Shown: positions 1 through 64,000 of the stretch, piece after piece
How the letters are laid out: every line of letters starts with the position of its first letter
Numbering within the stretch: position 1 is the stretch's first letter
Assembly: GCA_039545335.1 (NCBI GenBank)
Contig: BCIN01000001.1
Coordinates: 558,001 to 622,000, forward strand
Length of the DNA: 64,000 bases
Source of the DNA: Kondoa subrosea
Taxonomy: Eukaryota
Reading direction: 5' to 3'
Program-made: the position numbers and the translations under genes
Notes under the pieces: model-generated
Told to the model about the DNA's origin: nothing
The model's database searches: none
The model's input: only the letters and a program-made list of their open reading frames with translations

Positions 1-4
1 TAGC

Positions 5-1118
5 ATGCTCACCCGAATGCGAACACTCAAGCGCAAACTGAATGAAGTCAATGCACTCAATGATGGTGCTCTGGCTGGCATGGAAGCTAGATTGGCTCAT
101 GTGGCTGCTGTCAATGATATGGAGTCTTTCTCTCCTGCGGCAGGCTATCCATCTTGGTCTTCAGTTAGACTCTCAAGGCAGATGATCGACTATTTGCTGC
201 ATCGTGGCTTCCTGGACGCTGCGACTCATCTCGCTAAAGCACAAGGAGTGGAAGCTCTCGTTGACACCGATTTGTTCAGGGAATGTGTGAGGATAGAGAA
301 GGCTTTGAGAGAGAAGAAAGTAACGGAAGCTCTGAGCTGGTGCAGGGAGAATAGTTCGGCTCTGAAGAAGTCTAAAGTGAGTCCGTTCATGTTTCTATTC
401 AGATATATGCTGATCTGCATCGAAGAGTACATTAGAATTCGATCTACGCTATCAAGAATTCATCGAAATGATTAGGCTAGGGCAAATGGCCGAAGCTATT
501 GCGCATTCTCGCAAGTATCTGGTACCATGGGGTGGGAGTCATTTGCGACAAATTAAGCAAGCAATGGTGCTGCTCGCTTTTGGTTCTGAGACTACATGTC
601 CGCCTTATCAGGTAAATTTATCTGTTCATTTCATCGCTGTGAACTTGTCTGATCGTTCTCTGGGAAAGAAACTCTTCGACGATGCTCGATGGAACGATCT
701 GGCTATTCAGTTCCGCTTCACTTTACTCTCAATCCATTCTATCGCTCCATTGCCTATGCTTTCTTTATCTCTCCATACCGGTTTATCGGCACTCAAAAAT
801 CCTACCTGTGCCTCTGCCGAATCTTATTCCCATAATCCAAATTGTCCAACTTGCGCACCTCTTTTACAACCTCTAGCACAAAGTGATCAAGTACCTTGGT
901 CTCACCATGCGAATTCTACTATTGTTTGCAAGATCACAGGCAAAGTTATGGAAGGACAAGATGAAGGTAGAACACCGTGGGTTTTACCGAATGGAAGAGT
1001 GTACAGCAAAGAAGGGTTGGAAATGTTAGCTTCGCAGAATGACAAGCAGCAAGTGACATGTCCAAGGACAGGAGAAGTGTTCAAATTCGCGCAGGCAGCG
1101 AAGGTATTCATTTCGTAG
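5..1118 (+). CDS. FYV10: GID/CTLH E3 ligase subunit Fyv10/MAEA (5' part probably outside the window; 2 introns)
   Basis: LisH (RLSRQMIDYLLHRGF), CTLH (ALSWCREN...STLEFDLRYQEFIEMIR after splicing), CRA region and C-terminal degenerate RING (CPTC...PWSHHANSTIVC...VLPNGRVYS...CPRTG). Confidence 0.88.
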
Positions 1119-1199
1119 ATTATGGTTAAGTGTAAACTTCCCTCGTGATTTTTGTAAAATACTTGCATCACATCAAGCATCGATAGCTTGCCAATCGGA

Positions 1200-2704
1200 G
1201 TGACAATAGCTGTGCGACTTACGCGGGATCTAGCAAAGATCCAGGCAAAGACAAGATTCGCTCACGGGCGTTCCAAATGGTCCCTCTTCGTACATTTGCC
1301 TCGTTCACCCGATTGCCTCAGCTTCTGTCGTTGGTATACCCGATCGATCAATACCCACAACCTCCTTCAATGCATCCAACGCTGAGCGAGAATCTTTCGT
1401 TCCTAGTGTTCGTTCTTCAACCCACCAATCCGCTACTCGGCCACTATGGAATCCCGCCTTGATCATCCAGTCTTTGAGAACAGGTCAATTTGCAGAAGGC
1501 TTGCTTATCATCTGCTTCCGTAAATCTTGCCAATAGACGAAAGATGCGGCGTAAGTAGGATTTGTTAGGTAAGGAGTACAATTGCATGAAATTTGTTAGC
1601 CCTTGACGCAGAGTAATGATGTAGAAATCTAAAGAGAGACAGCGGAGTGAAGGAAATGAAACGGCGTCGCTTCTCGCAAAAATTCGATGACTCCTCCAGG
1701 AAGATGCAGCGATTGTAGACGAGTGCTAGCGAAGTGCCCAGCATTGCAGATAAAGCTGTTCTGACATCCATTTTCCGCAGAGAGTCTTGATCCACCGGTT
1801 TCGATCCTTGCCGGGAAAGAGGATAGTCTGAACCAATGGTTATCGATGTGATTGCTGGGAACTTGGCGTCCACCTCTTTCCAAAAATCTGGCAGAAGTGA
1901 AGCTTCTTCTGAGCAATGTAATGGGGTACAATGGCTGTGATCGCCGAAGGGCATGCTTCGAATGTCTTGAAGAGTATCGCAGCACGACTCGAAGTTCACT
2001 TGCGTTGTTACCAAGCGAGTCTTGTCCGGCGAACGATGTGAAGAGATAGAAAGTAGCAAATTATTCAAGTCGTCGTCAGAGAAGTTACGAGCTTCTGAGC
2101 CTTCGACTTATGCCGTATCCTCTTCATCCTCATCAGACTTGATCCTGGGCCATATGAAGCGCACAGACGCAAGCGTCCCAATGTCGATCACATTCAATAC
2201 CGAAATGCTAGATTGAAGAAGGGGACTGATGACGCTAAGGTTTAGCGTCATACCCAGAAAGCAGACCTTGCGGAGATTATCAGAAGATGATAAGGCGGGA
2301 AGAATGATACCAGAATCTAGGTGTGGACTGATGGAAAAGGAAAAGATGGAAAGAGTGGTCAGGTTTGCCAACTTAGGGATCAATGTCTGCGCAGTTGCAG
2401 CTCCATGGCCGGATCATGAGATCCTAATGTTAGATAGAGGTACTTGACCATTCCTGCAAACCGCTGATTAGCCAGTGCATCCAGATGATTGCGACTGGAT
2501 TGTCCTGTAATCGCAAGTCTTGAAAGGCAGACAAATCCATAGAGTAAAGGAGTGCAAATGCCGTTCCATTACAAGCGCGCAGCAAGACAAGGCCGTGGAG
2601 ATTTTCGAGGCTTCATCTAATCTTATCCAAGAGAAAGGCTGTACGTTGAGTACTTCCAGAATGTCTTGCTGAATTTCGATGGGAAATTTGCTCCATGCCG
2701 CCAT
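1200..2704 (-). pseudogene. Frameshifted F-box/LRR-type gene
   Basis: F-box start WSKFPIEIQQDILEVL...LSCCALV continues as WNGICTPLLY only after a frame change near 2569. A second shift occurs near 2415, an in-frame TAA lies at 2108-2110, and LRR-like pieces (IPKLANLTTLSI, FPSLRCLSL) lie in different frames. The 3' end is approximate. Confidence 0.6.
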
Positions 2705-2935
2705 ACTTGTGATTCAGTCTGGAGGTTCGAGAGAAAAGTTGAGCAGACAGACGTAACAAGTCAAAGAACGGTTGGAAGAATCGCAGCCTGATCTTCTAAA
2801 AGCAACGACATAGGTCCGGAAAAGCCACGAGTAAAAGCGACGGGAGCCTTTCTCTGCCCAGCTCTAGGGGGCAAAGTACACGAATTGACTTAATTAGCGG
2901 GCTTCCTATCTTCTCCCATCACACTTCTGGCATCG

Positions 2936-4337
2936 ATGAGCAAATGGGTTCGCTTTCTTGTCGTGTGTGCTAGCTTTGCTTCTCATTCTGTTCTTCTTTG
3001 AAGACGCTTGGTTCTGCCAAAGCAATTCATCTTTTGTTTTGTTTCTCTCAATCTTTCCTCATGATCCTTCTCAGGTCTTGTCGAGAAAACCTCTGAATAA
3101 CGAAGATGCAAAGTGGTTCGCTCTTTCATAGCTCGATTTGTGCCAGTTCTTCTGTGATGTTGCTCGTTGCAGGATCGGATGTGAGAAACTCATTTGGCAA
3201 GACGAAGACGGCAAAGAGGTACAAGCTTTGATGCGAGTACATAGTACATTGCTTATATACAGATAGCGCGTCTGGGAATCCACCTACAGGAAAACAACGC
3301 CAAAGAGCGGAGTCGATGGTAAGCCTTGTCTGGATCTGTCATTTAAATAGCATGCGAATGCAGCTACTTCACAGGAGTAGAGGTAAGACTGATTTTGATC
3401 ATCACAAGCGATACCATTGATCTTGCGCTGACCAGATCTTTCCTCTCATTTCCGCCCTCAATAAACCTCTTTCGACTGTCTTAGTTATGCAATATCGGTA
3501 AGCTTTCTGCACTTCTGTAGAATGCGTACTGAAAGGTATTTAGGCCCTCAGTTGACAGGATATGCGTTGAACTACCAGCTGGACTGGTTGATGAAGGCGA
3601 ATCTTACGAACAAGCAGCAAGTAAGCTATTTTCGTTCGTGGAAGACATGCATGTAATGCTCATTACTACTCTTCAGTACGCGAGCTACAAGAAGAGACTG
3701 GCTACCGAAATGCTAAAGTAATAGCTGATTCAGGCGAGTGAGCTCTACTTGTCCGCTTTCCTTGAGTTGCACTCAGCTGTATGCAGGATCATGCTGTAAG
3801 CCTTCATCCACTGGAAGCACTCCTTGGATTTTCACCTTGTGTCTGATCAGTACGCCTGGAATGTCAAGCAGCAAGTATGTCTCTGCAGACCTTGCATGGA
3901 ATCCGGCTGATCTCCAGACAGTATGGCTATGATCACTATGCGTGTAGAGGTTACAGAAGACGAGTCAGAACCAGAGCAGAATCTGGATGGCGGTGAACAT
4001 ATCGTGAAGCTATTGATTCCCGTCAAAGGTGAGAGACATTTTTCGAGTACCATTGCAATCTACCAAGCATGAGATAGAACTCTATGGGAAGCTTCAAGGT
4101 CAGTTCTTCGGTGGTCGGACTTCAACAGACTGATCTTCTTCGCCTGTCAGAACTGAAGCGGAAAGAAGGTGTGGTCCATTGAATGCTCCGTGTTTGCTTT
4201 CCTCTGAATATCCTCTAGGTTACGCTATTGAAGGTTAGCTGTTACTTGTCCATGGCTGTGTCATCATTGACCGTCACACAGCGCATTTGTACTGTCTGGC
4301 TTACGGTCTGTCTCTGGCTCCTACTTTGGAATTCTGA
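2936..4337 (+). CDS. YSA1: ADP-ribose pyrophosphatase (Nudix, NUDT5/Ysa1 family), ~13 short introns
   Basis: Spliced reading ...DAKWIGCEKLIWQDEDGKERVWE...VDGVEIFPLI...[40 protein letters not shown] (Nudix box)...EQNLDGGEHI...AHLYCLAYGL; missed by the ORF track. Confidence 0.88.
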
Positions 4338-4672
4338 AGAGATGGGTATTGTTTGTTTCTTTACAACGCAATCCTACCGCTCCGGTATCTTCAGCCTCCC
4401 ATTTCTTTTTGCAATCAACCTTCTTGCGCGAGGTTCCGCAGACTCGAACGGTGCTTGATTGCCGACCAAAATTCAGCGGCCATGCAAATTTCGCAATTAG
4501 ACAACAGCTTCGAACCAATTGATAGATGTGCTGTGTAAGGTTGTAACAATACTAGCAAATGCTTACTTCACAATAAAAGTTCTTACGTAATCTACTTCCT
4601 GCGCTTCTGGCACTCGAAGCTGTCCTCGTCACGAACGGCTATCCAATACCCGCAGCCTGATACCACGTAAAG

Positions 4673-5802
4673 ATGTCCTCAACAGAGACGTACGACTCTT
4701 TAGGCGTCTTGCCCAGCACCTCCCAGCTGCCGGAATTCGATTTGTCTGCTTTCCCGCAGTTGAAGGACTCGACTCGCTTGGCTATTGAGAACTTACAAAG
4801 GCATAGGAGAGGGAAGGAGCATTTTCCTATGATTCGAAGAGCAGCAGTGGTCAGCTCTTGCTCCAAGCATTCACATGATATTGTTTGTCTGAATTTAACA
4901 ATGTTCAGCTCGTTGCTCTCTTCATTGGCCGAGAAGGCGATGTTCGTCTGCCCTGTACTCTTTCAAGATAGTAACTCATGCATGAGAATTAGCTACATGT
5001 CCTGCTTTCAACCCGAGCAGCATCACTGCGATCCTATGCTGGAGATGTAGCTATACCTGGCGGAAGATTGGATGACACAGACGACTCTCTAGAAGCTTGC
5101 GCGCGAAGAGAAGCCTATGAAGAAGTCGGCTTACCCATAGATCCTGTTCGACTTCGGCTGTTGACTCTCTTACCGCCTTTCTTATCGAGGCTGAGCAATC
5201 TAGTAGTAAGCTTAACATATGCTTCGCCGAAATAGAGCGTCTGATGGCGTTTGTTGCAGGTAACGCCCGTCGTAGTCCTTATAACGGATCTCACATTACA
5301 ACCGAAACTCAATCCATCCGAAGTGGTAAGCTTTCTTGTCTCCATTGATCAAGCTCTCTTCTAATTTTAAAGCAGGACTCTATATTTGCTCATCCGCTAA
5401 TTGGTTTCCTTCAAGCCGAACCAGCACTTCCAACAACCCGATTCCTCTCATCCGAAATCGCCTCAGGCAAAAAACCTTACCACGTCTCATACGATATAGC
5501 AAGAGCTACACCGAAAGCTTATCGAATGCATCAATTCGAGTCATCCAAAATACCCATAAGAGGTTTCACCGCTGATATTCTCATCAATGTGGCTATTTTG
5601 GCTTATGGAAGAGAACCGGATTTTGATAGGAAAGCAGTCGGACAGAGAAAGAGGAAAGTGTTGATTCAGGAAGCATTCAAGACGGAGTCTGGTAAGTATA
5701 AGCTATGAGGGCAAGGCAAAATGCCAGGCTGATATAATCGTGATAGATTTTAAGGAAGCGGCAAGAAAGCAAGCGAGATTGAAGAGAACTAGTAAGCTGT
5801 AA
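4673..5802 (+). CDS. PCD1: Peroxisomal CoA diphosphatase (Nudix, NUDT7/Pcd1 family)
   Basis: AAVLVALF...LHVLLSTRAASLRSYAGDVAIPGGR...ACAREEAYEEVGL...VTPVV...LNPSEV...IRGFTADILI; the spliced C-terminus ends RLKRTSKL* (PTS1). Confidence 0.87.
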
Positions 5803-6820
5803 AAAGAACACAGGTGTGAGAAGATGAGCTCGATGTTGTGTCAAGGTGTATCATAGTTTATACAGCATGTAGTTTCTTTCAGTGTCAAAGTACAAACTGT
5901 ACAACACGTACTCTGTCAGCGTCAAAGTCCGATTTTCATATATAGTCGAATCGCTGAATAGGCCCGTATGAGCACTGCAGTGAAGACAGAGTCACTTCAC
6001 CGGAGTTTCACCAACTCGATATTACGAAGGCCAGCGAAGGCAAACGAAGCTGTATTAACTAGCTATCCTGAATCAGCTGTAAAGGAATAACACTCCAGCT
6101 GCACGTAGAGCAGATGCTTCGATATGTTCAGCTTCGCGAACTCCAGCAGACTTATGGGCCGGCGCGTACATGCTGCGCTCTTGCGAATTCATGGATAGTA
6201 CTATATCTGCAGTCTTGATAGAGCAGCTCGAACTTGAAGCAAAAGGCACGTATTCAGGATGCCAGAAGTCATGATCAATGTTCAGCTCTTCTCAAGGCTT
6301 CTCTAGAGATTGCAACCATCCAAAAGATTTCGATGGCCAAAGAAGGACTGGTGTTCTTCTCTTGCTCCTTTATGAAAAGCGCTGAGTTATTGCTGTCTGT
6401 CTTTCCGTTCTTTGGGTCGTAGAGTCAAACCAAAGTCCTGCCCAAGTACAAAATGCGCCTTCTTGTACCCCCAGCTTTGTCCGGACATGCCTGCTGCTAT
6501 TCAGCGCACGTACAACTCGATATCTCCAAGGGTCGTCGTCCAGCGTCAATTGTTTCTTCCCTTTCTTCTCGTATTTCCTTGATTTGCAAATGTTAAATCT
6601 GAGATGATGCTTCTATTGATTTCATCACATTCTTGCTGCTCACGTACATCATTGCCTTGTATTCTGGCTCGTTTCGGACATGTCTGTTCGATGTGATAAG
6701 AAGATGTCTTTGGTCCGCGTTCACGTTCGTTAGACCCTCTATAAGAATGGCTAGCTCTTTGCCTCTCTCTCTCTTTCTCTCTTCATATCATATCAAATTT
6801 CCGATTTGCATCAGCCAAAC

Positions 6821-7671
6821 ATGCTAGTGCCAGTCCCCAACTTGTCCGTTCCTGCCGCTATCTTCTGTGATTCTTAGCTAACTATTCTCTTCAGATCTGC
6901 AATCTCCAGATCCCAAGCTGAACGCAAAGCAAGCGAGGCTGCAGGTTCGAGCGTTACCCATCATATCTCTGCCTAACTTACCCTGCCCTCAGTCATGGAG
7001 GACTATACAAAGCAAGTGAAGGCTCACGACGACCATGTTCGTGCACTTGCCACATTGCACGGGAAGGCATCGGATCCGTCCTGCCACGCCAAATTTCAAG
7101 GCCAGGTCCAAGTTAGTGAATAAATACCAAACAAGAAGTCAGCTGACATGTAACATAGCTGATCGCTCATTATATTTGGATCAGGAACACTCAATCTGGC
7201 AGAAAATATGGGCATGATCTTCCACCCCTACCTCTTGCAAAGATGTATGAGCACGCACAAGCTCTGGGAATCAAAGTTGTGGATGGAAGCGTTGATCAGT
7301 ACCTGGACAAGACTGTGCAGGCAATATGTGACAGGCACGGCGTTTACCTCGAGAAGGTAAGGTCGACATGCCATTGGCCCTTACGAATAGCTAAATCCCT
7401 GATTCAGAACACAGGCGCACCGCGGCATTTGAAGAGCTGGGCTCCCGAGCTTCCTTCTTCACGAGATGATGTGTTACCGGCTCTAATCCAAAGTCATGAC
7501 GTCAGCATGGCTTTCATTGATGCTGTCGAAGTAAGTTCAATACCGTAAAGTGTGTCTACGTGATGTATCTCAGCCTTTACATAGTACCTAAGCAAGAATG
7601 GACACATGCAGGAAATTCAACATCACTATTATGGTACTGATCGTCCGGCTGCCAAGGCTGCCAACCATTAG
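6821..7671 (+). CDS. Hypothetical protein, ~190 aa, 6 exons
   Basis: GT-AG exons join into one open frame: MLVPVPNLSAISRSQAERK...MEDYTKQVKAH...LIAHYIWIRN...YLSKNGHMQEIQHHYYGTDRPAAKAANH*. Confidence 0.55.
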
Positions 7672-7846
7672 TCCTAGGACTTTGTACATAGTTTATGCCT
7701 CGTCTTTCGTATTGCCGCAATAGATCTTTCCCAGGTACCCGAGACTCTCAGACAGTAGTAAAGAGCATGCTAACATTTCACAAAAAGTATATGCGAGAGA
7801 TAATAGTAGTACAAAAACAATCTTACAAACGGTAGTACAGTCTCTA

Positions 7847-9475
7847 TCAATGTCTCTGACGACTCTTGAGTTTCTTAGCAACGCGAGCGGCTTTACGGAG
7901 TTTGACCTGACCAGCTCTCTTGATCTTCTTATTTCTTTTGATCAAAGAGCGCAACATCACTTCCCTTTTCTTCTCCAAGGAACGCAAAACCACTTCTTTC
8001 TTCTGAAATCGTTCATTGGCTGATCGGATCAAAGTCTTTGCGTTCTTCGCTACTTTTGCTTCCACGATCGGAATTTGCCTTACAGCCAATTCATACAATT
8101 TCTTTGCTTCTTTCTCAACAGGTCGAGCTTGTCTATGAATATCCAACCATAATCGATGCATCTTCTCTGGCAACACCAACAAATCCGGTAGAGCCAAAAG
8201 GTAATGTTGAGCGAACCATTCGTACCCTACAGAAGCATGCTGGAGTGCTAAGAATTGCCATTCTTCCAATAAGCGCAAAGTTGCTTTGAGATCTTTCATC
8301 ACATCGAATTGGGAAATCACCATGAGGGAACGATTTTCGAGTTTGCCATGTAGTAGAGGACGACCTGCGATCGATGGACTGTTTGAGATGACCGCCTTGG
8401 AAGTAGAAGCATCGTTTCTCATAGTTGGCGATGATCGATGAGTTGGAATATTCGAAAGGGCGCAACGCTGGCAAGGGGAAGGTGCAGTTGCCAGAGCTTT
8501 GACATCCATCTTCATCTTGGGGTTCGCAACGTGAGCGGTAGCTGCGATCGAGAGGAAAGATGTAGGCGAAGACAAGAGTAAGACGAGAGTTGGTGCAGTT
8601 GTAATGGTAGGCGTAGGAGCTTCATTTGACATCGGCATAGCCTGCTGCTGAATGTCGGAGCGAGCAAAAGGCCATGCTAGAATACCAACATTGCCTTGAC
8701 CGGACATGAACGATGCACCGGCAGCAGCCAATAGAGCAATGCCGAGAGCAGCAGCGCTCCATACACCTTTAGCTCGAGTACTGGCAGCGAAGGTCGACAG
8801 GATAGACATGAGTGGATCGCGACGAAGGGCAACAATCGCTATAGTTTGAAGTAAGAACAAACCCGTACAGATGCAAATCAGCGCGGACTGACCAGCTTTA
8901 TTGACCTCCTTCGTAATGCTCTCTTCTTGGACCACAGATGGCTTGTTCTCCATCTCCCAATCAACCGTAGCACATAAAGCATCCAATTCTTTCTGTTCAA
9001 CGACAACCTCTTGCCCAACCTCAATCATCTCTTCTTCATCATTGTCAACTACTTGAGCGATCTTAGGAGTTTGCATCTTGATATCTGCTTCCAAAGGAGA
9101 ACCAGTATCGACCCAAGCTTGTTCATCATTGTTTGGATCAGGGAAAGAGAAAGACAAGCGACTAGGTGAAGTTCTGAGCTTGTGTCCTTCGCCAGATCCT
9201 TGTTGGTGTTGCTGTTGATCAGGTAAATAAGAAGCAGTTGGCGTATTATCATCATCACCCGAATCCGTCATCAGATCTCTAGTATCATCTTCGGAAAACT
9301 CGTTGACGAATTCAAAATCTTCATCAATGGAGATGTCAGACAAGTTTGAACCATCGAAAGTAGAGGAAGCGGAAGACATGGGAGAAGAAGGAGTCTTGAT
9401 GCTTGAATTGGGATCTTCAGCTGACAGTAAGTCCGTTGGAGAAGCAGATCGGACGTCTTGCTTATTGCTAGACAT
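7847..9475 (-). CDS. Hypothetical membrane protein: acidic disordered N-terminus, TM helix, basic coiled-coil C-terminus
   Basis: 547-codon ORF; TM-like VWSAAALGIALLAAAGASFM; probable in-frame GTCAGT...TATAG intron near 8840-8892. Confidence 0.7.
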   Translation of the reverse strand: MSSNKQDVRSASPTDLLSAEDPNSSIKTPSSPMSSASSTFDGSNLSDISIDEDFEFVNEFSEDDTRDLMTDSGDDDNTPTASYLPDQQQHQQGSGEGHKLRTSPSRLSFSFPDPNNDEQAWVDTGSPLEADIKMQTPKIAQVVDNDEEEMIEVGQEVVVEQKELDALCATVDWEMENKPSVVQEESITKEVNKAGQSALICICTGLFLLQTIAIVALRRDPLMSILSTFAASTRAKGVWSAAALGIALLAAAGASFMSGQGNVGILAWPFARSDIQQQAMPMSNEAPTPTITTAPTLVLLLSSPTSFLSIAATAHVANPKMKMDVKALATAPSPCQRCALSNIPTHRSSPTMRNDASTSKAVISNSPSIAGRPLLHGKLENRSLMVISQFDVMKDLKATLRLLEEWQFLALQHASVGYEWFAQHYLLALPDLLVLPEKMHRLWLDIHRQARPVEKEAKKLYELAVRQIPIVEAKVAKNAKTLIRSANERFQKKEVVLRSLEKKREVMLRSLIKRNKKIKRAGQVKLRKAARVAKKLKSRQRH

Positions 9476-9920
9476 TGTGAATGCTATCAAAACTATTCAG
9501 CCAGTGCTCGCATGCGCTTATGAGACAACGCACTTGTGCTTCGAGTACGAACAAAGGGAAGAGTCTCGGAATCTGACGGGCAAGGGAATGTATGGAGAGT
9601 CGATGGGCTGCACAAGGAGCAGTGAACAGCTATTCGAGCTGTAGCTAGACCGCAGCGTCAGTGAAAGAGAGACTCTTGTTTGCTTATCCCCCGCACTATG
9701 ACCTTTTTGAGGCAAGAGCTGCGCAAGCGACAGGAGACAGTGAGGTATATCCAAGCTGATAGATGCGGCGAATGAAGGTCAGATGAGGTAGAGATCGACG
9801 TCGCTGGTGAAGAACAAGAGTCGTCGGCAATTTCGAGTTGTCGAATCCGTAAACGTGATCGAATAGGGCAATTCGAAATTAGACAGAGCTCATGCATGGG
9901 AACCGCGCTAATATATACAG

Positions 9921-11913
9921 CTACAATATCTCTTCTTCAATCAGAACCTTGTTTCCCGCATCAACTGCACAATCAGCTTCTCCTCCGATATCCGGGTACA
10001 GGAAGTGAGAGAATCGAGGAGTCGGGAACGCTCGAACAGCAACAGGTAGATCGTCACTAGTAGGAGGTGTTGCGTAGCTAGTGGAGATGGAACGAAAGCC
10101 GATAGAGGCAAGAGAGCTTTCAGTTGGTATTTGAGAAACAGCTCTTGATTCTTGCGCAGGTACTTCCATCAATATGTCTTCTGTCTCTTGTACTGCTTTG
10201 AGAGTAAATATTGCAAAGGATTGCTCCGGCTCAGTACTCGATTTAGTGAGATCGACTTGCTGATCTGGTGTTTTGCTCTTGGATCTGCTTCTACTTTGGC
10301 GAGTAGGCGGTGCTAAGAATTGAGCAGTCACTTTAGGCGGTTCTTCATCGACTGATTCGTAGTACCAGCGAGGTTTCTTCGCCTTCTTCGGTCGGAATTC
10401 TTTCGGTAAAGCAGGTATATCGATATAGAACTGTGGTTTCGCCTACTTCTTGAGTCGCAAATCGACATAAGGCAGCGACTTTACTCACATTGTGTTTCCC
10501 TCCAGGCCAAGCTTTCTCGTCTTTTTTCTCCTTCTGTTTGCCCCAGACGTTCTGCTTCCCTTTGTTGCTTGTCCCAGCAGCACCAGACCCGCGTTTCCTC
10601 TTCTTGGTATCTGTAACCCAGTTTCTGTTCTTCTTGCTGGCTGATTTCTTACTGCTCGATTTCTGATCAGGGGAAGAAGCTAAACCTTGAGCTCGGCGGA
10701 AATGTTTCTCTGTCGGTCTAAGAACAGTAAGAGTTTCAGATATTGCTTTAGAAGCAGAAGAAGATTGTTGTTTAAGTTTAACAGAAAGTGTATTTGATGT
10801 AGAAGGTACAACGGGAGGTGGAGGAGTGAAGAGATCTGAATCCATACTTGTTGACGCGTCTACGTTGACTGGAGGTGGTTTGAGTTCCAGTGACACTTGT
10901 CTTGAACTGGTAGACGTAGGCAAAGCGGGTGAAGGGGGACGAGGTAAACTGAGAATTTCTTCAGTATCGCTGATTTCGGATAAGGAAGAAGATCCATCAT
11001 CAAGTTCGGAAAGAGAAGATTCGCTGTCGCTTTGAGAATCCGAATTGACTGATTTTCTGGGTGCGACTCTTAATATCGTTCGCAGGTTGCTTTGCATTCT
11101 GCGTTGTTCGAGTGCTTTTCGTCTAGCAGCTTGAGAAGAAGCGAAAGGTGAGTAAGTGATGGAGGTATTGATTTGGCCTTGATTTGTATTGAGCGTTTTC
11201 GGTAGAGAGCTATCCCTGCTCTTTTGAGTTATACTATTCAAGATGGACAGGATGGCTAGCATATTTGTTTGATCTGTCGTGTATGACTCCTGAATAATAG
11301 GTTGCTGGGATCTGAGAAAGGTATACGAAGGTACGGACGGATCAGATTTGAAGTCAGGTAGAGAAGGAGGACAAGATCCAGCTCTTCTCGCAGGTACTTC
11401 AGCCGTCGGAGGATAGGGAGAAGAGAAAGGAGAAATATCGTCCAGTCCGTCATCTGGAATCAGTAGCTTCGTGGCATGAGAGATGAAGACTGGTTCAGGC
11501 TTGATGATCGGTGCATCTTGCTGTTCATGCAGACTCGATAGTTGAGCAGCCTTAACAGTACCTTCTATTGCAGCTACCGGCTCTTGACTCGCGGAAAGCC
11601 TGCGACGTTTGCTGTCACAGTACATCAGCGTTCAGACGATATTCAAAACAAGTGTAAAGACTAACCGAGATTCCGTCTGATTCGCGTGTAGTATGCCCAT
11701 ATCGTGATCTTCTACTACTGAAATTGACCTCTCTTCAGCATAAGCCTTGAGCCGAATCTTGAGTCTCGGGCGATTCGCCAATGCATTTTGCGTTTCCATC
11801 AAAACAGGATCAGTCATTGGTGGGACCGTCACTCGAGGCGCTTGATACTTATGTAGGAGCATAGCATCATGCATCTGCATCGTATTGTTTGGCAAACTTG
11901 CGACGGACGACAT
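9921..11913 (-). CDS. Hypothetical Ser/Pro/Lys-rich disordered, probably nuclear, protein (3 exons)
   Basis: Three ORFs joined by GT-AG introns near 11610-11665 and 10445-10487; NLS-like SRKRRR and KKRKR. Confidence 0.65.
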
Positions 11914-12453
11914 TTCAATGCTACAAGATCGGCCTCAAGCTCATGCACGGCAGACAAGCGCAGGGTATCAGTGCAACTTTGCTGAAAGGTCACGAGGTTG
12001 GTATCGATATCAAAAGATCGTTGCTCAAAACAACATTCGAAGGGTGAAGAAGAAGAGAAGTCGGAACAGCAAGCACACTGTGCAGGAACTATACAAGAGT
12101 CAAACGACTAGCATAGCAGTACGCACGTCAAGCTGTCTATGAGATGCTTGCTGATACGTGAATTGATCATAATTCGCTACAATTCGAGTCAGCCCGAGGA
12201 CTACTTGTGCCAATCTCGAGTAGATGAACACATGGTGCCTTCTGCTTGTTGACTGACCCAAGATCGATGCTATGGACTTGGAGTCCCAACTGAGTCGCTC
12301 TCAATTCGAGAGCTGAAAGCGCCTTAGATCAGCTTATTATAGTATGCGAAGAAACACCACTTACCAATGTTGCGCAGCGCAAGAGACGCGTAAGTCCTAA
12401 TGTACTACCTATTACTGAACCACAGCAACTGACAGAGCCTTTTCGCCTATCAC

Positions 12454-13873
12454 TTAACTTTCTGCTTCTTTGCGGCTTTCTTTTCTCTTTGTTCTCTTCG
12501 ACCATAGCAGCGATCCCTGTGCCCTTCCTTCCATGCCGCTATTTGACACGCCGGAGAGCGATATTGAGCGATAGAACATCTAAAAAACCGGAGAAGTATC
12601 GATCAGCGTTGTTTTCATTATCTGCATAAGGGTATGGCTTACCCTGAGCAAAGCTTGAAGATCTTGGATTCGGTAGCAGGGTCTATCACGTTCTCTTCAT
12701 CATACTTCCCGCATTGGATGCAAACGAAACAATTTTGTAATTGGCTAGGTTCTGATATTACATTTTGTGGTAGGGCCGCGCAACGATCCTTGGTTTTTGT
12801 AAGAGTTGCAGCTTGGTGTATAGACAATACGAAAGATTCTTCACACTTCAAAGGTGGTTCCATCGCCAGAAGAACACAAAGAAGGGTCATTTCTCCCACA
12901 AGGCTTGCCCAGCATTCATTGTCTCCACAAGTTCCGGTCCAAGAAACGGTTTGATAGAGAGTCTCACGCCAAGTCTCGGCTTCCTCCACTATGAGTTCTG
13001 CTAGGATTAGATCGCAGGCGGTATGCTTTTTCGCTAAAGCGGTAACCAAGCTTTGACATAGAAGTCTAAGACTTTGTATGGTTTGTATGAAGTCGAAATC
13101 CGGGTCCGCTCTTGATTGGAAACTTTGCGTACAGAGTTTGACGTATAGAAATAAAAACGATTTGAGAATCGGTGCGGCATCCTGATCGGTGAGATTCTTG
13201 AGACAATTGGTTGCTTTCAAGACAACCATGCAGTAGAAAGTAGCAAAGCCTAGATGATTCCCGTCAAGCGAATATCCGCTTTCGAGAGTTTGGCGGGAAC
13301 TGGTGACCAGAATATCAAAACCTTCTGAAAAAGACCTGCGATCCACAAGTGCCGCAAGAGCTCGCTTAGCCAACACTTCGGCCGGAAAGAGCTCGTCCGC
13401 CAGTCTATATGTTACAAGCATTGCTTGACCGTACTTTGTTTCTTGAATCAGCTGCGATTGCTCTTGCATTAGTGAAGGGACTGCAGCCATAGCGATGAGT
13501 GGTAGCTGAGACATGACCATGCTTTTTCGCAACCCCTGCAGACCACTCTAAAGACCGGCGCCAAAGATTGGACCAAGGGCTGAAGGTCCAGGGCTGTGTG
13601 CGTTCAGGGATGAGCCAGCCTCTTCAAACGACCGAGTAATGCTTCGGACACAGAGTTCGCAGTCCAGCTTTGATCCAGCCTTTGTCATGGAACAAGAGGC
13701 CGAAATTCCAGCCAAGTGTCGTCTGGTATCAATGATCTCCCCTGCTGTTGTAGACTCTCTCTCAAGGTATCCTCAACACAAATGTACGTAGCGACGTCGT
13801 CTTCCACACCTTCCCAATCACAGCGTAGTTCCTCGACTCGGCCTTCCTTCAATGTTCGACTCCTCAGCGACAT
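12454..13873 (-). pseudogene. Degenerate MYND-type zinc-finger gene
   Basis: C-terminus CIQC...KLCSG|CSIAQYRSPACQIAAWKEGHRDRC is MYND-like with one ligand Cys replaced by Arg. The N-terminal frame has in-frame TGA at 13685-13687 and 13604-13606 and needs a frame change near 13530-13550. Confidence 0.6.
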
Positions 13874-14219
13874 CCTGTGGGACCCTCCGGTTCAATCTTA
13901 TTGTCCTTGCTACATCCAGTGCGGGCCAGAGTTTCTTCTCTTATCACTGGCTTGTTTCTTCTCCGTGCCGCTGCCCGCCGAACAACAACCGCGTCCACTA
14001 CTCGTTCAATCGTATTTGCTGATCCATTCGCTGGATCTTGACGCTGGCCATTTGCTCGACTACATCCATCTCAAATCGGAGCGAAATCAGCACAGCGGAG
14101 ATTTGGATCAGACGCGTCATTTCAAGGTACTATTATAGTACATAGGAACAATCAAGCTTAGCAAGCCGAGTAGAGGTTGGAGAACTGGATTCAGCGCTCT
14201 TTCTTCGCTTCCGACCATT

Positions 14220-15750
14220 ATGTATTCTACTTTTGTGCTTTCGAGCCTTCTCGTCACCAGCAGCGTAGTTGCGCAATTTCTCCAGACAGATTGGGATGTC
14301 GAGGGATCTATACTTCGGACAGACCCAGGAGTTTATGGCTCTGTAGAAGAGTACCACTACTTCTACGATCAATGGCCGTAAGTTCAGAATGTATAATTAC
14401 GTAATCTCATCCATGCCAATAGAATAGGATTGTCTGTTTTGGCTAACGGTCGAATCTTCGTATGCTATACTCGCGGGGACTATGCGTATACCTTGGGCGA
14501 AGTCACCAATAAAACCACTGAAGCAGCTTACCCGAATGAAGAACTCAACACTCCGCCTGGCGGTCTTGCAACAAGCATCAATGGCTATCTATTTGGCAGT
14601 AACTCTACTACTCATTTTATCAATGTGCAAGCGTCAGTCTTCGCAAATCATGGATTTATTCCAGCCTGATGCTGTTACTGAAAGTCTATACACCGATCCT
14701 TTGGGCCAGCTATATGTTTTGGACACAGGAAGACCTCGAATTGGTACCACGTTAGCATATGCTAGTCCAGGCGGTCCAAAATTGGTTCGAATGAATACAG
14801 ATAACAATACAATTGAGAAAGCATATGTAAGATCTTCTGGAAAGGCTGAACAACCGCTTTGCTGACCTGTCCATATTGATATCTGTAGACCTTCCCTGTC
14901 GATGTCCATTACCCCGACTCATACATGAACGATGTTCGCTTCGATCTTTCCAAAGGCGAAGGTGGTATTGCATATATTGTGGACAGCAGCGATGAAGGCA
15001 GAAGTACGTTGTGGTTTCCCTGGTATCTTCTCTCAGAATATCGCTGATCAAGCTCGAGGGAATAGATGGCTTTATCATTCTTGATTTAGGCACAGGCGAA
15101 TCATGGAGGCGTCTCAACGAAGCTCCATCAGTGTTGCGTATCTACAATTCCGTTCCCAGCTATGTCGGCAAACCTTTCTACGAGATCCAGAAGAATCAAG
15201 CCTACATCCACAACAAAGAGGGACTCGATGGTATTGCGCTCAGTGCAGATGGCAACTACATATACTACGCACCCCTTACCAGCAATTACCTGTATCGCGT
15301 ACCAACCGATGTATTGCTGGTCAAGTCTGGAGTCAATGCCGAACAACTGGCCAGCAATGCTGTGCAGAATTTGGGTCAGAAAGGTTCTCAAACGAATGGC
15401 TTCGAGACTGATTCCAATGGACTGTGAGTCTTTCTCATCTCTGCATAGATCATTGGAACAAATCTGACGAATGAGTTGATTTCAGTATTTACATGTCAGC
15501 ACCAGAACAAAACGCTGTCTTCATTTACGATCATGCCACTGGTCGATCTTTACCTTTTATTCGAGATCCGCGCATCCTTTGGGCAGACTCGCTGGCAATA
15601 GGTTTCGACGGATACATTTACATGACAATCAACCAGCTTTACTTCCAGCCGCTGTGGAATAACGGCACGGATTTGAGGCAGAAACCTGGAGCTATCTTAC
15701 GTGCTAAGTTACCGAATGGGGGAAGCAAGGCAGTCGCGGGTCTGAGATAA
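14220..15750 (+). CDS. Secreted major royal jelly protein/yellow family beta-propeller
   Basis: Signal peptide MYSTFVLSSLLVTSSVVA; motifs DQWPIGLSV..NGRIF, LYVLDTGRP, GGPKLV, MNDVRFD, AYIVDSS, DGIALSADG..IYY.PLTS, DPRILWAD, INQL. Confidence 0.88.
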
Positions 15751-16567
15751 GTGCATGCCACTAGTAGCACATCTGCAACATAGACTATGTATAGTACTTA
15801 GAATACAGCAGCAGCTGCCATTGACTGCTCTTACGCGTCAGAGATCGCTTGACCAGTTGCGAACTGTCTGCTTCGCGGAGCTGCACATTGCCATGCAGCA
15901 GATTCAAGTAGCCTGCAATCGATTAATCGCGCTCTTTCTTCCACTCCAATATTTCTTTCATCAGGCTATCCCTCAGAATGCTGCCTTTTACAAAGCGTAA
16001 CGCTCATTCTTGTGCATGCAAATTAGACGCAAGACTGCAAGAACTGAATCCGGGAATTAAGAAATTATGGATGATCGAGTTTGGACCGTTGATGCTGCTA
16101 TCCTTGCTTTCGTCTCACTGATGACTGGCACGCCTTCATCTTACTGGCCTAGTGCAGGCCAAGAGCTTGGTACAAGATATACAATTACCAAACGAACTGA
16201 ATTCTTGTTGTCTTTGACTTTCTGACGGTGTTAGGCTGACTGGAGCCAAGCCTACGCTAGCGGCGTCGCCTCTTCTCCTTCTCTCTTTCGCTCCCTTTTA
16301 TCACCACTAATCAGATATTATCGCTACCAAGAATCGAAGTCGACTTCCATTTGCTTCACATTCGCCGCAGTGACCCTCCTTGCTGGCTTGGCTCTTTCTT
16401 CTGGACCAACCATCAACGCAGGCCGTTCTATCTCTTCTCTAGGTACAAGCAATTGCTTCAACTCGTACAGATTACTACTATATTGACGCGCTGTAGAGCA
16501 GTGCAAACAAGCTACCTCTTGTTATTGAAAACCTCCCTTTTTTACCAACTAACTACACTCTACACAA

Positions 16568-17968
16568 ATGAAGATCTTTACTTTCTTATTACTCCTGGCT
16601 GGTCCAGTCTACGTTTTAGGCGCCTCAATGAAATTCGCTGCCATTGTAAGTCAGAAAGGAAACTTGGACCCATCCCGAAAGCTTGGAGCTGATTTCTCCA
16701 CACTATGATAGGCTAGGACACTCATCAAGTCAAGTAAAGCACCTGCACCTGGAACGAATGTATGTCGAAGCTGTTTGCTTGCCCTTTTGTTATCCTTGCT
16801 GATTAGCCTCGTGTAGTATGTTTTCGTAAGTCATGAAACCGTAGCATAAAGCATCAAGATTCTGATCTGACAATAATAGCAAAACTACGCAAGCAAGAAG
16901 AACATTGCATACAACCGCAAGATGTTGTCAGTCCTTTTGTCATTGCGTGCACCTACGAGCATGGTGTTGATTAGGATCTGACAGCCAATCTATCTATTTG
17001 AGCAAGGGCAAGTATTCCAAGATGACTCTATCAAGACATGGAAACTTCATGAAGGTTTCTCCCACTGATAGCAACGACAAGTGAGCGGTGCTCTTTCAAT
17101 TTTGCAAATCTGGCATTTATGATACGAGCCTTCTCACAGATGCATTTCAGCTCAATGGGGTTTCCCTGAACTTGTCGGTAAAGCGCTCGGAGGCAAAGGT
17201 CAGTCTCTTCGGTTGCCGTCTGCTGGGTCGCAGCTTCTGAACCACTGGGGTTCGGGTGACAGATTGGGCTATGGTTCTCTATGCTTGCTCCAAGAACAAC
17301 AAACACACTGTTGGCAAACGAGATCTGGCCATCACTCCTGCTGAGGAAGTCAATGCTTTGGAAAAGAGGAAGTTCAAATATCCTCCCATGGGACCTGTTC
17401 GTCCCGATAAGCAGTCAGTTGTAACCTAGTAGAGAAAGCGACTTCAGCTTACTGTGCTTTCACGGTTGACAGATTGATCGTTGTCAGAAAGGGCAAAGTT
17501 AGGAACACTTTCCATTTGCTCACTTCAGATCATATGTGAGTGAAAAAAGCAACTACTGCAATGATATCTCATCGCTTATTTTACTCTTGCACACTTACAG
17601 TTACGATCAACGAACAATGGCTATGTCAAACTGTGTGATTCGTCAAACTCAGGAAAGGAGATCTCGTGGTATTTGCCTCAAGTACTTCAACACTGTGCGT
17701 ACATATCCATCATCAGCTGTGCGTTTAGCTTATGACAATAAATGATGACGCACAGTCTGACAAGAACCAGCTCTGGAGCATCAAGCGAGCAAGAAAGAGC
17801 AAGAAGCGCGGAATGGAAGATGTCGACATTCTTGAAGATGTAACGCACGAAGAAATCTTTGGTCCTGATTCCGATGAAGCTCAACTCGACAAACGTGATC
17901 TTTTCGAAGGTCTTGATACTTCAGATCTACCAATCGATACTAGTGAATTCGATGCGTATGAAGATTAG
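16568..17968 (+). CDS. Secreted ricin-B (beta-trefoil)-like protein with Kex2 sites, 10 exons
   Basis: Signal MKIFTFLLLLAGPVYVLG; spliced motifs KCISAQWG, DWAMVLYAC, DKNQLWSI (QxW); several KR pairs; acidic tail. Confidence 0.7.
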
Positions 17969-18362
17969 AAGAAGGTTCGGTCTTCAAACTTAGGGAAGGA
18001 GTGTCGTGTGCGCTGCTTTGGCTATACTCGAGAAGCTCTGGTAGTTTTTCTTTGGGTATCTTAGTCAGCAGTCATGTTTTCCAATTTTACTTCATTCCAA
18101 GTGCATATATCAAAATCCGTGTAGTCAGTCAGTAGAATACACCAATCGTTCTCTTTTACCCTGAATGTACTATTCGCATGTATGAATTCTCGACATTTTG
18201 AATTCAAAAGATGCCATGTTTGATCCTGCTCGACCGTCTTCATCTGCAAGGTTGATACACTATACGTGATTCAACGCACGTGACATATCCTGCTGCGCTT
18301 GATATCCCTCTTCCCTTACAAGTCGGCACACCTCGTATATTGCTTTGTTTTCTTTTTGCGAA

Positions 18363-19602
18363 ATGAGTGCATCTAATGCTCGGAAACCATCTGCTGTGCG
18401 TGCACTGTCTACTTTGTCTATACTCATGTCACCTGATTCATATATGTAGAAGCGGAAACGGGAAGCAGAGAAGCCAATTCAAGCAGAAGACGGTAAGCAA
18501 TCAGGTCAGTCATATGTATCGTCCGTCTCATCTCGGCGCTCTAGAAGAAGATGGAGATACTACTTTGACTATGGAAACAGCAATGGAAGAGATCGCTCGC
18601 GTTTGTGTCCTGCTATATTGACGTTTCCTCGCTTATGGCTTGCATGGTGGATAATGCAGCTACGGACGGAGAAAAATGAATGGAAACTTGCTTACGAAAC
18701 TCTCAACGCTTTGAGACAAACGGAAGCGGAAAAGAACTACACCAACCTTTTAGCTTTGACAGAGAAACGCAAGATTGCTTCTGATGCGCGAACAAAGGAA
18801 TTGATTATTGAGATTGAACGTTTGAGGAAACATACTGCTTTATGGAGGAATGGAATCAGTGTTCTGGATGAAGTCAAGAAACAGGAAGGAGAGTGCGAGA
18901 GGTTGAAAGATGAAGTGAAAGGGTTGAAGAAGGAGGTTGTGCTGAGAGATGAGCTGGTCAAGGCTTCGAAAGAGAAACAGGATAGGGCAGAACAGGAAGG
19001 TGAGAGCGACAATACTGCCCAAGTCAAGCGAATCAAGGCTCACGAGGTATTCAAGTCGCTCAACTGGACAAGGCTTTAGCGTATGAATCAGAACAATCCA
19101 AACAAGCAACAGCACGATTGAAGGAACTGCAGTCGAATCCCATCTCACGAGTAACAAGCAATACTAAGAAGGATCAACAGAACAATAGCAATTCGGAAGA
19201 GATGTACAAGCTCGTCAGCGATTTGACAGGTATAAGCGTAACCAGAATTAAGCCGACGGAAGATGGAGAACAATTTGAGTGTCTTTTGGTTGATTCCAGC
19301 AGGAAGCGAAGGACGAGTGAGTTTGTGATGCTTGACGAATACAGAAGGCTTCTGAAAGCGAAGATAACAGTTTCAATGGTGTTCTCTCTAACTTTGCATC
19401 CTAATGGTGAAGTAACCTACTCGCCGAATCTCGATGCCGACCGTGACAAAGAGCTTTTGGAGATTCTCATGGAACCATACGACGAGCAAATCCGCTTTAA
19501 GTATGCTCAGGTGAGTCTACCGCCTTCTTTACTAGAAGCAGCTGACTCGCGGTACAGTTACAAGCATTCTATCGAAAATTATGGAAATTGCTGTTGACAT
19601 GA
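18363..19602 (+). CDS. CSM1: Monopolin subunit Csm1/Pcs1
   Basis: Coiled coil with LRQTEAEK, then RWD-like C-domain MYKLVSDLTGISVT...FECLL...MVFSLTL...VTYSPNLD...IRF...LQAFYRKL. Confidence 0.75.
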
Positions 19603-19707
19603 CGGTGATCGCGCTGAAAAATGAAATACAGTAGCCATGCAATGTACAAAAAGACAATATATTTGACATCAACTCTTGTAAACCCAGATACCATGCATAT
19701 GTACGAT

Positions 19708-22700
19708 CTATTCGTGTGATGAATCGAGAGTGGAGACGGTGTCTTGCAAATCGTCAATTAGAGATTTCAGCCTGATGTTGCCCTTCACCTGCATATCGCT
19801 GTAAGCTAAGAGACTTTAGGATTGTATTGGTCACTTACCATCCATTTGTCTATGTAACCCTCGTGCAGTGCAGTTTCCTTCGTCAGCGAGTCCGAGCTTC
19901 CTAATCCAGTCAGCGCAATGACTGTTTGGAACCATGTCAGTTGGTTACATTCAACACAGTCGTAAGTATAGACTTACTGCGAGAATGCGGCCACTTATTC
20001 GCCCGCTCCACTTCACGAGCTTCTTTCGCAAATTCGCAGCCGTCTTTCTTTGGCATACTATAAGCCAAGCTGTCAATCTCAGTGCATCAGGACCGTACTG
20101 CAGACCTACGATACATCTGTCCAAGCTGCGCATCATGTTTAGCGATTTCTGAGAAGCAGTTTCCTAGAAAAGTACATACTCGCATCTGGCTGAAAAGTCT
20201 TGAACTTCTCGAGTGCTTCTTCTCCGTCACACGCTTCGAGAAAGTCGATGGGCTCTCTTTTGACCATAGTGACTAGTATTTTGCGACCAATCGGATTATC
20301 GTCCACAATCAAGACTTTCAGGCGCCTCTTGCCTGACTCTACCATTTCGTGATAAGAGGACATCCTTTTCGCCTGTGGCAATTTTGGTGTGACCAGCCCG
20401 TTTGAATCTTTGTCGAACGCTGTGAGCATAACCTGCTAGCCAAAACGGATACTCACCTTTCACGATCGTACGTTTCATCGCAAATTTTGTGGCATCGGAA
20501 GCGATCTTTGTTTGATCTAGCGCTTTGGTGATTTTCATCGGCAATATTAGACTGAAAGTGCTGCCTTGCCCTACTACGGACTGCACGTTGATTCTATCGC
20601 CTTTCATGCGCTGGACGATATTTTGCGCGATGAACATTCCCAGACCCTTTTCAGAGAGAGGAAATCAGTAGATGATCACTAGAAGCGAAATATATTGGCA
20701 TACTGCACCACTTGAGAAATTGCTCTTCTGCACGAATGGCTCAAATAACACGTCAATGAAATCTTGCTCGATACCCATCCCAGTATCAGTAACCGACTGC
20801 AATATATTCTGTCAGGAAGGACTTTGGAGAAAGAATGAAGCTAACGATATGCATGTCCGTTAGATCCTCCGAACGAGGCATCTGCTTTACCGCTACGGTG
20901 ATTGATCCCGTAGGTGTGTATTTCAGCGCACTGTTTCGTTGTGTATTAGTAATGCCTAGGGAAATTAGCGATGCGACTACTTCGTAATAAGATTAACCAG
21001 CACTCTGAACCCATGATCAGTTCCGGACCGAGTAACAGCGGACAAGCACTAACCTCCTTAGCGAAGCAGGATGTGTCTTGACAAACCACTGACTCGGATC
21101 GCGATCTTCGACGTCGACATACACGTCCAAGCCATCCTTTTTCTGATCGCCAGGAACCTCGAAATCGGCATCAATTTTCACTATTAAAGTCCTTCAGACA
21201 CGGACAAAGCTAAGGGTATATATATACTTACTGTCGCGCATACAACACATGCGCGTTGTTTGCAAAACGAGTTCCTGCAAATCCACTTCGGCCATTTCGC
21301 CTAACGCTTCATTCTCTGGCGCAGAAGTTGACTGCATAATCTTTGAAGACTCAAGCACGTTCTATTGGTTCACGTCAGTGCTTGTTCTTCCCACGCACTA
21401 TCAATCTCGAACCTCTAAGATATCGCGTAAAGCATGCCCACAATACTCTGCAGTGTTGAGCAGACTTTCAGCTGTTTCCAAATCATTCCTTTTCACCACA
21501 TCTCTCAATAATTCAACGTGAGCTAAAACACTATGGAGAGGACTGTGGAAAGGAAACAGCGCTCAGCAAGACAATAAGAGTTTGAGAGCTTATTCCGACT
21601 GACGTTCTTAGTTCGTGAGACACTTGCGACACGAAGCTAGTTTTTGCTGCATCCGCTTTCTCCAATTTGACACGAACTTGACAAGCTAAAAGAATGCAAC
21701 CAATATTCGACAAGAAATTGGCATCTGTCTGCGTATAGACAAAAGAGGTTGAAGTTGTGCCGGCAAGAATGAGCAGATGAGGTCTTCCAGAAGTGAAGAA
21801 AGGGTAAGCTAGGTGAGCAGTAGTGTGAGGCGAAAAAACATCTTCAAAGCCCGAACGAATGCCTTGAGCTAGATTGAAGCGAGTATTTTGATTCTAAAGC
21901 AGGTTGAGCCAAAAGAGAAAGTACAAGCACAAAAGTACAACATACCGAAGCATATAAAGTTAAGAAGTTCTGAATTCGCTCCACCCCACTTCTTGCTAAT
22001 TCGTCAGCTTCAATCTTCATTCGATCCGAAGTATGATGGGAAATGATACTGATGCGACTTTGTTTGGCTGAGGTAGAAGAATGACTAGATTTCGCTGCAG
22101 GCGTGTCCCATAAGACGACTTCAGATATATCAAGTATGACAGCAGATTCGGCGTCGAGCAAATGTGTGGTCAAGTCTAGACCTTGCTTTGCAAAGTCTTT
22201 CTCTTTCCGTAGCGTGTTTGCTCCTCCAGTACTTCCAGACACATTTATAGTTCCAGTTGCAGAAGGTTTAGGGGATGACGAGGTAGATGCAGGTACTCTT
22301 GTGATAGAAGGTAGGACGAGGGTATCGGTCAGGAAATGCGAAATAGCTTCTCGCATGCCAGCTTCTCGATCTCTCCTAAATTGATCAAAATTGCCTTGAA
22401 CCTCTCGACTGCACATTGCGGCTACCTCTTGTAGTAGCTTGATCTGATATTGATTGAGAGGCGGCATGGTGGTATCGTCGACCACGGCCAAAACGCCTAT
22501 AACTACAGCTTCCTTTGTGCGAGAAGCTGCCGAGCTCTCTGCAGCTGCATTTGCGTCTCTACTTAGGAAAATCGGTTGACCGACATCTGTATGACTACAT
22601 AAGGAAAAGCCGTCAACGATACGAGGATTGGCACATACAGCTCTTGATCCAGCTATCTTTGAGCCATGGATTACCAGCGAAGCGCCAATCTCTTTGCACC

Positions 22701-23373
22701 TGTATTGATGAACAATATCAGTGCCGGAAGATATGTGCTTTGAAGCGAGACAAACATCGCGGATCTCCATTCTCTTCTGATCATTGGATAGCATAGCATG
22801 AGAACAGATAGCACATTCGTTGATGACGTCCAGACTTTTCATTTCCTCTGCTCTTCGACCACAAGCAGACGGTATTATTTGCCTGCCGTCTTTGAAGAGG
22901 GAAACGAAAGCGCAACGGCCCTCAAAGATGGAAGAAAGTAAGCTGGTGCATAAATCGAAAGCCGATTTCTGGATTTCACTATCGAGACGATATTGCTGCA
23001 AGAGTCGAAGCTGCTCTTTCTCCATCTTGCTAGGAGGCGCGGGTAGGAATCCATGCTCTTTGTAAAAAGCTCGCAATGATTCGGCGGTCTTCTTTGGATC
23101 CTTGTACCATTCTCCACTGTACATTTGGCTTTCAGCATAAAGGATCAGGCAGCAAGCATTTCATCCTCACGAAAAGGGGCTAGACTCAATAAGTCGGGCT
23201 TCCACATCTCGTTGAGCTTGATTCTCGGTCGGAAACTGGAATTGCGCTTGCTCAGGCTGTGTAACCTCACGACCCTCTTTGTAGTCTTCGAGAAACGCTT
23301 GCCAATCCTTGACCCCTTGATCTTCTCTCTCCTGCTCGGATTTGCTCTTCCCGGTGACGTCGCTGAATCCCAT
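19708..23373 (-). CDS. Hybrid sensor histidine kinase (GAF - HisKA - HATPase - receiver)
   Basis: H-box FVSQVSHELRTPLH, N-box NLITNALKYT, G1 VTDTGMGI, F-box LFEPFVQ, G2 GAGLG, receiver LIVDDNPIGRKIL...TWTDVSMP...IALTG; GAF-like AICSHAML. Confidence 0.92.
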
Positions 23374-24373
23374 TGATCAATGAAAGCACAACCGTCAATT
23401 CCCACACAGGGAGCAAAGGTGAAAGAGGGCTCCAAGGGATGCTGTGATGGGTTCTGGTTCGCTGTTTACCGAGAAAAGGCAAACTATAAGGCTCAAGGTG
23501 TATAAATTCCGCTCGCTAGTCTGTCGATGATCAGGCACTGGACAGGCCTGGAAGTAATGCGGCTAAAGTTACAAGTTTCACTACAGCTATACACTGCATG
23601 CCGCCGCTATCTCATTGCTGAAATGTAGCCATGCCTATAGCAATTAACGCGGCTGAGCATAGTAAGCAAACCACGCGTCGACATCCGACGCTTGATTACC
23701 GTTGGGGCAGAGTCATGTACAATAGACTTATGTTTGTCATCTGTGCAATGACAATGAGCCTGACGTGTTTCAAAGAGCGAATTGCTTACAAAGAAGAGTA
23801 GTACATCTTCCCGAATCGGTGCTTCTACAAAAATGGCGGAGGTGAGCGACAGACCGCAAGTAGTAAGCGCCAGGTGACGGGCGCAGATGCAATGCGAGAC
23901 GCAGCGTGAGAAAACTGGAATCCAGCGTTGACCTAGGTGGACTGGAACCAGAACGAGACGGAACGAAAGACATGCGATTTGGAGCGCAAGCGGGGCTATG
24001 CGGAATCGCAGCACATCTCACAGCAGGATCACGTAGCGGACGAGAAGAGAAACAGGGGACAGGATAAAAGTCGAAATCAGTTCGGTCCCTACATTCAAAC
24101 AACAGGCTATCGGCCAGCCTTGACAGAGCATTGTATAGACGAGATGATTACAGCGCAGAGCAGCACAATAGCCATCAAGACTTGGAAGCTTGGTTCAGCT
24201 CCAAGCCTGGAATTACTCCTCTGTCTAATACAAGCACCTCTGCCACCTGCCAGATATCCAGGATTCATTCCAGCGCCTAGTCAGCTATACCTGAGACTAC
24301 GATATCAAGGCTATCGCTGCCCCCCAGCCGCCCATTAAGATTTCCCTGATTTTTGGCATTTCGAGTGCTCGAG

Positions 24374-25532
24374 ATGTCAGCGAGGCGCATCATAGCCAGT
24401 ACCAGCAGAGCGCTATCTACAGAAGTCTCATCAAGTAACTCTGCACCTCTTCTGCCTTCACAATCACTTGGATCTCGCTCAAATCCAAGTTTGTTCTTAT
24501 TTCATGCTGTATGGGCAGACACTCATGCTCAATCGTCTGTCACTCACAGAACCTCTCTCAAAAGTTTTGGAAAACGTTCATGTCCCTCTTCTGAACCTAC
24601 GCACTTCTTCTACCCCATCAAATCTTTTCGTTCCATTACCCGCATCAATCTTTGACCACACCTGTCATCCATCCCTCACTCATTTATTAGTCCGTCAACA
24701 TCTCGCTTCTTTACGTCAAGGTACACATGCCAATAAATCAAGATGGGATGTGAATTATTCCAATAAGAAGATTCAAAGACAAAAAGGAACTGGTCGAGCT
24801 AGAGTTGGGGATAAAGGTTCACCTATTAGAAAAGGAGGTGGAAGAGCTTTTGCTAAAAGTCCAAGAGATTATTCTTTTCATGTACCGAGGAAAATGGTGG
24901 ATAAAGGATTGAAAGCTGCTTTGAGTACGAGATGGAGGAACGATGAGTTAAGAGTTGTGGAGAATGTGGGTATTGATTGGGTTCAAGGAGAAGAAGGAAA
25001 AACTTCGGTCATGAAAAACATGTTGGATCAAAGAGGTTGGCTGGAAGAAAAGTCGGCCATCTTGTTCTTATTGGGTCAAGAAACGCTCAATAGCAAAGAT
25101 GGATCGTATTTGGAACGAGGTGTCAGGAATTTACAGAACGCTGAAGTGATGGATACGATGACAGGTCTGAATGTCTATCATTTGCTTAAACCTGCAAGAA
25201 TTGTGATGGACCTACAAGCGGTTGGAGAAATTTGCGAACGATTCTTACCCGAGGAAGAACAAGAAGCTAGAGCTATGATCAATGAAGAAGAATATCTAGA
25301 AGATTTGGAAGCGCTGGAAGCCCAATCGCAAGCTGAAGATCTGACCGAAGAAATCGAAGCCAGTGATATCACTGCTGCTCAAGATCAGTACGATGCTCAA
25401 ATGACTGATGCAGAATATGATCTGCTCTCTGACGAAGAGAAGGAAGCGTTCGATGGTCGCCGGATGGAGAGGGAATTGGCAATGATGCGAGAAGCGCCTG
25501 TTGTCGAGCAAGTATCAACGAAGAGTACATGA
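24374..25532 (+). CDS. YML6: Mitochondrial ribosomal protein uL4m
   Basis: RQGTHANKSRWDV...QKGTGRARVGDKGSPIRKGGGRAF; Arg/Ser-rich presequence; one intron. Confidence 0.92.
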
Positions 25533-25597
25533 TTGGAAGGTGCAATACTCTGCGTGTAGAAAGTCCCACAATATTGCATTCACATTTCGAAATAAAT

Positions 25598-27348
25598 ATG
25601 CCCGCAACTCTGTCTCGACCAGCGATGTCTGACTTTCAATTGCCTGATCCTTTATCTGTTTCGTGCCATGAAGGCAAGGAGAATGACTGGTCGCCGTCCC
25701 AGAGCAGCAAGCGCGGCCTTCAACGAGTTACATCACACGGCTCATCTGCTTCCTTGCTTGAATCTGTCGCCGAGAAGGACTCTACATTCCTGTCCAGCAA
25801 AAGTGTTTTATCAGACAGCTACTCTAGCTTAAGCGACTTCTCAATTATTAGACCTGTCAATGCCTTCTCACCTCAATCCACTACAAGTGTCAGACAAAGT
25901 CATTATTCGCCTTCAGCCTCTCGTCAATTAGGTGTATCTAGTTCAGTAGAGCTGGAAGGTTTGGAATTGGAAGTCGCAAGAGGTGATTCCCCCTTTCACC
26001 GATGGGAAATGGCTATCAAACCAGATGAAGGTGCTGAGGTGAGAGAAAGATGCCTTGCGATTCAGTCTTTACTGATTTTGAGGGCTATCTATCTCACAGC
26101 CCACTGGTTATGTTAGCTTGCATGGAGATATAGATCAATCTATAGACGGAGGATATTATGACGAAACAAGAGCAGTCATTGATCCGCGAGACTTTGACGA
26201 CGAGGTAGGTTATTGTGCGGTACCGGAAGTTCCTGTTCAATCACAGTCAGTGCTTGTCATCAATCGTCGTCTAACTGGCTGATCTAGCATGCTAGAAAGC
26301 AAAGTCTACCTCGGCGTTTCTTACAGCAACCTTCTATCCAGCTTCTCGTCAAAGCATCGATCTTCTTTATCGCTTTATCTCACTTCATAAAACCGCTTAG
26401 CCAAGATTCGCAAATCTTGGGGGAATCAGTCGATCCAGAAGACTTAGTCGAAATCATTCCTCTGCATACTCCTGCAATTGAAGCCTCTTCTTTACCTACC
26501 ACTCTTGCTTCTATACCAACGTCGGCGACTACAGAAGCGTTCCTGTCACTCTCACAACACCTTGTCACGCCTTGTCTTATATCTATCGCTTCTCTGGTCC
26601 TCTTTTACTGGTTGAATCGCACAAGCTTTAGCCGCGACAAGAAGACTCGTTTCAGTACACCACTTCCTCCTAAAGTACTGCCTGCCAGCTGTCAAACAAT
26701 CTTACCATCGAAGCCAACAGAATTTGACATTTGTATTTTTGGTGAGCTGCCATAATCAGTTGACCCTGGTCGCTCCTCGATTGATGGTAAACTCACAGGA
26801 GCAAGAGGATCAGGCAAAACAGCTCTCTTTCATCGTCAACTCTTCAATACTATAGAAGTCGACGAATCGAAATCTTCGCGGTCTCGAAGAATAACTTATA
26901 CTAAGAAGGAGTCAACGATCGGCACTACGATACATGATTCTGTTCCAGGACGGTTAAGTCAGGCGAAATATGTCCTTCAGGTATTTAGTTTGGTTGACCG
27001 GGTGAGTATATATATTCGTTAGTAAGAGGAGAAGGAGTTGATGAGAGAGAGTACAGGCAAGCTTGGAATATGTCAAGAATAGTCTACCTCATTTGAGAGA
27101 AGCTATACCGGAAGGAAGCGAGATTGTGCTCGTGGGCAATAAGTTAGATCTAGTTGTAAGTTCAATTTCCTGCTCCAATGCTAAACATGTCTAATGGTAC
27201 ATAGACTCCTGCTTCTAATGCAATCCGACTACAGGCTCGTAAGATGGCGGAATTCGAAGGCTTTCAATACTTTGAAACAAGCGCGAAATTTGGTACCAAC
27301 GTGTCTGAGCTGTTTAGGACTTTGGCCAAGCAGCTGAGAAGTGCTTGA
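25598..27348 (+). CDS. Atypical Rab/Ras-like GTPase domain fused to a long N-terminal extension with two hydrophobic segments
   Basis: Spliced G1 FDICIFGARGSGKT, G4 IVLVGNKLD, G5 YFETSAKFGTNVSELFRTLA; no DxxG G3 in the usual DTAG form; no C-terminal Cys. Confidence 0.72.
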
Positions 27349-27683
27349 GTCGATACGTGGGACTGTAACATAGTGAGTTATATCGAAAAAGCGCAGAACC
27401 AGCTGAGCTGTATTTCAGTGTTTGTATTTCTGTATCATTCTCACTGCAATTGCTCTATATCGCATTTCCTCCTACCCGATTGTCCATTCTATCTTCTGTT
27501 CGAAGTCTCTCGAGGTGTCTGCGATGCTATTTCCGTATCCCGAAAAAGAAGAGATCAATGCGCAATCGCATTCTTTTGCGAAACTCTTTTCGCCCCTCTT
27601 GTTCTTGATCATCCACTTTGTATACTCGCTATTAATAATCTTAACAACACTCTCTTTTGAACTCCCCCACATTCATTAACAGC

Positions 27684-28923
27684 ATGCTCGCTATTCCACT
27701 GATCTTGGCCTTGGGTGCTACCGCTGTGATCGCAGCTACCGTCAATCCAGTGAGTGGTCTTGTTCTTCTCGCTCTATACCTATGCTGATCAAGGATCTGA
27801 CAGTCATACAACATTCAAGCGGTCTCATTCGACGCTTCTTACACGTCAAACGAATGGGCTTCCGCTAATGACAAATTCAATGGCTTTGAGCATGTCTGTG
27901 AGTGCGATTCATCAGTTCCGGAAATAGGCATTGATTGCAGCGAGCAGGGAGAGCCAAATGCTTGCAATGTTAGCGCCAGATTGCTTGGAATCGTTCTTGA
28001 CTGACAATCCATAACAGGGTGTGGAGCTCACAATGGTCACCATGTAGGCTTATTATGTTGCCGAAGCTCGTCCACTGATGAATGTATTCTAGAACATGGT
28101 TGCGACGTAAGTTCTTGCTTTCGCTTATTGCTTTTTGCTTTTGTTCATGGCCCCACCTAGTCCTCTTCGCAAGGCTAACACTGCTATGGTCTCCTGTTAC
28201 TGCTGCCCTCATTCGCCTAGCAACAATGGTCTCTGCTACACCAAAGCTCAGCCTTACTCTCCAAGTGATCAACTCGGTCCTTTACAAGTAGGCTTACTTC
28301 GATCTTTTGACGATTTCATGCTTATGCTACAATAGTACTGCACTGCCGATGTCTTACCAATGCTCAGATCACCTTTAGTCCAGGCTATTACACAAGCTGA
28401 AATTCTCAATACTCCAATCCCTGCCTTGAAATTGAAGAGCCCTAAATTGTATACCGGTAAACCTGGTATGTCAAGAGCCTCTTCATTAGCAACAACATCG
28501 TTCGCTCATATTCCGTCTTGACTGCGATAGCTCGTTATAGTTGGTCTGCTCCCGCTTCCCAGCTTGGAGGAACGTTTTACGCAAATTTCAAGAAAGGTTC
28601 AGCGTGAGTTCAGCTGATCCTTAGCATTGTCAATTTGCCAATGATATTGAATGCAGTAACGTTATGCTCAAATTGGATGCCAATCTCTCTTGCAAAACTC
28701 CAACTGATTTCAGTGGCTCTGTTCAAGTCGATATCCAGAGTGCAAACGTATGTCTCAAAGCCTCTCGCGCACGTTTACGTGAATAACTCACTATGTCTAT
28801 GCTTGTCACAGTCTGCTAGTGCTATTTACACCGTTGCTTCAGGGTATGCTTCCTCTACTCAGAATCGCAGCATACTTATTATTCCTCTTCAGCACTTTCG
28901 CAAAGCCAAAGACCACGAAATAG
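27684..28923 (+). CDS. Small secreted Cys-rich protein, ~10 exons
   Basis: Signal MLAIPLILALGATAVIA; GT-AG exons give WRAKCLQWCGAH...VSCYCCPH...LCY...YC and a beta-rich C-terminal half; missed by the ORF track. Confidence 0.65.
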
Positions 28924-29296
28924 GGAGGATCCTTGGTTGAGAATATCAAGAAGGTCCTGCAAGTGTGGGAAAGGGGCACCTTCAGGCTATCATATCGTAT
29001 ACATAATAAGTAATTGGATGATTTTGCGACTTTACAAGCTTGGGACCTTCCTTTCCCTTTTTTGCTCGCGGAATCGTCACAAAAGTGATCGAGAAGAGCA
29101 ACCGCTCGATTTGGGCCAGGGCCTCGAGCAGTCAAAGGCAAATTAAAGAGAAAGAATGTGAACAGACTAAGTCAATATGAAAATGAAGTGTGATGGATCA
29201 TAGTAATACATCCAGAGCCAAGAGTCTTTTTCAGGTCTTAAATGCACTGCCCAAACTAAATTATTCTCTCCCATGCGTGTGTTTTCTTGATGCTCT

Positions 29297-32200
29297 CTAG
29301 AATTCACCAAAAGCATTGTTCTTGTAATCACTTCGCAAGCTGTTTCTGCTGTCCTGCGGTTGCTGACCTCCTTGCTGTTGACCTCCTTGTTGCTGACCGG
29401 AAGATAATGGAGCTTGTTGACCGTAACCCATGTACTGCTGTTGAGGCTGACCGTACTGATTGTACGATTGCTGCTGAGCGTAAGAAGCCGGACCTGGAAT
29501 AGCGTTCCTGTACTGAGAGCCACCTGATTGTGGGCCTGAATGTTGGGAAGCGAAAGGAGGTCTTTGACCGCCGCTGCCGCCTAATTGAGGAGCAAACTGG
29601 TTTTGTTGTGGATAGTAAGGGTTAGGCTGATAAGCTTGTTGAGGGTAGCCATAAGGATAACCATATTGTTGTGGATAGCCATAAGGAGATGGTTGCATGT
29701 AGCTTTGTTGCTGCTGTTGCTGAGGATGAGAGATCTGCTGAGCGGGAGAAGGAGCGTTTCCAGCTGAAGATGAAGTCTTGCTCGAGTCGTCCTGACCTGC
29801 AGTCCGACCTTGAGATTGGAAGGGAGCGGGAGAGTGACTGCTTGGGTCTTGATAACCGCCATAACCATACTGTAAGTTGCCCGACCCAATTAGTCCCATG
29901 ATTGGATGAACAGCTTCAAGTACTCACCAGTCCTCGCAGACTATCCTGCTGTTGAGGAATACCATACATATGACTGTAATCCTGTTGCTGAGGAGGAGCT
30001 CCGAAAGGACTATGACTGCCTTGAGCCGAATGCAAAGAGTTGAAAGCTGCATAAGCGGAAGAGACCTGAGGTGGTGCTTGTTGCTGTTGCATGCCGCTGC
30101 TCGAGTTTTGCTGCTGGTTCATGGATAAAGCTGGTGAGGGAGCATGACCTTGGAAATAAGGGGATGAAGCCGAATGAGCATCTTGAGCACCTCCACCAGT
30201 AGCGCTCAATGGTGCATAAGGTGATTGAGCTGAAGAAGGTCCTGACGGAGCTTGATAAGGTGAAGACGAATGCTGATCATGATGTTGTACTTGAGCAAGG
30301 TAAGCAGACGAGAAGTTTTGACCAGGTTGTTGCTGGTAAGAAGGAGTAGGTTGAGCATAGGATGGTTGTTGCTGGTACTGAGATTGAGCATAGCTGTGTT
30401 GCTGAGGATATCCTTGCTGCGAGTATTGCTGTTGCATAGGAGGTTGCTGTTGACCCATTTGCTGCTGTTGCTGATGGGCCAAAGTAGCTGCGACTGGGTG
30501 TGAAGTAGGTTGTTCGTAAGAGTTAGGTCTAGCTTCATTGATCGCAGATGGTTGGTAGCTGTGAGGAGTCACCGACATCAGATAAATATATCTTAGATGC
30601 CGCAAGTACTCACCTGTTTCGCTCTTGCAAATCGTGCGATCTGTTCTCATCCTGAACCTGACCAGTTTGACCTTGTTGCTGAGATTGCGAACCAGATTGC
30701 GAACCAGATTGATCGAACAAACCAAGACTGCCGAACTGAACGCCAACGCGATCCATCAAACCTGAAGCAGGAGCTTCCTGTTTCTGAACAACAGGGGATT
30801 GTTTCTTTTGACTACTACCAAAGCCTGGTGGACCTTGTGAAGAGGTAGTATCTTGTTGATGTTGATGTTCCGAAGCTTCAACTTGCGCTTCCAATTGAGC
30901 AGCAACAGGTTGATCTTGATCTTTCTTTGACACAGCAACCGGTTCTTCTTGCGAAGGAGGTGGAGGAGTAGGATCGCGGAGAGAAATAGGGCCAGCAGGA
31001 TCCATACCGGTTGGTGGCATAGCAGTAGCTAGATCAGGTGAACCAGCAGCATGGTGGTAAGTCTGCTGATTAATCGAGGCTTCTTGATTGTCGGAAGAAG
31101 TCAAGACTGTTTCTGCCCATCCTTCGCCCTCCATCGGTGGTGCAGCAGCGGGAGTAGAGGCCCAAGGATCATGAGGTATCATAATGTACTCTTGCTCATC
31201 TTCAGCTTCAAGTTGTTGTGGAACTGGCTCAACGTGTTGAGCTTGCGATTGTGCTTCAGCAGCTGGAGGAGGTAGAGATGGAGCTTGTTGAGCGATAGGT
31301 GCGGCTTTTGGTTTGGGTTGTTCTGCCGGTCTGTAAGATCACATATACTTTCAAATTATGCGACAATTTAAGGAAGCATGATAGCTTACCTAAGCAGAGA
31401 AGCCCATGAACGAGTGGAAGTAGCGGAAGGACGACTAGGTGCAGTTTTAGCAGGTGCAGCTTGAGGAGCTGCAACTGGAGTGGGCGTGACAGGTTCTTCT
31501 GAAGCCGCAGCAGGTACTTCAAGTACATGCGCAGGTTCGGGTGTAGTGGGAATAGGAGTAGAGGCTTGGACTTGAGGAGCAGGCGTTTGCATAGCTTTGG
31601 GACCAGCAGGAAGAGAAGAATCTTTAGAGATCTTTGGTTTGCCCCATCCTCCCCAAGTACCGTTCGTAGATGGCGCCTGTTGGGTAGCAGATGTACCCAA
31701 GACTGGAGTGTTGACTTGAGGAGTATCACCACCAGCTGTAGCAGCATTACTGAACACATCCGTATCAACACCATTTTCCGTCGGAGCATCTTCAGTTTGT
31801 GCGGGCACATCAAGTACATTGTTGGACGCAGTAACGTTGCCGTTGATTACTGGTGCTGGCCTTGTGCTCGGTTGAACATAGCCCGCACCTCTTCCGCCGT
31901 GGAAACCACCCCTTCCACCTCGAGCAGCAAATCCACCTCGACCGCGTGCGTCTATTTGATCATGATAAGCTCGCTTGAGCATCTCTTATCCGATTGGCGA
32001 CTCACCACCACGACCTCGTAGACCACCTCTGCCTATTCCAGCAGAAGATGGGTTAACAGCAGGCATTTGAATAGCAGGCGCAGGAGCGACTTTGCTCTTC
32101 TTCGGTTTGGCTGCTGATTCCCATTGTTGAGCATGACCTGTCAGTATAGGTCAGAATATGACTCCGCATTGTGAGACAAGACTTTTCTGGTATGCTGACC

Positions 32201-32597
32201 TTCTGAAATTCGAGCAATTGCAGTTTCTAGATCACCTGAAGCGTCTTTGAGCGTGTAGAGCAGGTTCTATTCACCATCAACGTCAGCCATACAGCCCGAA
32301 TGTACGACTGCGAGTGCATGAAGTTCTCACCTGGTCAGACCAATCTTGAAATAATTCTTTGATGAGTGGTAATTGGTCTTTTCCATACTTTGCTCTCAAC
32401 GCAGCTACTTCTTCATCGTCCCCTTCATCGTCTGCTGCTGCTGTTGCTGCTGTTGTACTTGTTGGTGCAGCTTGACGACCGCGAAAACTGGAAGAACCAC
32501 CTCGACCTCTACCACCTCTTGAAGAGGAAGAAGTGAATTGACGAGGTACACTGGTTGTAGATAATGGCTTGCTGCCGTTTGGTATAGACTCTGACAT
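29297..32597 (-). CDS. DEF1: RNA polymerase II degradation factor Def1 (CUE domain + RGG + Q-rich)
   Basis: LRAKYG..QLPLIKELFQDWSDQNLLYTLKDASGDLETAIARISEGHAQQW; RGG boxes; SWASLL; VQFGSL; long Gln/Tyr-rich tail (3' end approximate). Confidence 0.85.
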
Positions 32598-33102
32598 AGG
32601 GGGAATTTAGGTGCGGTATAGAAAGAGCCAATGCAAAATGCGAGCCGACTGGTCGCGACTTGCCTCGTCAGAAGCAGCGATGTGGCGTGAGCTCCAATTC
32701 AGCAAAGGGAGATGAGTGTTTCAAGCATATGCGATACGTATAGAGTTCATCAGCAAGATAGCCTTGCGTCCGCTTATTCAAGTAAATCCAATCCTTACTC
32801 AGACCAACTAGAAACCTGAATATCCTATCAAACAAAACCAGCTTTGTCTGAGTGCTGCCAGTGAAGAAGCGTATATGAAATCTTGGTTTGAAGTTGAAGC
32901 AGAACAGTCGCTCTGCTTTAGCTCAGAACGCCTTTTGAGATGCTCATGTTTGCCAAGGGTCGAGCTGTCGACAGCGAGCTATCAGTAACTTGAGTTAGCG
33001 CTTGACGAAGATGCATGATATTAAAAGGCAGCATGCGTACTCTAATGACATCGCACTCTTTTGGAACTGTACTTCATACGCTGTGTGAATATCCCGAGAA
33101 AT

Positions 33103-33920
33103 TTAGTATTCTGGTCTGCGTATTGCTTGACTAGGTAGAGCGTGGATCTTCGGTATCACACCAGCCAGCGAAAGACGGAACTCGAGTTCAGCAGTAGTAA
33201 ACTGATCGCCATTGTCTATTGAGAGACCTTCGAAACCGGTGATTCTACAAGTTATTGATCGTTAATAGCGGAATATCAATCCCAAGCACTGAACTGAACT
33301 GACCGATCTTTTGTTACTCCGCCAACGAAGCACATGACAGTAGGTAAAATCTTCAGGTCGAATTTAGTCACCAGGAACGGAACATTGGCGACGTCCGCTT
33401 TGATGAAGAGCGTGTTTGCGTGCTTTTGAGCCAGTATCTATTGCACGAAGATCAGCTCTGACTAAATGACCTATTGCAGAGAGAGCCAGACTTACTGCCA
33501 GATGTTTATCCATCACAGCGCAACGCTGGAAATCTCGATGAAAGAAGTGTACAACTGCGGTTTTCGCGCTCCTGTATGTATCGTCATGAGTTTATTCAAC
33601 GAATTCGAGCAGATGACAGCTCCGACACACGCAGTATTCGTCAAAACATCTTTCTCCTCTCTGATTTCGCTTAAACGTCCATGCAAAGTCTCTCTTGCAG
33701 CTGTGGCCCTCATCATCCTGTTACAAACGCATTCATATATTCCCCTGCGCGTGTAGTAGGACCTCGCTCACTCTTGTTTCAGCTCTTCCAATCGCTTTTC
33801 TCGAAATCCACCAAGATCAAAGTCTTCGTCCAGATCTGATAAATCAATGTCTTCTTCGTCCTCTTCTTCCTCATCTTTGTATTTCGCCTGCTTCCCTGGA
33901 GTGTAGATTGATTCTTTCAT
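33103..33920 (-). CDS. PLP1: Phosducin-like protein (Plp1/TXNDC9 family)
   Basis: Spliced: DEDFDLGGFREKRLEELKQE...HGRLSEI...VVHFFHRDFQRCAVMDKHL..LAQKH..TLFIKADV.NVPFLVTK..LKILP...DRITGFE. Confidence 0.88.
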
Positions 33921-34144
33921 TTGACTTTTGCTGGCTGTTATGTGTTGACCTTGTCATGTTCATTTGGCGTCGTACTGCTACAATTGCTCAGAATTTCTGT
34001 AGTCTGTATCTTAATCGCATATGTGGAAATTGTGGATCCTTTAATGTATAAACTTTTCATGCAATTGAAGTAATACGGAAGTATATAATAGCTGTTTACC
34101 ATCACTACCGCCTCTTCCTTTCTCTAAGCCTTCTTCCATACTAC

Positions 34145-35936
34145 TCAATCTTCTGATTTGTCCAGCGGCGTTCTTGTAGGGAGTTTGACTTCCAAACCTG
34201 ATTCTAAGTTTGACCTGTAGGGAGAATACAAAGGCGCCATAGGAATATCATTCTTTTGCATTGGACAAATCAGTTTTTCTTCTTTGATGAGCAAAACGAT
34301 CAGAAGAATGTACCTTTTCAGTGTCCAATTCCAAACTGTGTAAGCTTAGATTGGCTATCGCACTTTCTTCAATACGATGAGATCCTTTTATGACACGAGG
34401 GCTTGATACTTTGCCGACTCTGGAGGAAGAAGCAGATGAAGATCCTTCGATTCCGACTGAGTTTCTGGTGACGAGTTGTACCAAGAATGACACTGAAGAC
34501 AATTCAGCTTGCAACGCATCAGCGTCAAGGAGCATGCTTACTAGCATAGATTTTGCTGATAGCCTCGTATGTGGCGATATAGTATGTTACTGTTTTCGGA
34601 GCATCAGTGAAATGGTAAAGCTATAGAGCGAAGCACTACCTTCAGTTGCGGTAAAGTATAAAATGGTAGTGACAATCTGAAGAGCAGTAGCCAAAGAACA
34701 GCTGGGTAGAGCATAAGACATAGATCGTGCTTAAATTGACGTGCTCACGTGTTCATAATCTAGATATTCTCTTAAATTGTGAGATTGCAGCGTAATGTGT
34801 CACTACTCACTAGAACGCAGATCCTCACCAGCATAACTTTCCTGTCGTCGAAGGACATGCGAGAGTGTGTCTCTTTGAGCTTGAATGCTAGGATGCTGTT
34901 GCGAGAGCAAGTTTGCTCAATTTCCGATCGACCCATGCAAAAGCTTGATTGCTCACACAGTGATAAGGCTGCCGACAAAAGTAGAAACAGCGATCCAAGA
35001 CCTGTGTGTGTGCACATTCATCAGACGGAGCATGGGCGTCCATATTGGGAGACTTGCCCATAAAAGCCCTTGTAAGATGTCGTGTATAACGCGTCCGAGC
35101 TTAAGTCTCCCGATTCTGGAAAAATCAAGTCTTTGTATGCGGATGTCAATATAATGTCTCAGTTTGGTCACAATAGACTTACGTGCAATTGCGATGCCTC
35201 CAATCACAAGGTACGCGAGGAGCAGTCCAACGAGGCTCGCGAAAACCAGCGCTAGTACTTTGTTGTCGCCCTTCAAGAAGATGAAGCATCGGCGAGCGAA
35301 GTAGAACTACAGAACATGTCAGCCCGTAAAAATTTTGATTTCGGATGACTACCTACTTGAACAGTAGCTGTAATCAATCTATCTAGACATTAGTCTCAAC
35401 TCATCTGTTATGTGTATATCTGGCATACGCTGTAAATGCTGCTCCGATCGACAGACCAGCTGGCAAGTAGCTTGGACAATATCAGAGACTGACGACAGCT
35501 TTTAGAGAGACACTTACTCGATATATCTAGGATCGGCATAATGGACAACATGTACCAAATGAATCATCTGAGATAGACAGATGGTCTTCGAGCGAATGTG
35601 AGAAGGAACACAGTCCCGACTGTTGGTTCAATAGTCGTTTCAGTGTTGCTCGTCTCCTGAGCCAGCGATAGACATACCAAGTATCTGCACAGCCATTTGC
35701 TGTCGATGCGGTGGAAATGGTAGAAGTAGAGATAGCACGGCACAAGTACGAAGCTGCTTCAGCTTTGAGCAGACTTAAAGGACGGAAGGTCAGGAAGGGT
35801 ACCCTTCAAGAGCTACATTGATCAGACCTGCTTTGTCGTCAGAGATGATTACAAGAAGGAGCTTTACAGACTCACAACCAATAAATCGTGTACCCAGCGA
35901 AGTCATTGCAGCATGGGATACAACAGTTTGTGACAT
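34145..35936 (-). CDS. Multi-pass membrane protein, paralog A (DUF6534-like)
   Basis: MSQTVVSHAAMTSLGTRFIG...QFYFARRCFIFLKGDNKVLALVFASLVGLL...LKLKETHSR...NDIPMAPLY; many hydrophobic exons. Confidence 0.65.
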
Positions 35937-36509
35937 GATGCAGCAGACGGGAGTCGACGAAATAGGGAAGGAAAAAGAGAGATTGAAATTAACGGAGGGA
36001 AAAAAGAGAGACGCTCCCACGATGCTCACAATCTTGGGGCAAAGCCCAGAATTCCATCTCATGTAGTAGCAATAGACCGGCTAGACAAAAACGAGCCAGA
36101 ACCATCGAGAAGAAATGAGGTCTCTTGTCAAACCGAAAGCATGGAGAGTGGATTGGATAGCGGCGGAGTAGCGGCGTTCGTTCTCGTTTGTGGTACTCGC
36201 AGTACTATTTGTTGTCTCTGAAAAGACACAGCGACTGTATGCGCAATCGACGTTGCGAAGGCAGAGATCGCTGTGGAAAGACCTTCCAAGCGATATGGAA
36301 CGCCATCCTGAAGACACTTTGTATTGATTGTAGACTGCAGTCCTCTGTAAACCTTGCTACCTCGGTACAATTCGAGATGCTTTCCGTGCCGTGCACGAAT
36401 ACGAAAGCCTTCAGAATTGAATGCATATCTGCGAGAATGAAGAAGTATGTGTAAAGGAATTCCAGCATCTATGTGTCCAATTGTCTTCTATGCTATCCGC
36501 TCTACTCAT

Positions 36510-38389
36510 CTACTCATCTGACTTGTGGACATGCGTCTCCGTATGGACTTTCACATTCAGGCCCGATTCAAGGTGACCGCCCGAAGCTGAATAGAAAGGG
36601 GCCATGGGAATATCGTTCTGCGTGAAGATGAGTTTAGAGTCATACAACATGCCAAGAGTGTACCTTTTCGCTGTCCAAATCAAGGCTGCGGATGCCCAAA
36701 TTATCTGCATGATCTTCCCGTCGTGAAATAGTGAAACCATGTTGTCGCTGAACCTTGGTACCTCGAGAGGTGGTAGTCGAGCCTTCTGCTCCGCTGGCAT
36801 TCCTGCAGACAAGTTGGACCAAAAGCGACACTATGTAATGTTCAGCGTACGACTACATGATTCGAGGTCAGGCTTACTGGCATAGATCTTGCTAATGGCC
36901 TCATATGTTGCAATGTAGTAGGTCACTTAGGTTAAAAACGTCAATATTATTGGCAGCGCCAGATGAGTCAGAAACTGACCCCTAGTCTCGACAAAGTACA
37001 GGATAGTCGTGACAATTTGTAGTCCAGTCGATAGAGCACAGCTTCGAAAGAGTGTGAGAAATGAGGCTTCTGTGAAGTGTATGATAGCCTTACGTGTTCA
37101 TAACCTTAACAGAGCAACTTAGCCGGGCAAAGACAGCAAATTGACAGTACTCACAATGATGCAAATCCTCACGATTATACCCTTAGTATCTTCAAAGGAG
37201 GTGCGAGAGTGTGCTTCTTTGAGCTTGAAGACCAGGATACTAGGTCAAAGATTATTTTGATTTACGAAACACAATGCGGAAAACATACCATGTGACAAGA
37301 ATATCAATGAAAGCAGAGACGGCCATCCAGGAACTGAGGCTTAGATGGTCAGATTTTGGTCAAGAAGCTCAAAGCTGTTAACTTGCCCATAAGTGCCGGC
37401 AATCGAGTCTGCGTAGATATTGCCGAAACCTCCAGAGTTTGGCTTGGGATAGACTAGGTCTGAAGGAAGATCGCTGTGTAAGTACATGTACTCCGGCTCA
37501 AGAAATGACTTGCATGCAATGACGATACCCTCGACCACAATGTACGAAAGTAATAGCCCAACGAAAGCCGCGAAGATGATTGCAAGCACTCTGTTATCGC
37601 CTTTCAGGAAGATATAGCATCGACGAGCGAAGTAGAACTATAGTGAATGTCAGTGGGAGCGGAACCTTATTTCTGGAAAATGCTTACTTGAACAGTCGCT
37701 GCGATCAATCTGGCGCACTCTATCAGACCTTGATGCAAGATGTATGACAACTGCGACTCACGCTGTGAAAGCTGCTCCTATCGAAAGACCCGCTGGAAGA
37801 TAGCTGTACGAAGATTAGATATTCTTGGCTAAGGTCCAAGGTACAAGAAGGCCTACTTGAGGTATTCGATGTCGCTAAAATGCGTAACATGCACTCTGAC
37901 GCAACGAAGAAGCATAAAGATGAGCGAAGTTGAATTGGAAATAGCTCTTGACATACTCGAAGAGCATTTGTGACAGACAGATAGTTTGTGCGACTGAGAA
38001 GAAGACTACAGCTCCGACTGTAAAGAAGATCGATTTGTGAGCGTCAAACGTGCCTTACGATGGTTGCACAATCTTACCTAGTATCTTGAGCCATCTACTA
38101 TCGACTCGACCAAAATGATAGTAATACTGAGTTGAGAATGATGAGACAGAGAGAAGAGCTAAGTGGTGGAATGCAGCTTACATGCCATGCTTGCGTCAAA
38201 ACAAATCTTTGTGACATATTAGCTCAGGGCGAAAAGGGAAAACAGAAGAAGTACCCTTCAAGAGCGATATTTAGTAAACCTGCAAACGCTGTTCAGAATG
38301 GAATGCATTGTTCAAGCTTAGACCTCACAACCAACGAATCTTGAGCCCAGTGATTTGAGCGCAGCATCGGAAACGCCAGCCTGCGACAT
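36510..38389 (-). CDS. Multi-pass membrane protein, paralog B (DUF6534-like)
   Basis: MSQAGVSDAALKSLGSRFVG...QFYFARRCYIFLKGDNRVLAIIFAAFVGLL...FKLKEAHSR...NDIPMAPFY; colinear with paralog A. Confidence 0.65.
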
Positions 38390-39124
38390 GTCAATAGAGA
38401 TCTGCGATTTGTATGATTTTCGACGAAGAGTGGGATAAGAGCAGCTAAAGAGGAAAACCAAACTAGATATTGACGCTCGGTCTTCACAGACCCTAGCGCC
38501 CACATCATAAACTCCATCATGTTTCGGCAGTCTCGAGCATTGCCCAGACTTTGATTCAAAGCGTTAAATCAGTTCAACGATATCCTAGAGACGATAGGAA
38601 GCTAGAACATTCCCTAGTGAGCTATTCAAAAGCGCATGGAAGGTATAGGATGCACTAGAGGTGCTTGACGACCGATGACAAGGTCCGCTTGGATCATCTC
38701 AAAGATCCCCGTGCGCGGAAAGGGAAGCGGTAAAACAAGTGTTGGCCTTGCCATCATGCCGATCAGTCGACTCCGAGCGGCTCCAAGCGTAAGACAAGAA
38801 GAACAAAGCGACGGGATCATCAGTCGAGAGTAGGCCAATCGACGTTTTTAGTCCAAATCTCGAACCTCTGTTACGCTATGGCGACTGCTGGTACCAGGTA
38901 GTATGTGTGCAGCCTTGTAGTCAGGTATCAACACATTACGGCGAGCATATTAAATAGAGATATGAGCGGATGCATGTTTGGTCGCTTCAGATGTAATTCA
39001 TCAAGGTCGTGTGATTCATGAAGGCTTGGCCTTGGCAGACAATGAAAATTGAAGCTAGTTCTAGGTATCGGGTGGTGGTCAGTCATAGTATCATGGCGGA
39101 TGGCGGATTATATTACCCTTTCGT

Positions 39125-40522
39125 TCAATCATCTTCCCACTCAATTTGCTTAGGCCGTATCAGGACTGTTTGACCAATGTCGCAATAAAGGAATTCTCCC
39201 TCTTGATCGCACTGATCTTCAACTTTTCCAAACTTGATTTGTTTCCTCTGACAAGCCGCTTGAAGTTCTTTGAGCGGAACATCGATTGGTTCATAATTGG
39301 CTGAAATACCACCTCGTACACTGAAATCTCATCTTCCAGAATCAGAATAAGTAATTTGATACAAAAAGAAGAAGACGCACGTTCCGAAATGCATTGCAAT
39401 ACTTGTTTTCGCTCGAAGATCTTTAGCTATATCGACTGAATCCCAAGGAGCGCAATGAACAGAACTCATAAGTCCAACAGGATTGAAAAGACCAATAGGT
39501 AGAAGAGCTAGATCGATAGAGATGATTTGACCCAGATGAGCGAAAGTTGGATTGACAGGTAAATCTTTCAGACGATCTTCGCCGACATAAGGGGACGGTG
39601 GATTGATAGGAATATCTAAGGAAGGCGGAACGACTCGGTAACCCGTATCACCTAATATCAAGCATTCAAATTTGCGCATTAGTTTTCGGGATGAGGGACG
39701 GACCAGCGAAGAAACACGTCAATTCTTTCCCCTCTTTTTGATGTTTGAAACTCCAAGAGCACCATAGAGATACATCTTTGTCCGTCGGCGTTCGTGCACT
39801 ATTGTGCTGAGCAGGAGTACAATACACCTCAAAATGAGCGTTGACTGATCGACCTTCCCACCAGTCGAGTTGAATCACATTGGCTTCAGGACAACCAATA
39901 TTGGATAGAATCCACTTTTTCATGCCTAGTGGGACGAAATAGATGACTTTGGGATGCAAGGCAAAGAGTTCTTGTAATGCTGCAAGATCAGTATGATCGT
40001 AGTGATTATGACTGAGCGCAATGATGTCGATTTTGGGGAGCTCAGAGAGAGTACAAGGAGGTGGGGAATAGCGTTTTGGTCCTAGGAAAGAAACAGGTGA
40101 AGTGCTGCAAGCGAATGAATATCTTACCTGACGGCTATGGAGATGCTACGAACCGTTCCGCAAAGACTGGATCTGCTAATACAGTGATAGAAGGGAATTG
40201 CAACAGCCAACTCGCATGTCCTAGCCATGTCGCACGTAACTGATCGGCTGAAGGTGATTGAAAAACAGGCTTGATGACTTGAACAGGTCTGTCTTTTGGG
40301 TCACTTGGAACTGGGACCGGCGTGGGCTTCGAAAAAGCGGTCTTCACAGCATAAATTCAGACTTCGCTCATTCATGCTGGAAGTTGATCTCACCTTGCCG
40401 ACTTGCAATAGGCTGATTCCATTACCTGCAGAAGGCCAAGGATTGCGAAAGCCTTTGGCTGTGTGGTGTGCAAGTGGCTCGAAGGGATGCGAGAGAGAAG
40501 CAATTTTTTGGATTGACAACAT
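39125..40522 (-). CDS. N-acyl-phosphatidylethanolamine phospholipase D-like metallo-beta-lactamase (NAPE-PLD/Fmp30 family)
   Basis: FRNPW, ATWLGHAS, DPVFAERTSP..LGPKR, LSHNHYDH, TPAQHNSAR, LWCSW, FFAGDTGY, LPIG, AMHFGT. Confidence 0.9.
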
Positions 40523-40671
40523 GGAAATGTCTTTCGATAATGGAAGGGAATGAGTACAAGGGAATCGTAAGCCAGGGGGGTATTTGAGTCTATGTGGACC
40601 AGTCACGCGGTATAGCAGAGCCAGTGTTGGGGTATATTTTCGTTGTCACAGGTTGACCTCAGACAGCATTA
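40523..40671. promoter_or_regulatory. Probable bidirectional promoter (NAPE-PLD / UPF0047)
   Basis: About 150 bp between divergent start codons. Confidence 0.5.
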
Positions 40672-41674
40672 ATGCCAGCACAGAAGCTACTCACACTTGG
40701 AAGGCGTTCTAAAGGAGTTTACCGTTCGCTGCCTTGATGTCTTCTCTATTTTCTCTTCTTCTCTTGATGTTATCTGTCTTGCTTAGTTGTGACCGATGAA
40801 GTCAAGAAAGCTATCAGCTCTGAATTAGCGGGCTGCCAGTAGATCTTCTTCTTCTCTGCTCGTAAGAAACGCGTCTTAATAGCTGGCAGGATTGGACTCT
40901 TGCATCTCTTTATTCAACACACAAGTGCTGCGTTATCAATTAATGAGAATGTGAGTCCATCCTTGTTACCTCTAGCTACGAGGTTCTCAGCCTATGCACG
41001 ATAGTATGATCCGGAGTACGTCGAAGGATACCGGTGTCATCTGTTCTTATCGTTCCGCGATCAGCGTGAGGACGGATATGTCGAACATGTCATTTCATGC
41101 ATCAGACCGTATGATATCCGCTGACGCTTTCACTAGGCTGGATACTGTAGTACCAGAGAGCTTTCCATGGAAACATACGGACGAAGGCGTCCGTCTTACA
41201 TCTTCCGCTGCCCGATTTAAACACTGAATTCGAGACAGCCTGACGATTCGGCTTCGCATACTAAATCATCTATCATCGGTTCAAGCGTTTCAATACCTAG
41301 TAAGTTCTTTCACAACATCTTTGCCAGACCGCAGCTGAACGAAAGATCTGCTTGTAGTCATGAATGGCGTAGGTTTCTAACTCTTCGCAAATTTTTGGCA
41401 GACACTGACTGCGAGCTTACAGAAACTTGCTCTTGGCACCTGGCAAGATAAGCTATTATTCCTAGCAGTCTTCTTATGTTCGTGCTCATTGTTTCTTACG
41501 CATCTATCTGTGCGAATTTCGCGAGTGAGTCCCGTCGATTTCACGCGACGACTGTACACACTAACCGTCAAACTTAGGATGGCTCATACACGAAAGGTGA
41601 CACTCGCTTCTATCATATACCTGTGACGCTGCTGATTATCTCGTGGAAAGGTTGTTGCTACGATCATCCCATAA
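40672..41674 (+). CDS. UPF0047/YjbQ family protein, ~140 aa in 12 exons
   Basis: Spliced: KGVYLVTDEV...[29 protein letters not shown]...VVPE..PWKHTDEGPDDSASHTKSSIIGSSVSIPI.NGKLALGTWQGIYLCEFR...RKVVATI. Confidence 0.9.
41448..41499 (+). other. Non-canonical AT-AC intron (52 nt)
   Basis: tggcaag|ATAAGC...gctcattgtttcttAC|gcatctat; its removal restores the conserved GTWQGIYLCEF. Confidence 0.75.
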
Positions 41675-41853
41675 GGATATCCAAGGATATGCAAGGATAT
41701 CGCTTCAAGGGCGCGAGGAAGATGAATGTACATTAAATGAAGATCTTCTCTGTGCAGCTCGGCTTTGACAGTGTTTGCTCAGTGTTTCTCTGAATTGCAT
41801 ATTTCGACATGGCTCTGTTCTTGACTATTCACCACCAATACCCTTTGGCGAAG

Positions 41854-42727
41854 ATGAGCCTGAATTGCCTTATATCCAATCTACAACGGCAGACTCTGCA
41901 ATCCACCTCTTCCTACACTCCAGTCCTCTCCCGTTCTATGCGAAACGCAGCACTCAAAAAGCTTCGACTCTTCAACAAAGCCAGACCACCTCTTTCACCT
42001 AACCCAGTAGCTTCAGGCAATCCTAAAAGAGATGCTACAGTTTATGGAATACCCAGGACACCTGCAATGATGTCGAGGGAAGTAACGAAAGAGAAAGATT
42101 CAAGCGATGATCATCCTTTATGGGCTTTTTTCCCTACTAAACTGGCTTTCAATACACCTGATAGAGTAAAAGATAAAGCCAGTCAGTTTCATCTCAACCC
42201 TCGCAGAAAGTGCGATTTGTATTGAGCAAATATTTGGGAGCAGGTCGATCTTGGAGTGCAGCTGAACTGAGAGCGAAATCTTTTGAAGACTTGCATCATT
42301 TATGGTATATCTTACTCAAGGAACGGAATGCCCTGTATACGGAAGCTGAGGAATGGAGAAGATCTGAAGTTAGGTTAACTTTTGGCTTTATACAAACCAA
42401 GATCTATCGCGTGCGTTCGCCTTCTTGTCCTTTGATCGTACTCTTGGCTGATGAGGATGAGGATAGTGCCGGAAAGGAATGGCGAGAATTAAATATGTAT
42501 TGAACGAAAGGCGAAGAGCAGCTATTCAAGCGTCTGAGATCATGCAAGAGGAATCGAGAGCTACATTGACAGGAGAAGAGCAGAGAGATATAAATCCTAA
42601 CCTGTTCAAGAGGAGTAAGAATCCACGGCCAAGGAGATCGAAAGCTCTGCAAAGTAGTAGACTCGTGGTTGAGGATTTTATGGAAGCAGGGACGGCGCAT
42701 GAGCAGACTGCTATACCCGCTGCATAG
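41854..42727 (+). CDS. MRPL4: Mitochondrial ribosomal protein uL29m (MRP-L47 family)
   Basis: DHPLWAFF...[29 protein letters not shown]...[15 protein letters not shown]; alternative in-frame ATG at 41809. Confidence 0.92.
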
Positions 42728-43096
42728 AGGTTGGTCTGAAATCAATGTTCATCTCTCGCTGTACATTGAAATGCAATCCAACAGATAGCCTGAATGTATA
42801 ATCTGACATTTGTTCAATTGCATTTGACCGTGCCTCTTTGCTGTAGTCTTATCTGGCGTCACCGGTACTACATATGATATCCTACTGACTTGTGCGTCTG
42901 TTCAAACGCTTCGGCATATCGAATTGGATCTCTCATTTCGGACTCCAGCAGTGCAGACGGAACTTGTATGATAAGATTGAATATAACCTCGTGAATTATA
43001 TACTTTGCTATGCCCTATATACGATATGCAACGAAGACAAAGACGAAACAAACCCAAAAACACAAAAACGATCTATACCCGTGTATGCTGAATAAG

Positions 43097-45507
43097 TTAT
43101 TGTCCTTTCGAGATGTCATCAAAGCACTGCAAATATAATGCATCAGTTGCTGACATGCTGTAAGGACACGAGGAAACACCTACTTGACATAAATCCCTGT
43201 CAAAGACATCATCACCACACCGTTCTGCTATTGTCACATCATTACAATTGAAGATCACAGGCCAACTGCGCTCTAGCGCGTGACCGAAGAAGGGATTTGA
43301 AGAGCCAGTGTTGGTGCCTTGATAATGATAACTAGTTACCACATCAGGAGAGAACAAGTTCTGGAGCAAAATAGAGACTCACTCTGCTCCTTCTTCGTGG
43401 ATCCAGCTATCATCGCCTGCTTCTATGATTTCGTCAAGCGTTTCGTATTTTCGTAAAGGGTTCTCCAAAATACGTTTCCTGCTGACGACGAATTGAGCAG
43501 CATAGGCGCCAAGCTGAGGTGTCTTAGGACAGAGCTACCACAAATTATGCAATCAGTCCGTGTTCATAAGTAATCCATGAATCTCAGACAAACCTCTTCT
43601 CTGAAAATGGAGTACACTTGAGCCATTCGTGGATATTCACCATTCCCTCTCGTGTCATGCCCACATTCCATAGGCACGTATGGGCCAAAAGCCAAGTATC
43701 CGGTTTCATTGACGAAAAGAGGCATTCTTGGTCTCGATATCCAACCCCAGCTTAGATGACTATTTTTCGACATCTTCAGCATAAGCTTTGGCATCTTGTT
43801 ATAGTTTGCACACTCACGCTTGTAAGAACATGGTATGTTCTGCCAATTGCTGCTTTTGTTCCGTAGCAGAATTATTCCAGCTAAACCAACTCTTCCTTTT
43901 CGACGCTACCAATTTCTCTTCCGGTGTAGTAGGCATCGAAGCATTATATCTCGATATGATATGTCTCATATATGTTCCACCTTCTCTTCCATAATTGGCC
44001 AACCTGAGTACTTGATCTGCTCCTGTTTCCTGTTTCAACCATTCGGTAGCTACTTCATCTTCGGATGCTTTGGCATAAATGGTAAGGATAGGATTCTTCT
44101 CCATCACTTGAGGTATGGAGCGAATGTATTCCAGTTGTTCTTTAAGCTCGTTGATCGGGTCTTGGTAATATGCTATAACAATTTCCAGCTGAGGCGGTCC
44201 ATCAAGATTGGTCGCTCTCGAGAGTTGGTTGGACAGTGGCGATTGTTGAAAGAGCCAAAGACAGAGAGGCAAGAAGGATAAGAGCATGCTGATATTCAGT
44301 CGGCGCGGCGAAGTGAAAACAGACGACGCAGAGGAATCCAGAGTAATGTGGTTGTACTCATCTTGCACTTCTGTTGGGGAGAGCCACTCTTTGATGATTG
44401 CTACTGATGAGAGGCCGAAAGCAAGAGCCAAAACTAGCGTTTGACTAGAATGGGTGAGCATTTCTGGAGCAAAGACGATTGCGACAAAAGCTTTCATTCC
44501 GAAGATTAGAGGAAGATCGGCTAGTTCCATTAAAGTAACCATATTTGCCAAAGATATCTGTTCTAGTGCTGATATAATCGAATAGAAGGCGACTACTGAG
44601 ATTGATAGCGCTTCATGAGACTTTGGGTGAAAGATAGAATGTACGGGCAGCAGGGCGAATAATGATATCGTTGAACATGTGAAGGCGATCTGATGACACT
44701 ATTAGCGAGATCCAAACGGGACCAAGAAAGATTGCATACAGGTGAACAAGCTGTCAGCAGTACACCCGCTGTAACATTTTGATTATGTGACCAACTCTTG
44801 AGGAGGATGAGAGTGAGACCTTGGAAGAGTACGCCAAGCAGTGTGAGTATCGTACTCAAGAAATCGGCGTTGAACGAATTCAAGGCGAAACCAACACATG
44901 CTGAAGTGAGAATAACGAGTAAGGTTAGAGGCTGACTGGCTGTTGGTAAAGAGAGGTATGGTAGTATACAGAATATGAGAGGTGCTGAGAAGATGGGTAG
45001 AGCTTGAAGTAGGAGATCTGGCGTCTTGTGTGCTGCTAAGCAGTAGGCTGTAGCTGTAGCCGATGCACATATCGCTGCAGGTATGGCATGCCGCAGTGTA
45101 CTCGATACTGAATCATGTCCTGATAACCACTGCAGATTCTCGGAGGCTGATCTTCGCCTTGTATGAGGCAGAAGGAAAGGTGCTCGCGACAGCAGACTTG
45201 TCACAGCGAATCCAACAGGCAGCAGTAGAAGCGTCGCGTTCTTGCTCTCGCTGACACTTTCCTGTGAAGCTAAGTTTGAGACCGTAGCTGTTGTCAAACA
45301 ATTCGCCAAGATATATGCCGCTGCCCATATCAAAGCCGTTCTTGAAGGCGGCACTCCGACCAGCGCTGGCTTCTCCCTCTTGTCCCATGGCAGCACTTTG
45401 ATCTGCAAAGCTGAATCCACCATTGTATCTTCGCTCGAAGTTCGCGAAGCTGGTTCTGGCTTTTCTTTGGCTTCGAATGAGCGCTGGCCTGCACTGGAAT
45501 ATGCCAT
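43097..45507 (-). CDS. Polytopic membrane domain fused to a C-terminal DUF3431-like domain
   Basis: About 10 hydrophobic segments, then LEIVIAYYQD...LANYGREGGTYMRHIISRYN...LAEHTMFLQAH...AQFVVSRKRIL...GHALERSWPVIF. Confidence 0.75.
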
Positions 45508-45713
45508 CAAGGCTCAAGGTATCATCCAAGGGGTCACGCTTGGGGTATCTATCCTTGGATATCGCTGTGTTTGGAAAAAATGCGCAGTTCTGCGAATTCG
45601 AATTTGTTATTCAAGGCCGCGAGCCATTTGATGCCGCGGGAGTCAATGATTATATGATCAGCATATAATGTATGAGCAGTGTTTTACATTATGGTACAGG
45701 CCGCTACGATCGA

Positions 45714-47958
45714 TCACGGTCTTGTCTGTTCAGCTCCAGTTATCGCTTCTTGCTCTTTCGTAATTGTTGAAGTCGGAGTACTAATCTTTGCTGCTGAGTT
45801 GTGCTTTCCACCCATGTACAGAGCTACATGATCCATCAGTAACCAAGAAGCTGCCCAAAGAAACTATTCACTTACCACACAAAGGTACTGCGATCACGAA
45901 GAAGGCAACACAAATGCCAGCCATGATCTGCCAACCTTTTTTAGGACCACTAGCGTCCAGGATTTGCCCAGCCATGACTTGAAACCAGGTCAGAAACAGG
46001 CGCAGCGACGCACAAAGTGACTCACTTGGTCCGACAAGGCTGCCAAGACTGAAGCTTGCGTTGAAGAAACCGAAGACATGACCCGTCCTGACAATAAATC
46101 AGCATGGGTCATTGAGTAGGAGTCAACATCAACATCAACACACCCGAGCGAAGCCTTCTGCGTTGCCAACAAACTCAAATCGCTCAGCAGAGGTACCATT
46201 GTTGCGCCCAAGATGGAGCCTTGGAGTCCCAGTAGGACAACAAATCCAGCAGGTGGTAGCTGAGGTATAATCAACATTGCCAGAACTGGTGTGCCGATAG
46301 CTAGGACCAGTACAGTGATTTTGCGAGGTCCATGTCGGTCCGCATAGTATCCCGTTACTGAGCAAAAGTCAGCTCGTAAGGAATTCCGAATTGGAATGCA
46401 CTCACAAGGCGAAACGACGAAAGAGGGTGCAACTGCAGCGATGAAGACCCTATACTGAACATCAGCTTGGGCTCTCTACTCTCTTTTTTCGCGTACAGTC
46501 CCGCTTGTAAGCTTGAGTAGCCGTATTTGGCATTCAGGTAGATAGTCATTGCACCATCCTGTTACATTCATTGGTTCTCGCGTTATGATCAGAGTCGCGA
46601 AGCTCACCAACAGGCCGCCAAAAAGAATACCGTCTACCGAGCGCTGCTCAGCATAGTACGTCACTTCCATTCATTCAAATCCACTCACATATCACTGAGA
46701 GGTAAGCTGCCGTTAGCGCTCGAGGCTGACAAAGCATCCACCAAATAGCTTTCAGATGTTCCGTCTCTGATTCTTTAGGTTCGTCCGTTTCTGCTATGGG
46801 TAAATACGGATTTGAAGTAGGTAATCGACCTATAGGAGTCATCCATCGGAAAGCAGTCTTGTGTTCGACAATGAGTACTCGTAGGACGATATCTAGTATC
46901 AAGAGGGCGATAGCGAAGTAGAAAGGTGCATAGTAGCCACACTACATAAATGATCAGACCTAGAAGAGCCTGCGCTGCAGCGAGAAAGACCTTGTTATAC
47001 AGAACACCACCTTTGGAAATGGCTCAGAACAGAGCCGCACTCAGCAGCATAGCACGCGCACCTATCGGAGGACTATATGAAAGACAGATCAATTGAGTGT
47101 CGTATGCAATCTTACAGATTCACTGACCCAATCAAGCTGCCGACGGAAAATCCCTAAAATCACCTAGAAATGAACTTGGATCTCACTGATCACCATAAGG
47201 AATCGACGCACTATCATAGCCTGTCCTATAGTAACTCCAACCTTCTCCCTGCATTTCATATTAAAGCGTGTTCAGGATCGTATAAGATAGCTCGGCTTAC
47301 GGTTCACAAGAATCGCAGATCAACGCTAGACCTAGTGTCCATATCGCTGTGCCAGAGAAGCCTTGAAACACAAGCGGACATGAGCACAACACACTCGGAT
47401 TGGTCTCAAGGTGCAGCACCTTGTAATATCCTCGCAAGTAGCAATACCCAAAACTTCCGGCCCAGCATGAATAATATCACTGCTCCTATCATGAAGACCA
47501 AAGCGAAAACGAGAGCTTCACGTCGATGTTTGAGCTTTTCCCCAAGATAGCCAATCGGTGGTGAAGATACGAGGAGACCGCCAGCTTTTAAAGAGATCAG
47601 CAATTGAGTTAGGTAGGATAATTCATTGGTATATACCATATGCCGCAACTAGCCATCCAGTAAGAGAAGCTATGTTGTCGTAGCCAAGCACCCGCAACCT
47701 CTGATTTACTCATATGAGCGGTCATCAATCCAAGCGAAAGGTGTCACAGACGAATGGTACGACAGGTACAATCAAACCATACAGAGCTATGTCTACCATC
47801 AAACCAATACTCATCGAGAAAGTGATGAAGGGTGTAGAGGATCGCCAGCGCAAGAAGTAAGGTGCGGTTTTCATGGGTGCATATATTGAACCTTTCATGT
47901 CATCTGCAGTGGTCTCTGCAGGCACTCCTTCGACATTCTTGTTGGCAGCATCGGTCAT
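45714..47958 (-). CDS. MFS transporter (DHA1 / vesicular amine transporter-like), many introns
   Basis: WRSSTPFITFSMSIGLMVDIALYGLIVPVVPF, SPPIGYLGEK, LLARILQGFSG, GPPIGGVLY, LRVLIVE. Confidence 0.88.
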
Positions 47959-48203
47959 TTTATGGAACCGGCTGGACGATCTCAGTGCACAGGATATACA
48001 GCAGCAGCGGTTTGTGCGAATAGGCTGGTATATAAACAGTATGCCACAGTGTACAGGTATCCTATTATTCGGGTATGCAGTTGATCGTTTGCAAAAGAGT
48101 GCAAGAGATTGAGATTGAATGAAATAATGCAGAAATGCAATGCAGATGCAGAATGATGGCGACCTACCCTTATTTCTACAGCTTCGCCCAATCTTTACTA
48201 CCG

Positions 48204-49462
48204 TTATTCCTGTTTTCCAAAGCTTGCTCGTATTGCGCATAAGTGATTACTTTGCCCTGGCGAACTTCGGCAACGAGCTGATTCAAAGCCTAAGCAACCC
48301 GGCTTTAGCACACTCCATAAGACGAAAGTATCGTGACTCGCGTTGCGTTCCTTCTCATTCCTATTGCAGTTGACCCACCAACGATCCATTGACGACTGAA
48401 GCGTTCTTGAAGCGAGTTGCTATTCATTCCGGGTTAAGAATGAGTTCGGACAGTATCAGCCAAATCAGTCACCTGATGTTCCGATTGCTCATGCAGCACA
48501 AACAAAATGAAAGCTGCAGGGTATTCATCAAAACCGAATTCGATAAGTGATTTCATGATTCGACTGATTCGAAGATAGTTGTGCGAAGAGCGATTCAAGT
48601 TGGAATAGCGAGCTGTGTAATTGTTTTCGTTCCTTTTCAATTTGCCCGTATCTTCGTCAACCAGTTCCATGCCGAACTACTCGGGCTTAGCTGGATAACA
48701 AACATGTAGGGAGGGTTGACTCACGAAATCAAGAATCAGACGATAGGAAGCAAGCTGCCAGTCACTTTTAGATTACGCTCCCCTACTGTTTGCGCGAAGA
48801 GACTCACGAAGCGGGCTTTGATCTCAGCATCATTACGGATTGAATCGATTTCTGAGCGCTGTAAGGGAACGCTTTCCCAGTTCATTCCATTCTCTTGACT
48901 GGTGGCATGTTTCTGATATGCTTTCATCAAAAAGAAGCTCCTGGCTTACATTGGAAACTGTAGATTATGGGTGCGTACAAATGAGCAATCGAACTCAATG
49001 CGGACGATCAGACCTACGAGCCACTGAATAAAGCCATGATACGATTCCAGAATGTCATAAGCGCCTGGTAGATAGCACTTTTGAGGCAAGTAGAAGCTTG
49101 AAAGACCTTGTCTACCTTTCCATTCTGAATGCATCTCTTCGACCAACAGACCATCACTGTAGGAGTATGAGATCATTCGACATGGAGCATCCATGAGTAT
49201 ACCAGACGCCTACGGTCTGGATTTTCTAGTGTTTTGATAGAACTCCAAATCTGCTCGCAGTTCAGCTAGCGGACCAGTCAAGAAAAGGGAGAGGCGCCGC
49301 ACTATCAGAGGAGTGTGCGTCGCGCTGACCAGGATAATCCTGAATGAAAGCTAGAACATCGCGAGGTAGATTCAAAGTCTGTGACATTGCGCGTTTGAAC
49401 GTAAGCACGGGAAGAGCAGGCAAGAGAGTTCGGGTGAATAGAAGAGAGGCTCTGATGAGCAT
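48204..49462 (-). CDS. Opioid growth factor receptor (OGFr) conserved-domain protein
   Basis: NLEFYQN...YDILESYHGFIQWLFPIQENGMN...YRLILDFFGMEL...RYSNLNRSSHNYLRISRIMKSL; second in-frame ATG at 49387. Confidence 0.85.
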
Positions 49463-49677
49463 ATACTAGAGGAACAAAGCACAGCGTGAGTCCAGAGCAG
49501 CCTTGATTGGACGATGCTCTTCAAGCTTCAAGTCGAATATTATTTTGGTTTTGTGGATGATGCAGTAGTGCAAGAATAATGCAAAACCTATAAGATTACA
49601 AGATTACTATAACAGTAGTTAAAAGACACGTCTCGGCACGAGGTCTTCGCCAATTGCTTCTGGCACATTAAGCGACA

Positions 49678-50952
49678 TCAATGATAACTGCCTAATGTAC
49701 TTTGAGATGGTGCAAAAGATAGCTTGATGGAGTTGGTACGCTGAGAAGCCAGACTAAATCAAGTGCACATAGCTTGCTTATGAGAAAACTCACACGCATT
49801 TGTACCGAGCGGAGGTCCGGCGTCCGAGAAAGGTTCAGGCTGCACGAGCTGCTGCTGTTCTATTGCTTGATGCGCTAAGAGCTGGCTGGATAGCTAATCA
49901 AAAGTTTGAGCTAAAGCCTACTCAAAGAGATTGTTCAAATTTACCTCTAGTGCAGATCCTTCGGTTTTCCAATAGCCTCCTTATAATTTGGTCGCTTGAG
50001 CTCTTACTCCACTGCCAACCCGTTGCTCTATCACCATGTCTCTCCCTTCTCCCAAAGTTGAGCTCGCTGGACCAAACGCTGCTTTTCGTTCCTTTTCAAG
50101 CATAAGTTGCCAAGTTTGCATTCGCATTCCGCTACATGATTACTTAGCCGAGAGCACAACAAGACGAAGCGAGACGTACTGTAAAGCAGCTTTGACAGCC
50201 TGTAATTCCTCTTGCAATCTCATACTCTCGCTCATAGTTTGCATCTCAGTTCTAATCTCCACAGTAGAAACAGCTTGGGAGATTTCTTGCACCTGTTGCT
50301 CCAATGCATCCAATCTTCTTCTCGTGAGCTCTTGCGACTCCAGTCTAGCTGTCCCACTTTGATCCAGTTCCAGTTGTAGAGAATCGACTTTCGCTCTGAG
50401 AAGCGTGTTCTCATCTTCCAGTAGCGAGAAGCGATCTTCGAAACGCGTAAAGAGGCCTTTGATGCTTTCATACGGGCAAACTTCGAGATGTGATGCTTGA
50501 TCACTGCGTTTGATTCGAGCAGGACAGCCATAAGCGGCATGCGGACAAGGAGAAGTGATTTGAGAGCAAGAAAGGAGATGTGCAGGTAGAGGTTCTTGCA
50601 GGGAAAGAGAGCAGTATTCGCAGATCAGAGGCAATTCTTCCTCTTCAATGGCTTTGCTCGAACATGCGTGACCCGGATAAGCTTCCCTTCGACCTGACCA
50701 TGTACATTCCGTGCATCTCACTTGAAGATCATCCAACAGATCCTGAATTAGCTGGGGAGCGCTCCGAACCTGCGACATGCGGACAGCTTGGCGATCTATT
50801 GGACAGATAGAAGATAAAGATAGAGATCTGTTTAGGCATGCCGAGCAAAAGATGTGCATGCATTCAGCTGGGAAGACTGGGCCTTGAAGCGGTTGCTTGC
50901 AGATTGGGCAGTCTAACGAGTCTGGAGTCGCAGCAGCGTATTCAAAGGTCAT
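49678..50952 (-). CDS. RING + TRAF-type zinc finger + coiled-coil E3 ligase
   Basis: CPIC...CMHIFCSAC...CPIDR; LDDLQVRC; CEYC...HLLSC; CPHAAYGC...HLEVCPYE; 3' end approximate. Confidence 0.85.
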
Positions 50953-51139
50953 AGCTGTGGTCGGCAAGCCTTGATAGCAGGGTATAGCTGTAGCAGGTAT
51001 AAATGGCCTTGTTCAATGGTTCGAGACAAGATGCGAAGTGCATGATATTGCGGAGGATGAGGCGAAGTGTTAGCTCAGATCTGATTGGCAGTGAAGGCAA
51101 GCGATAGACAACAGGCTACTGCCATCAATCTCGTTTCGT

Positions 51140-53073
51140 TCAGCTCAATTCGACTAAATTATCACCTTTCGACGAAGCTTAGAAGACATATTAGTAAGCG
51201 GCTTGTTTCCAAACAGCAGGTGCTTATACTTACCTCCTTCGCTGACTTCTGTCTTTGCTCCGATATTGCACTTCGTGAGAACAGCATTTGCGCCTATTCT
51301 CGCATTCGGTCCAACGATACAACTATCCAATTTGGCTCTGGAACCCACATATGCATCAGCCTCAACAAGCTTTGTGATCCGAGCGCACTCACCCTTCGCC
51401 AATAACCACACCATCCATGAGCACACAGCCTACAATCTTAGCACCTTCGCTGATCGTAACATTCTTGCCAACAGCGCATTTCTTGACCAGAGCTTTATCG
51501 CCCAAACTAAGTCCGGTCCCAACAATACAGTCCGCTCCTAATTGTCTTGGTCCGCCAGGATTAGTACTTGCTGGTTTCTCAGCAGCTGCTTTTGCAGCAG
51601 CCAACGGTAGAACCTGTTCAGAACGAACTCAGCTTTGACATCTTGTCCAACCATGCAACGACGAAGCGCGACGAACGACTCGGTTGATTTCAGTATACGC
51701 TTCCACTGTGTTTGCTCGAGCGCAAAACCCGTCGGACTTCCTCCATACTCTTACACCACACCTCACATCGCTCAACCATCTTCGATCACCATGAGCTGTT
51801 CTTAAGTTCGCGCTGCTTTCCCATAGTGAAGCTGAAGTAGATAGCGATCTCAGCGGAGGACGAGAAGAAGTAGGTTGTTGAGACGGTAAGATAGTACTTG
51901 ATGCAGAAGGTTTTGGAATAGTTGTGGAAGAGTGTGCGAAAGCCAGAGATTGAGGATTCGGTTTAGCATGCGTTTTGCTGTCTGTGACCAAATCAATTAG
52001 CATCAGTCTCAAAGAACTGCTGACATGGTTGGTCACCTGTTGTAGCTGATGCTAGAAGACCTTCCTGCCATTGTGTCTTACATACGAAAGGTACAACGTC
52101 CTCTTTGAAGCTCTTCAGTGCAGGTATTGCATTCAGTAACGTGAGGACTCGTTTTGAGCAGACGTAGACATGAGCTGGTAAGAGATTTATTGCTAGAAGG
52201 GTTTTCGAATACCTAGAAGGAAGTTCAAGCTCTGGTCTGACGTGCATAGGCGACTGGCTCACTTTGCTGTAAGACTAGCTCGCAATTCAATCTCATCGTC
52301 AAAGTCATCCATATCCTTTACGTCCAACAGAAGCGAGTCCACAGGATCAATAATAGTCAGAATAGCGGGAGGGCCTGAAAGTTATTAGTCAGAAAATGCA
52401 TGTTATAGAAGCTTAAACTCACCATCTTTCGCCTTCTCTTCATTTCCAGCGGATCTTTCGACAAACAGACTGGTCATCAAATTCTCGCCTAGACGATGCT
52501 GATCGAGTAGATGCTGCAGGCTGAGATCTGATGATTCCGCCTGTTTGACTATACATAGATCGCAAGGTAAAAGAACGAAATCCGTCTGCATACCACAATC
52601 AATTAGCATGACTCTCAGACATCTGTTTTCGAGTACAGCTGACCTTGATGTAGTACTTGCTTGCAGCCCAACGTAAAACTTCAGCCGTTTCCCAGCGTTC
52701 TTCATCATCAAAGCATTCCAAATCCACGCGCATTTCAGAAGAATGTTGTCTTCTGCTACGTAAGAAAGAAGATATATCGCCTTGCTGAGATTCCGGAGCC
52801 AACAAGAGCACGTCTGAGCATGAAATTGCATCGAGTCAATATTTCGACCATTTTGCATGAGAGAGATCAAGGCAGCAAACCTAAGAGACCAGCTTGTTCT
52901 ATCCATTTCAGTACTCCTTCCACTAGAGGTTTGTTGGCTACAGGCAGCAATGCTTTGGCCAATCCGTTCACTCCTTGTGCAGCAGTCAAAGGATATAAAT
53001 CTTCTCCATGTCCACAGAGTATGACAGCTTGGAATTCTGGCAGACGAGAGGTAGAAGCATGGGCATCGAACAT
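51140..53073 (-). CDS. GCD1: Translation initiation factor eIF2B gamma subunit
   Basis: EFQAVILCGHGEDLYPL...KALLPVANKPLV; DFVLLPCDL; AHVYVC; ARANTVEAYTEINR; C-terminal hexapeptide (LbH) repeats. Confidence 0.88.
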
Positions 53074-53275
53074 AGCATCAGAAGTCACTCGACCGCTGTT
53101 TTGTGTCAAACCGATCACTCTGTCAATTGCGAGATGTACATCAATGTCGCGTCGGATGATAGAAGGCAGACGTCTGATCGAGTAGACACTTAAACCCAAA
53201 TATTCAATGGATCACAACTTAGATAATTCCCAATTGTTTTGTTTGAAAAGCCGCTTGATGAACCCTGTTGACAAT

Positions 53276-55608
53276 TTACTTGGACGCTTCCTTTTCAGCC
53301 TTAACATCTTCTTCCCTAATGTTCCATCCCTTTGATCTTTCAACAGCTCTGTTCCATCCTTTGTACATCTTTTCTCTCTTTTCGGCATCGATATGGGATT
53401 TGAAGACAGTTTTGCCTTGAACATTGACGTTCTCGAGCGATTTAGGGTTGCTGAGATCCCAGCCAAAGAGTTTGAGAGCATGACCTGCCATCAAAGCGGA
53501 TCCGAATGCGGTCGATTCACGCATGACCGGTCTTTCGACTTCAATACCAAGAATATCGGCTTGAATTTGCATAGCGGGGTCTGTGGTTGCGGTGAATTAG
53601 TCATTAAAGTTCTAGCATACAAAGTAGAAGAAACGAACCTGAGTTGGTCATACCACCGTCTACACGCAGAATAGCAAGCTTGGCTCCGGAATCGGCTTGC
53701 ATAGAGTCAAGAATGGCCTTGGTTTGGAAGCAAGTGGCTTCAAGAGTAGCACGGGCGATGTCTTTAAATCGTTATCAGCTTCCTGAACAATGAGACGGAA
53801 CAATCGACAAACGGTGCTTGGTTGTGTAACCGGTGATACCGATCAGCATACCAGTAGCTGTGTCATCCCAGCTGCATTACATGTCAGAGCTATGTTCATT
53901 GAAATTCAATACTGCTCACTATGGTGCGAAAAGACCAGAGAAACCCTGTACACGGAAGTCAGCAACGGTCACATATTGATGACAAAATGAACATACAGTA
54001 ACGAAGTAGACTCCTCCGGTGTCATCAACTTGAACAGCGAACTTGCCAATTTGGTCAGCTTCGTCAATCAAGTTGAGGTTATCTCTTGTCCATTTAATGG
54101 AAGAACCAGCGACGGCGATACTGCCTTCAAGAGCGTATTGAGGTTCAGCATCTTTGCCTGCTTTGTATGCGACCTAGAGGAGTATTAGTCCAGGCTGATT
54201 CAATCAACAGGGATTACACGCACAGTGGTGAGAAGACCGTGGTTGGAAGGAACGACTTCTTTGCCGGTGTGGTACAACATAAAGCAGCCGGTTCCTGTAC
54301 GCAGGAAAACCTATGAATCAGCACATAGCCGAGGCGAAAACATTTCTGCATACCGTAAGTGTTCTTAGCTTCTCCAGCACCCAAACATTTCTGACCAGCC
54401 AAAGCACCTTGCTGATCACCAATAAGACCAGCGATAGGTACACCCTGAAGAGCGCCAGTGGCCATTTTGCCATATACTTCAGCGTTGGACACGATTTCAG
54501 CCAAGCAATCTTTCTTGACGCCAAAGAATTCGAGAAGTTCATCATCCCAGGAAAGAGTTTTGAGGTTCATGAACATGGTTCGAGAAGCGTTGGTTACGTC
54601 AGTAAGGAAGAGACCTCCGTTCATGCCACCAGTCAAGCTCTGCGAGACAAATTAGATGAAAGACTAGTGAATGAAAAGGTTGATGTGGCTTACCCATAGA
54701 ATCCAAGTATCAACAGTTCCGAACATGAGGTCGCCGGAATCATGAGCTTCCTTGACAGCGTCAACGTTGTCCAGCATCCACTGTAAGACAAGTGCCACAA
54801 CATAAGTACACATTGTACAAATGCTGCATGCTCGATCTTACCTTGAGCTTCACACCAGCGAAGTAAGTCGAAATAGGTAGACCAGTCTTCTCCTTGATGG
54901 CATCTACTCCTTTGTCTGACTTAGCAGCTAATTGTCTGACGGTACCAGTGTTTCTTGTGTCTGGCCAAACAATAGCGTTGTAAAGAGGTTTGCCAGTTTT
55001 CCTTGACCAAACGCAAGCGGTTTCACGTTGGTTTGTAATACCTATCGGTCGGTCACCCTCATCATCAACAATGACATCTCTAAGCGTGTATGTATGAGAA
55101 AGACTTACCAACACCCTTGATTTCGGATTTCTTGATACCTTGCTTTTCCAAGTCAGCAACACCTTGCTCTACACATTTGTTGATGGCATCCATAATATCC
55201 TGAGGTCTCTCTTCCATGTGACCTGGTTGAGGGAAGATTTGCTCAAACTCGAGTTGAGCGGTGACAATGACTTTGGCTGTCTGTGCAGTACGTAAACAAA
55301 GAGCAACATCAGCGGAATGTACAAAGATGTGTGAAGCTACGCACAGCATCAAAGACAATGAATCTGAAGAACCGGGGTAAAGTTTAGCAGATGAACTCCA
55401 AGTGCACTTGGAAGTTTACAACACACCTGGCAGAGGTGGTTCCGCAATCGACTGAGGGCAGAGCGAATCATGTATAAGAACACATAGAGCTACAGTGGAG
55501 CATAGAAAGAACAAACTGGAGCTGTGTTGTAGAAATGCAAGCCTCGCATAAGCATGACTGGACAGGTGGGCGGAACAGCTCAAACACGTACGCTACGTAT
55601 CCAGACAT
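53276..55608 (-). CDS. GUT1: Glycerol kinase
   Basis: [92 protein letters not shown]. Confidence 0.96.
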
Positions 55609-55798
55609 GTTGTATAGAGGTGTAGGAGGAGTAAGAGACTAGTAGCGAAGAAGTAAAAGCAAGTGGACGCTCGAGAGAAACCAAGCAAGGCTGCTGCCTG
55701 AATATTGCGGGTCAACTTTCTGGACCGCGCGGTCACGCGGTGACTGAGTCCGATTGTTTGGCAGACTCAACTCTCACACTTCTCCTTGAGACTGCTAA

Positions 55799-57589
55799 TT
55801 AAGGAAGTTCTCGTTCACAGATTCTTTCCCACAGTGATTCCCTCCAGTTCATCTGCTCCACAACATCAAAGATCTCTTCTTCCGTTGCACCAATTTGAGT
55901 ATACACTTCATCTGGCCAAACCTCGTGTCCTTCTTCTTTCCTTTTATCCCTCGCTACCACTGCTTTAGCTCCTCGATCCGTTCCATTGAAAACAGCTTTC
56001 AATTCCTCTTGTTCTGGATTAAACAACCTCGCTTCAATCGTTTGCAGTACAGCTAAACCAACTCGAAAGAGGAAAGATTCTCCTTCCAATACTAAGACGT
56101 CGAAAATTCGAGTAGCACAATCTATAGGTAAATGATAGGCGTAGACGGTTTTGAGCCATGGATGTAAATAGAGAGAAGGTCGAATATCGTGGGCAATGAA
56201 ATTGTGGTAGACCTTTCAGATGTTCTTAAGTTCGTGTGCGCGACGCAATACAGGATAGAAAGCTCACTTTTGGCATATGGTCTGCTAAGAGTGTACCAAA
56301 GATTCGATCATATGCGTCTATCTGTCCCGCAGAAGAATATAATTCAGCTAGCTGGTCCGATAAGAGAGTCCTGCACTCACGTAGTCTTGTGTCCCATCGT
56401 AAAAGTATTTCAGAAAGGTATTGCTTATTAAGTTGACCAGCGCAATGAAAGTGTCTTGAATAGGCATTGATATGAGAAGCATTGCAGCGACAAAGGATAT
56501 CCCATGGCTCTGTATGTGCGATCAACCTTCAAGGTACATTTACCATAGAGATGCATCGAGAACATACGTATCTTGGTTTCTCTTTCCAGAAAACAGAATA
56601 AGCCAAACACAGATTCCTCAAATCCTCCCTCATCGGACCATCCTTTTGAAAGAGCTTCAGTTGCGGAAGCGTCCTTTCCAAATCCTCCTCCAATCTTTCG
56701 AGATCTTCTTGAGGATAACGATCTGATTTAAGTAAAGAATTGGCCAAAGCTAAACTCTTTACATAACTTGATTTCCCAACCATGAGTTGATTACCAATAC
56801 AAGCAGACCATAAATTACTTCTATATCTAGCAGGCATACTTCCAGCGAACCAAATTTTCTTTAAAATTGGATTGGTTTTGACTACTTTCCAATTTGGACA
56901 AATTTCTTTTTCCCAAGTTGGATAATGACTTGCTAATAATAAATCTTTGCTGTTCCTTCTTTGATCTAATAAAGAAACTTTCTTTGCTTCCAAAGCTTTG
57001 GATTGAACCAACATGGTTGTGTATTCTTGTAAATGCTTGTTATCTTCTTCTCTAGGTTTAGGTGGAAGATCTTTCGGTCGAGTTCGTGATATTATATCTG
57101 GTAAAAGAGCAGGTGCAGCTTTCTGCAAATCCAAACCGCATAAGCCTAAGTCAGTGACTGGGAAGGAAGAGAACGACTTACTGATTTAGCTAATGATTTT
57201 GCGGAAGCTTTCGCTGAAGGAGTTTTAGGAGCAGCAGTAGGTTTCGAGAAAGAACCATTGGAGTCATTAGCTGATACTTGAGCTGGACCAACATGCGAGG
57301 TTGATTCCACAGATTTGCCCTTGCCTTTATTCAGACCATTTGACACAACAGCAGTAGAAGCATAAGAAGAGGAAGAAGAAGAAGACGGATGAAGAGAGCG
57401 TTCAGGAGATAATGAAATGGATTCGAAAGATTCTTGGACTTGGGTTGGCGTGGAAACCTCCTCTGACACTTGCATCCGCCTGGAGGTAGAAGCCTGAGAA
57501 TCATTCGATATACTTGACTCTGATTCTCGCGCTGCAGGTGCAGGCCTGCTTAACACAGGCGGAGCCCAAGGATTCTCGAATTCGCTCAT
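55799..57589 (-). CDS. TBC-domain Rab GTPase-activating protein (TBC1D12/14-like)
   Basis: TRPKDLPPKPREEDNKH, RSNLWSACIGNQL, DLERTLPQLKLFQ..GP, YSHGISFVAAMLL, RIFDVLVLEGESFLFRVGLA. Confidence 0.87.
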
Positions 57590-57680
57590 TGTTGTTGAAG
57601 AACAACGGCGTGCTCTTAATATCGCGACTCTGTGTATCCAGCTATAGCCACATTCATATCACTAGAATCAGTACACACGG
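57590..57680. promoter_or_regulatory. Probable bidirectional promoter (TBC gene / WBP11)
   Basis: Only 91 bp between divergent ATGs. Confidence 0.55.
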
Positions 57681-59228
57681 ATGGCAAAGAAGAGCGCGAA
57701 CCCAGCTGATGCACATCGAAAAGCTCTGAAAGCCAAAGAAAAGAAACGCAACAAAGAGCAGCGCAATACAGCCAAGACAGCGACCAATGCAAAGAAGTCT
57801 ACCGGTGGTCTCGAAGGTGAAGTCAGAGTTCTGACAGATCAAGGCAAGCTGTTATCATTCTATGGATCTAGCTGTGCATCTGGATCTGATCGCTGTACAT
57901 GATGTCTTTGCATATATAGAAGCTGCAGGGACTATCTCAGCAAAAGACAAGTCGCGGCTTGAAGGTTTAAGGGAAGAACTCGAAGCTATACGGAAAGCCA
58001 AACGAGAATATGCTGCAGCTCACCCTCAACCGGAGTCATCCTCTAAGCCTGCTGGTGAGATTGTTGATATTGGAGGAAGCAAGAAGAAGAACAAGAATCC
58101 TAAAAGAAGTGTCTACTATGTGAGTTCAGTAACTTGTTGGCTATAAGACCTGTATTGATCGAACGATCAGGACCCGGTCTTCAATCCTACTGGAGCTGCA
58201 CGTGTGTATATTGCTCAATGATTTTTTTCTGCTTGCTGAGTTTGTAATTAGCTCCTGGTATGCCGTATCGCGAACGATGTAAGCAATGTCTCTGCATGAT
58301 TTTGCTTCCTTAGCTGAATCTTTGCGTAGCGCCGTCACCCGAAGATAAAGGCAAAGGACCTGCAGATGAACTAGAGGAAGGGGATTCAGATGATTCGGAA
58401 GACGACGATGATGACATTGTGATGCCTGAAGGACCTAAACCAGAAACAGACGAGTCAGAAGTAGATGAAGATCTGAAAGATATCGTGATGCCTTCTGGTC
58501 CTCCTCCGCCAAGAGCAGGTCAGTAGGGAATTCGCGATGTTTAGCTTTTGACTAATTTCGAAGTTTTCTGTTTGACAGGACAACCATTGATAGCCAGACC
58601 TGCGAGATCTTTACCTCCGCCTCCACCACCTCCTATATCTTATCATATGCCATATCCGCCAGGTTCAGCAGCTTTCCCTCGACCTCCAATACCTTATCAG
58701 GCGTCTTCTTCCTCTCATGTTCCACCTCCTCCAGGTCCACCGCCGGGCTTTCCTTCCTACCCCTATTCTGTACATCCTCCTCCTTGTCAACCATATGCCC
58801 AATTCCCACCTGCTCAAACGTACTCTGCACCTCATCAACAATATTCAGCTCAACCTCAATTTTATTCAAGTCAACCTACTACTTCTTTCCCTTCTCCTTC
58901 CATTACAAGTACGACTCCGGCTCAACCAGTCCAAAAAACTTTCTCTGCAGCTCCTCAAATTCGAGATCTGAAATCTGAAGCAACAGCTTTCGTACCCAAC
59001 GCTTTGAAACGTAAACGGAACACTGCAGCAACTACGACAACGGCGAGTAAAGCGAATTTGAATACTATTGATGCTACTGCTGGTTTGAGAAACAGTGGAG
59101 AAGCAGGAGAAGGGGAAGATGAAGAAGAAGAGGAGAAGAGAGTTGGGTTATTGAGTAAATTTCCGAAAAGGGATTTAGCGAAAGAAGAGTATGAGCGCTT
59201 CCAAGCTGGAGTCAAGGATTTGCTGTAA
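57681..59228 (+). CDS. WBP11: WW domain-binding protein 11 family splicing factor
   Basis: NPADAHRKALKAKEKKRNK; NPKRSVYYDPVFNPTGAAPPGMPY; Pro-rich middle; SAAPQIRDLKSEATAFVP; first intron is GC-AG (57844-57919). Confidence 0.85.
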
Positions 59229-59310
59229 AAGTCAATCTCGTACTGTTCACTCTTTGCATCTGTCTATGGCTAACTTTGGTACAATGGAACAAGGCGAATT
59301 GCTATGTTCG

Positions 59311-59909
59311 CTACTGTTTTCTAGCTCCATCATAGCATGCCTTTCCAGTGAACTCATTGCGCAACATTGCAGCATTTGATTCTGCTCTAGAGATTAGAGG
59401 CTCTTCTTCGGCTTGAGCTAATTCCTGCTGGATGACAGCGGCGTCATATTTGATAAATTCGAAAGACCAGGGAAAAATGCTGGTTGCAGAAGAAGATGCC
59501 GCTGTATCGTGAGCCGCGTCGTACTTGCTATAGAAGCTGAAGTCGACTTCGATACGAGGATGAGTAATTGGAGGAGTAACAGAGATGAGTATGAAGCAAT
59601 CTTCAATGCTACGGAAGTAGTCCAGCTCAAGACGGAACAAAGAGGATAAGAAAGAGCTCACCTGATCTCGACAGCGCTCAGAGGGATCAATCCATCGCCG
59701 AATAATGCGTCTCGAACGGCTAATACTTTGACTGACTCTAATAGAGGTTGAGAGGGATGTCCAGCGAGCCGCACAGTGTATTTGGCAGCTTCTGAGAACA
59801 TGGCGCGACAGTGCAGACGGAGATGCGTGGCATTTTCAGCCGAAGCGTAGTTGCCATCTTCAGTAGCCCGCCAAACCGAGGTTATAGGAGATGGGATACA
59901 GAAGTCCAT
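59311..59909 (-). CDS. Hypothetical protein (2 exons)
   Basis: Two adjacent ORFs with a GTGAGC donor at ~59662; no family recognised. Confidence 0.4.
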
Positions 59910-60049
59910 AGCTTAAAACGTCTAGGAGAAGAAGAGTAGAAGAATTGAGAAGCACGAAAAGATGAGCGATAAAACAAAGGGAAGAGTTGTAAGCATTCGT
60001 ATAGCAAAAAAGTGACAAAAGCCAAACACAACATGAAAATACTTTTACA

Positions 60050-62604
60050 TTAGCTTGATTTAGCTAGCATCTTCGTCCAATCGTATTTGTCGTACATCTT
60101 TCTGAAAGCATCGACTCGAGATTTATCGAAGTTTGCCTCGAGTCGTTTGGGTTTACGCCATGCTCTTGGTTCCAAATCCAGCATGCTTCCTATCGTTTCA
60201 GCCGCGAAGAATCTACAATACTAGAGTCAGACTGATTAGAAGCCTTAGCAGAAGAATCGCACCTCTCGAATTTCCCTCCGCCTTTCTCTGCTTCATCGAC
60301 ATCAAAGCCGTCAGCTCCGCCTTGAACACCATCGTGACCTTCAATGACGTGACCGTAGCCTTTCTCGCCTACCAAAGCAGGTCAGAGTTTGCCTTACTGC
60401 TGTTTAATCACGCTCACCTCGATAATCGAACTGAACCATGAAGTATGGCAAATCAGGGACCATACTCCGTCTGAATCCACCAGGCCTTTTACTGAAGTCG
60501 ATCAGCCGCTTATTGGTGGACCATTCGGATTCAGCAGCCATGATGCCTTCTTTAAAATAGCCTGGAGCATCTTCATAATCGTTCCATGCCAAAGGAACTG
60601 CTTCTATAACGGTATGTTTCTGCTGCCGCAGATTGATGACTGTTTCGTAGAAGACGACACCCTTATCCTGTTCGGCAAACATTTGCATAAGAGTTTTCAT
60701 GAAATTCTGCAATCGATAATTAGCATAAGTGAATGAAAATGGTGTAAAGCTTACCTTTATTTCCTCCCATGTGTCATCATCGCCCTCCAGACTCGACAGC
60801 TGATGCTGCAGCGGTACAATAAGGCAATGCCCATCGACCAGACCTTCAAATCGTCCTAGGGCAAGATATGCTCTTGTACCTAGAGCGATCATCGGGACCT
60901 GTGGTGGGACAGTCATTTCGTCTGTATCTTGATAGCAAAACATGCAGCTATCCAGCACTTTCTTTGTTTTGGCATAATCTGCCAGTCAATTGAAGTCAGG
61001 AAGCTGGCTAAAAGAGCACCTCAGATTCTCGACCAACCTTGAATAGCAAAGAGCTTCTTTTGATCATTTGTTCTCAGCTTCTTTCTCGCCATCCGTTCTG
61101 CTTCCTCGTCCAAGAAGTCCAAATCGTCTTTATAAGCCGCATTCCCTGCAATCCTCGCAGCAAATTCCGCATCCATCTCTTTCTGATCTCTTGGTCCACC
61201 TCCGAACTTTTCATGCCGGACCAAATCATCCAAAGTAGTTGTATCGTCATCTGCATTGTACCGCAGAACTTCTCCTTTTTCATCCCGAGATTCGAAATGC
61301 GGGTCTTTTCTCTTCCTCTTCTGATTCTTAGAGAGTGAAGGATCATCCTTTTCTGATCCACCTAAATCGTACAATCGACCTCTTCCATCTAAAGTAGGGA
61401 GCACTCGAACTTCCGTTCCGGTTGAAGTCTGTTGAGTTGGTCCTGCTTCCCTATGTCGAGCAAGTTCTTTCTCATACTTGTCTTCCAGAGCACGAGTATC
61501 TGATGAATCAGGGTCCATCAATTTGGCTTTCAGGACTTTGGCTTGTAATTTGTTCAATTGATCTTGTGAGAGTACTACAGCTGAGGATTGATCTTCAGAA
61601 GAAGGACGACCTGGTTTGCTGTTCATCCTGATTGGAGGAGTCAAGACTGATGGAATTGGAGTACCAGATTTAGGTGTAGCGAATCTAGAACCAGGAGAAT
61701 CGTTTGATAGATCAGCAGCAGAAATACCAGGTTTCCTGAAAGAGTTGTTCCTAGAAGGAGGTCGAGAGAGTTCAGCTTCTGAATTGTTTTGCGTGAAGAT
61801 GAATTTCGATGCTGAAGGAGTTGGAACAGGTGAATCGTTTCGACGTATTTCTCTACCAAATTCATCTACTGTAGGTTTATTCCTATCATCGAGAATCTGC
61901 TTCTCTTCTTGCGCTTCGCGGAAAGCTTCCATAGATCCATATCGCTCCAAACCAACTTCATCTACAGAACGACCTTCTTCTTCTGCTGTTTCATACACTC
62001 GACGCAGTTTGGCCATACGCCAAGTGGAACCGGAAGAACCAGCTTTAGGTTTAGGTGGTGCAGCAGTAGAAGGAGGACGATTGCCTGAAGCGGTATGCTC
62101 GACTTTATTCCCCTCTTTATCATAGATGGCTGTATTGAGTTCATAGCGAGACATCTTGACTTTATCAGGATCAGGAATAGTCTTGCTAGTATCTTTACGG
62201 ATCTTTGCATTGCCTAGACTGCCAAAGAAATCTTGCCCGTAACCATCTGTAGCATCCACTGCTTGTTCTAAACGTAGCGTAGGATCTGCTCCACGTCCAG
62301 CTCTCGGATCAAAGGTAGATACCGTGTCTTCGGAGACTGCTTTCTTTTCGTTTACCTTCGAGCCCATGCCTAGCCAATCTTCCCTCTTGAGCGCCGAGGG
62401 AGCAGAAGTGATGCTCAGAGATTGAGATGTGGGTATACTTTGCACGCTACTGGACGGCCCAGCATCTTTTTCAGCCCATTCATACTCGTCTTCGCCTGCA
62501 AGTTGGTCATCAATGACCCTCGAATGTTTGCTGGAGCTGCTGGATCTAGATGACTTGTGCTTCTTCTCGCTCTTGCGGCCTTCTTTATCCTTGTGTTTGC
62601 CCAT
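60050..62604 (-). CDS. CWF19: Pre-mRNA splicing factor Cwf19 / CWF19L2 (CwfJ C-terminal domains)
   Basis: GSTWRMAKLRR, ERYGS, QLNKLQAKVLKAKL, CMFC...GHCLIVPLQH...WEEIKNFMKTL...VFYETV...EWSTNK...LPYFMV. Confidence 0.9.
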
Positions 62605-63067
62605 CGGATCGTGGGTGTGAACAGATGTAAATCAACATCAATGACAATGACACTTCTGAGTGTTTAGACAGCCACAAAGAGTCTCTACGAGTATAAGTCG
62701 CTATTACTGCTGTCTATGTACAGTTCTTTAGCCCGGAGACAAACAATAGACAGTTGTGTTCGTCCGCACTTGATCTACGCGAAAGACATGAGCGGTCCAC
62801 TGGGGATAATTGAGTCGCTACTGGAGAACTTTGCGACCTATAGCAGGTAGCTAGACATACTGAGTTGATTTTGATTAGCAGTCCTACGGATTTCAGGCAT
62901 GTTTTGCGTCGCGCAAGAGAAACGAAGACCGCATTGTCAGAACGATGCAAGATATGCAATTGAAGCTGAGGTAATATCTATGCAGGTGATCAAGCAAATG
63001 CTACAGAATTCTCTATAGATGGTTCAGCTATGAGTGACATTGCGTATGAGAAAGCACTAACATATTT

Positions 63068-63115
63068 CTAAGACAGATCAAAGCCTGATCCCTAAGACAG
63101 ATCAAAGCCTGATCC
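63068..63115. repeat. Perfect 24-bp tandem duplication spanning the HECT gene's last codons and stop
   Basis: ctaagacagatcaaagcctgatcc x2 (63068-63091, 63092-63115). Confidence 0.95.
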
Positions 63116-64000
63116 CGCATTGATAGCTAAGAGCAGCTTGTCTTTCAACAGCTTTCTATCTTGATAGCGTGGAAGTTTCAACAGGTTGACACAAGTGGAA
63201 GCAGTCGGTAGTCTTGACTGATCCGGACCACCATCTCGTATTGCGAAATGCGGATTGAGCTCTTTAAAGCCGAGTAGAGCTGTTCAATTCAAAGTGATTA
63301 GCGATGTAAACAATAAAGGAGCTGCGACTCACGAGCTTTATCAGCTGAAGTAACAAAGCGCACGAACGCTCTTCTCTGCTCGGGCGTGAACTCTTGCAGT
63401 ACTTGCCAAAAGATGTTGACGGTAACGCTTGACTCTTCGATTCCGCCATAAACAGCATTGACTCGCAGATCGTCGACATCAATGGGTTTCTCCGTGCCTC
63501 CGACCAATACACGAAGTTCCGTTTGCGAGAATAATCGCAACCATCGTGGATTGATGACATCCTGCAGACCGGACACGAATGCCGCGCACTGCTTCTGCAA
63601 TTGAGTGTTCAAGCGATAATGACTGATCAAGGTGATATAGCGAAAACGATTTGCGTTGGTAACTGCTGTATCTCTTCCGTTTGGTACCAGATCGACCGTT
63701 CGAGAAACGCCCATATCTGGGATACTGATCAGCGAAAATTACCTTACAAACGCATGGGAATTACCATCTTCGTCAACCGCGAATGTCAGGGACAGATCCG
63801 ATACATCTCCAGTATAGTTCTTCAGATAAACCAAGCCATGATAGAGATCGGGATCTAGCGATTGTAGATCATCGACTATATGCCCTGTCAGACAGTGCCC
63901 TCAAGCGCATATCAGTCCGACTTACGGAAGCTAGTCTTGCCGAGCCACTTGGAGAGGAAGAAAGGTGCAAAGGGAACTGATACTAGAATGCCTTCATACA
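63092..64000 (-). CDS. HECT E3 ubiquitin ligase, C-terminal part (Hul5/UBE3C-like; continues beyond the window)
   Basis: FSQTELRVLVGG, FVRFVTS..KAPLLGFKELNPHFAIR, RLPTASTCVNLLKLPRY, AGSGFDLS*. Confidence 0.93.

Follow-up and report, generated by a model that had tools for sequence, protein, structure and literature searches.

A loosely Rab-like fungal protein with a candidate N-terminal membrane hairpin and a shortened switch II

Small GTPases normally reach membranes reversibly, by means of lipid anchors, and function as switches. The gene at 25598-27348 (+) of the window, i.e. of the whole 64,000-nucleotide stretch of Kondoa subrosea DNA analysed here, raises the question of whether its product departs from this pattern in both respects. 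The sequence-only reading had described it as a transmembrane-anchored, non-prenylated, Rab-like (pseudo)GTPase. The features behind this description, namely the extension, the hydrophobic stretches and the G motifs, were all recovered at their places. The interpretation as a whole was partly supported: the single protein, the eroded G3 and switch II, and the candidate TM segments as predicted helices were upheld, whereas a strict Rab identity was not.

The reading of open frames and splice sites resulted in six exons and five introns encoding a protein of 481 aa, with the ATG at 25598 and the stop codon at 27346-27348 (+). The reading frame was unbroken over the 1446-nt coding sequence. All five introns, located at 26039-26099, 26205-26287, 26742-26798, 27002-27056 and 27156-27204 (+), have GT-AG borders and measure 61, 83, 57, 55 and 49 nt, respectively. 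Exon 1 (25598-26038, +; aa 1-147) encodes a Ser-rich low-complexity N-terminal tail and ends at a GTGAGA donor, and exon 2 (26100-26204, +; aa 148-182) contributes 35 codons of acidic character with phase 0 on both sides. Exon 3 (26288-26741, +; aa 183-334, with the first base of codon 334) is a Met-free open frame of 151 codons with a stop one codon upstream of its acceptor, and encodes, in this order, a basic stretch, hydrophobic segment 1, an acidic loop, hydrophobic segment 2, a basic linker and strand beta-1. Exon 4 (26799-27001, +; aa 334-401) carries the P-loop, helix 1, a possible switch-I Thr351 and the beta2-beta3 hairpin, followed in its 3' part by HD with a degenerate G3, the shortened switch II and strand beta-4. 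Helix 3, strand 5 and G4 NKLD (27138-27149) are encoded by exon 5 (27057-27155, +; aa 402-434), and helix 4, strand 6, G5 ETSAK (27274-27288) and helix 5 by exon 6 (27205-27348, +; aa 435-481 and the stop codon). The gene context in the window is of the fungal type. No match was found in the window scan for Rfam families and tRNAs, and tblastn of the protein model against the window revealed no paralogue, the best off-target hit having an E-value of 2.2.

The search of 1.84 billion protein representatives with exon 4 yielded four relatives with E-values from 5e-21 to 4e-8 and identities of 48-67%. Seven matches were listed in total; P0002, P0006 and P0007 were dropped as internally repetitive proteins in which 4-7 short stretches covered 32-37 query residues and the P-loop was missing. 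The most informative relative, P0001 (436 aa), is a single called protein that runs from the tail through both hydrophobic segments and strand 1 to the P-loop and exon 4, and its P-loop junction is the same as in the window, with nothing inserted at the site of intron 3. A Val codon (GTN) follows the final DR in all four relatives, as expected with read-through into a conserved intron 4. Other searches gave no further members. The protein word-index search with exons 3 and 6 returned 739 and 5 candidates, respectively, none of which scored, and with P0001 it returned 6799 candidates, of which only P0001 itself scored. Among metagenome contigs, 56 matched the exon-4 alignment pattern and tblastn confirmed 0. 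The family thus comprises five known sequences, none of which is annotated, and a limited word-based literature search found no earlier description of a TM-anchored Rab-like fungal protein.

These data bear on whether the extension and the G domain belong to one protein. In-frame Met codons occur only at aa 1, 10, 138 and 448; a product that bears the P-loop can thus start no later than aa 138, and both hydrophobic segments are part of it. As P0001 begins at the residue equivalent to Met10, translation may actually start there (25625) and not at Met1. It would also be conceivable that the GTPase part is transcribed separately from the tail and the hydrophobic part, or that a decaying Rab-derived pseudogene was fused by chance to an upstream frame. 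Exon 2 gives some room for such an artefact: it is the sole open frame over that stretch in the window and has GT-AG borders with branch-like CTGAT/CTAAC, but the corresponding DNA is translated in another frame in P0001, and no relative confirms the exon 2 frame. Furthermore, the stop codon of the upstream gene lies only 66 nt 5' of the ATG, and the protein searches found no annotated protein. Against this, the five GT-AG introns keep the frame, strand 1 shares the Met-free exon with both hydrophobic segments, exon 4 is open in the four relatives and the N-terminal 330 aa are collinear in one of them, and the opposite strand of the locus has no long ORF. An artefact is accordingly considered highly improbable, and the single protein assumed in the sequence-only reading is retained.

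The extension ahead of the G domain, formerly estimated at about 330 aa, was determined to be 327 aa with a Ser-rich N-terminus, the G domain beginning at about aa 328. Exon 1 gave no match in the Pfam search; it shares 56% identity (75/134 aligned positions) with the N-terminus of P0001. The tail includes the island LSDFSIIRP (25829-25855, +; aa 78-86), identical in both covering sequences, i.e. the window protein and P0001, in which an F-x-x-I core follows Ser/Asp. The resemblance of this island to an Atg8-interacting motif had been pointed out before, and it may be regarded as an AIM-like candidate, one of the nine [WFY]xx[LIV] cores present in the protein.

The two hydrophobic segments are located at 26333-26389 (+; aa 198-216, or 201-216 in a narrower delimitation) and 26561-26614 (+; aa 274-291, or 274-292 in a wider one), and are candidate TM helices 1 and 2, the former being marginal. 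The Kyte-Doolittle maxima over 19 residues were 1.72 and 1.80, respectively, both above 1.6, which is the rule of thumb for TM segments. The AF2 model contained helices of 25 and 35 residues at aa 197-221 (pLDDT about 80) and aa 262-296 (pLDDT 75-81), corresponding to segments 1 and 2; being a single-sequence model of the unspliced window translation, with a pTM of 0.26 and a mean pLDDT of 57, it shows helices and not a membrane. The net charge amounts to +4 ahead of segment 1, -7 within the loop and +4 behind segment 2. The hydrophobic stretches of the earlier description thus coincide with predicted helices, and the charge pattern would suit a hairpin whose two ends face the cytosol. Both segments are retained in P0001, where segment 1 has a Kyte-Doolittle value of 1.72 and segment 2 a simple Hessa sum of +1.5, and exon 3 is 50% identical to P0001 (50/101) across aa 194-295.

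The segments might also be amphipathic or monotopic helices, or part of a small soluble core, with the protein being peripheral or cytosolic. On the Hessa scale, the simple sum for segment 1, which has Lys, Ser and His inside, was marginal at +4.3 to +4.6, and that for segment 2 was borderline, from +1.1 (17-mer) to +2.6 (19-mer); the low overall confidence of the AF2 model points in the same direction. However, both segments exceed the Kyte-Doolittle limit and are kept in P0001, and the alternation of charges agrees with the positive-inside rule. Moreover, an alternative anchor is lacking. Cys residues occur only at aa 23, 278, 317 and 331 and none in the last 150 of the 481 residues, so that the absence of a C-terminal Cys reported earlier holds. 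This rules out anchoring by a prenyl group, so that the protein requires an anchor of a different kind. Non-spanning segments are for these reasons judged distinctly unlikely, and the membrane insertion and topology of a two-segment hairpin are inferred.

The identity of the C-terminal half of the single, 154-aa G domain was established by profile searches, in which the exons were used one by one. Exon 6 matched the Pfam Ras family PF00071 at positions 126-161 of 162 with 26.6 bits (E 5.2e-6), and by itself passes the curated cut-off of 21.6 bits; exon 5 matched positions 86-116 with 16.4 bits (E 0.0069). The two matches are consecutive and in the correct order, and the protein terminates 3 residues past the end of the model. 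Among solved structures, the best natural matches of exon 6 were Rab27A (E 1.7e-4) and Ypt51 (E 5.2e-4), followed by Rab27B and Rab1B, while HRas and RalB nearly matched the Rab scores. The top match, 4yxx, is a designed repeat protein aligned through six weak repeats and was rejected as spurious. None of the 8 PDB matches of exon 5 was meaningful, designed TIM barrels being at the top and a Rac-like protein having an E-value of 1.4.

Exon 4 as a single sequence resulted in 0 PDB matches and no Pfam family; therefore, the G domain is recognised in its N-terminal half by the reading of motifs and spacing. Pfam searches with the five exon-4 sequences gave no more than two matches, each in one family member: 4_1_CTD with an E-value of 0.052 and AAA_29 with an E-value of 0.1. 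When the exon-4 family profile was compared with solved structures, only the GTPase-like domain of centaurin gamma-1 was found, with a non-significant E-value of 0.3; of the 67 profile positions 64 were aligned, among them those of the VFSL-D/E motif in strand 4 and of a short region past strand 3.

The motifs themselves were readable directly in the spliced model, where G1, G4 and G5 are intact as claimed earlier. The P-loop GARGSGKT (26741-26821, +; aa 334-341) is split by intron 3, and the phase 1 splice joins it to strand 1. The GxxxxGK[ST] pattern is kept in the three sequences that cover it fully, and the fourth, which starts inside the motif, keeps GKS. NKLD and ETSAK are found at aa 429-432 and aa 458-462 of the window protein, the relatives covering the region up to exon 4. 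By the Pfam cut-off and by G1, G4 and G5, the sequence of the protein places it in the Ras superfamily.

The main departure from this superfamily concerns G3 and switch II. In place of WDTAGQ, the window protein has HDSVPG (26933-26950, +; aa 379-384), in which the Asp is kept and the Gly/Gln of G3 are not conserved. HD is invariant in all five sequences, the next four positions vary with no Gly column, and no sequence has added length; hence a DxxG(Q) motif is absent, since Asp380 is not followed by a conserved Gly or Gln in any of the five. The distance from the P-loop Lys at aa 340 to aa 403 is 63 residues versus 74 in the Pfam model, with aa 340 set by eye at about Pfam position 12 and aa 403 corresponding to position 86 in the profile match. 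About 11 residues are thus lacking between the P-loop and helix 3, and helix 2 is cut by about 9-11 residues. Both the erosion of G3 and the shortening of switch II, noticed earlier in the window protein, extend to all 5 family sequences. Conservation is highest in the beta2-beta3 "interswitch" hairpin.

The retention of the binding motifs bears on the reading that nucleotide binding was wholly lost and the domain is left with the role of a folded module for interactions, as in class I pseudoGTPases. The divergence of exon 4, too great for Pfam and PDB sequence searches, would suit such a module, and its best profile match, the non-significant one to centaurin gamma-1, belongs to a family said to be devoid of the classical nucleotide-binding motifs. 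However, the P-loop Lys and Thr, NKLD and ETSAK are all intact and the P-loop is retained in the relatives, whereas binding motifs would usually decay after the loss of binding. A complete loss of binding is considered very unlikely.

In the canonical mechanism the Gly of DxxG contacts the gamma-phosphate. TBC-type RabGAPs provide a Gln in trans, and the missing cis Gln alone therefore does not exclude hydrolysis. The protein could in principle be a working switch with non-canonical chemistry, in which the P-loop Arg or a trans partner or GAP drives hydrolysis and the nucleotide state is signalled by switch I only. Besides the intact G1, G4 and G5, such a switch would be favoured by Thr351, which has the spacing expected for the switch-I Thr and is kept in 3/4 covering sequences of a manual alignment, and by the Arg at the third P-loop position (the Gly12 site of Ras), kept in 3/3 covering sequences. 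Owing to Thr351, some nucleotide-dependent change via switch I is possible. A RabGAP-TBC gene is also present in the window at 55802-57185; it is 28 kb distant and has no specific bearing on this locus. On the other side, the DxxG Gly is absent and helix 2 is cut family-wide, and Ras-type GAPs cannot act when the Gly12 position is occupied by a bulky residue. A working switch is considered unlikely. The loss of the Gly and Gln of DxxGQ together with most of helix 2 suggests instead that nucleotide would be bound without classical switching or intrinsic hydrolysis.

The term "Rab-like" used for the protein at the outset can be kept only loosely. It is justified by the nearest relationship of exon 6 to Rabs and by NKxD and ETSAK, but not by the RabF motifs or a Cys tail. 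Compared by reading with the RabF motifs, the window protein matched IGVDF at 3/5, KLQIW at 1/5, RFRSIT at about 2/6 and LVYDIT at about 1/6 positions, and YYRGA was absent. Strict membership in the Rab family was thus rejected, as RabF1-F5 and a C-terminal Cys prenylation motif are lacking.

In SR-beta, an N-terminal TM region anchors a Ras-superfamily G domain, and the window protein is similar in having the candidate membrane anchor N-terminal to the G domain. It differs from SR-beta by two hydrophobic segments, the 195-aa Ser-rich tail, the 35-aa linker and the deleted switch II. The earlier claim that the protein is unlike SR-beta calls for a qualification, as N-terminal TM anchoring as such was already known from SR-beta and ARL10. 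Descent with strong divergence from a known TM-anchored GTPase, of which SR-beta is the most plausible, could account for the position of the anchor, and the nearest ESM-Atlas feature cluster of P0001 aa 236-426 was SRPRB/Arf, with a score of 0.87 that is below the tool's bar and serves as a lead only. In contrast, no exon matched the SRPRB or Arf Pfam families at E <= 1, PF00071 was matched by exons 5 and 6, and the two segments, the long tail and the deleted helix 2 are atypical of SR-beta as it is described. Such an origin is hardly credible; membership in SR-beta was rejected on the Ras instead of SRPRB/Arf match and on two segments with a 35-aa linker instead of one TM.

ARL10 is a metazoa-specific Arf-family GTPase with a long N-terminal extension that includes a TM domain and fixes it to an organelle; whether it is an atypical GTPase or a pseudo-GTPase has been a matter of discussion. 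The window protein resembles it by an N-terminal extension with a TM segment, here a candidate one, that would anchor a small GTPase, and differs by the Ras/Rab match of its C-terminal half and the fungal-type gene context. Rheb-TM of the SAR clade has four C-terminal TM segments, and Miro has one C-terminal TM, two G domains and EF hands; these two indicate that TM segments have repeatedly taken the place of the prenyl anchor in Ras-superfamily proteins. Unlike both, the window protein has its candidate anchor at the N-terminal side and one G domain. Miro was rejected as an identity, since the window protein has a single G domain preceded by the hydrophobic segments and gave no EF-hand match.

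Proteins with degenerate or unusual G domains were compared as well. The fungal Big Ras GTPases (BRG, TBRG-1 family) are far larger than classical small GTPases and retain G1, G2, G3 and G5 with a poor G4. The window protein is likewise a fungal-type Ras-superfamily protein of large size; assignment to BRG was rejected due to the opposite pattern, with G4 and G5 intact and G3 lost. AGAPs (centaurin gamma) are multi-domain ArfGAPs whose GTPase-like domain is said to lack classical nucleotide-binding motifs. In contrast to them, the window protein retains G1, G4 and G5, and no ArfGAP, PH or ANK domain of Pfam was matched. Class II pseudoGTPases, e.g. Rnd proteins and RhoH, bind GTP without hydrolysis. 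In its motif pattern, the window protein is similar to them, with nucleotide-binding motifs retained and catalytic residues lost.

Rnd proteins and RhoH are lipid-anchored and their switch II is of full length, whereas in the window protein helix 2 is mostly deleted and the candidate anchor is proteinaceous. The best explanation of the locus, which we hold with about even confidence, is a hairpin-anchored, guanine-nucleotide-binding, loosely Rab-like protein of a narrow lineage that does not switch via switch II. The Ser-rich tail, about 195 aa long, cytosolic and bearing a few conserved short motifs, would be followed by the two hydrophobic segments forming a helical hairpin, whose acidic loop of some 55 aa would lie across the membrane, and then by a 35-aa basic linker and the cytosolic 154-aa G domain. 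The kept P-loop Lys and Thr, NKxD and SAK would hold GTP or GDP, with no classical switch-II change and no intrinsic hydrolysis. The permanently placed, nucleotide-loaded G domain would then act as a docking surface, controlled by the tail through phosphorylation, turnover or motif-mediated partners instead of a GEF/GAP cycle. A bolder reading, which is speculative and a long shot, would make the protein the founding member of a lineage-restricted family of integral-membrane, Rab-like, switch-II-less proteins: an always-"on" organelle landmark with docking at the conserved interswitch hairpin of the nucleotide-loaded G domain, in which the phosphorylatable tail recruits Atg8 or another adaptor by means of the invariant LSDFSIIRP, serving as a GTPase-fold receptor in selective autophagy or at organelle contacts.

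The protein would represent a Ras/Rab-type addition to the known TM-anchored GTPases SR-beta, ARL10, Rheb-TM and Miro, which is unusual and not unprecedented. G domains fixed to membranes by their own helices are few, and each of those listed has been informative on organelle identity. With five unannotated sequences known, the reach of the finding is narrow. What is new here is the combination of an N-terminal candidate hairpin with a Ras/Rab-type G domain that lacks switch II throughout the family, and if confirmed, this family would offer a natural experiment to learn how far G domains can function without their main switch element.

The gene model was assembled from the stop-to-stop ORFs of the + strand between 25433 and 27348, which were linked via canonical splice signals. 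Six + strand exons were obtained: exon 1 (25598-26038), exon 2 (26100-26204), exon 3 (26288-26741), exon 4 (26799-27001), exon 5 (27057-27155) and exon 6 (27205-27348, including the stop codon). The five introns are 61, 83, 57, 55 and 49 nt long, respectively; each has GT-AG borders, and CTAAC/CTGAT-like branch sites were found in most of them. The spliced coding sequence of 1446 nt encodes 481 aa in an unbroken frame, and its limits are exactly those assigned to the gene by the sequence-only reading, 25598-27348. No ORF of at least 90 codons was detected on the antisense strand of the gene in the ORF scan.

The architecture proposed by that reading, an N-terminal extension with hydrophobic segments followed by a G domain, was upheld by two observations. 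The open frame of exon 3, 151 codons long and limited upstream by a stop codon, lacks Met and encodes both hydrophobic segments together with strand 1 of the G domain. As the in-frame Met residues of the 481-aa protein are only at aa 1, 10, 138 and 448, every AUG-initiated product with the P-loop includes both segments. In the collinear P0001, the long relative matched by exon 4, strand 1 runs straight into the P-loop with no insertion at the site of intron 3, which independently supports a single protein for the extension and the G domain.

The relatives were searched exhaustively by HMMER with exon 4 against 1.84 billion representative proteins, resulting in seven proteins at E <= 0.001. Four were accepted as true relatives; P0002, P0006 and P0007, with internal repeats, 4-7 short matched stretches and no P-loop, were discarded. 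P0001 (436 aa) matched exon 4 with an E value of 5e-21, and P0003, P0004 and P0005 (69, 78 and 92 aa; E values from 6e-11 to 4e-8) are ORF fragments of exon 4. A Val follows the final Asp-Arg in 4/4 relatives, as expected for a putative read-through into a GT-initiated intron at the position of intron 4. The first residue of P0001 is equivalent to Met10, and its identity to the studied protein was 56% in the N-terminal tail (75/134 aligned), 50% in the hydrophobic region (50/101) and 67% in exon 4 (45/67). The tail described as disordered is thus about as conserved between the two as the hydrophobic region. P0001 aa 148-232, facing 26039-26287, runs for 85 codons without a stop across the region where the window has intron 1, exon 2 and intron 2, and a 20-residue piece of it has 50% identity to exon 2 DNA read in a frame which is not open in the window. 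This stretch looks like an unspliced read-through open by chance, the alternative being a different gene structure. P0001 is the sole member of its 90% cluster and comes from one 31-kb contig (jgi/lgn/ena sources). Word-index protein searches with exon 3, exon 6 and P0001 found no annotated protein for the family, and the exon-4 alignment search of metagenome contigs found no DNA of the relatives. Judged from these sequences, this is a genuine family, although a small one without a name.

In the exon 4 alignment, 16 columns were invariant in all covering sequences, with a concentration at S.R.T..K and TT.HD of the beta2-beta3 hairpin and at VFSL.DR of strand 4. Every covered part of the P-loop GxxxxGK[ST] was retained, and its third residue was Arg in 3/3 sequences. 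The residues right after the invariant His-Asp vary freely, Gly is conserved in no column and extra length occurs in no sequence; hence, the loss of the DxxG Gly/Gln and the short switch II are ancestral to the group. The eroded G3 and shortened switch II noted earlier recur across the exon-4 family and are not a defect peculiar to the window copy.

Pfam scans were run exon by exon. Exon 6 matched Ras (PF00071) with an E value of 5.2e-6 and 26.6 bits (cut-off 21.6) at model positions 126-161 of 162, and exon 5 with 0.0069 and 16.4 bits at positions 86-116. Since the two exons match one Ras model in sequence, they are collinear pieces of a single Ras-type domain. G1 (aa 334-341), G4 (aa 429-432) and G5 (aa 458-462) are directly legible. 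Exon 4, containing the P-loop, helix 1, the beta2-beta3 hairpin and G3, had no Pfam match and, as a single sequence, no PDB match; nevertheless, the spacing of its motifs can be read as that of the N-terminal half of a G domain. From the end of exon 3 onward the order is strand 1, P-loop, Thr351 at the expected switch-I place and the hairpin with its terminal His-Asp, which sits where Rabs carry Trp-Asp. Just 11 residues separate the G3 Asp from strand 4, and Gly-Gln is absent. With the P-loop Lys put at about Pfam position 12 by our own placement and aa 403 at position 86 by the scan, the distance between them is 63 residues versus 74 in the model, a deficit of about 11 residues that falls mostly at the place of helix 2 (switch II). 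The protein ends 3 residues beyond the end of the Ras model and its final Cys is at aa 331, so a prenylation signal is absent.

Among solved structures, the natural proteins closest to exon 6 were Rab27A (E 1.7e-4), Ypt51 (5.2e-4), Rab27B, HRas, RalB and Rab1B; the top-ranked match, a designed repeat protein aligned in six weak pieces, was spurious. The description as Rab-like holds only loosely. Membership of the Rab family was rejected, as the protein departs from the published list of Rab motifs and from the Rab-type tail. The sole GTPase match of the exon-4 profile among solved structures, the centaurin gamma-1 GTPase-like domain (E 0.3), is a lead only; that family is said to be without classical motifs, whereas the window protein has G1, G4 and G5. 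An ESM-Atlas match to an SRPRB cluster (0.87) is likewise only a lead, and SR-beta itself was ruled out by Pfam. Big Ras GTPase was ruled out, its motif pattern being the opposite one. By its motifs, the protein would belong to class II of the described pseudoGTPase classes.

The Kyte-Doolittle 19-residue mean reached maxima of 1.72 (aa 198) and 1.80 (aa 273). With a Hessa-type simple sum, segment 1, which contains Lys, was marginal (+4.3 to +4.6) and segment 2 borderline to acceptable (+1.1 to +2.6); the P0001 values on the same scale were +4.5 and +1.5, respectively. The 15 residues preceding segment 1 and the 15 following segment 2 each carry a net charge of +4, and the 56-residue loop one of -7, which is the positive-inside pattern of a predicted hairpin with both termini cytosolic. 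The single-sequence AlphaFold2 model of exon 3 (pTM 0.26, mean pLDDT 57) contained helices at aa 197-221 and 262-296 with pLDDT 75-81. A two-pass membrane anchor is likely. The loop (26390-26560, aa 217-273) starts with a well-conserved acidic motif common to P0001, KPLS..SQILG...DPED.VEII, and its remainder is poorly conserved and modelled with low confidence.

At aa 78-86 the tail has an AIM-like island, F-x-x-I preceded by Ser/Asp, in which 2/2 covering sequences agree at every residue. As the protein contains nine cores of this kind and the two tails are 56% identical over their whole length, this agreement is weak evidence, and the autophagy-receptor role is speculation that we consider improbable. 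Both tails also share a KEN tripeptide (25673-25681, aa 26-28; P0001 aa 17-19) and the islands ESVA..DSTFL, ELEGLE.EV and SPF..WEM.

Along the window the GC content ranges over 42-50%, and the neighbouring genes are ordinary eukaryotic, fungal-type ones (CTLH, Csm1/Pcs1, mitochondrial L4, RING-TRAF, FGGY kinase, RabGAP-TBC, CwfJ, HECT). The mitochondrial-type ribosomal protein L4 gene (24396-25532, +; Pfam Ribosomal_L4, E 8e-46), whose product has a long acidic C-terminal extension, stops 66 nt upstream of the ATG and 93 nt upstream of Met10 of the studied gene; with this 66-nt gap, the untranslated regions of the two genes probably overlap or are very short. The RabGAP-TBC gene (at least two ORFs, 55802-57185, -; E 1e-12 and 2.5e-8) lies 28 kb from the studied gene and is no specific evidence of a link between the two. 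Overlapping Gln/Pro/Ser-rich ORFs with poly-Q tracts at 29300-31985 (-), without a Pfam match, probably belong to a single gene, split by introns, whose product is of low complexity. A major royal jelly/yellow-like ORF (14996-15424, +; E 1.7e-9), the Csm1/Pcs1 monopolin-like ORF (19004-19594, +; E 1.4e-8) and a 438-codon ORF without a Pfam match (21847-23160, -), together with the CTLH, CwfJ, HECT and FGGY genes, indicate a gene-dense, intron-rich fungal-type region. The tRNA and Rfam scans of the whole 64 kb gave no match.

The original observation was confirmed. Its interpretation is supported in part, namely for the architecture and the erosion of switch II. With the P-loop, NKxD and SAK intact, guanine nucleotide would still be bound; with Gly and Gln missing and helix 2 truncated, the canonical spring action of switch II would be lost, and intrinsic hydrolysis with it. 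Due to the predicted built-in hairpin and the absence of a lipid anchor, the protein would not cycle on and off membranes. It may, with roughly even chances, be a nucleotide-loaded docking module of Ras fold that stays fixed to the surface of an organelle, for which the conserved interswitch hairpin could serve as the binding face and the Ser-rich tail as the site of regulation.

A literature word search in a limited collection found no description of a TM-anchored Rab-like fungal protein. N-terminal TM anchoring is established for SR-beta and ARL10, in which the anchor precedes the G domain as predicted here, and is reported for several further Arf-family members. The anchors of Rheb-TM (four TM segments) and Miro (one segment) are C-terminal, in contrast to the predicted N-terminal hairpin. 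The window protein would be a further variant of such membrane-fixed GTPases.

Follow-up and report, generated by a model that had tools for sequence, protein, structure and literature searches.

The UPF0047/YjbQ-family gene analysed here raises the question of how a conserved protein motif is read across a DNA segment that begins with AT and ends with AC, and which machinery would remove that segment from the transcript. The gene lies in a 64-kb stretch of DNA, which we call the window and which is eukaryotic and intron-dense, with a GC content of 45.7% and 0 Ns. A sequence-only reading of the window had proposed that the segment is an AT-AC intron carrying the signals of the major (U2-type) spliceosome.

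The UPF0047 gene and its ninth intron

The gene occupies 40672-41674 of the plus strand (ATG at 40672, stop at 41674) and was modelled with 12 exons and 11 introns, giving 138 codons plus the stop. The spliced frame is 417 nt long and encodes 138 amino acids with 0 internal stops. The product matches YjbQ homologs over its full length, with full-sequence E values of 9e-51 to 3.6e-46 in the 24 phmmer rows listed, and this end-to-end similarity (E ~1e-50), together with a GTWQG-IYLCE(F/H)R motif, identifies it as a member of the UPF0047/YjbQ family (PF01894). Single exon pieces searched with the Pfam PF01894 model gave 22.8 and 15.9 bits, under the cut-off of 27. To collect YjbQ homologs, one exon-bearing frame was used as the query of a word-based search; of the 204 candidates, 56 proteins reached E <= 0.01.

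Ten of the 11 introns, all on the plus strand, are GT..AG and 48-63 nt long. These are introns 1 (40724-40786), 2 (40839-40889), 3 (40951-41004), 4 (41016-41064), 5 (41089-41136), 6 (41189-41238), 7 (41300-41357), 8 (41369-41422), 10 (41525-41577) and 11 (41597-41650). The remaining one, intron 9 (41448-41499, plus strand), is AT..AC, 52 nt long and in phase 1, within the Gly codon of the GTWQG motif. The intron density of the gene (40672-41674) is extreme, at 11 introns per 417-nt coding sequence, and micro-exons of 11 nt each are found at 41005-41015 and 41358-41368 alongside other exons of 19-25 nt.

Exon 9 (41423..41447, plus strand, 25 nt) ends in TGG CAA G, which places AAG immediately before the AT, and exon 10 (41500..41524, plus strand, 25 nt) reads GC ATC TAT CTG TGC GAA TTT CGC GA. 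The intron between them starts with ATAAGC (41448-41453) and ends with TTAC (41496-41499). Exon 9 encodes K-L-A-L-G-T-W-Q and the first base of a Gly codon, with bases 2 and 3 of that Gly followed by I-Y-L-C-E-F-R in exon 10. The corresponding motif, (T/I/L)WQG(I/V)YL(C/M)E(F/H)R, is unbroken in the ten homologs inspected of the 56.

The boundaries of intron 9 were examined by an excision scan, in which donors at 41425-41479 were combined with acceptors up to and including 41522, with the other ten introns fixed and without a splice-site prior. The 867 in-frame, stop-free excisions, as well as the unspliced form, were scored against a profile of the 56 YjbQ homologs. Removal of 41448-41499 (AT..AC) gave 189.9 bits, the single top score among the 867. 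The next three excisions reached 186.1 bits, with the conserved Gly replaced by Asp and with arbitrary ends. The sequence-only reading had named a GT/GC-AG junction as the finding that would contradict it; at the sequence level the canonical pairs in the scan were just two, both GC..AG, of 37 and 40 nt, which scored ~160 bits, destroyed GTWQG and are shorter than every intron observed in the window. No workable GT/GC..AG alternative to the intron 9 junction was found among the 867 scanned excisions. No shift of the boundary yields an identical mRNA, because 41447 is G where 41499 is C, and 41448 is A where 41500 is G.

We also used a home-made spliced protein-to-DNA aligner that accepts any terminal pair, with penalties of 0 for GT-AG, -3 for GC-AG, -5 for AT-AC and -10 for all others. 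The aligner chose 41448-41499 with 4/4 guide proteins. Of the ten remaining introns it recovered 8 with the guide L009 (the gene model of an ortholog described below), 9 with P0003, 10 with P0050 and 7 with P0001; its misses concerned an 11-nt micro-exon, intron 2 and the divergent C-terminus. With its boundaries fixed by homology, intron 9 starts with AT and ends with AC, as do introns of type II (discussed below). Since AT..AC is one of 256 terminal pairs, its appearance by chance at boundaries forced by homology is unlikely (~0.5% from base composition, by our own estimate). The observation of an AT..AC intron at 41448-41499 is confirmed, and the earlier claim that removal of this 52-nt ATAAGC...TTAC segment restores GTWQ-G-IYLCEF proved exact, with the excision unique in the scan and in the alignments.

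Two further possibilities are that the segment is joined at some other unconventional junction, or that it is dealt with outside the spliceosome, for instance by Ire1-type cleavage or by translational bypass. Nothing positive supported either of them, and taken together we judge them very unlikely. All neighbouring excisions score less and have arbitrary ends. Ire1 sites follow the loop rule CNG/NNGN (the slash marks the junction), which neither end of intron 9 matches, and the RNA fold of the intron 9 region is no more stable than those of shuffled sequences (z = 0.09). Against translational bypass, the Gly codon is split 1+2 over the gap, beyond the reach of a ribosomal hop.

A reading on the opposite strand was also considered. 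The reverse complement of 41448-41499 opens with GTAAGA, and an AG follows at 47 nt, probably by chance. Removal of 47 nt would leave the frame unrestored, so this antisense GT-AG mimic has no bearing on the sense gene, and no antisense gene across 41448-41499 is evident.

Base calls, host placement and an orthologous intron

The runs listed for 36800-46700 are two DNA runs, X1 and X2, with no RNA run among them; both come from a single sample, from which the assembly was probably made. Contigs built separately from the two runs (word depth 143.6 and 53.9) show 0 differing letters, gaps or joints against 40600-41750, and a consensus slip at 41448 or 41499 is ruled out by them. The agreement of X1 and X2 does not amount to independent support, because the runs come from the probable source sample, and this is the one point that favours the view that a normal GT-AG intron was misread or misassembled at both of its ends. 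The sequence-only reading had pointed to G at 41448 and 41499 as the mark of such an error; the contigs of both runs, from this same probable source sample, carry A and C. Two errors 51 nt apart giving exactly AT..AC would be very unlikely in themselves, and we put the chance of this explanation as exceedingly small.

The placement of the host draws on two other genes of the window. The mitochondrial uL4 gene (24396-25532, plus strand) lies farther upstream of the UPF0047 gene, and the top named matches of its exon are Microbotryomycetes at ~40% identity. The glycerol kinase gene (55608-53279, minus strand) was modelled with a guide protein, P0177, and has 13 GT-AG introns; when one of its exons was searched, Phenoliferia and Mixia gave the top named matches. 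In a maximum-likelihood glycerol kinase tree of 16 rows that we selected, the window protein falls in a 100/100 clade of eight Basidiomycota rows, within which it joins the Pucciniomycotina rows at 86/88. This one gene tree and the two best-hit lists support a host in the Basidiomycota, near the Pucciniomycotina. The nearest row to the window glycerol kinase is P0177 itself, 96% identical over 523 columns. The P0177 contigs are ~1.7 kb, too short for introns, and a very close relative of the host is therefore probably represented in public environmental transcript data. Among the remaining neighbours, a Lactamase_B_2-domain gene (39329-40145, minus strand) lies upstream of the UPF0047 gene, and the gene for mitochondrial ribosomal protein L47 (MRP-L47; 42177-42503, plus strand) has its start ~150 nt past the UPF0047 stop. 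Four long open frames on the minus strand (7847-9496, 10345-11631, 21844-23160 and 61021-62631; 428-549 amino acids) gave no Pfam matches at E <= 0.001.

Orthologs of the gene were sought in metagenome contigs with a pattern consisting of W-Q-G (first base of the Gly codon), a gap of 40-70 nt and then G (second and third bases)-(I/V)-Y-L-C-E-(F/H)-R. The scan returned 29 loci, of which only two, L009 and L014, are intron-bearing fungal orthologs, and these are 99.4% identical to each other. Among the other loci, bacterial yjbQ genes without introns account for 21 of the 29, the pattern having picked up an L-A-G codon run that lies 56 nt upstream; one (L023) is of the same bacterial kind with the 56-nt gap and has partial matches only, and five are chance matches with no YjbQ similarity. 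The same pattern gave five chance matches on prokaryote genome contigs and 0 matches on viral contigs.

The L009 gene (L009:789-1680) was modelled with eight introns, seven GT-AG and one GC-AG, and also encodes a 138-amino-acid product. The L009 protein aligns to that of the window without gaps, with 89/138 residues identical (64%). At codon 117 in phase 1, the site of the AT-AC intron, L009 carries an intron of 51 nt that runs GTAAGC...TTTACAG. The 5' hexamers, ATAAGC in the window and GTAAGC in L009, differ solely at +1. This is the result expected from the earlier proposal of a G to A change at the first base with a compensating change of AG to AC at the end, which had called for a look at orthologous introns; the intron at the same codon and phase is in the GT-AG state in L009 and L014, which stand for one ortholog species at 64% protein identity. 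Codon 117 phase 1 is the one exact intron position common to the window gene (11 introns) and L009 (eight). Similarity between the two intron bodies is too low to call them alignable, and no synteny between L009 and the window was detected within the 3 kb compared.

Three more pairs of introns in the two genes are offset by 1-4 nt, at codon/phase 35/2 in the window and 36/0 in L009, 59/2 and 59/1, and 85/0 and 86/2. Sliding of introns or their independent gain could explain these offsets, as could minor errors in the models. The GC-AG intron of L009 (L009:1098-1150; GCAAGC...CCAG, 53 nt) lies near the GT-AG intron 4 of the window gene.

Splice signals and the type of intron

As a local background we used 23 introns, made up of the ten GT-AG introns of the UPF0047 gene and the 13/13 GT-AG introns of the glycerol kinase gene, which are 48-70 nt long. 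A CT..TC gap of 66 nt seen with a uL4m guide (P0057) was treated as an alignment indel and left out of this background.

The 5' splice site of intron 9, ATAAGC (41448..41453, plus strand), follows the local GTNNGY pattern except for the A at +1. Compared with CAG/..AAGT outside positions +1 and +2, AAG/ATAAGC agrees at 5/7 positions, which ties with the best five of the 23 local introns, none of them scoring higher. Save for +1, the site follows the U2 consensus in the manner of published cases with /ATAAGT, from which it departs in having C instead of T at +6. At the other end, the pyrimidine-rich tract and 3' splice site (41483..41499, plus strand) finish in TTTCTTAC before the GC of exon 10; 12/15 bases ahead of the terminal AC are pyrimidines, and this fraction of 0.8 ties with the top three of the 23 local introns.

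The sequence-only reading had held that the length of the intron and its GCTCAT branch-like site match the ordinary introns of the window. The length does; GCTCAT (41484..41489, plus strand; A at 41488, 11 nt from the 3' end) turned out to be one of two candidates. A strict CTRAY branch site, present in 12/23 of the background introns, is missing from intron 9, which contains two YTNAY sites, CTTAT and the CTCAT within GCTCAT. CTTAT (41473..41477, plus strand; A at 41476, 23 nt from the 3' end) belongs to a type that is the sole YTNAY site in 4/23 background introns, at 15-27 nt from the end, whereas CTCAT is the sole such site in 0/23. The 11-nt distance of GCTCAT fits the local CTRAY sites, most of which lie at 11-16 nt, and the L009 intron has GCTCAAT in a similar place near its 3' end. 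On these comparisons CTTAT appears to be a branch-site candidate at least as good as GCTCAT.

The missing CTRAY site is the evidence that favours a second possibility, that intron 9 is unspliced or poorly spliced, with AT-AC the product of two chance mutations in a disabled copy or in a gene with an altered C-terminus. Retention of the intron costs 40 bits of profile score (149.6 bits), and it is improbable that chance changes would fall at exactly +1 and the last base and give the one pair known to be workable in the U2 spliceosome. Downstream of intron 9, 15/21 residues are identical to L009 in the correct frame (our count on the alignment), compared with 89/138 for the whole protein, which argues that this frame is still under selection and that the intron needs precise removal. 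With this identity, 0 stops in 417 nt and the ten other introns intact as GT-AG, the gene looks alive, and we judge a failure of splicing to be quite unlikely.

Would the minor (U12-type) spliceosome be a better candidate? AT-AC introns in animals and plants are mostly of this type, with 353 U12-type and 24 U2-type cases in a table of Sheth et al. 2006 (PMC1557818), and a basidiomycete might have retained the minor machinery. In intron 9 the U12 5' site ATATCCTT and the U12 branch sequence TCCTTAAC are both absent. Its 5' site, ATAAGCTA, departs from the RTATCCTT pattern, matching TATCCTT at 4/7 positions where the background introns match at 1-4. The best match to TCCTTRAY is 6/8, against 5-6/8 in the background, and its A lies 7 nt from the 3' end and not at the ~10-15 nt of a U12 branch site. 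The earlier statement that U12 motifs are lacking is borne out by these scores, which are no better than in the 23 local GT-AG introns. The orthologous intron of L009 is an ordinary GTAAGC..AG intron. An Rfam search of the 64-kb window gave 0 matches. Larue and Roy 2023 (PMC10639083) report no convincing minor introns in Ascomycota or Basidiomycota, describe them as completely absent from Dikarya, and give Basidiomycota as without most minor snRNAs. The sequence-only reading had likewise taken Dikarya to lack the minor spliceosome, which agrees with this report and with a host in the Basidiomycota. A U12-type intron is, on this evidence, highly improbable. U12-type AT-AC introns share only their terminal dinucleotides with intron 9, which is without their 5' site and without their branch sequence at 10-15 nt, in a host group reportedly without the machinery. 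The U2-type AT-AC reading is the best-supported interpretation of the sequence.

U2-type AT-AC introns are a known class. Sheth et al. 2006 (PMC1557818) describe as type II those AT-AC introns that have an otherwise good U2 5' site, count 24 among 610,067 introns of five species, and mention a hypothesis that xylanase genes of filamentous fungi carry such introns. A strong consensus, /ATAAGT, is given for U2-type AT-AC introns there and by Gould et al. 2016 (PMC5029451). The type II introns of human SCN4A and SCN5A (Wu and Krainer, cited in PMC1557818) are like intron 9 in their AT-AC ends and good U2 5' site, which is /ATAAGT in them and /ATAAGC after AAG here, and, as they are described there, both kinds are without a U12 5' or branch motif. 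Unlike them, intron 9 lies in a basidiomycete whose introns are 50 nt long and whose 5' site, GTNNGY, is loose, and for it we infer removal by the major spliceosome from sequence.

Among fungi, an engineered AT-AC actin intron splices in yeast (Parker and Siliciano 1993, cited in PMC5029451), and a natural AT-AC form is nested in RPL30 of S. cerevisiae, where it accounts for 1-2% (PMC5029451). These cases resemble intron 9 in that A at +1 and C at the last base compensate for each other in a fungus without a minor spliceosome. The RPL30 form is a side product with a 5' site unlike /ATAAGT, whereas intron 9 has a consensus-like 5' site and its removal is required for the conserved UPF0047 protein. 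In RNA-seq-guided gene models of A. niger, P. chrysosporium and T. lanuginosus, AT-AC junctions make up 0.03% (Reid et al. 2014, PMC4084796); these are alike in being rare, in Dikarya and of the third pair treated as legitimate in annotation pipelines. Frey and Pucker 2020 (PMC7072748) report AT-AC to be rarer in fungal annotations than in plant or animal ones. The fungal bulk counts and the xylanase hypothesis (PMC4084796 and PMC1557818) come without an orthologous GT-AG counterpart, which intron 9 has in L009. Three further papers, PMC3091305, PMC5389616 and PMC12230235, came up merely for the term 'KS-AT-ACP' or for lists of methods and had no bearing on fungal AT-AC biology. In the partial library that our literature search covered, no paper described an AT-AC intron for a UPF0047 gene or for the Pucciniomycotina.

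Origin of the AT-AC intron and its meaning

Taken as a whole, we think it probable, with good confidence, that intron 9 is a real spliceosomal AT-AC intron, removed at 41448/41499 by the major spliceosome and derived from a GT-AG intron. The last ancestor shared by the host and the L009 fungus would already have had a GT-AG intron at this codon and in this phase, and the present ends would have arisen by two substitutions, one replacing G with A at +1 and the other replacing the final G with C. Either A at +1 or C at the last base alone is known to block the second step of splicing, and the two together restore the interaction between the first and last bases of the intron. Intron 9 could be recognised by its remaining signals: the AAG before it, the AAGC that spans +3 to +6, the pyrimidine-rich 3' end and, as branch site, either CTTAT or CTCAT. 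The splicing of the intron, its machinery, its branch point and the direction of change are what we infer from the DNA, and the direction and timing of the change from GT-AG to AT-AC are drawn by parsimony from one distant ortholog species.

It is conceivable, if rather unlikely, that the locus records something more general, in which an old GT-AG intron, conserved in position, crossed a two-mutation valley in a little-sampled, Pucciniomycotina-like lineage and is now removed constitutively by the major spliceosome. In that case checking of the terminal bases may be relaxed in this lineage, and further AT-AC introns may be spread through the genome; alternatively, the intron may provide a slow, regulated step for this gene. 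The sequence-only reading had raised a rate-limiting splice step as a possibility.

Intron 9 is a further case of a known, rare kind of intron that has already been counted in Dikarya, and it leaves current knowledge of splicing unchanged. Its added value lies in the orthologous GT-AG counterpart and in being a clean case for annotation. In a group reported to be without the minor spliceosome, a natural AT-AC intron is here paired with the GT-AG intron that occupies its position in an ortholog, and the pair illustrates the compensation between first and last base that yeast genetics has established. How a lineage passes through the defective single-mutant intermediates is a further question that the pair poses. 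Gene finders limited to GT/GC-AG introns would break this gene at its most conserved motif, a warning that extends to other intron-dense basidiomycetes.
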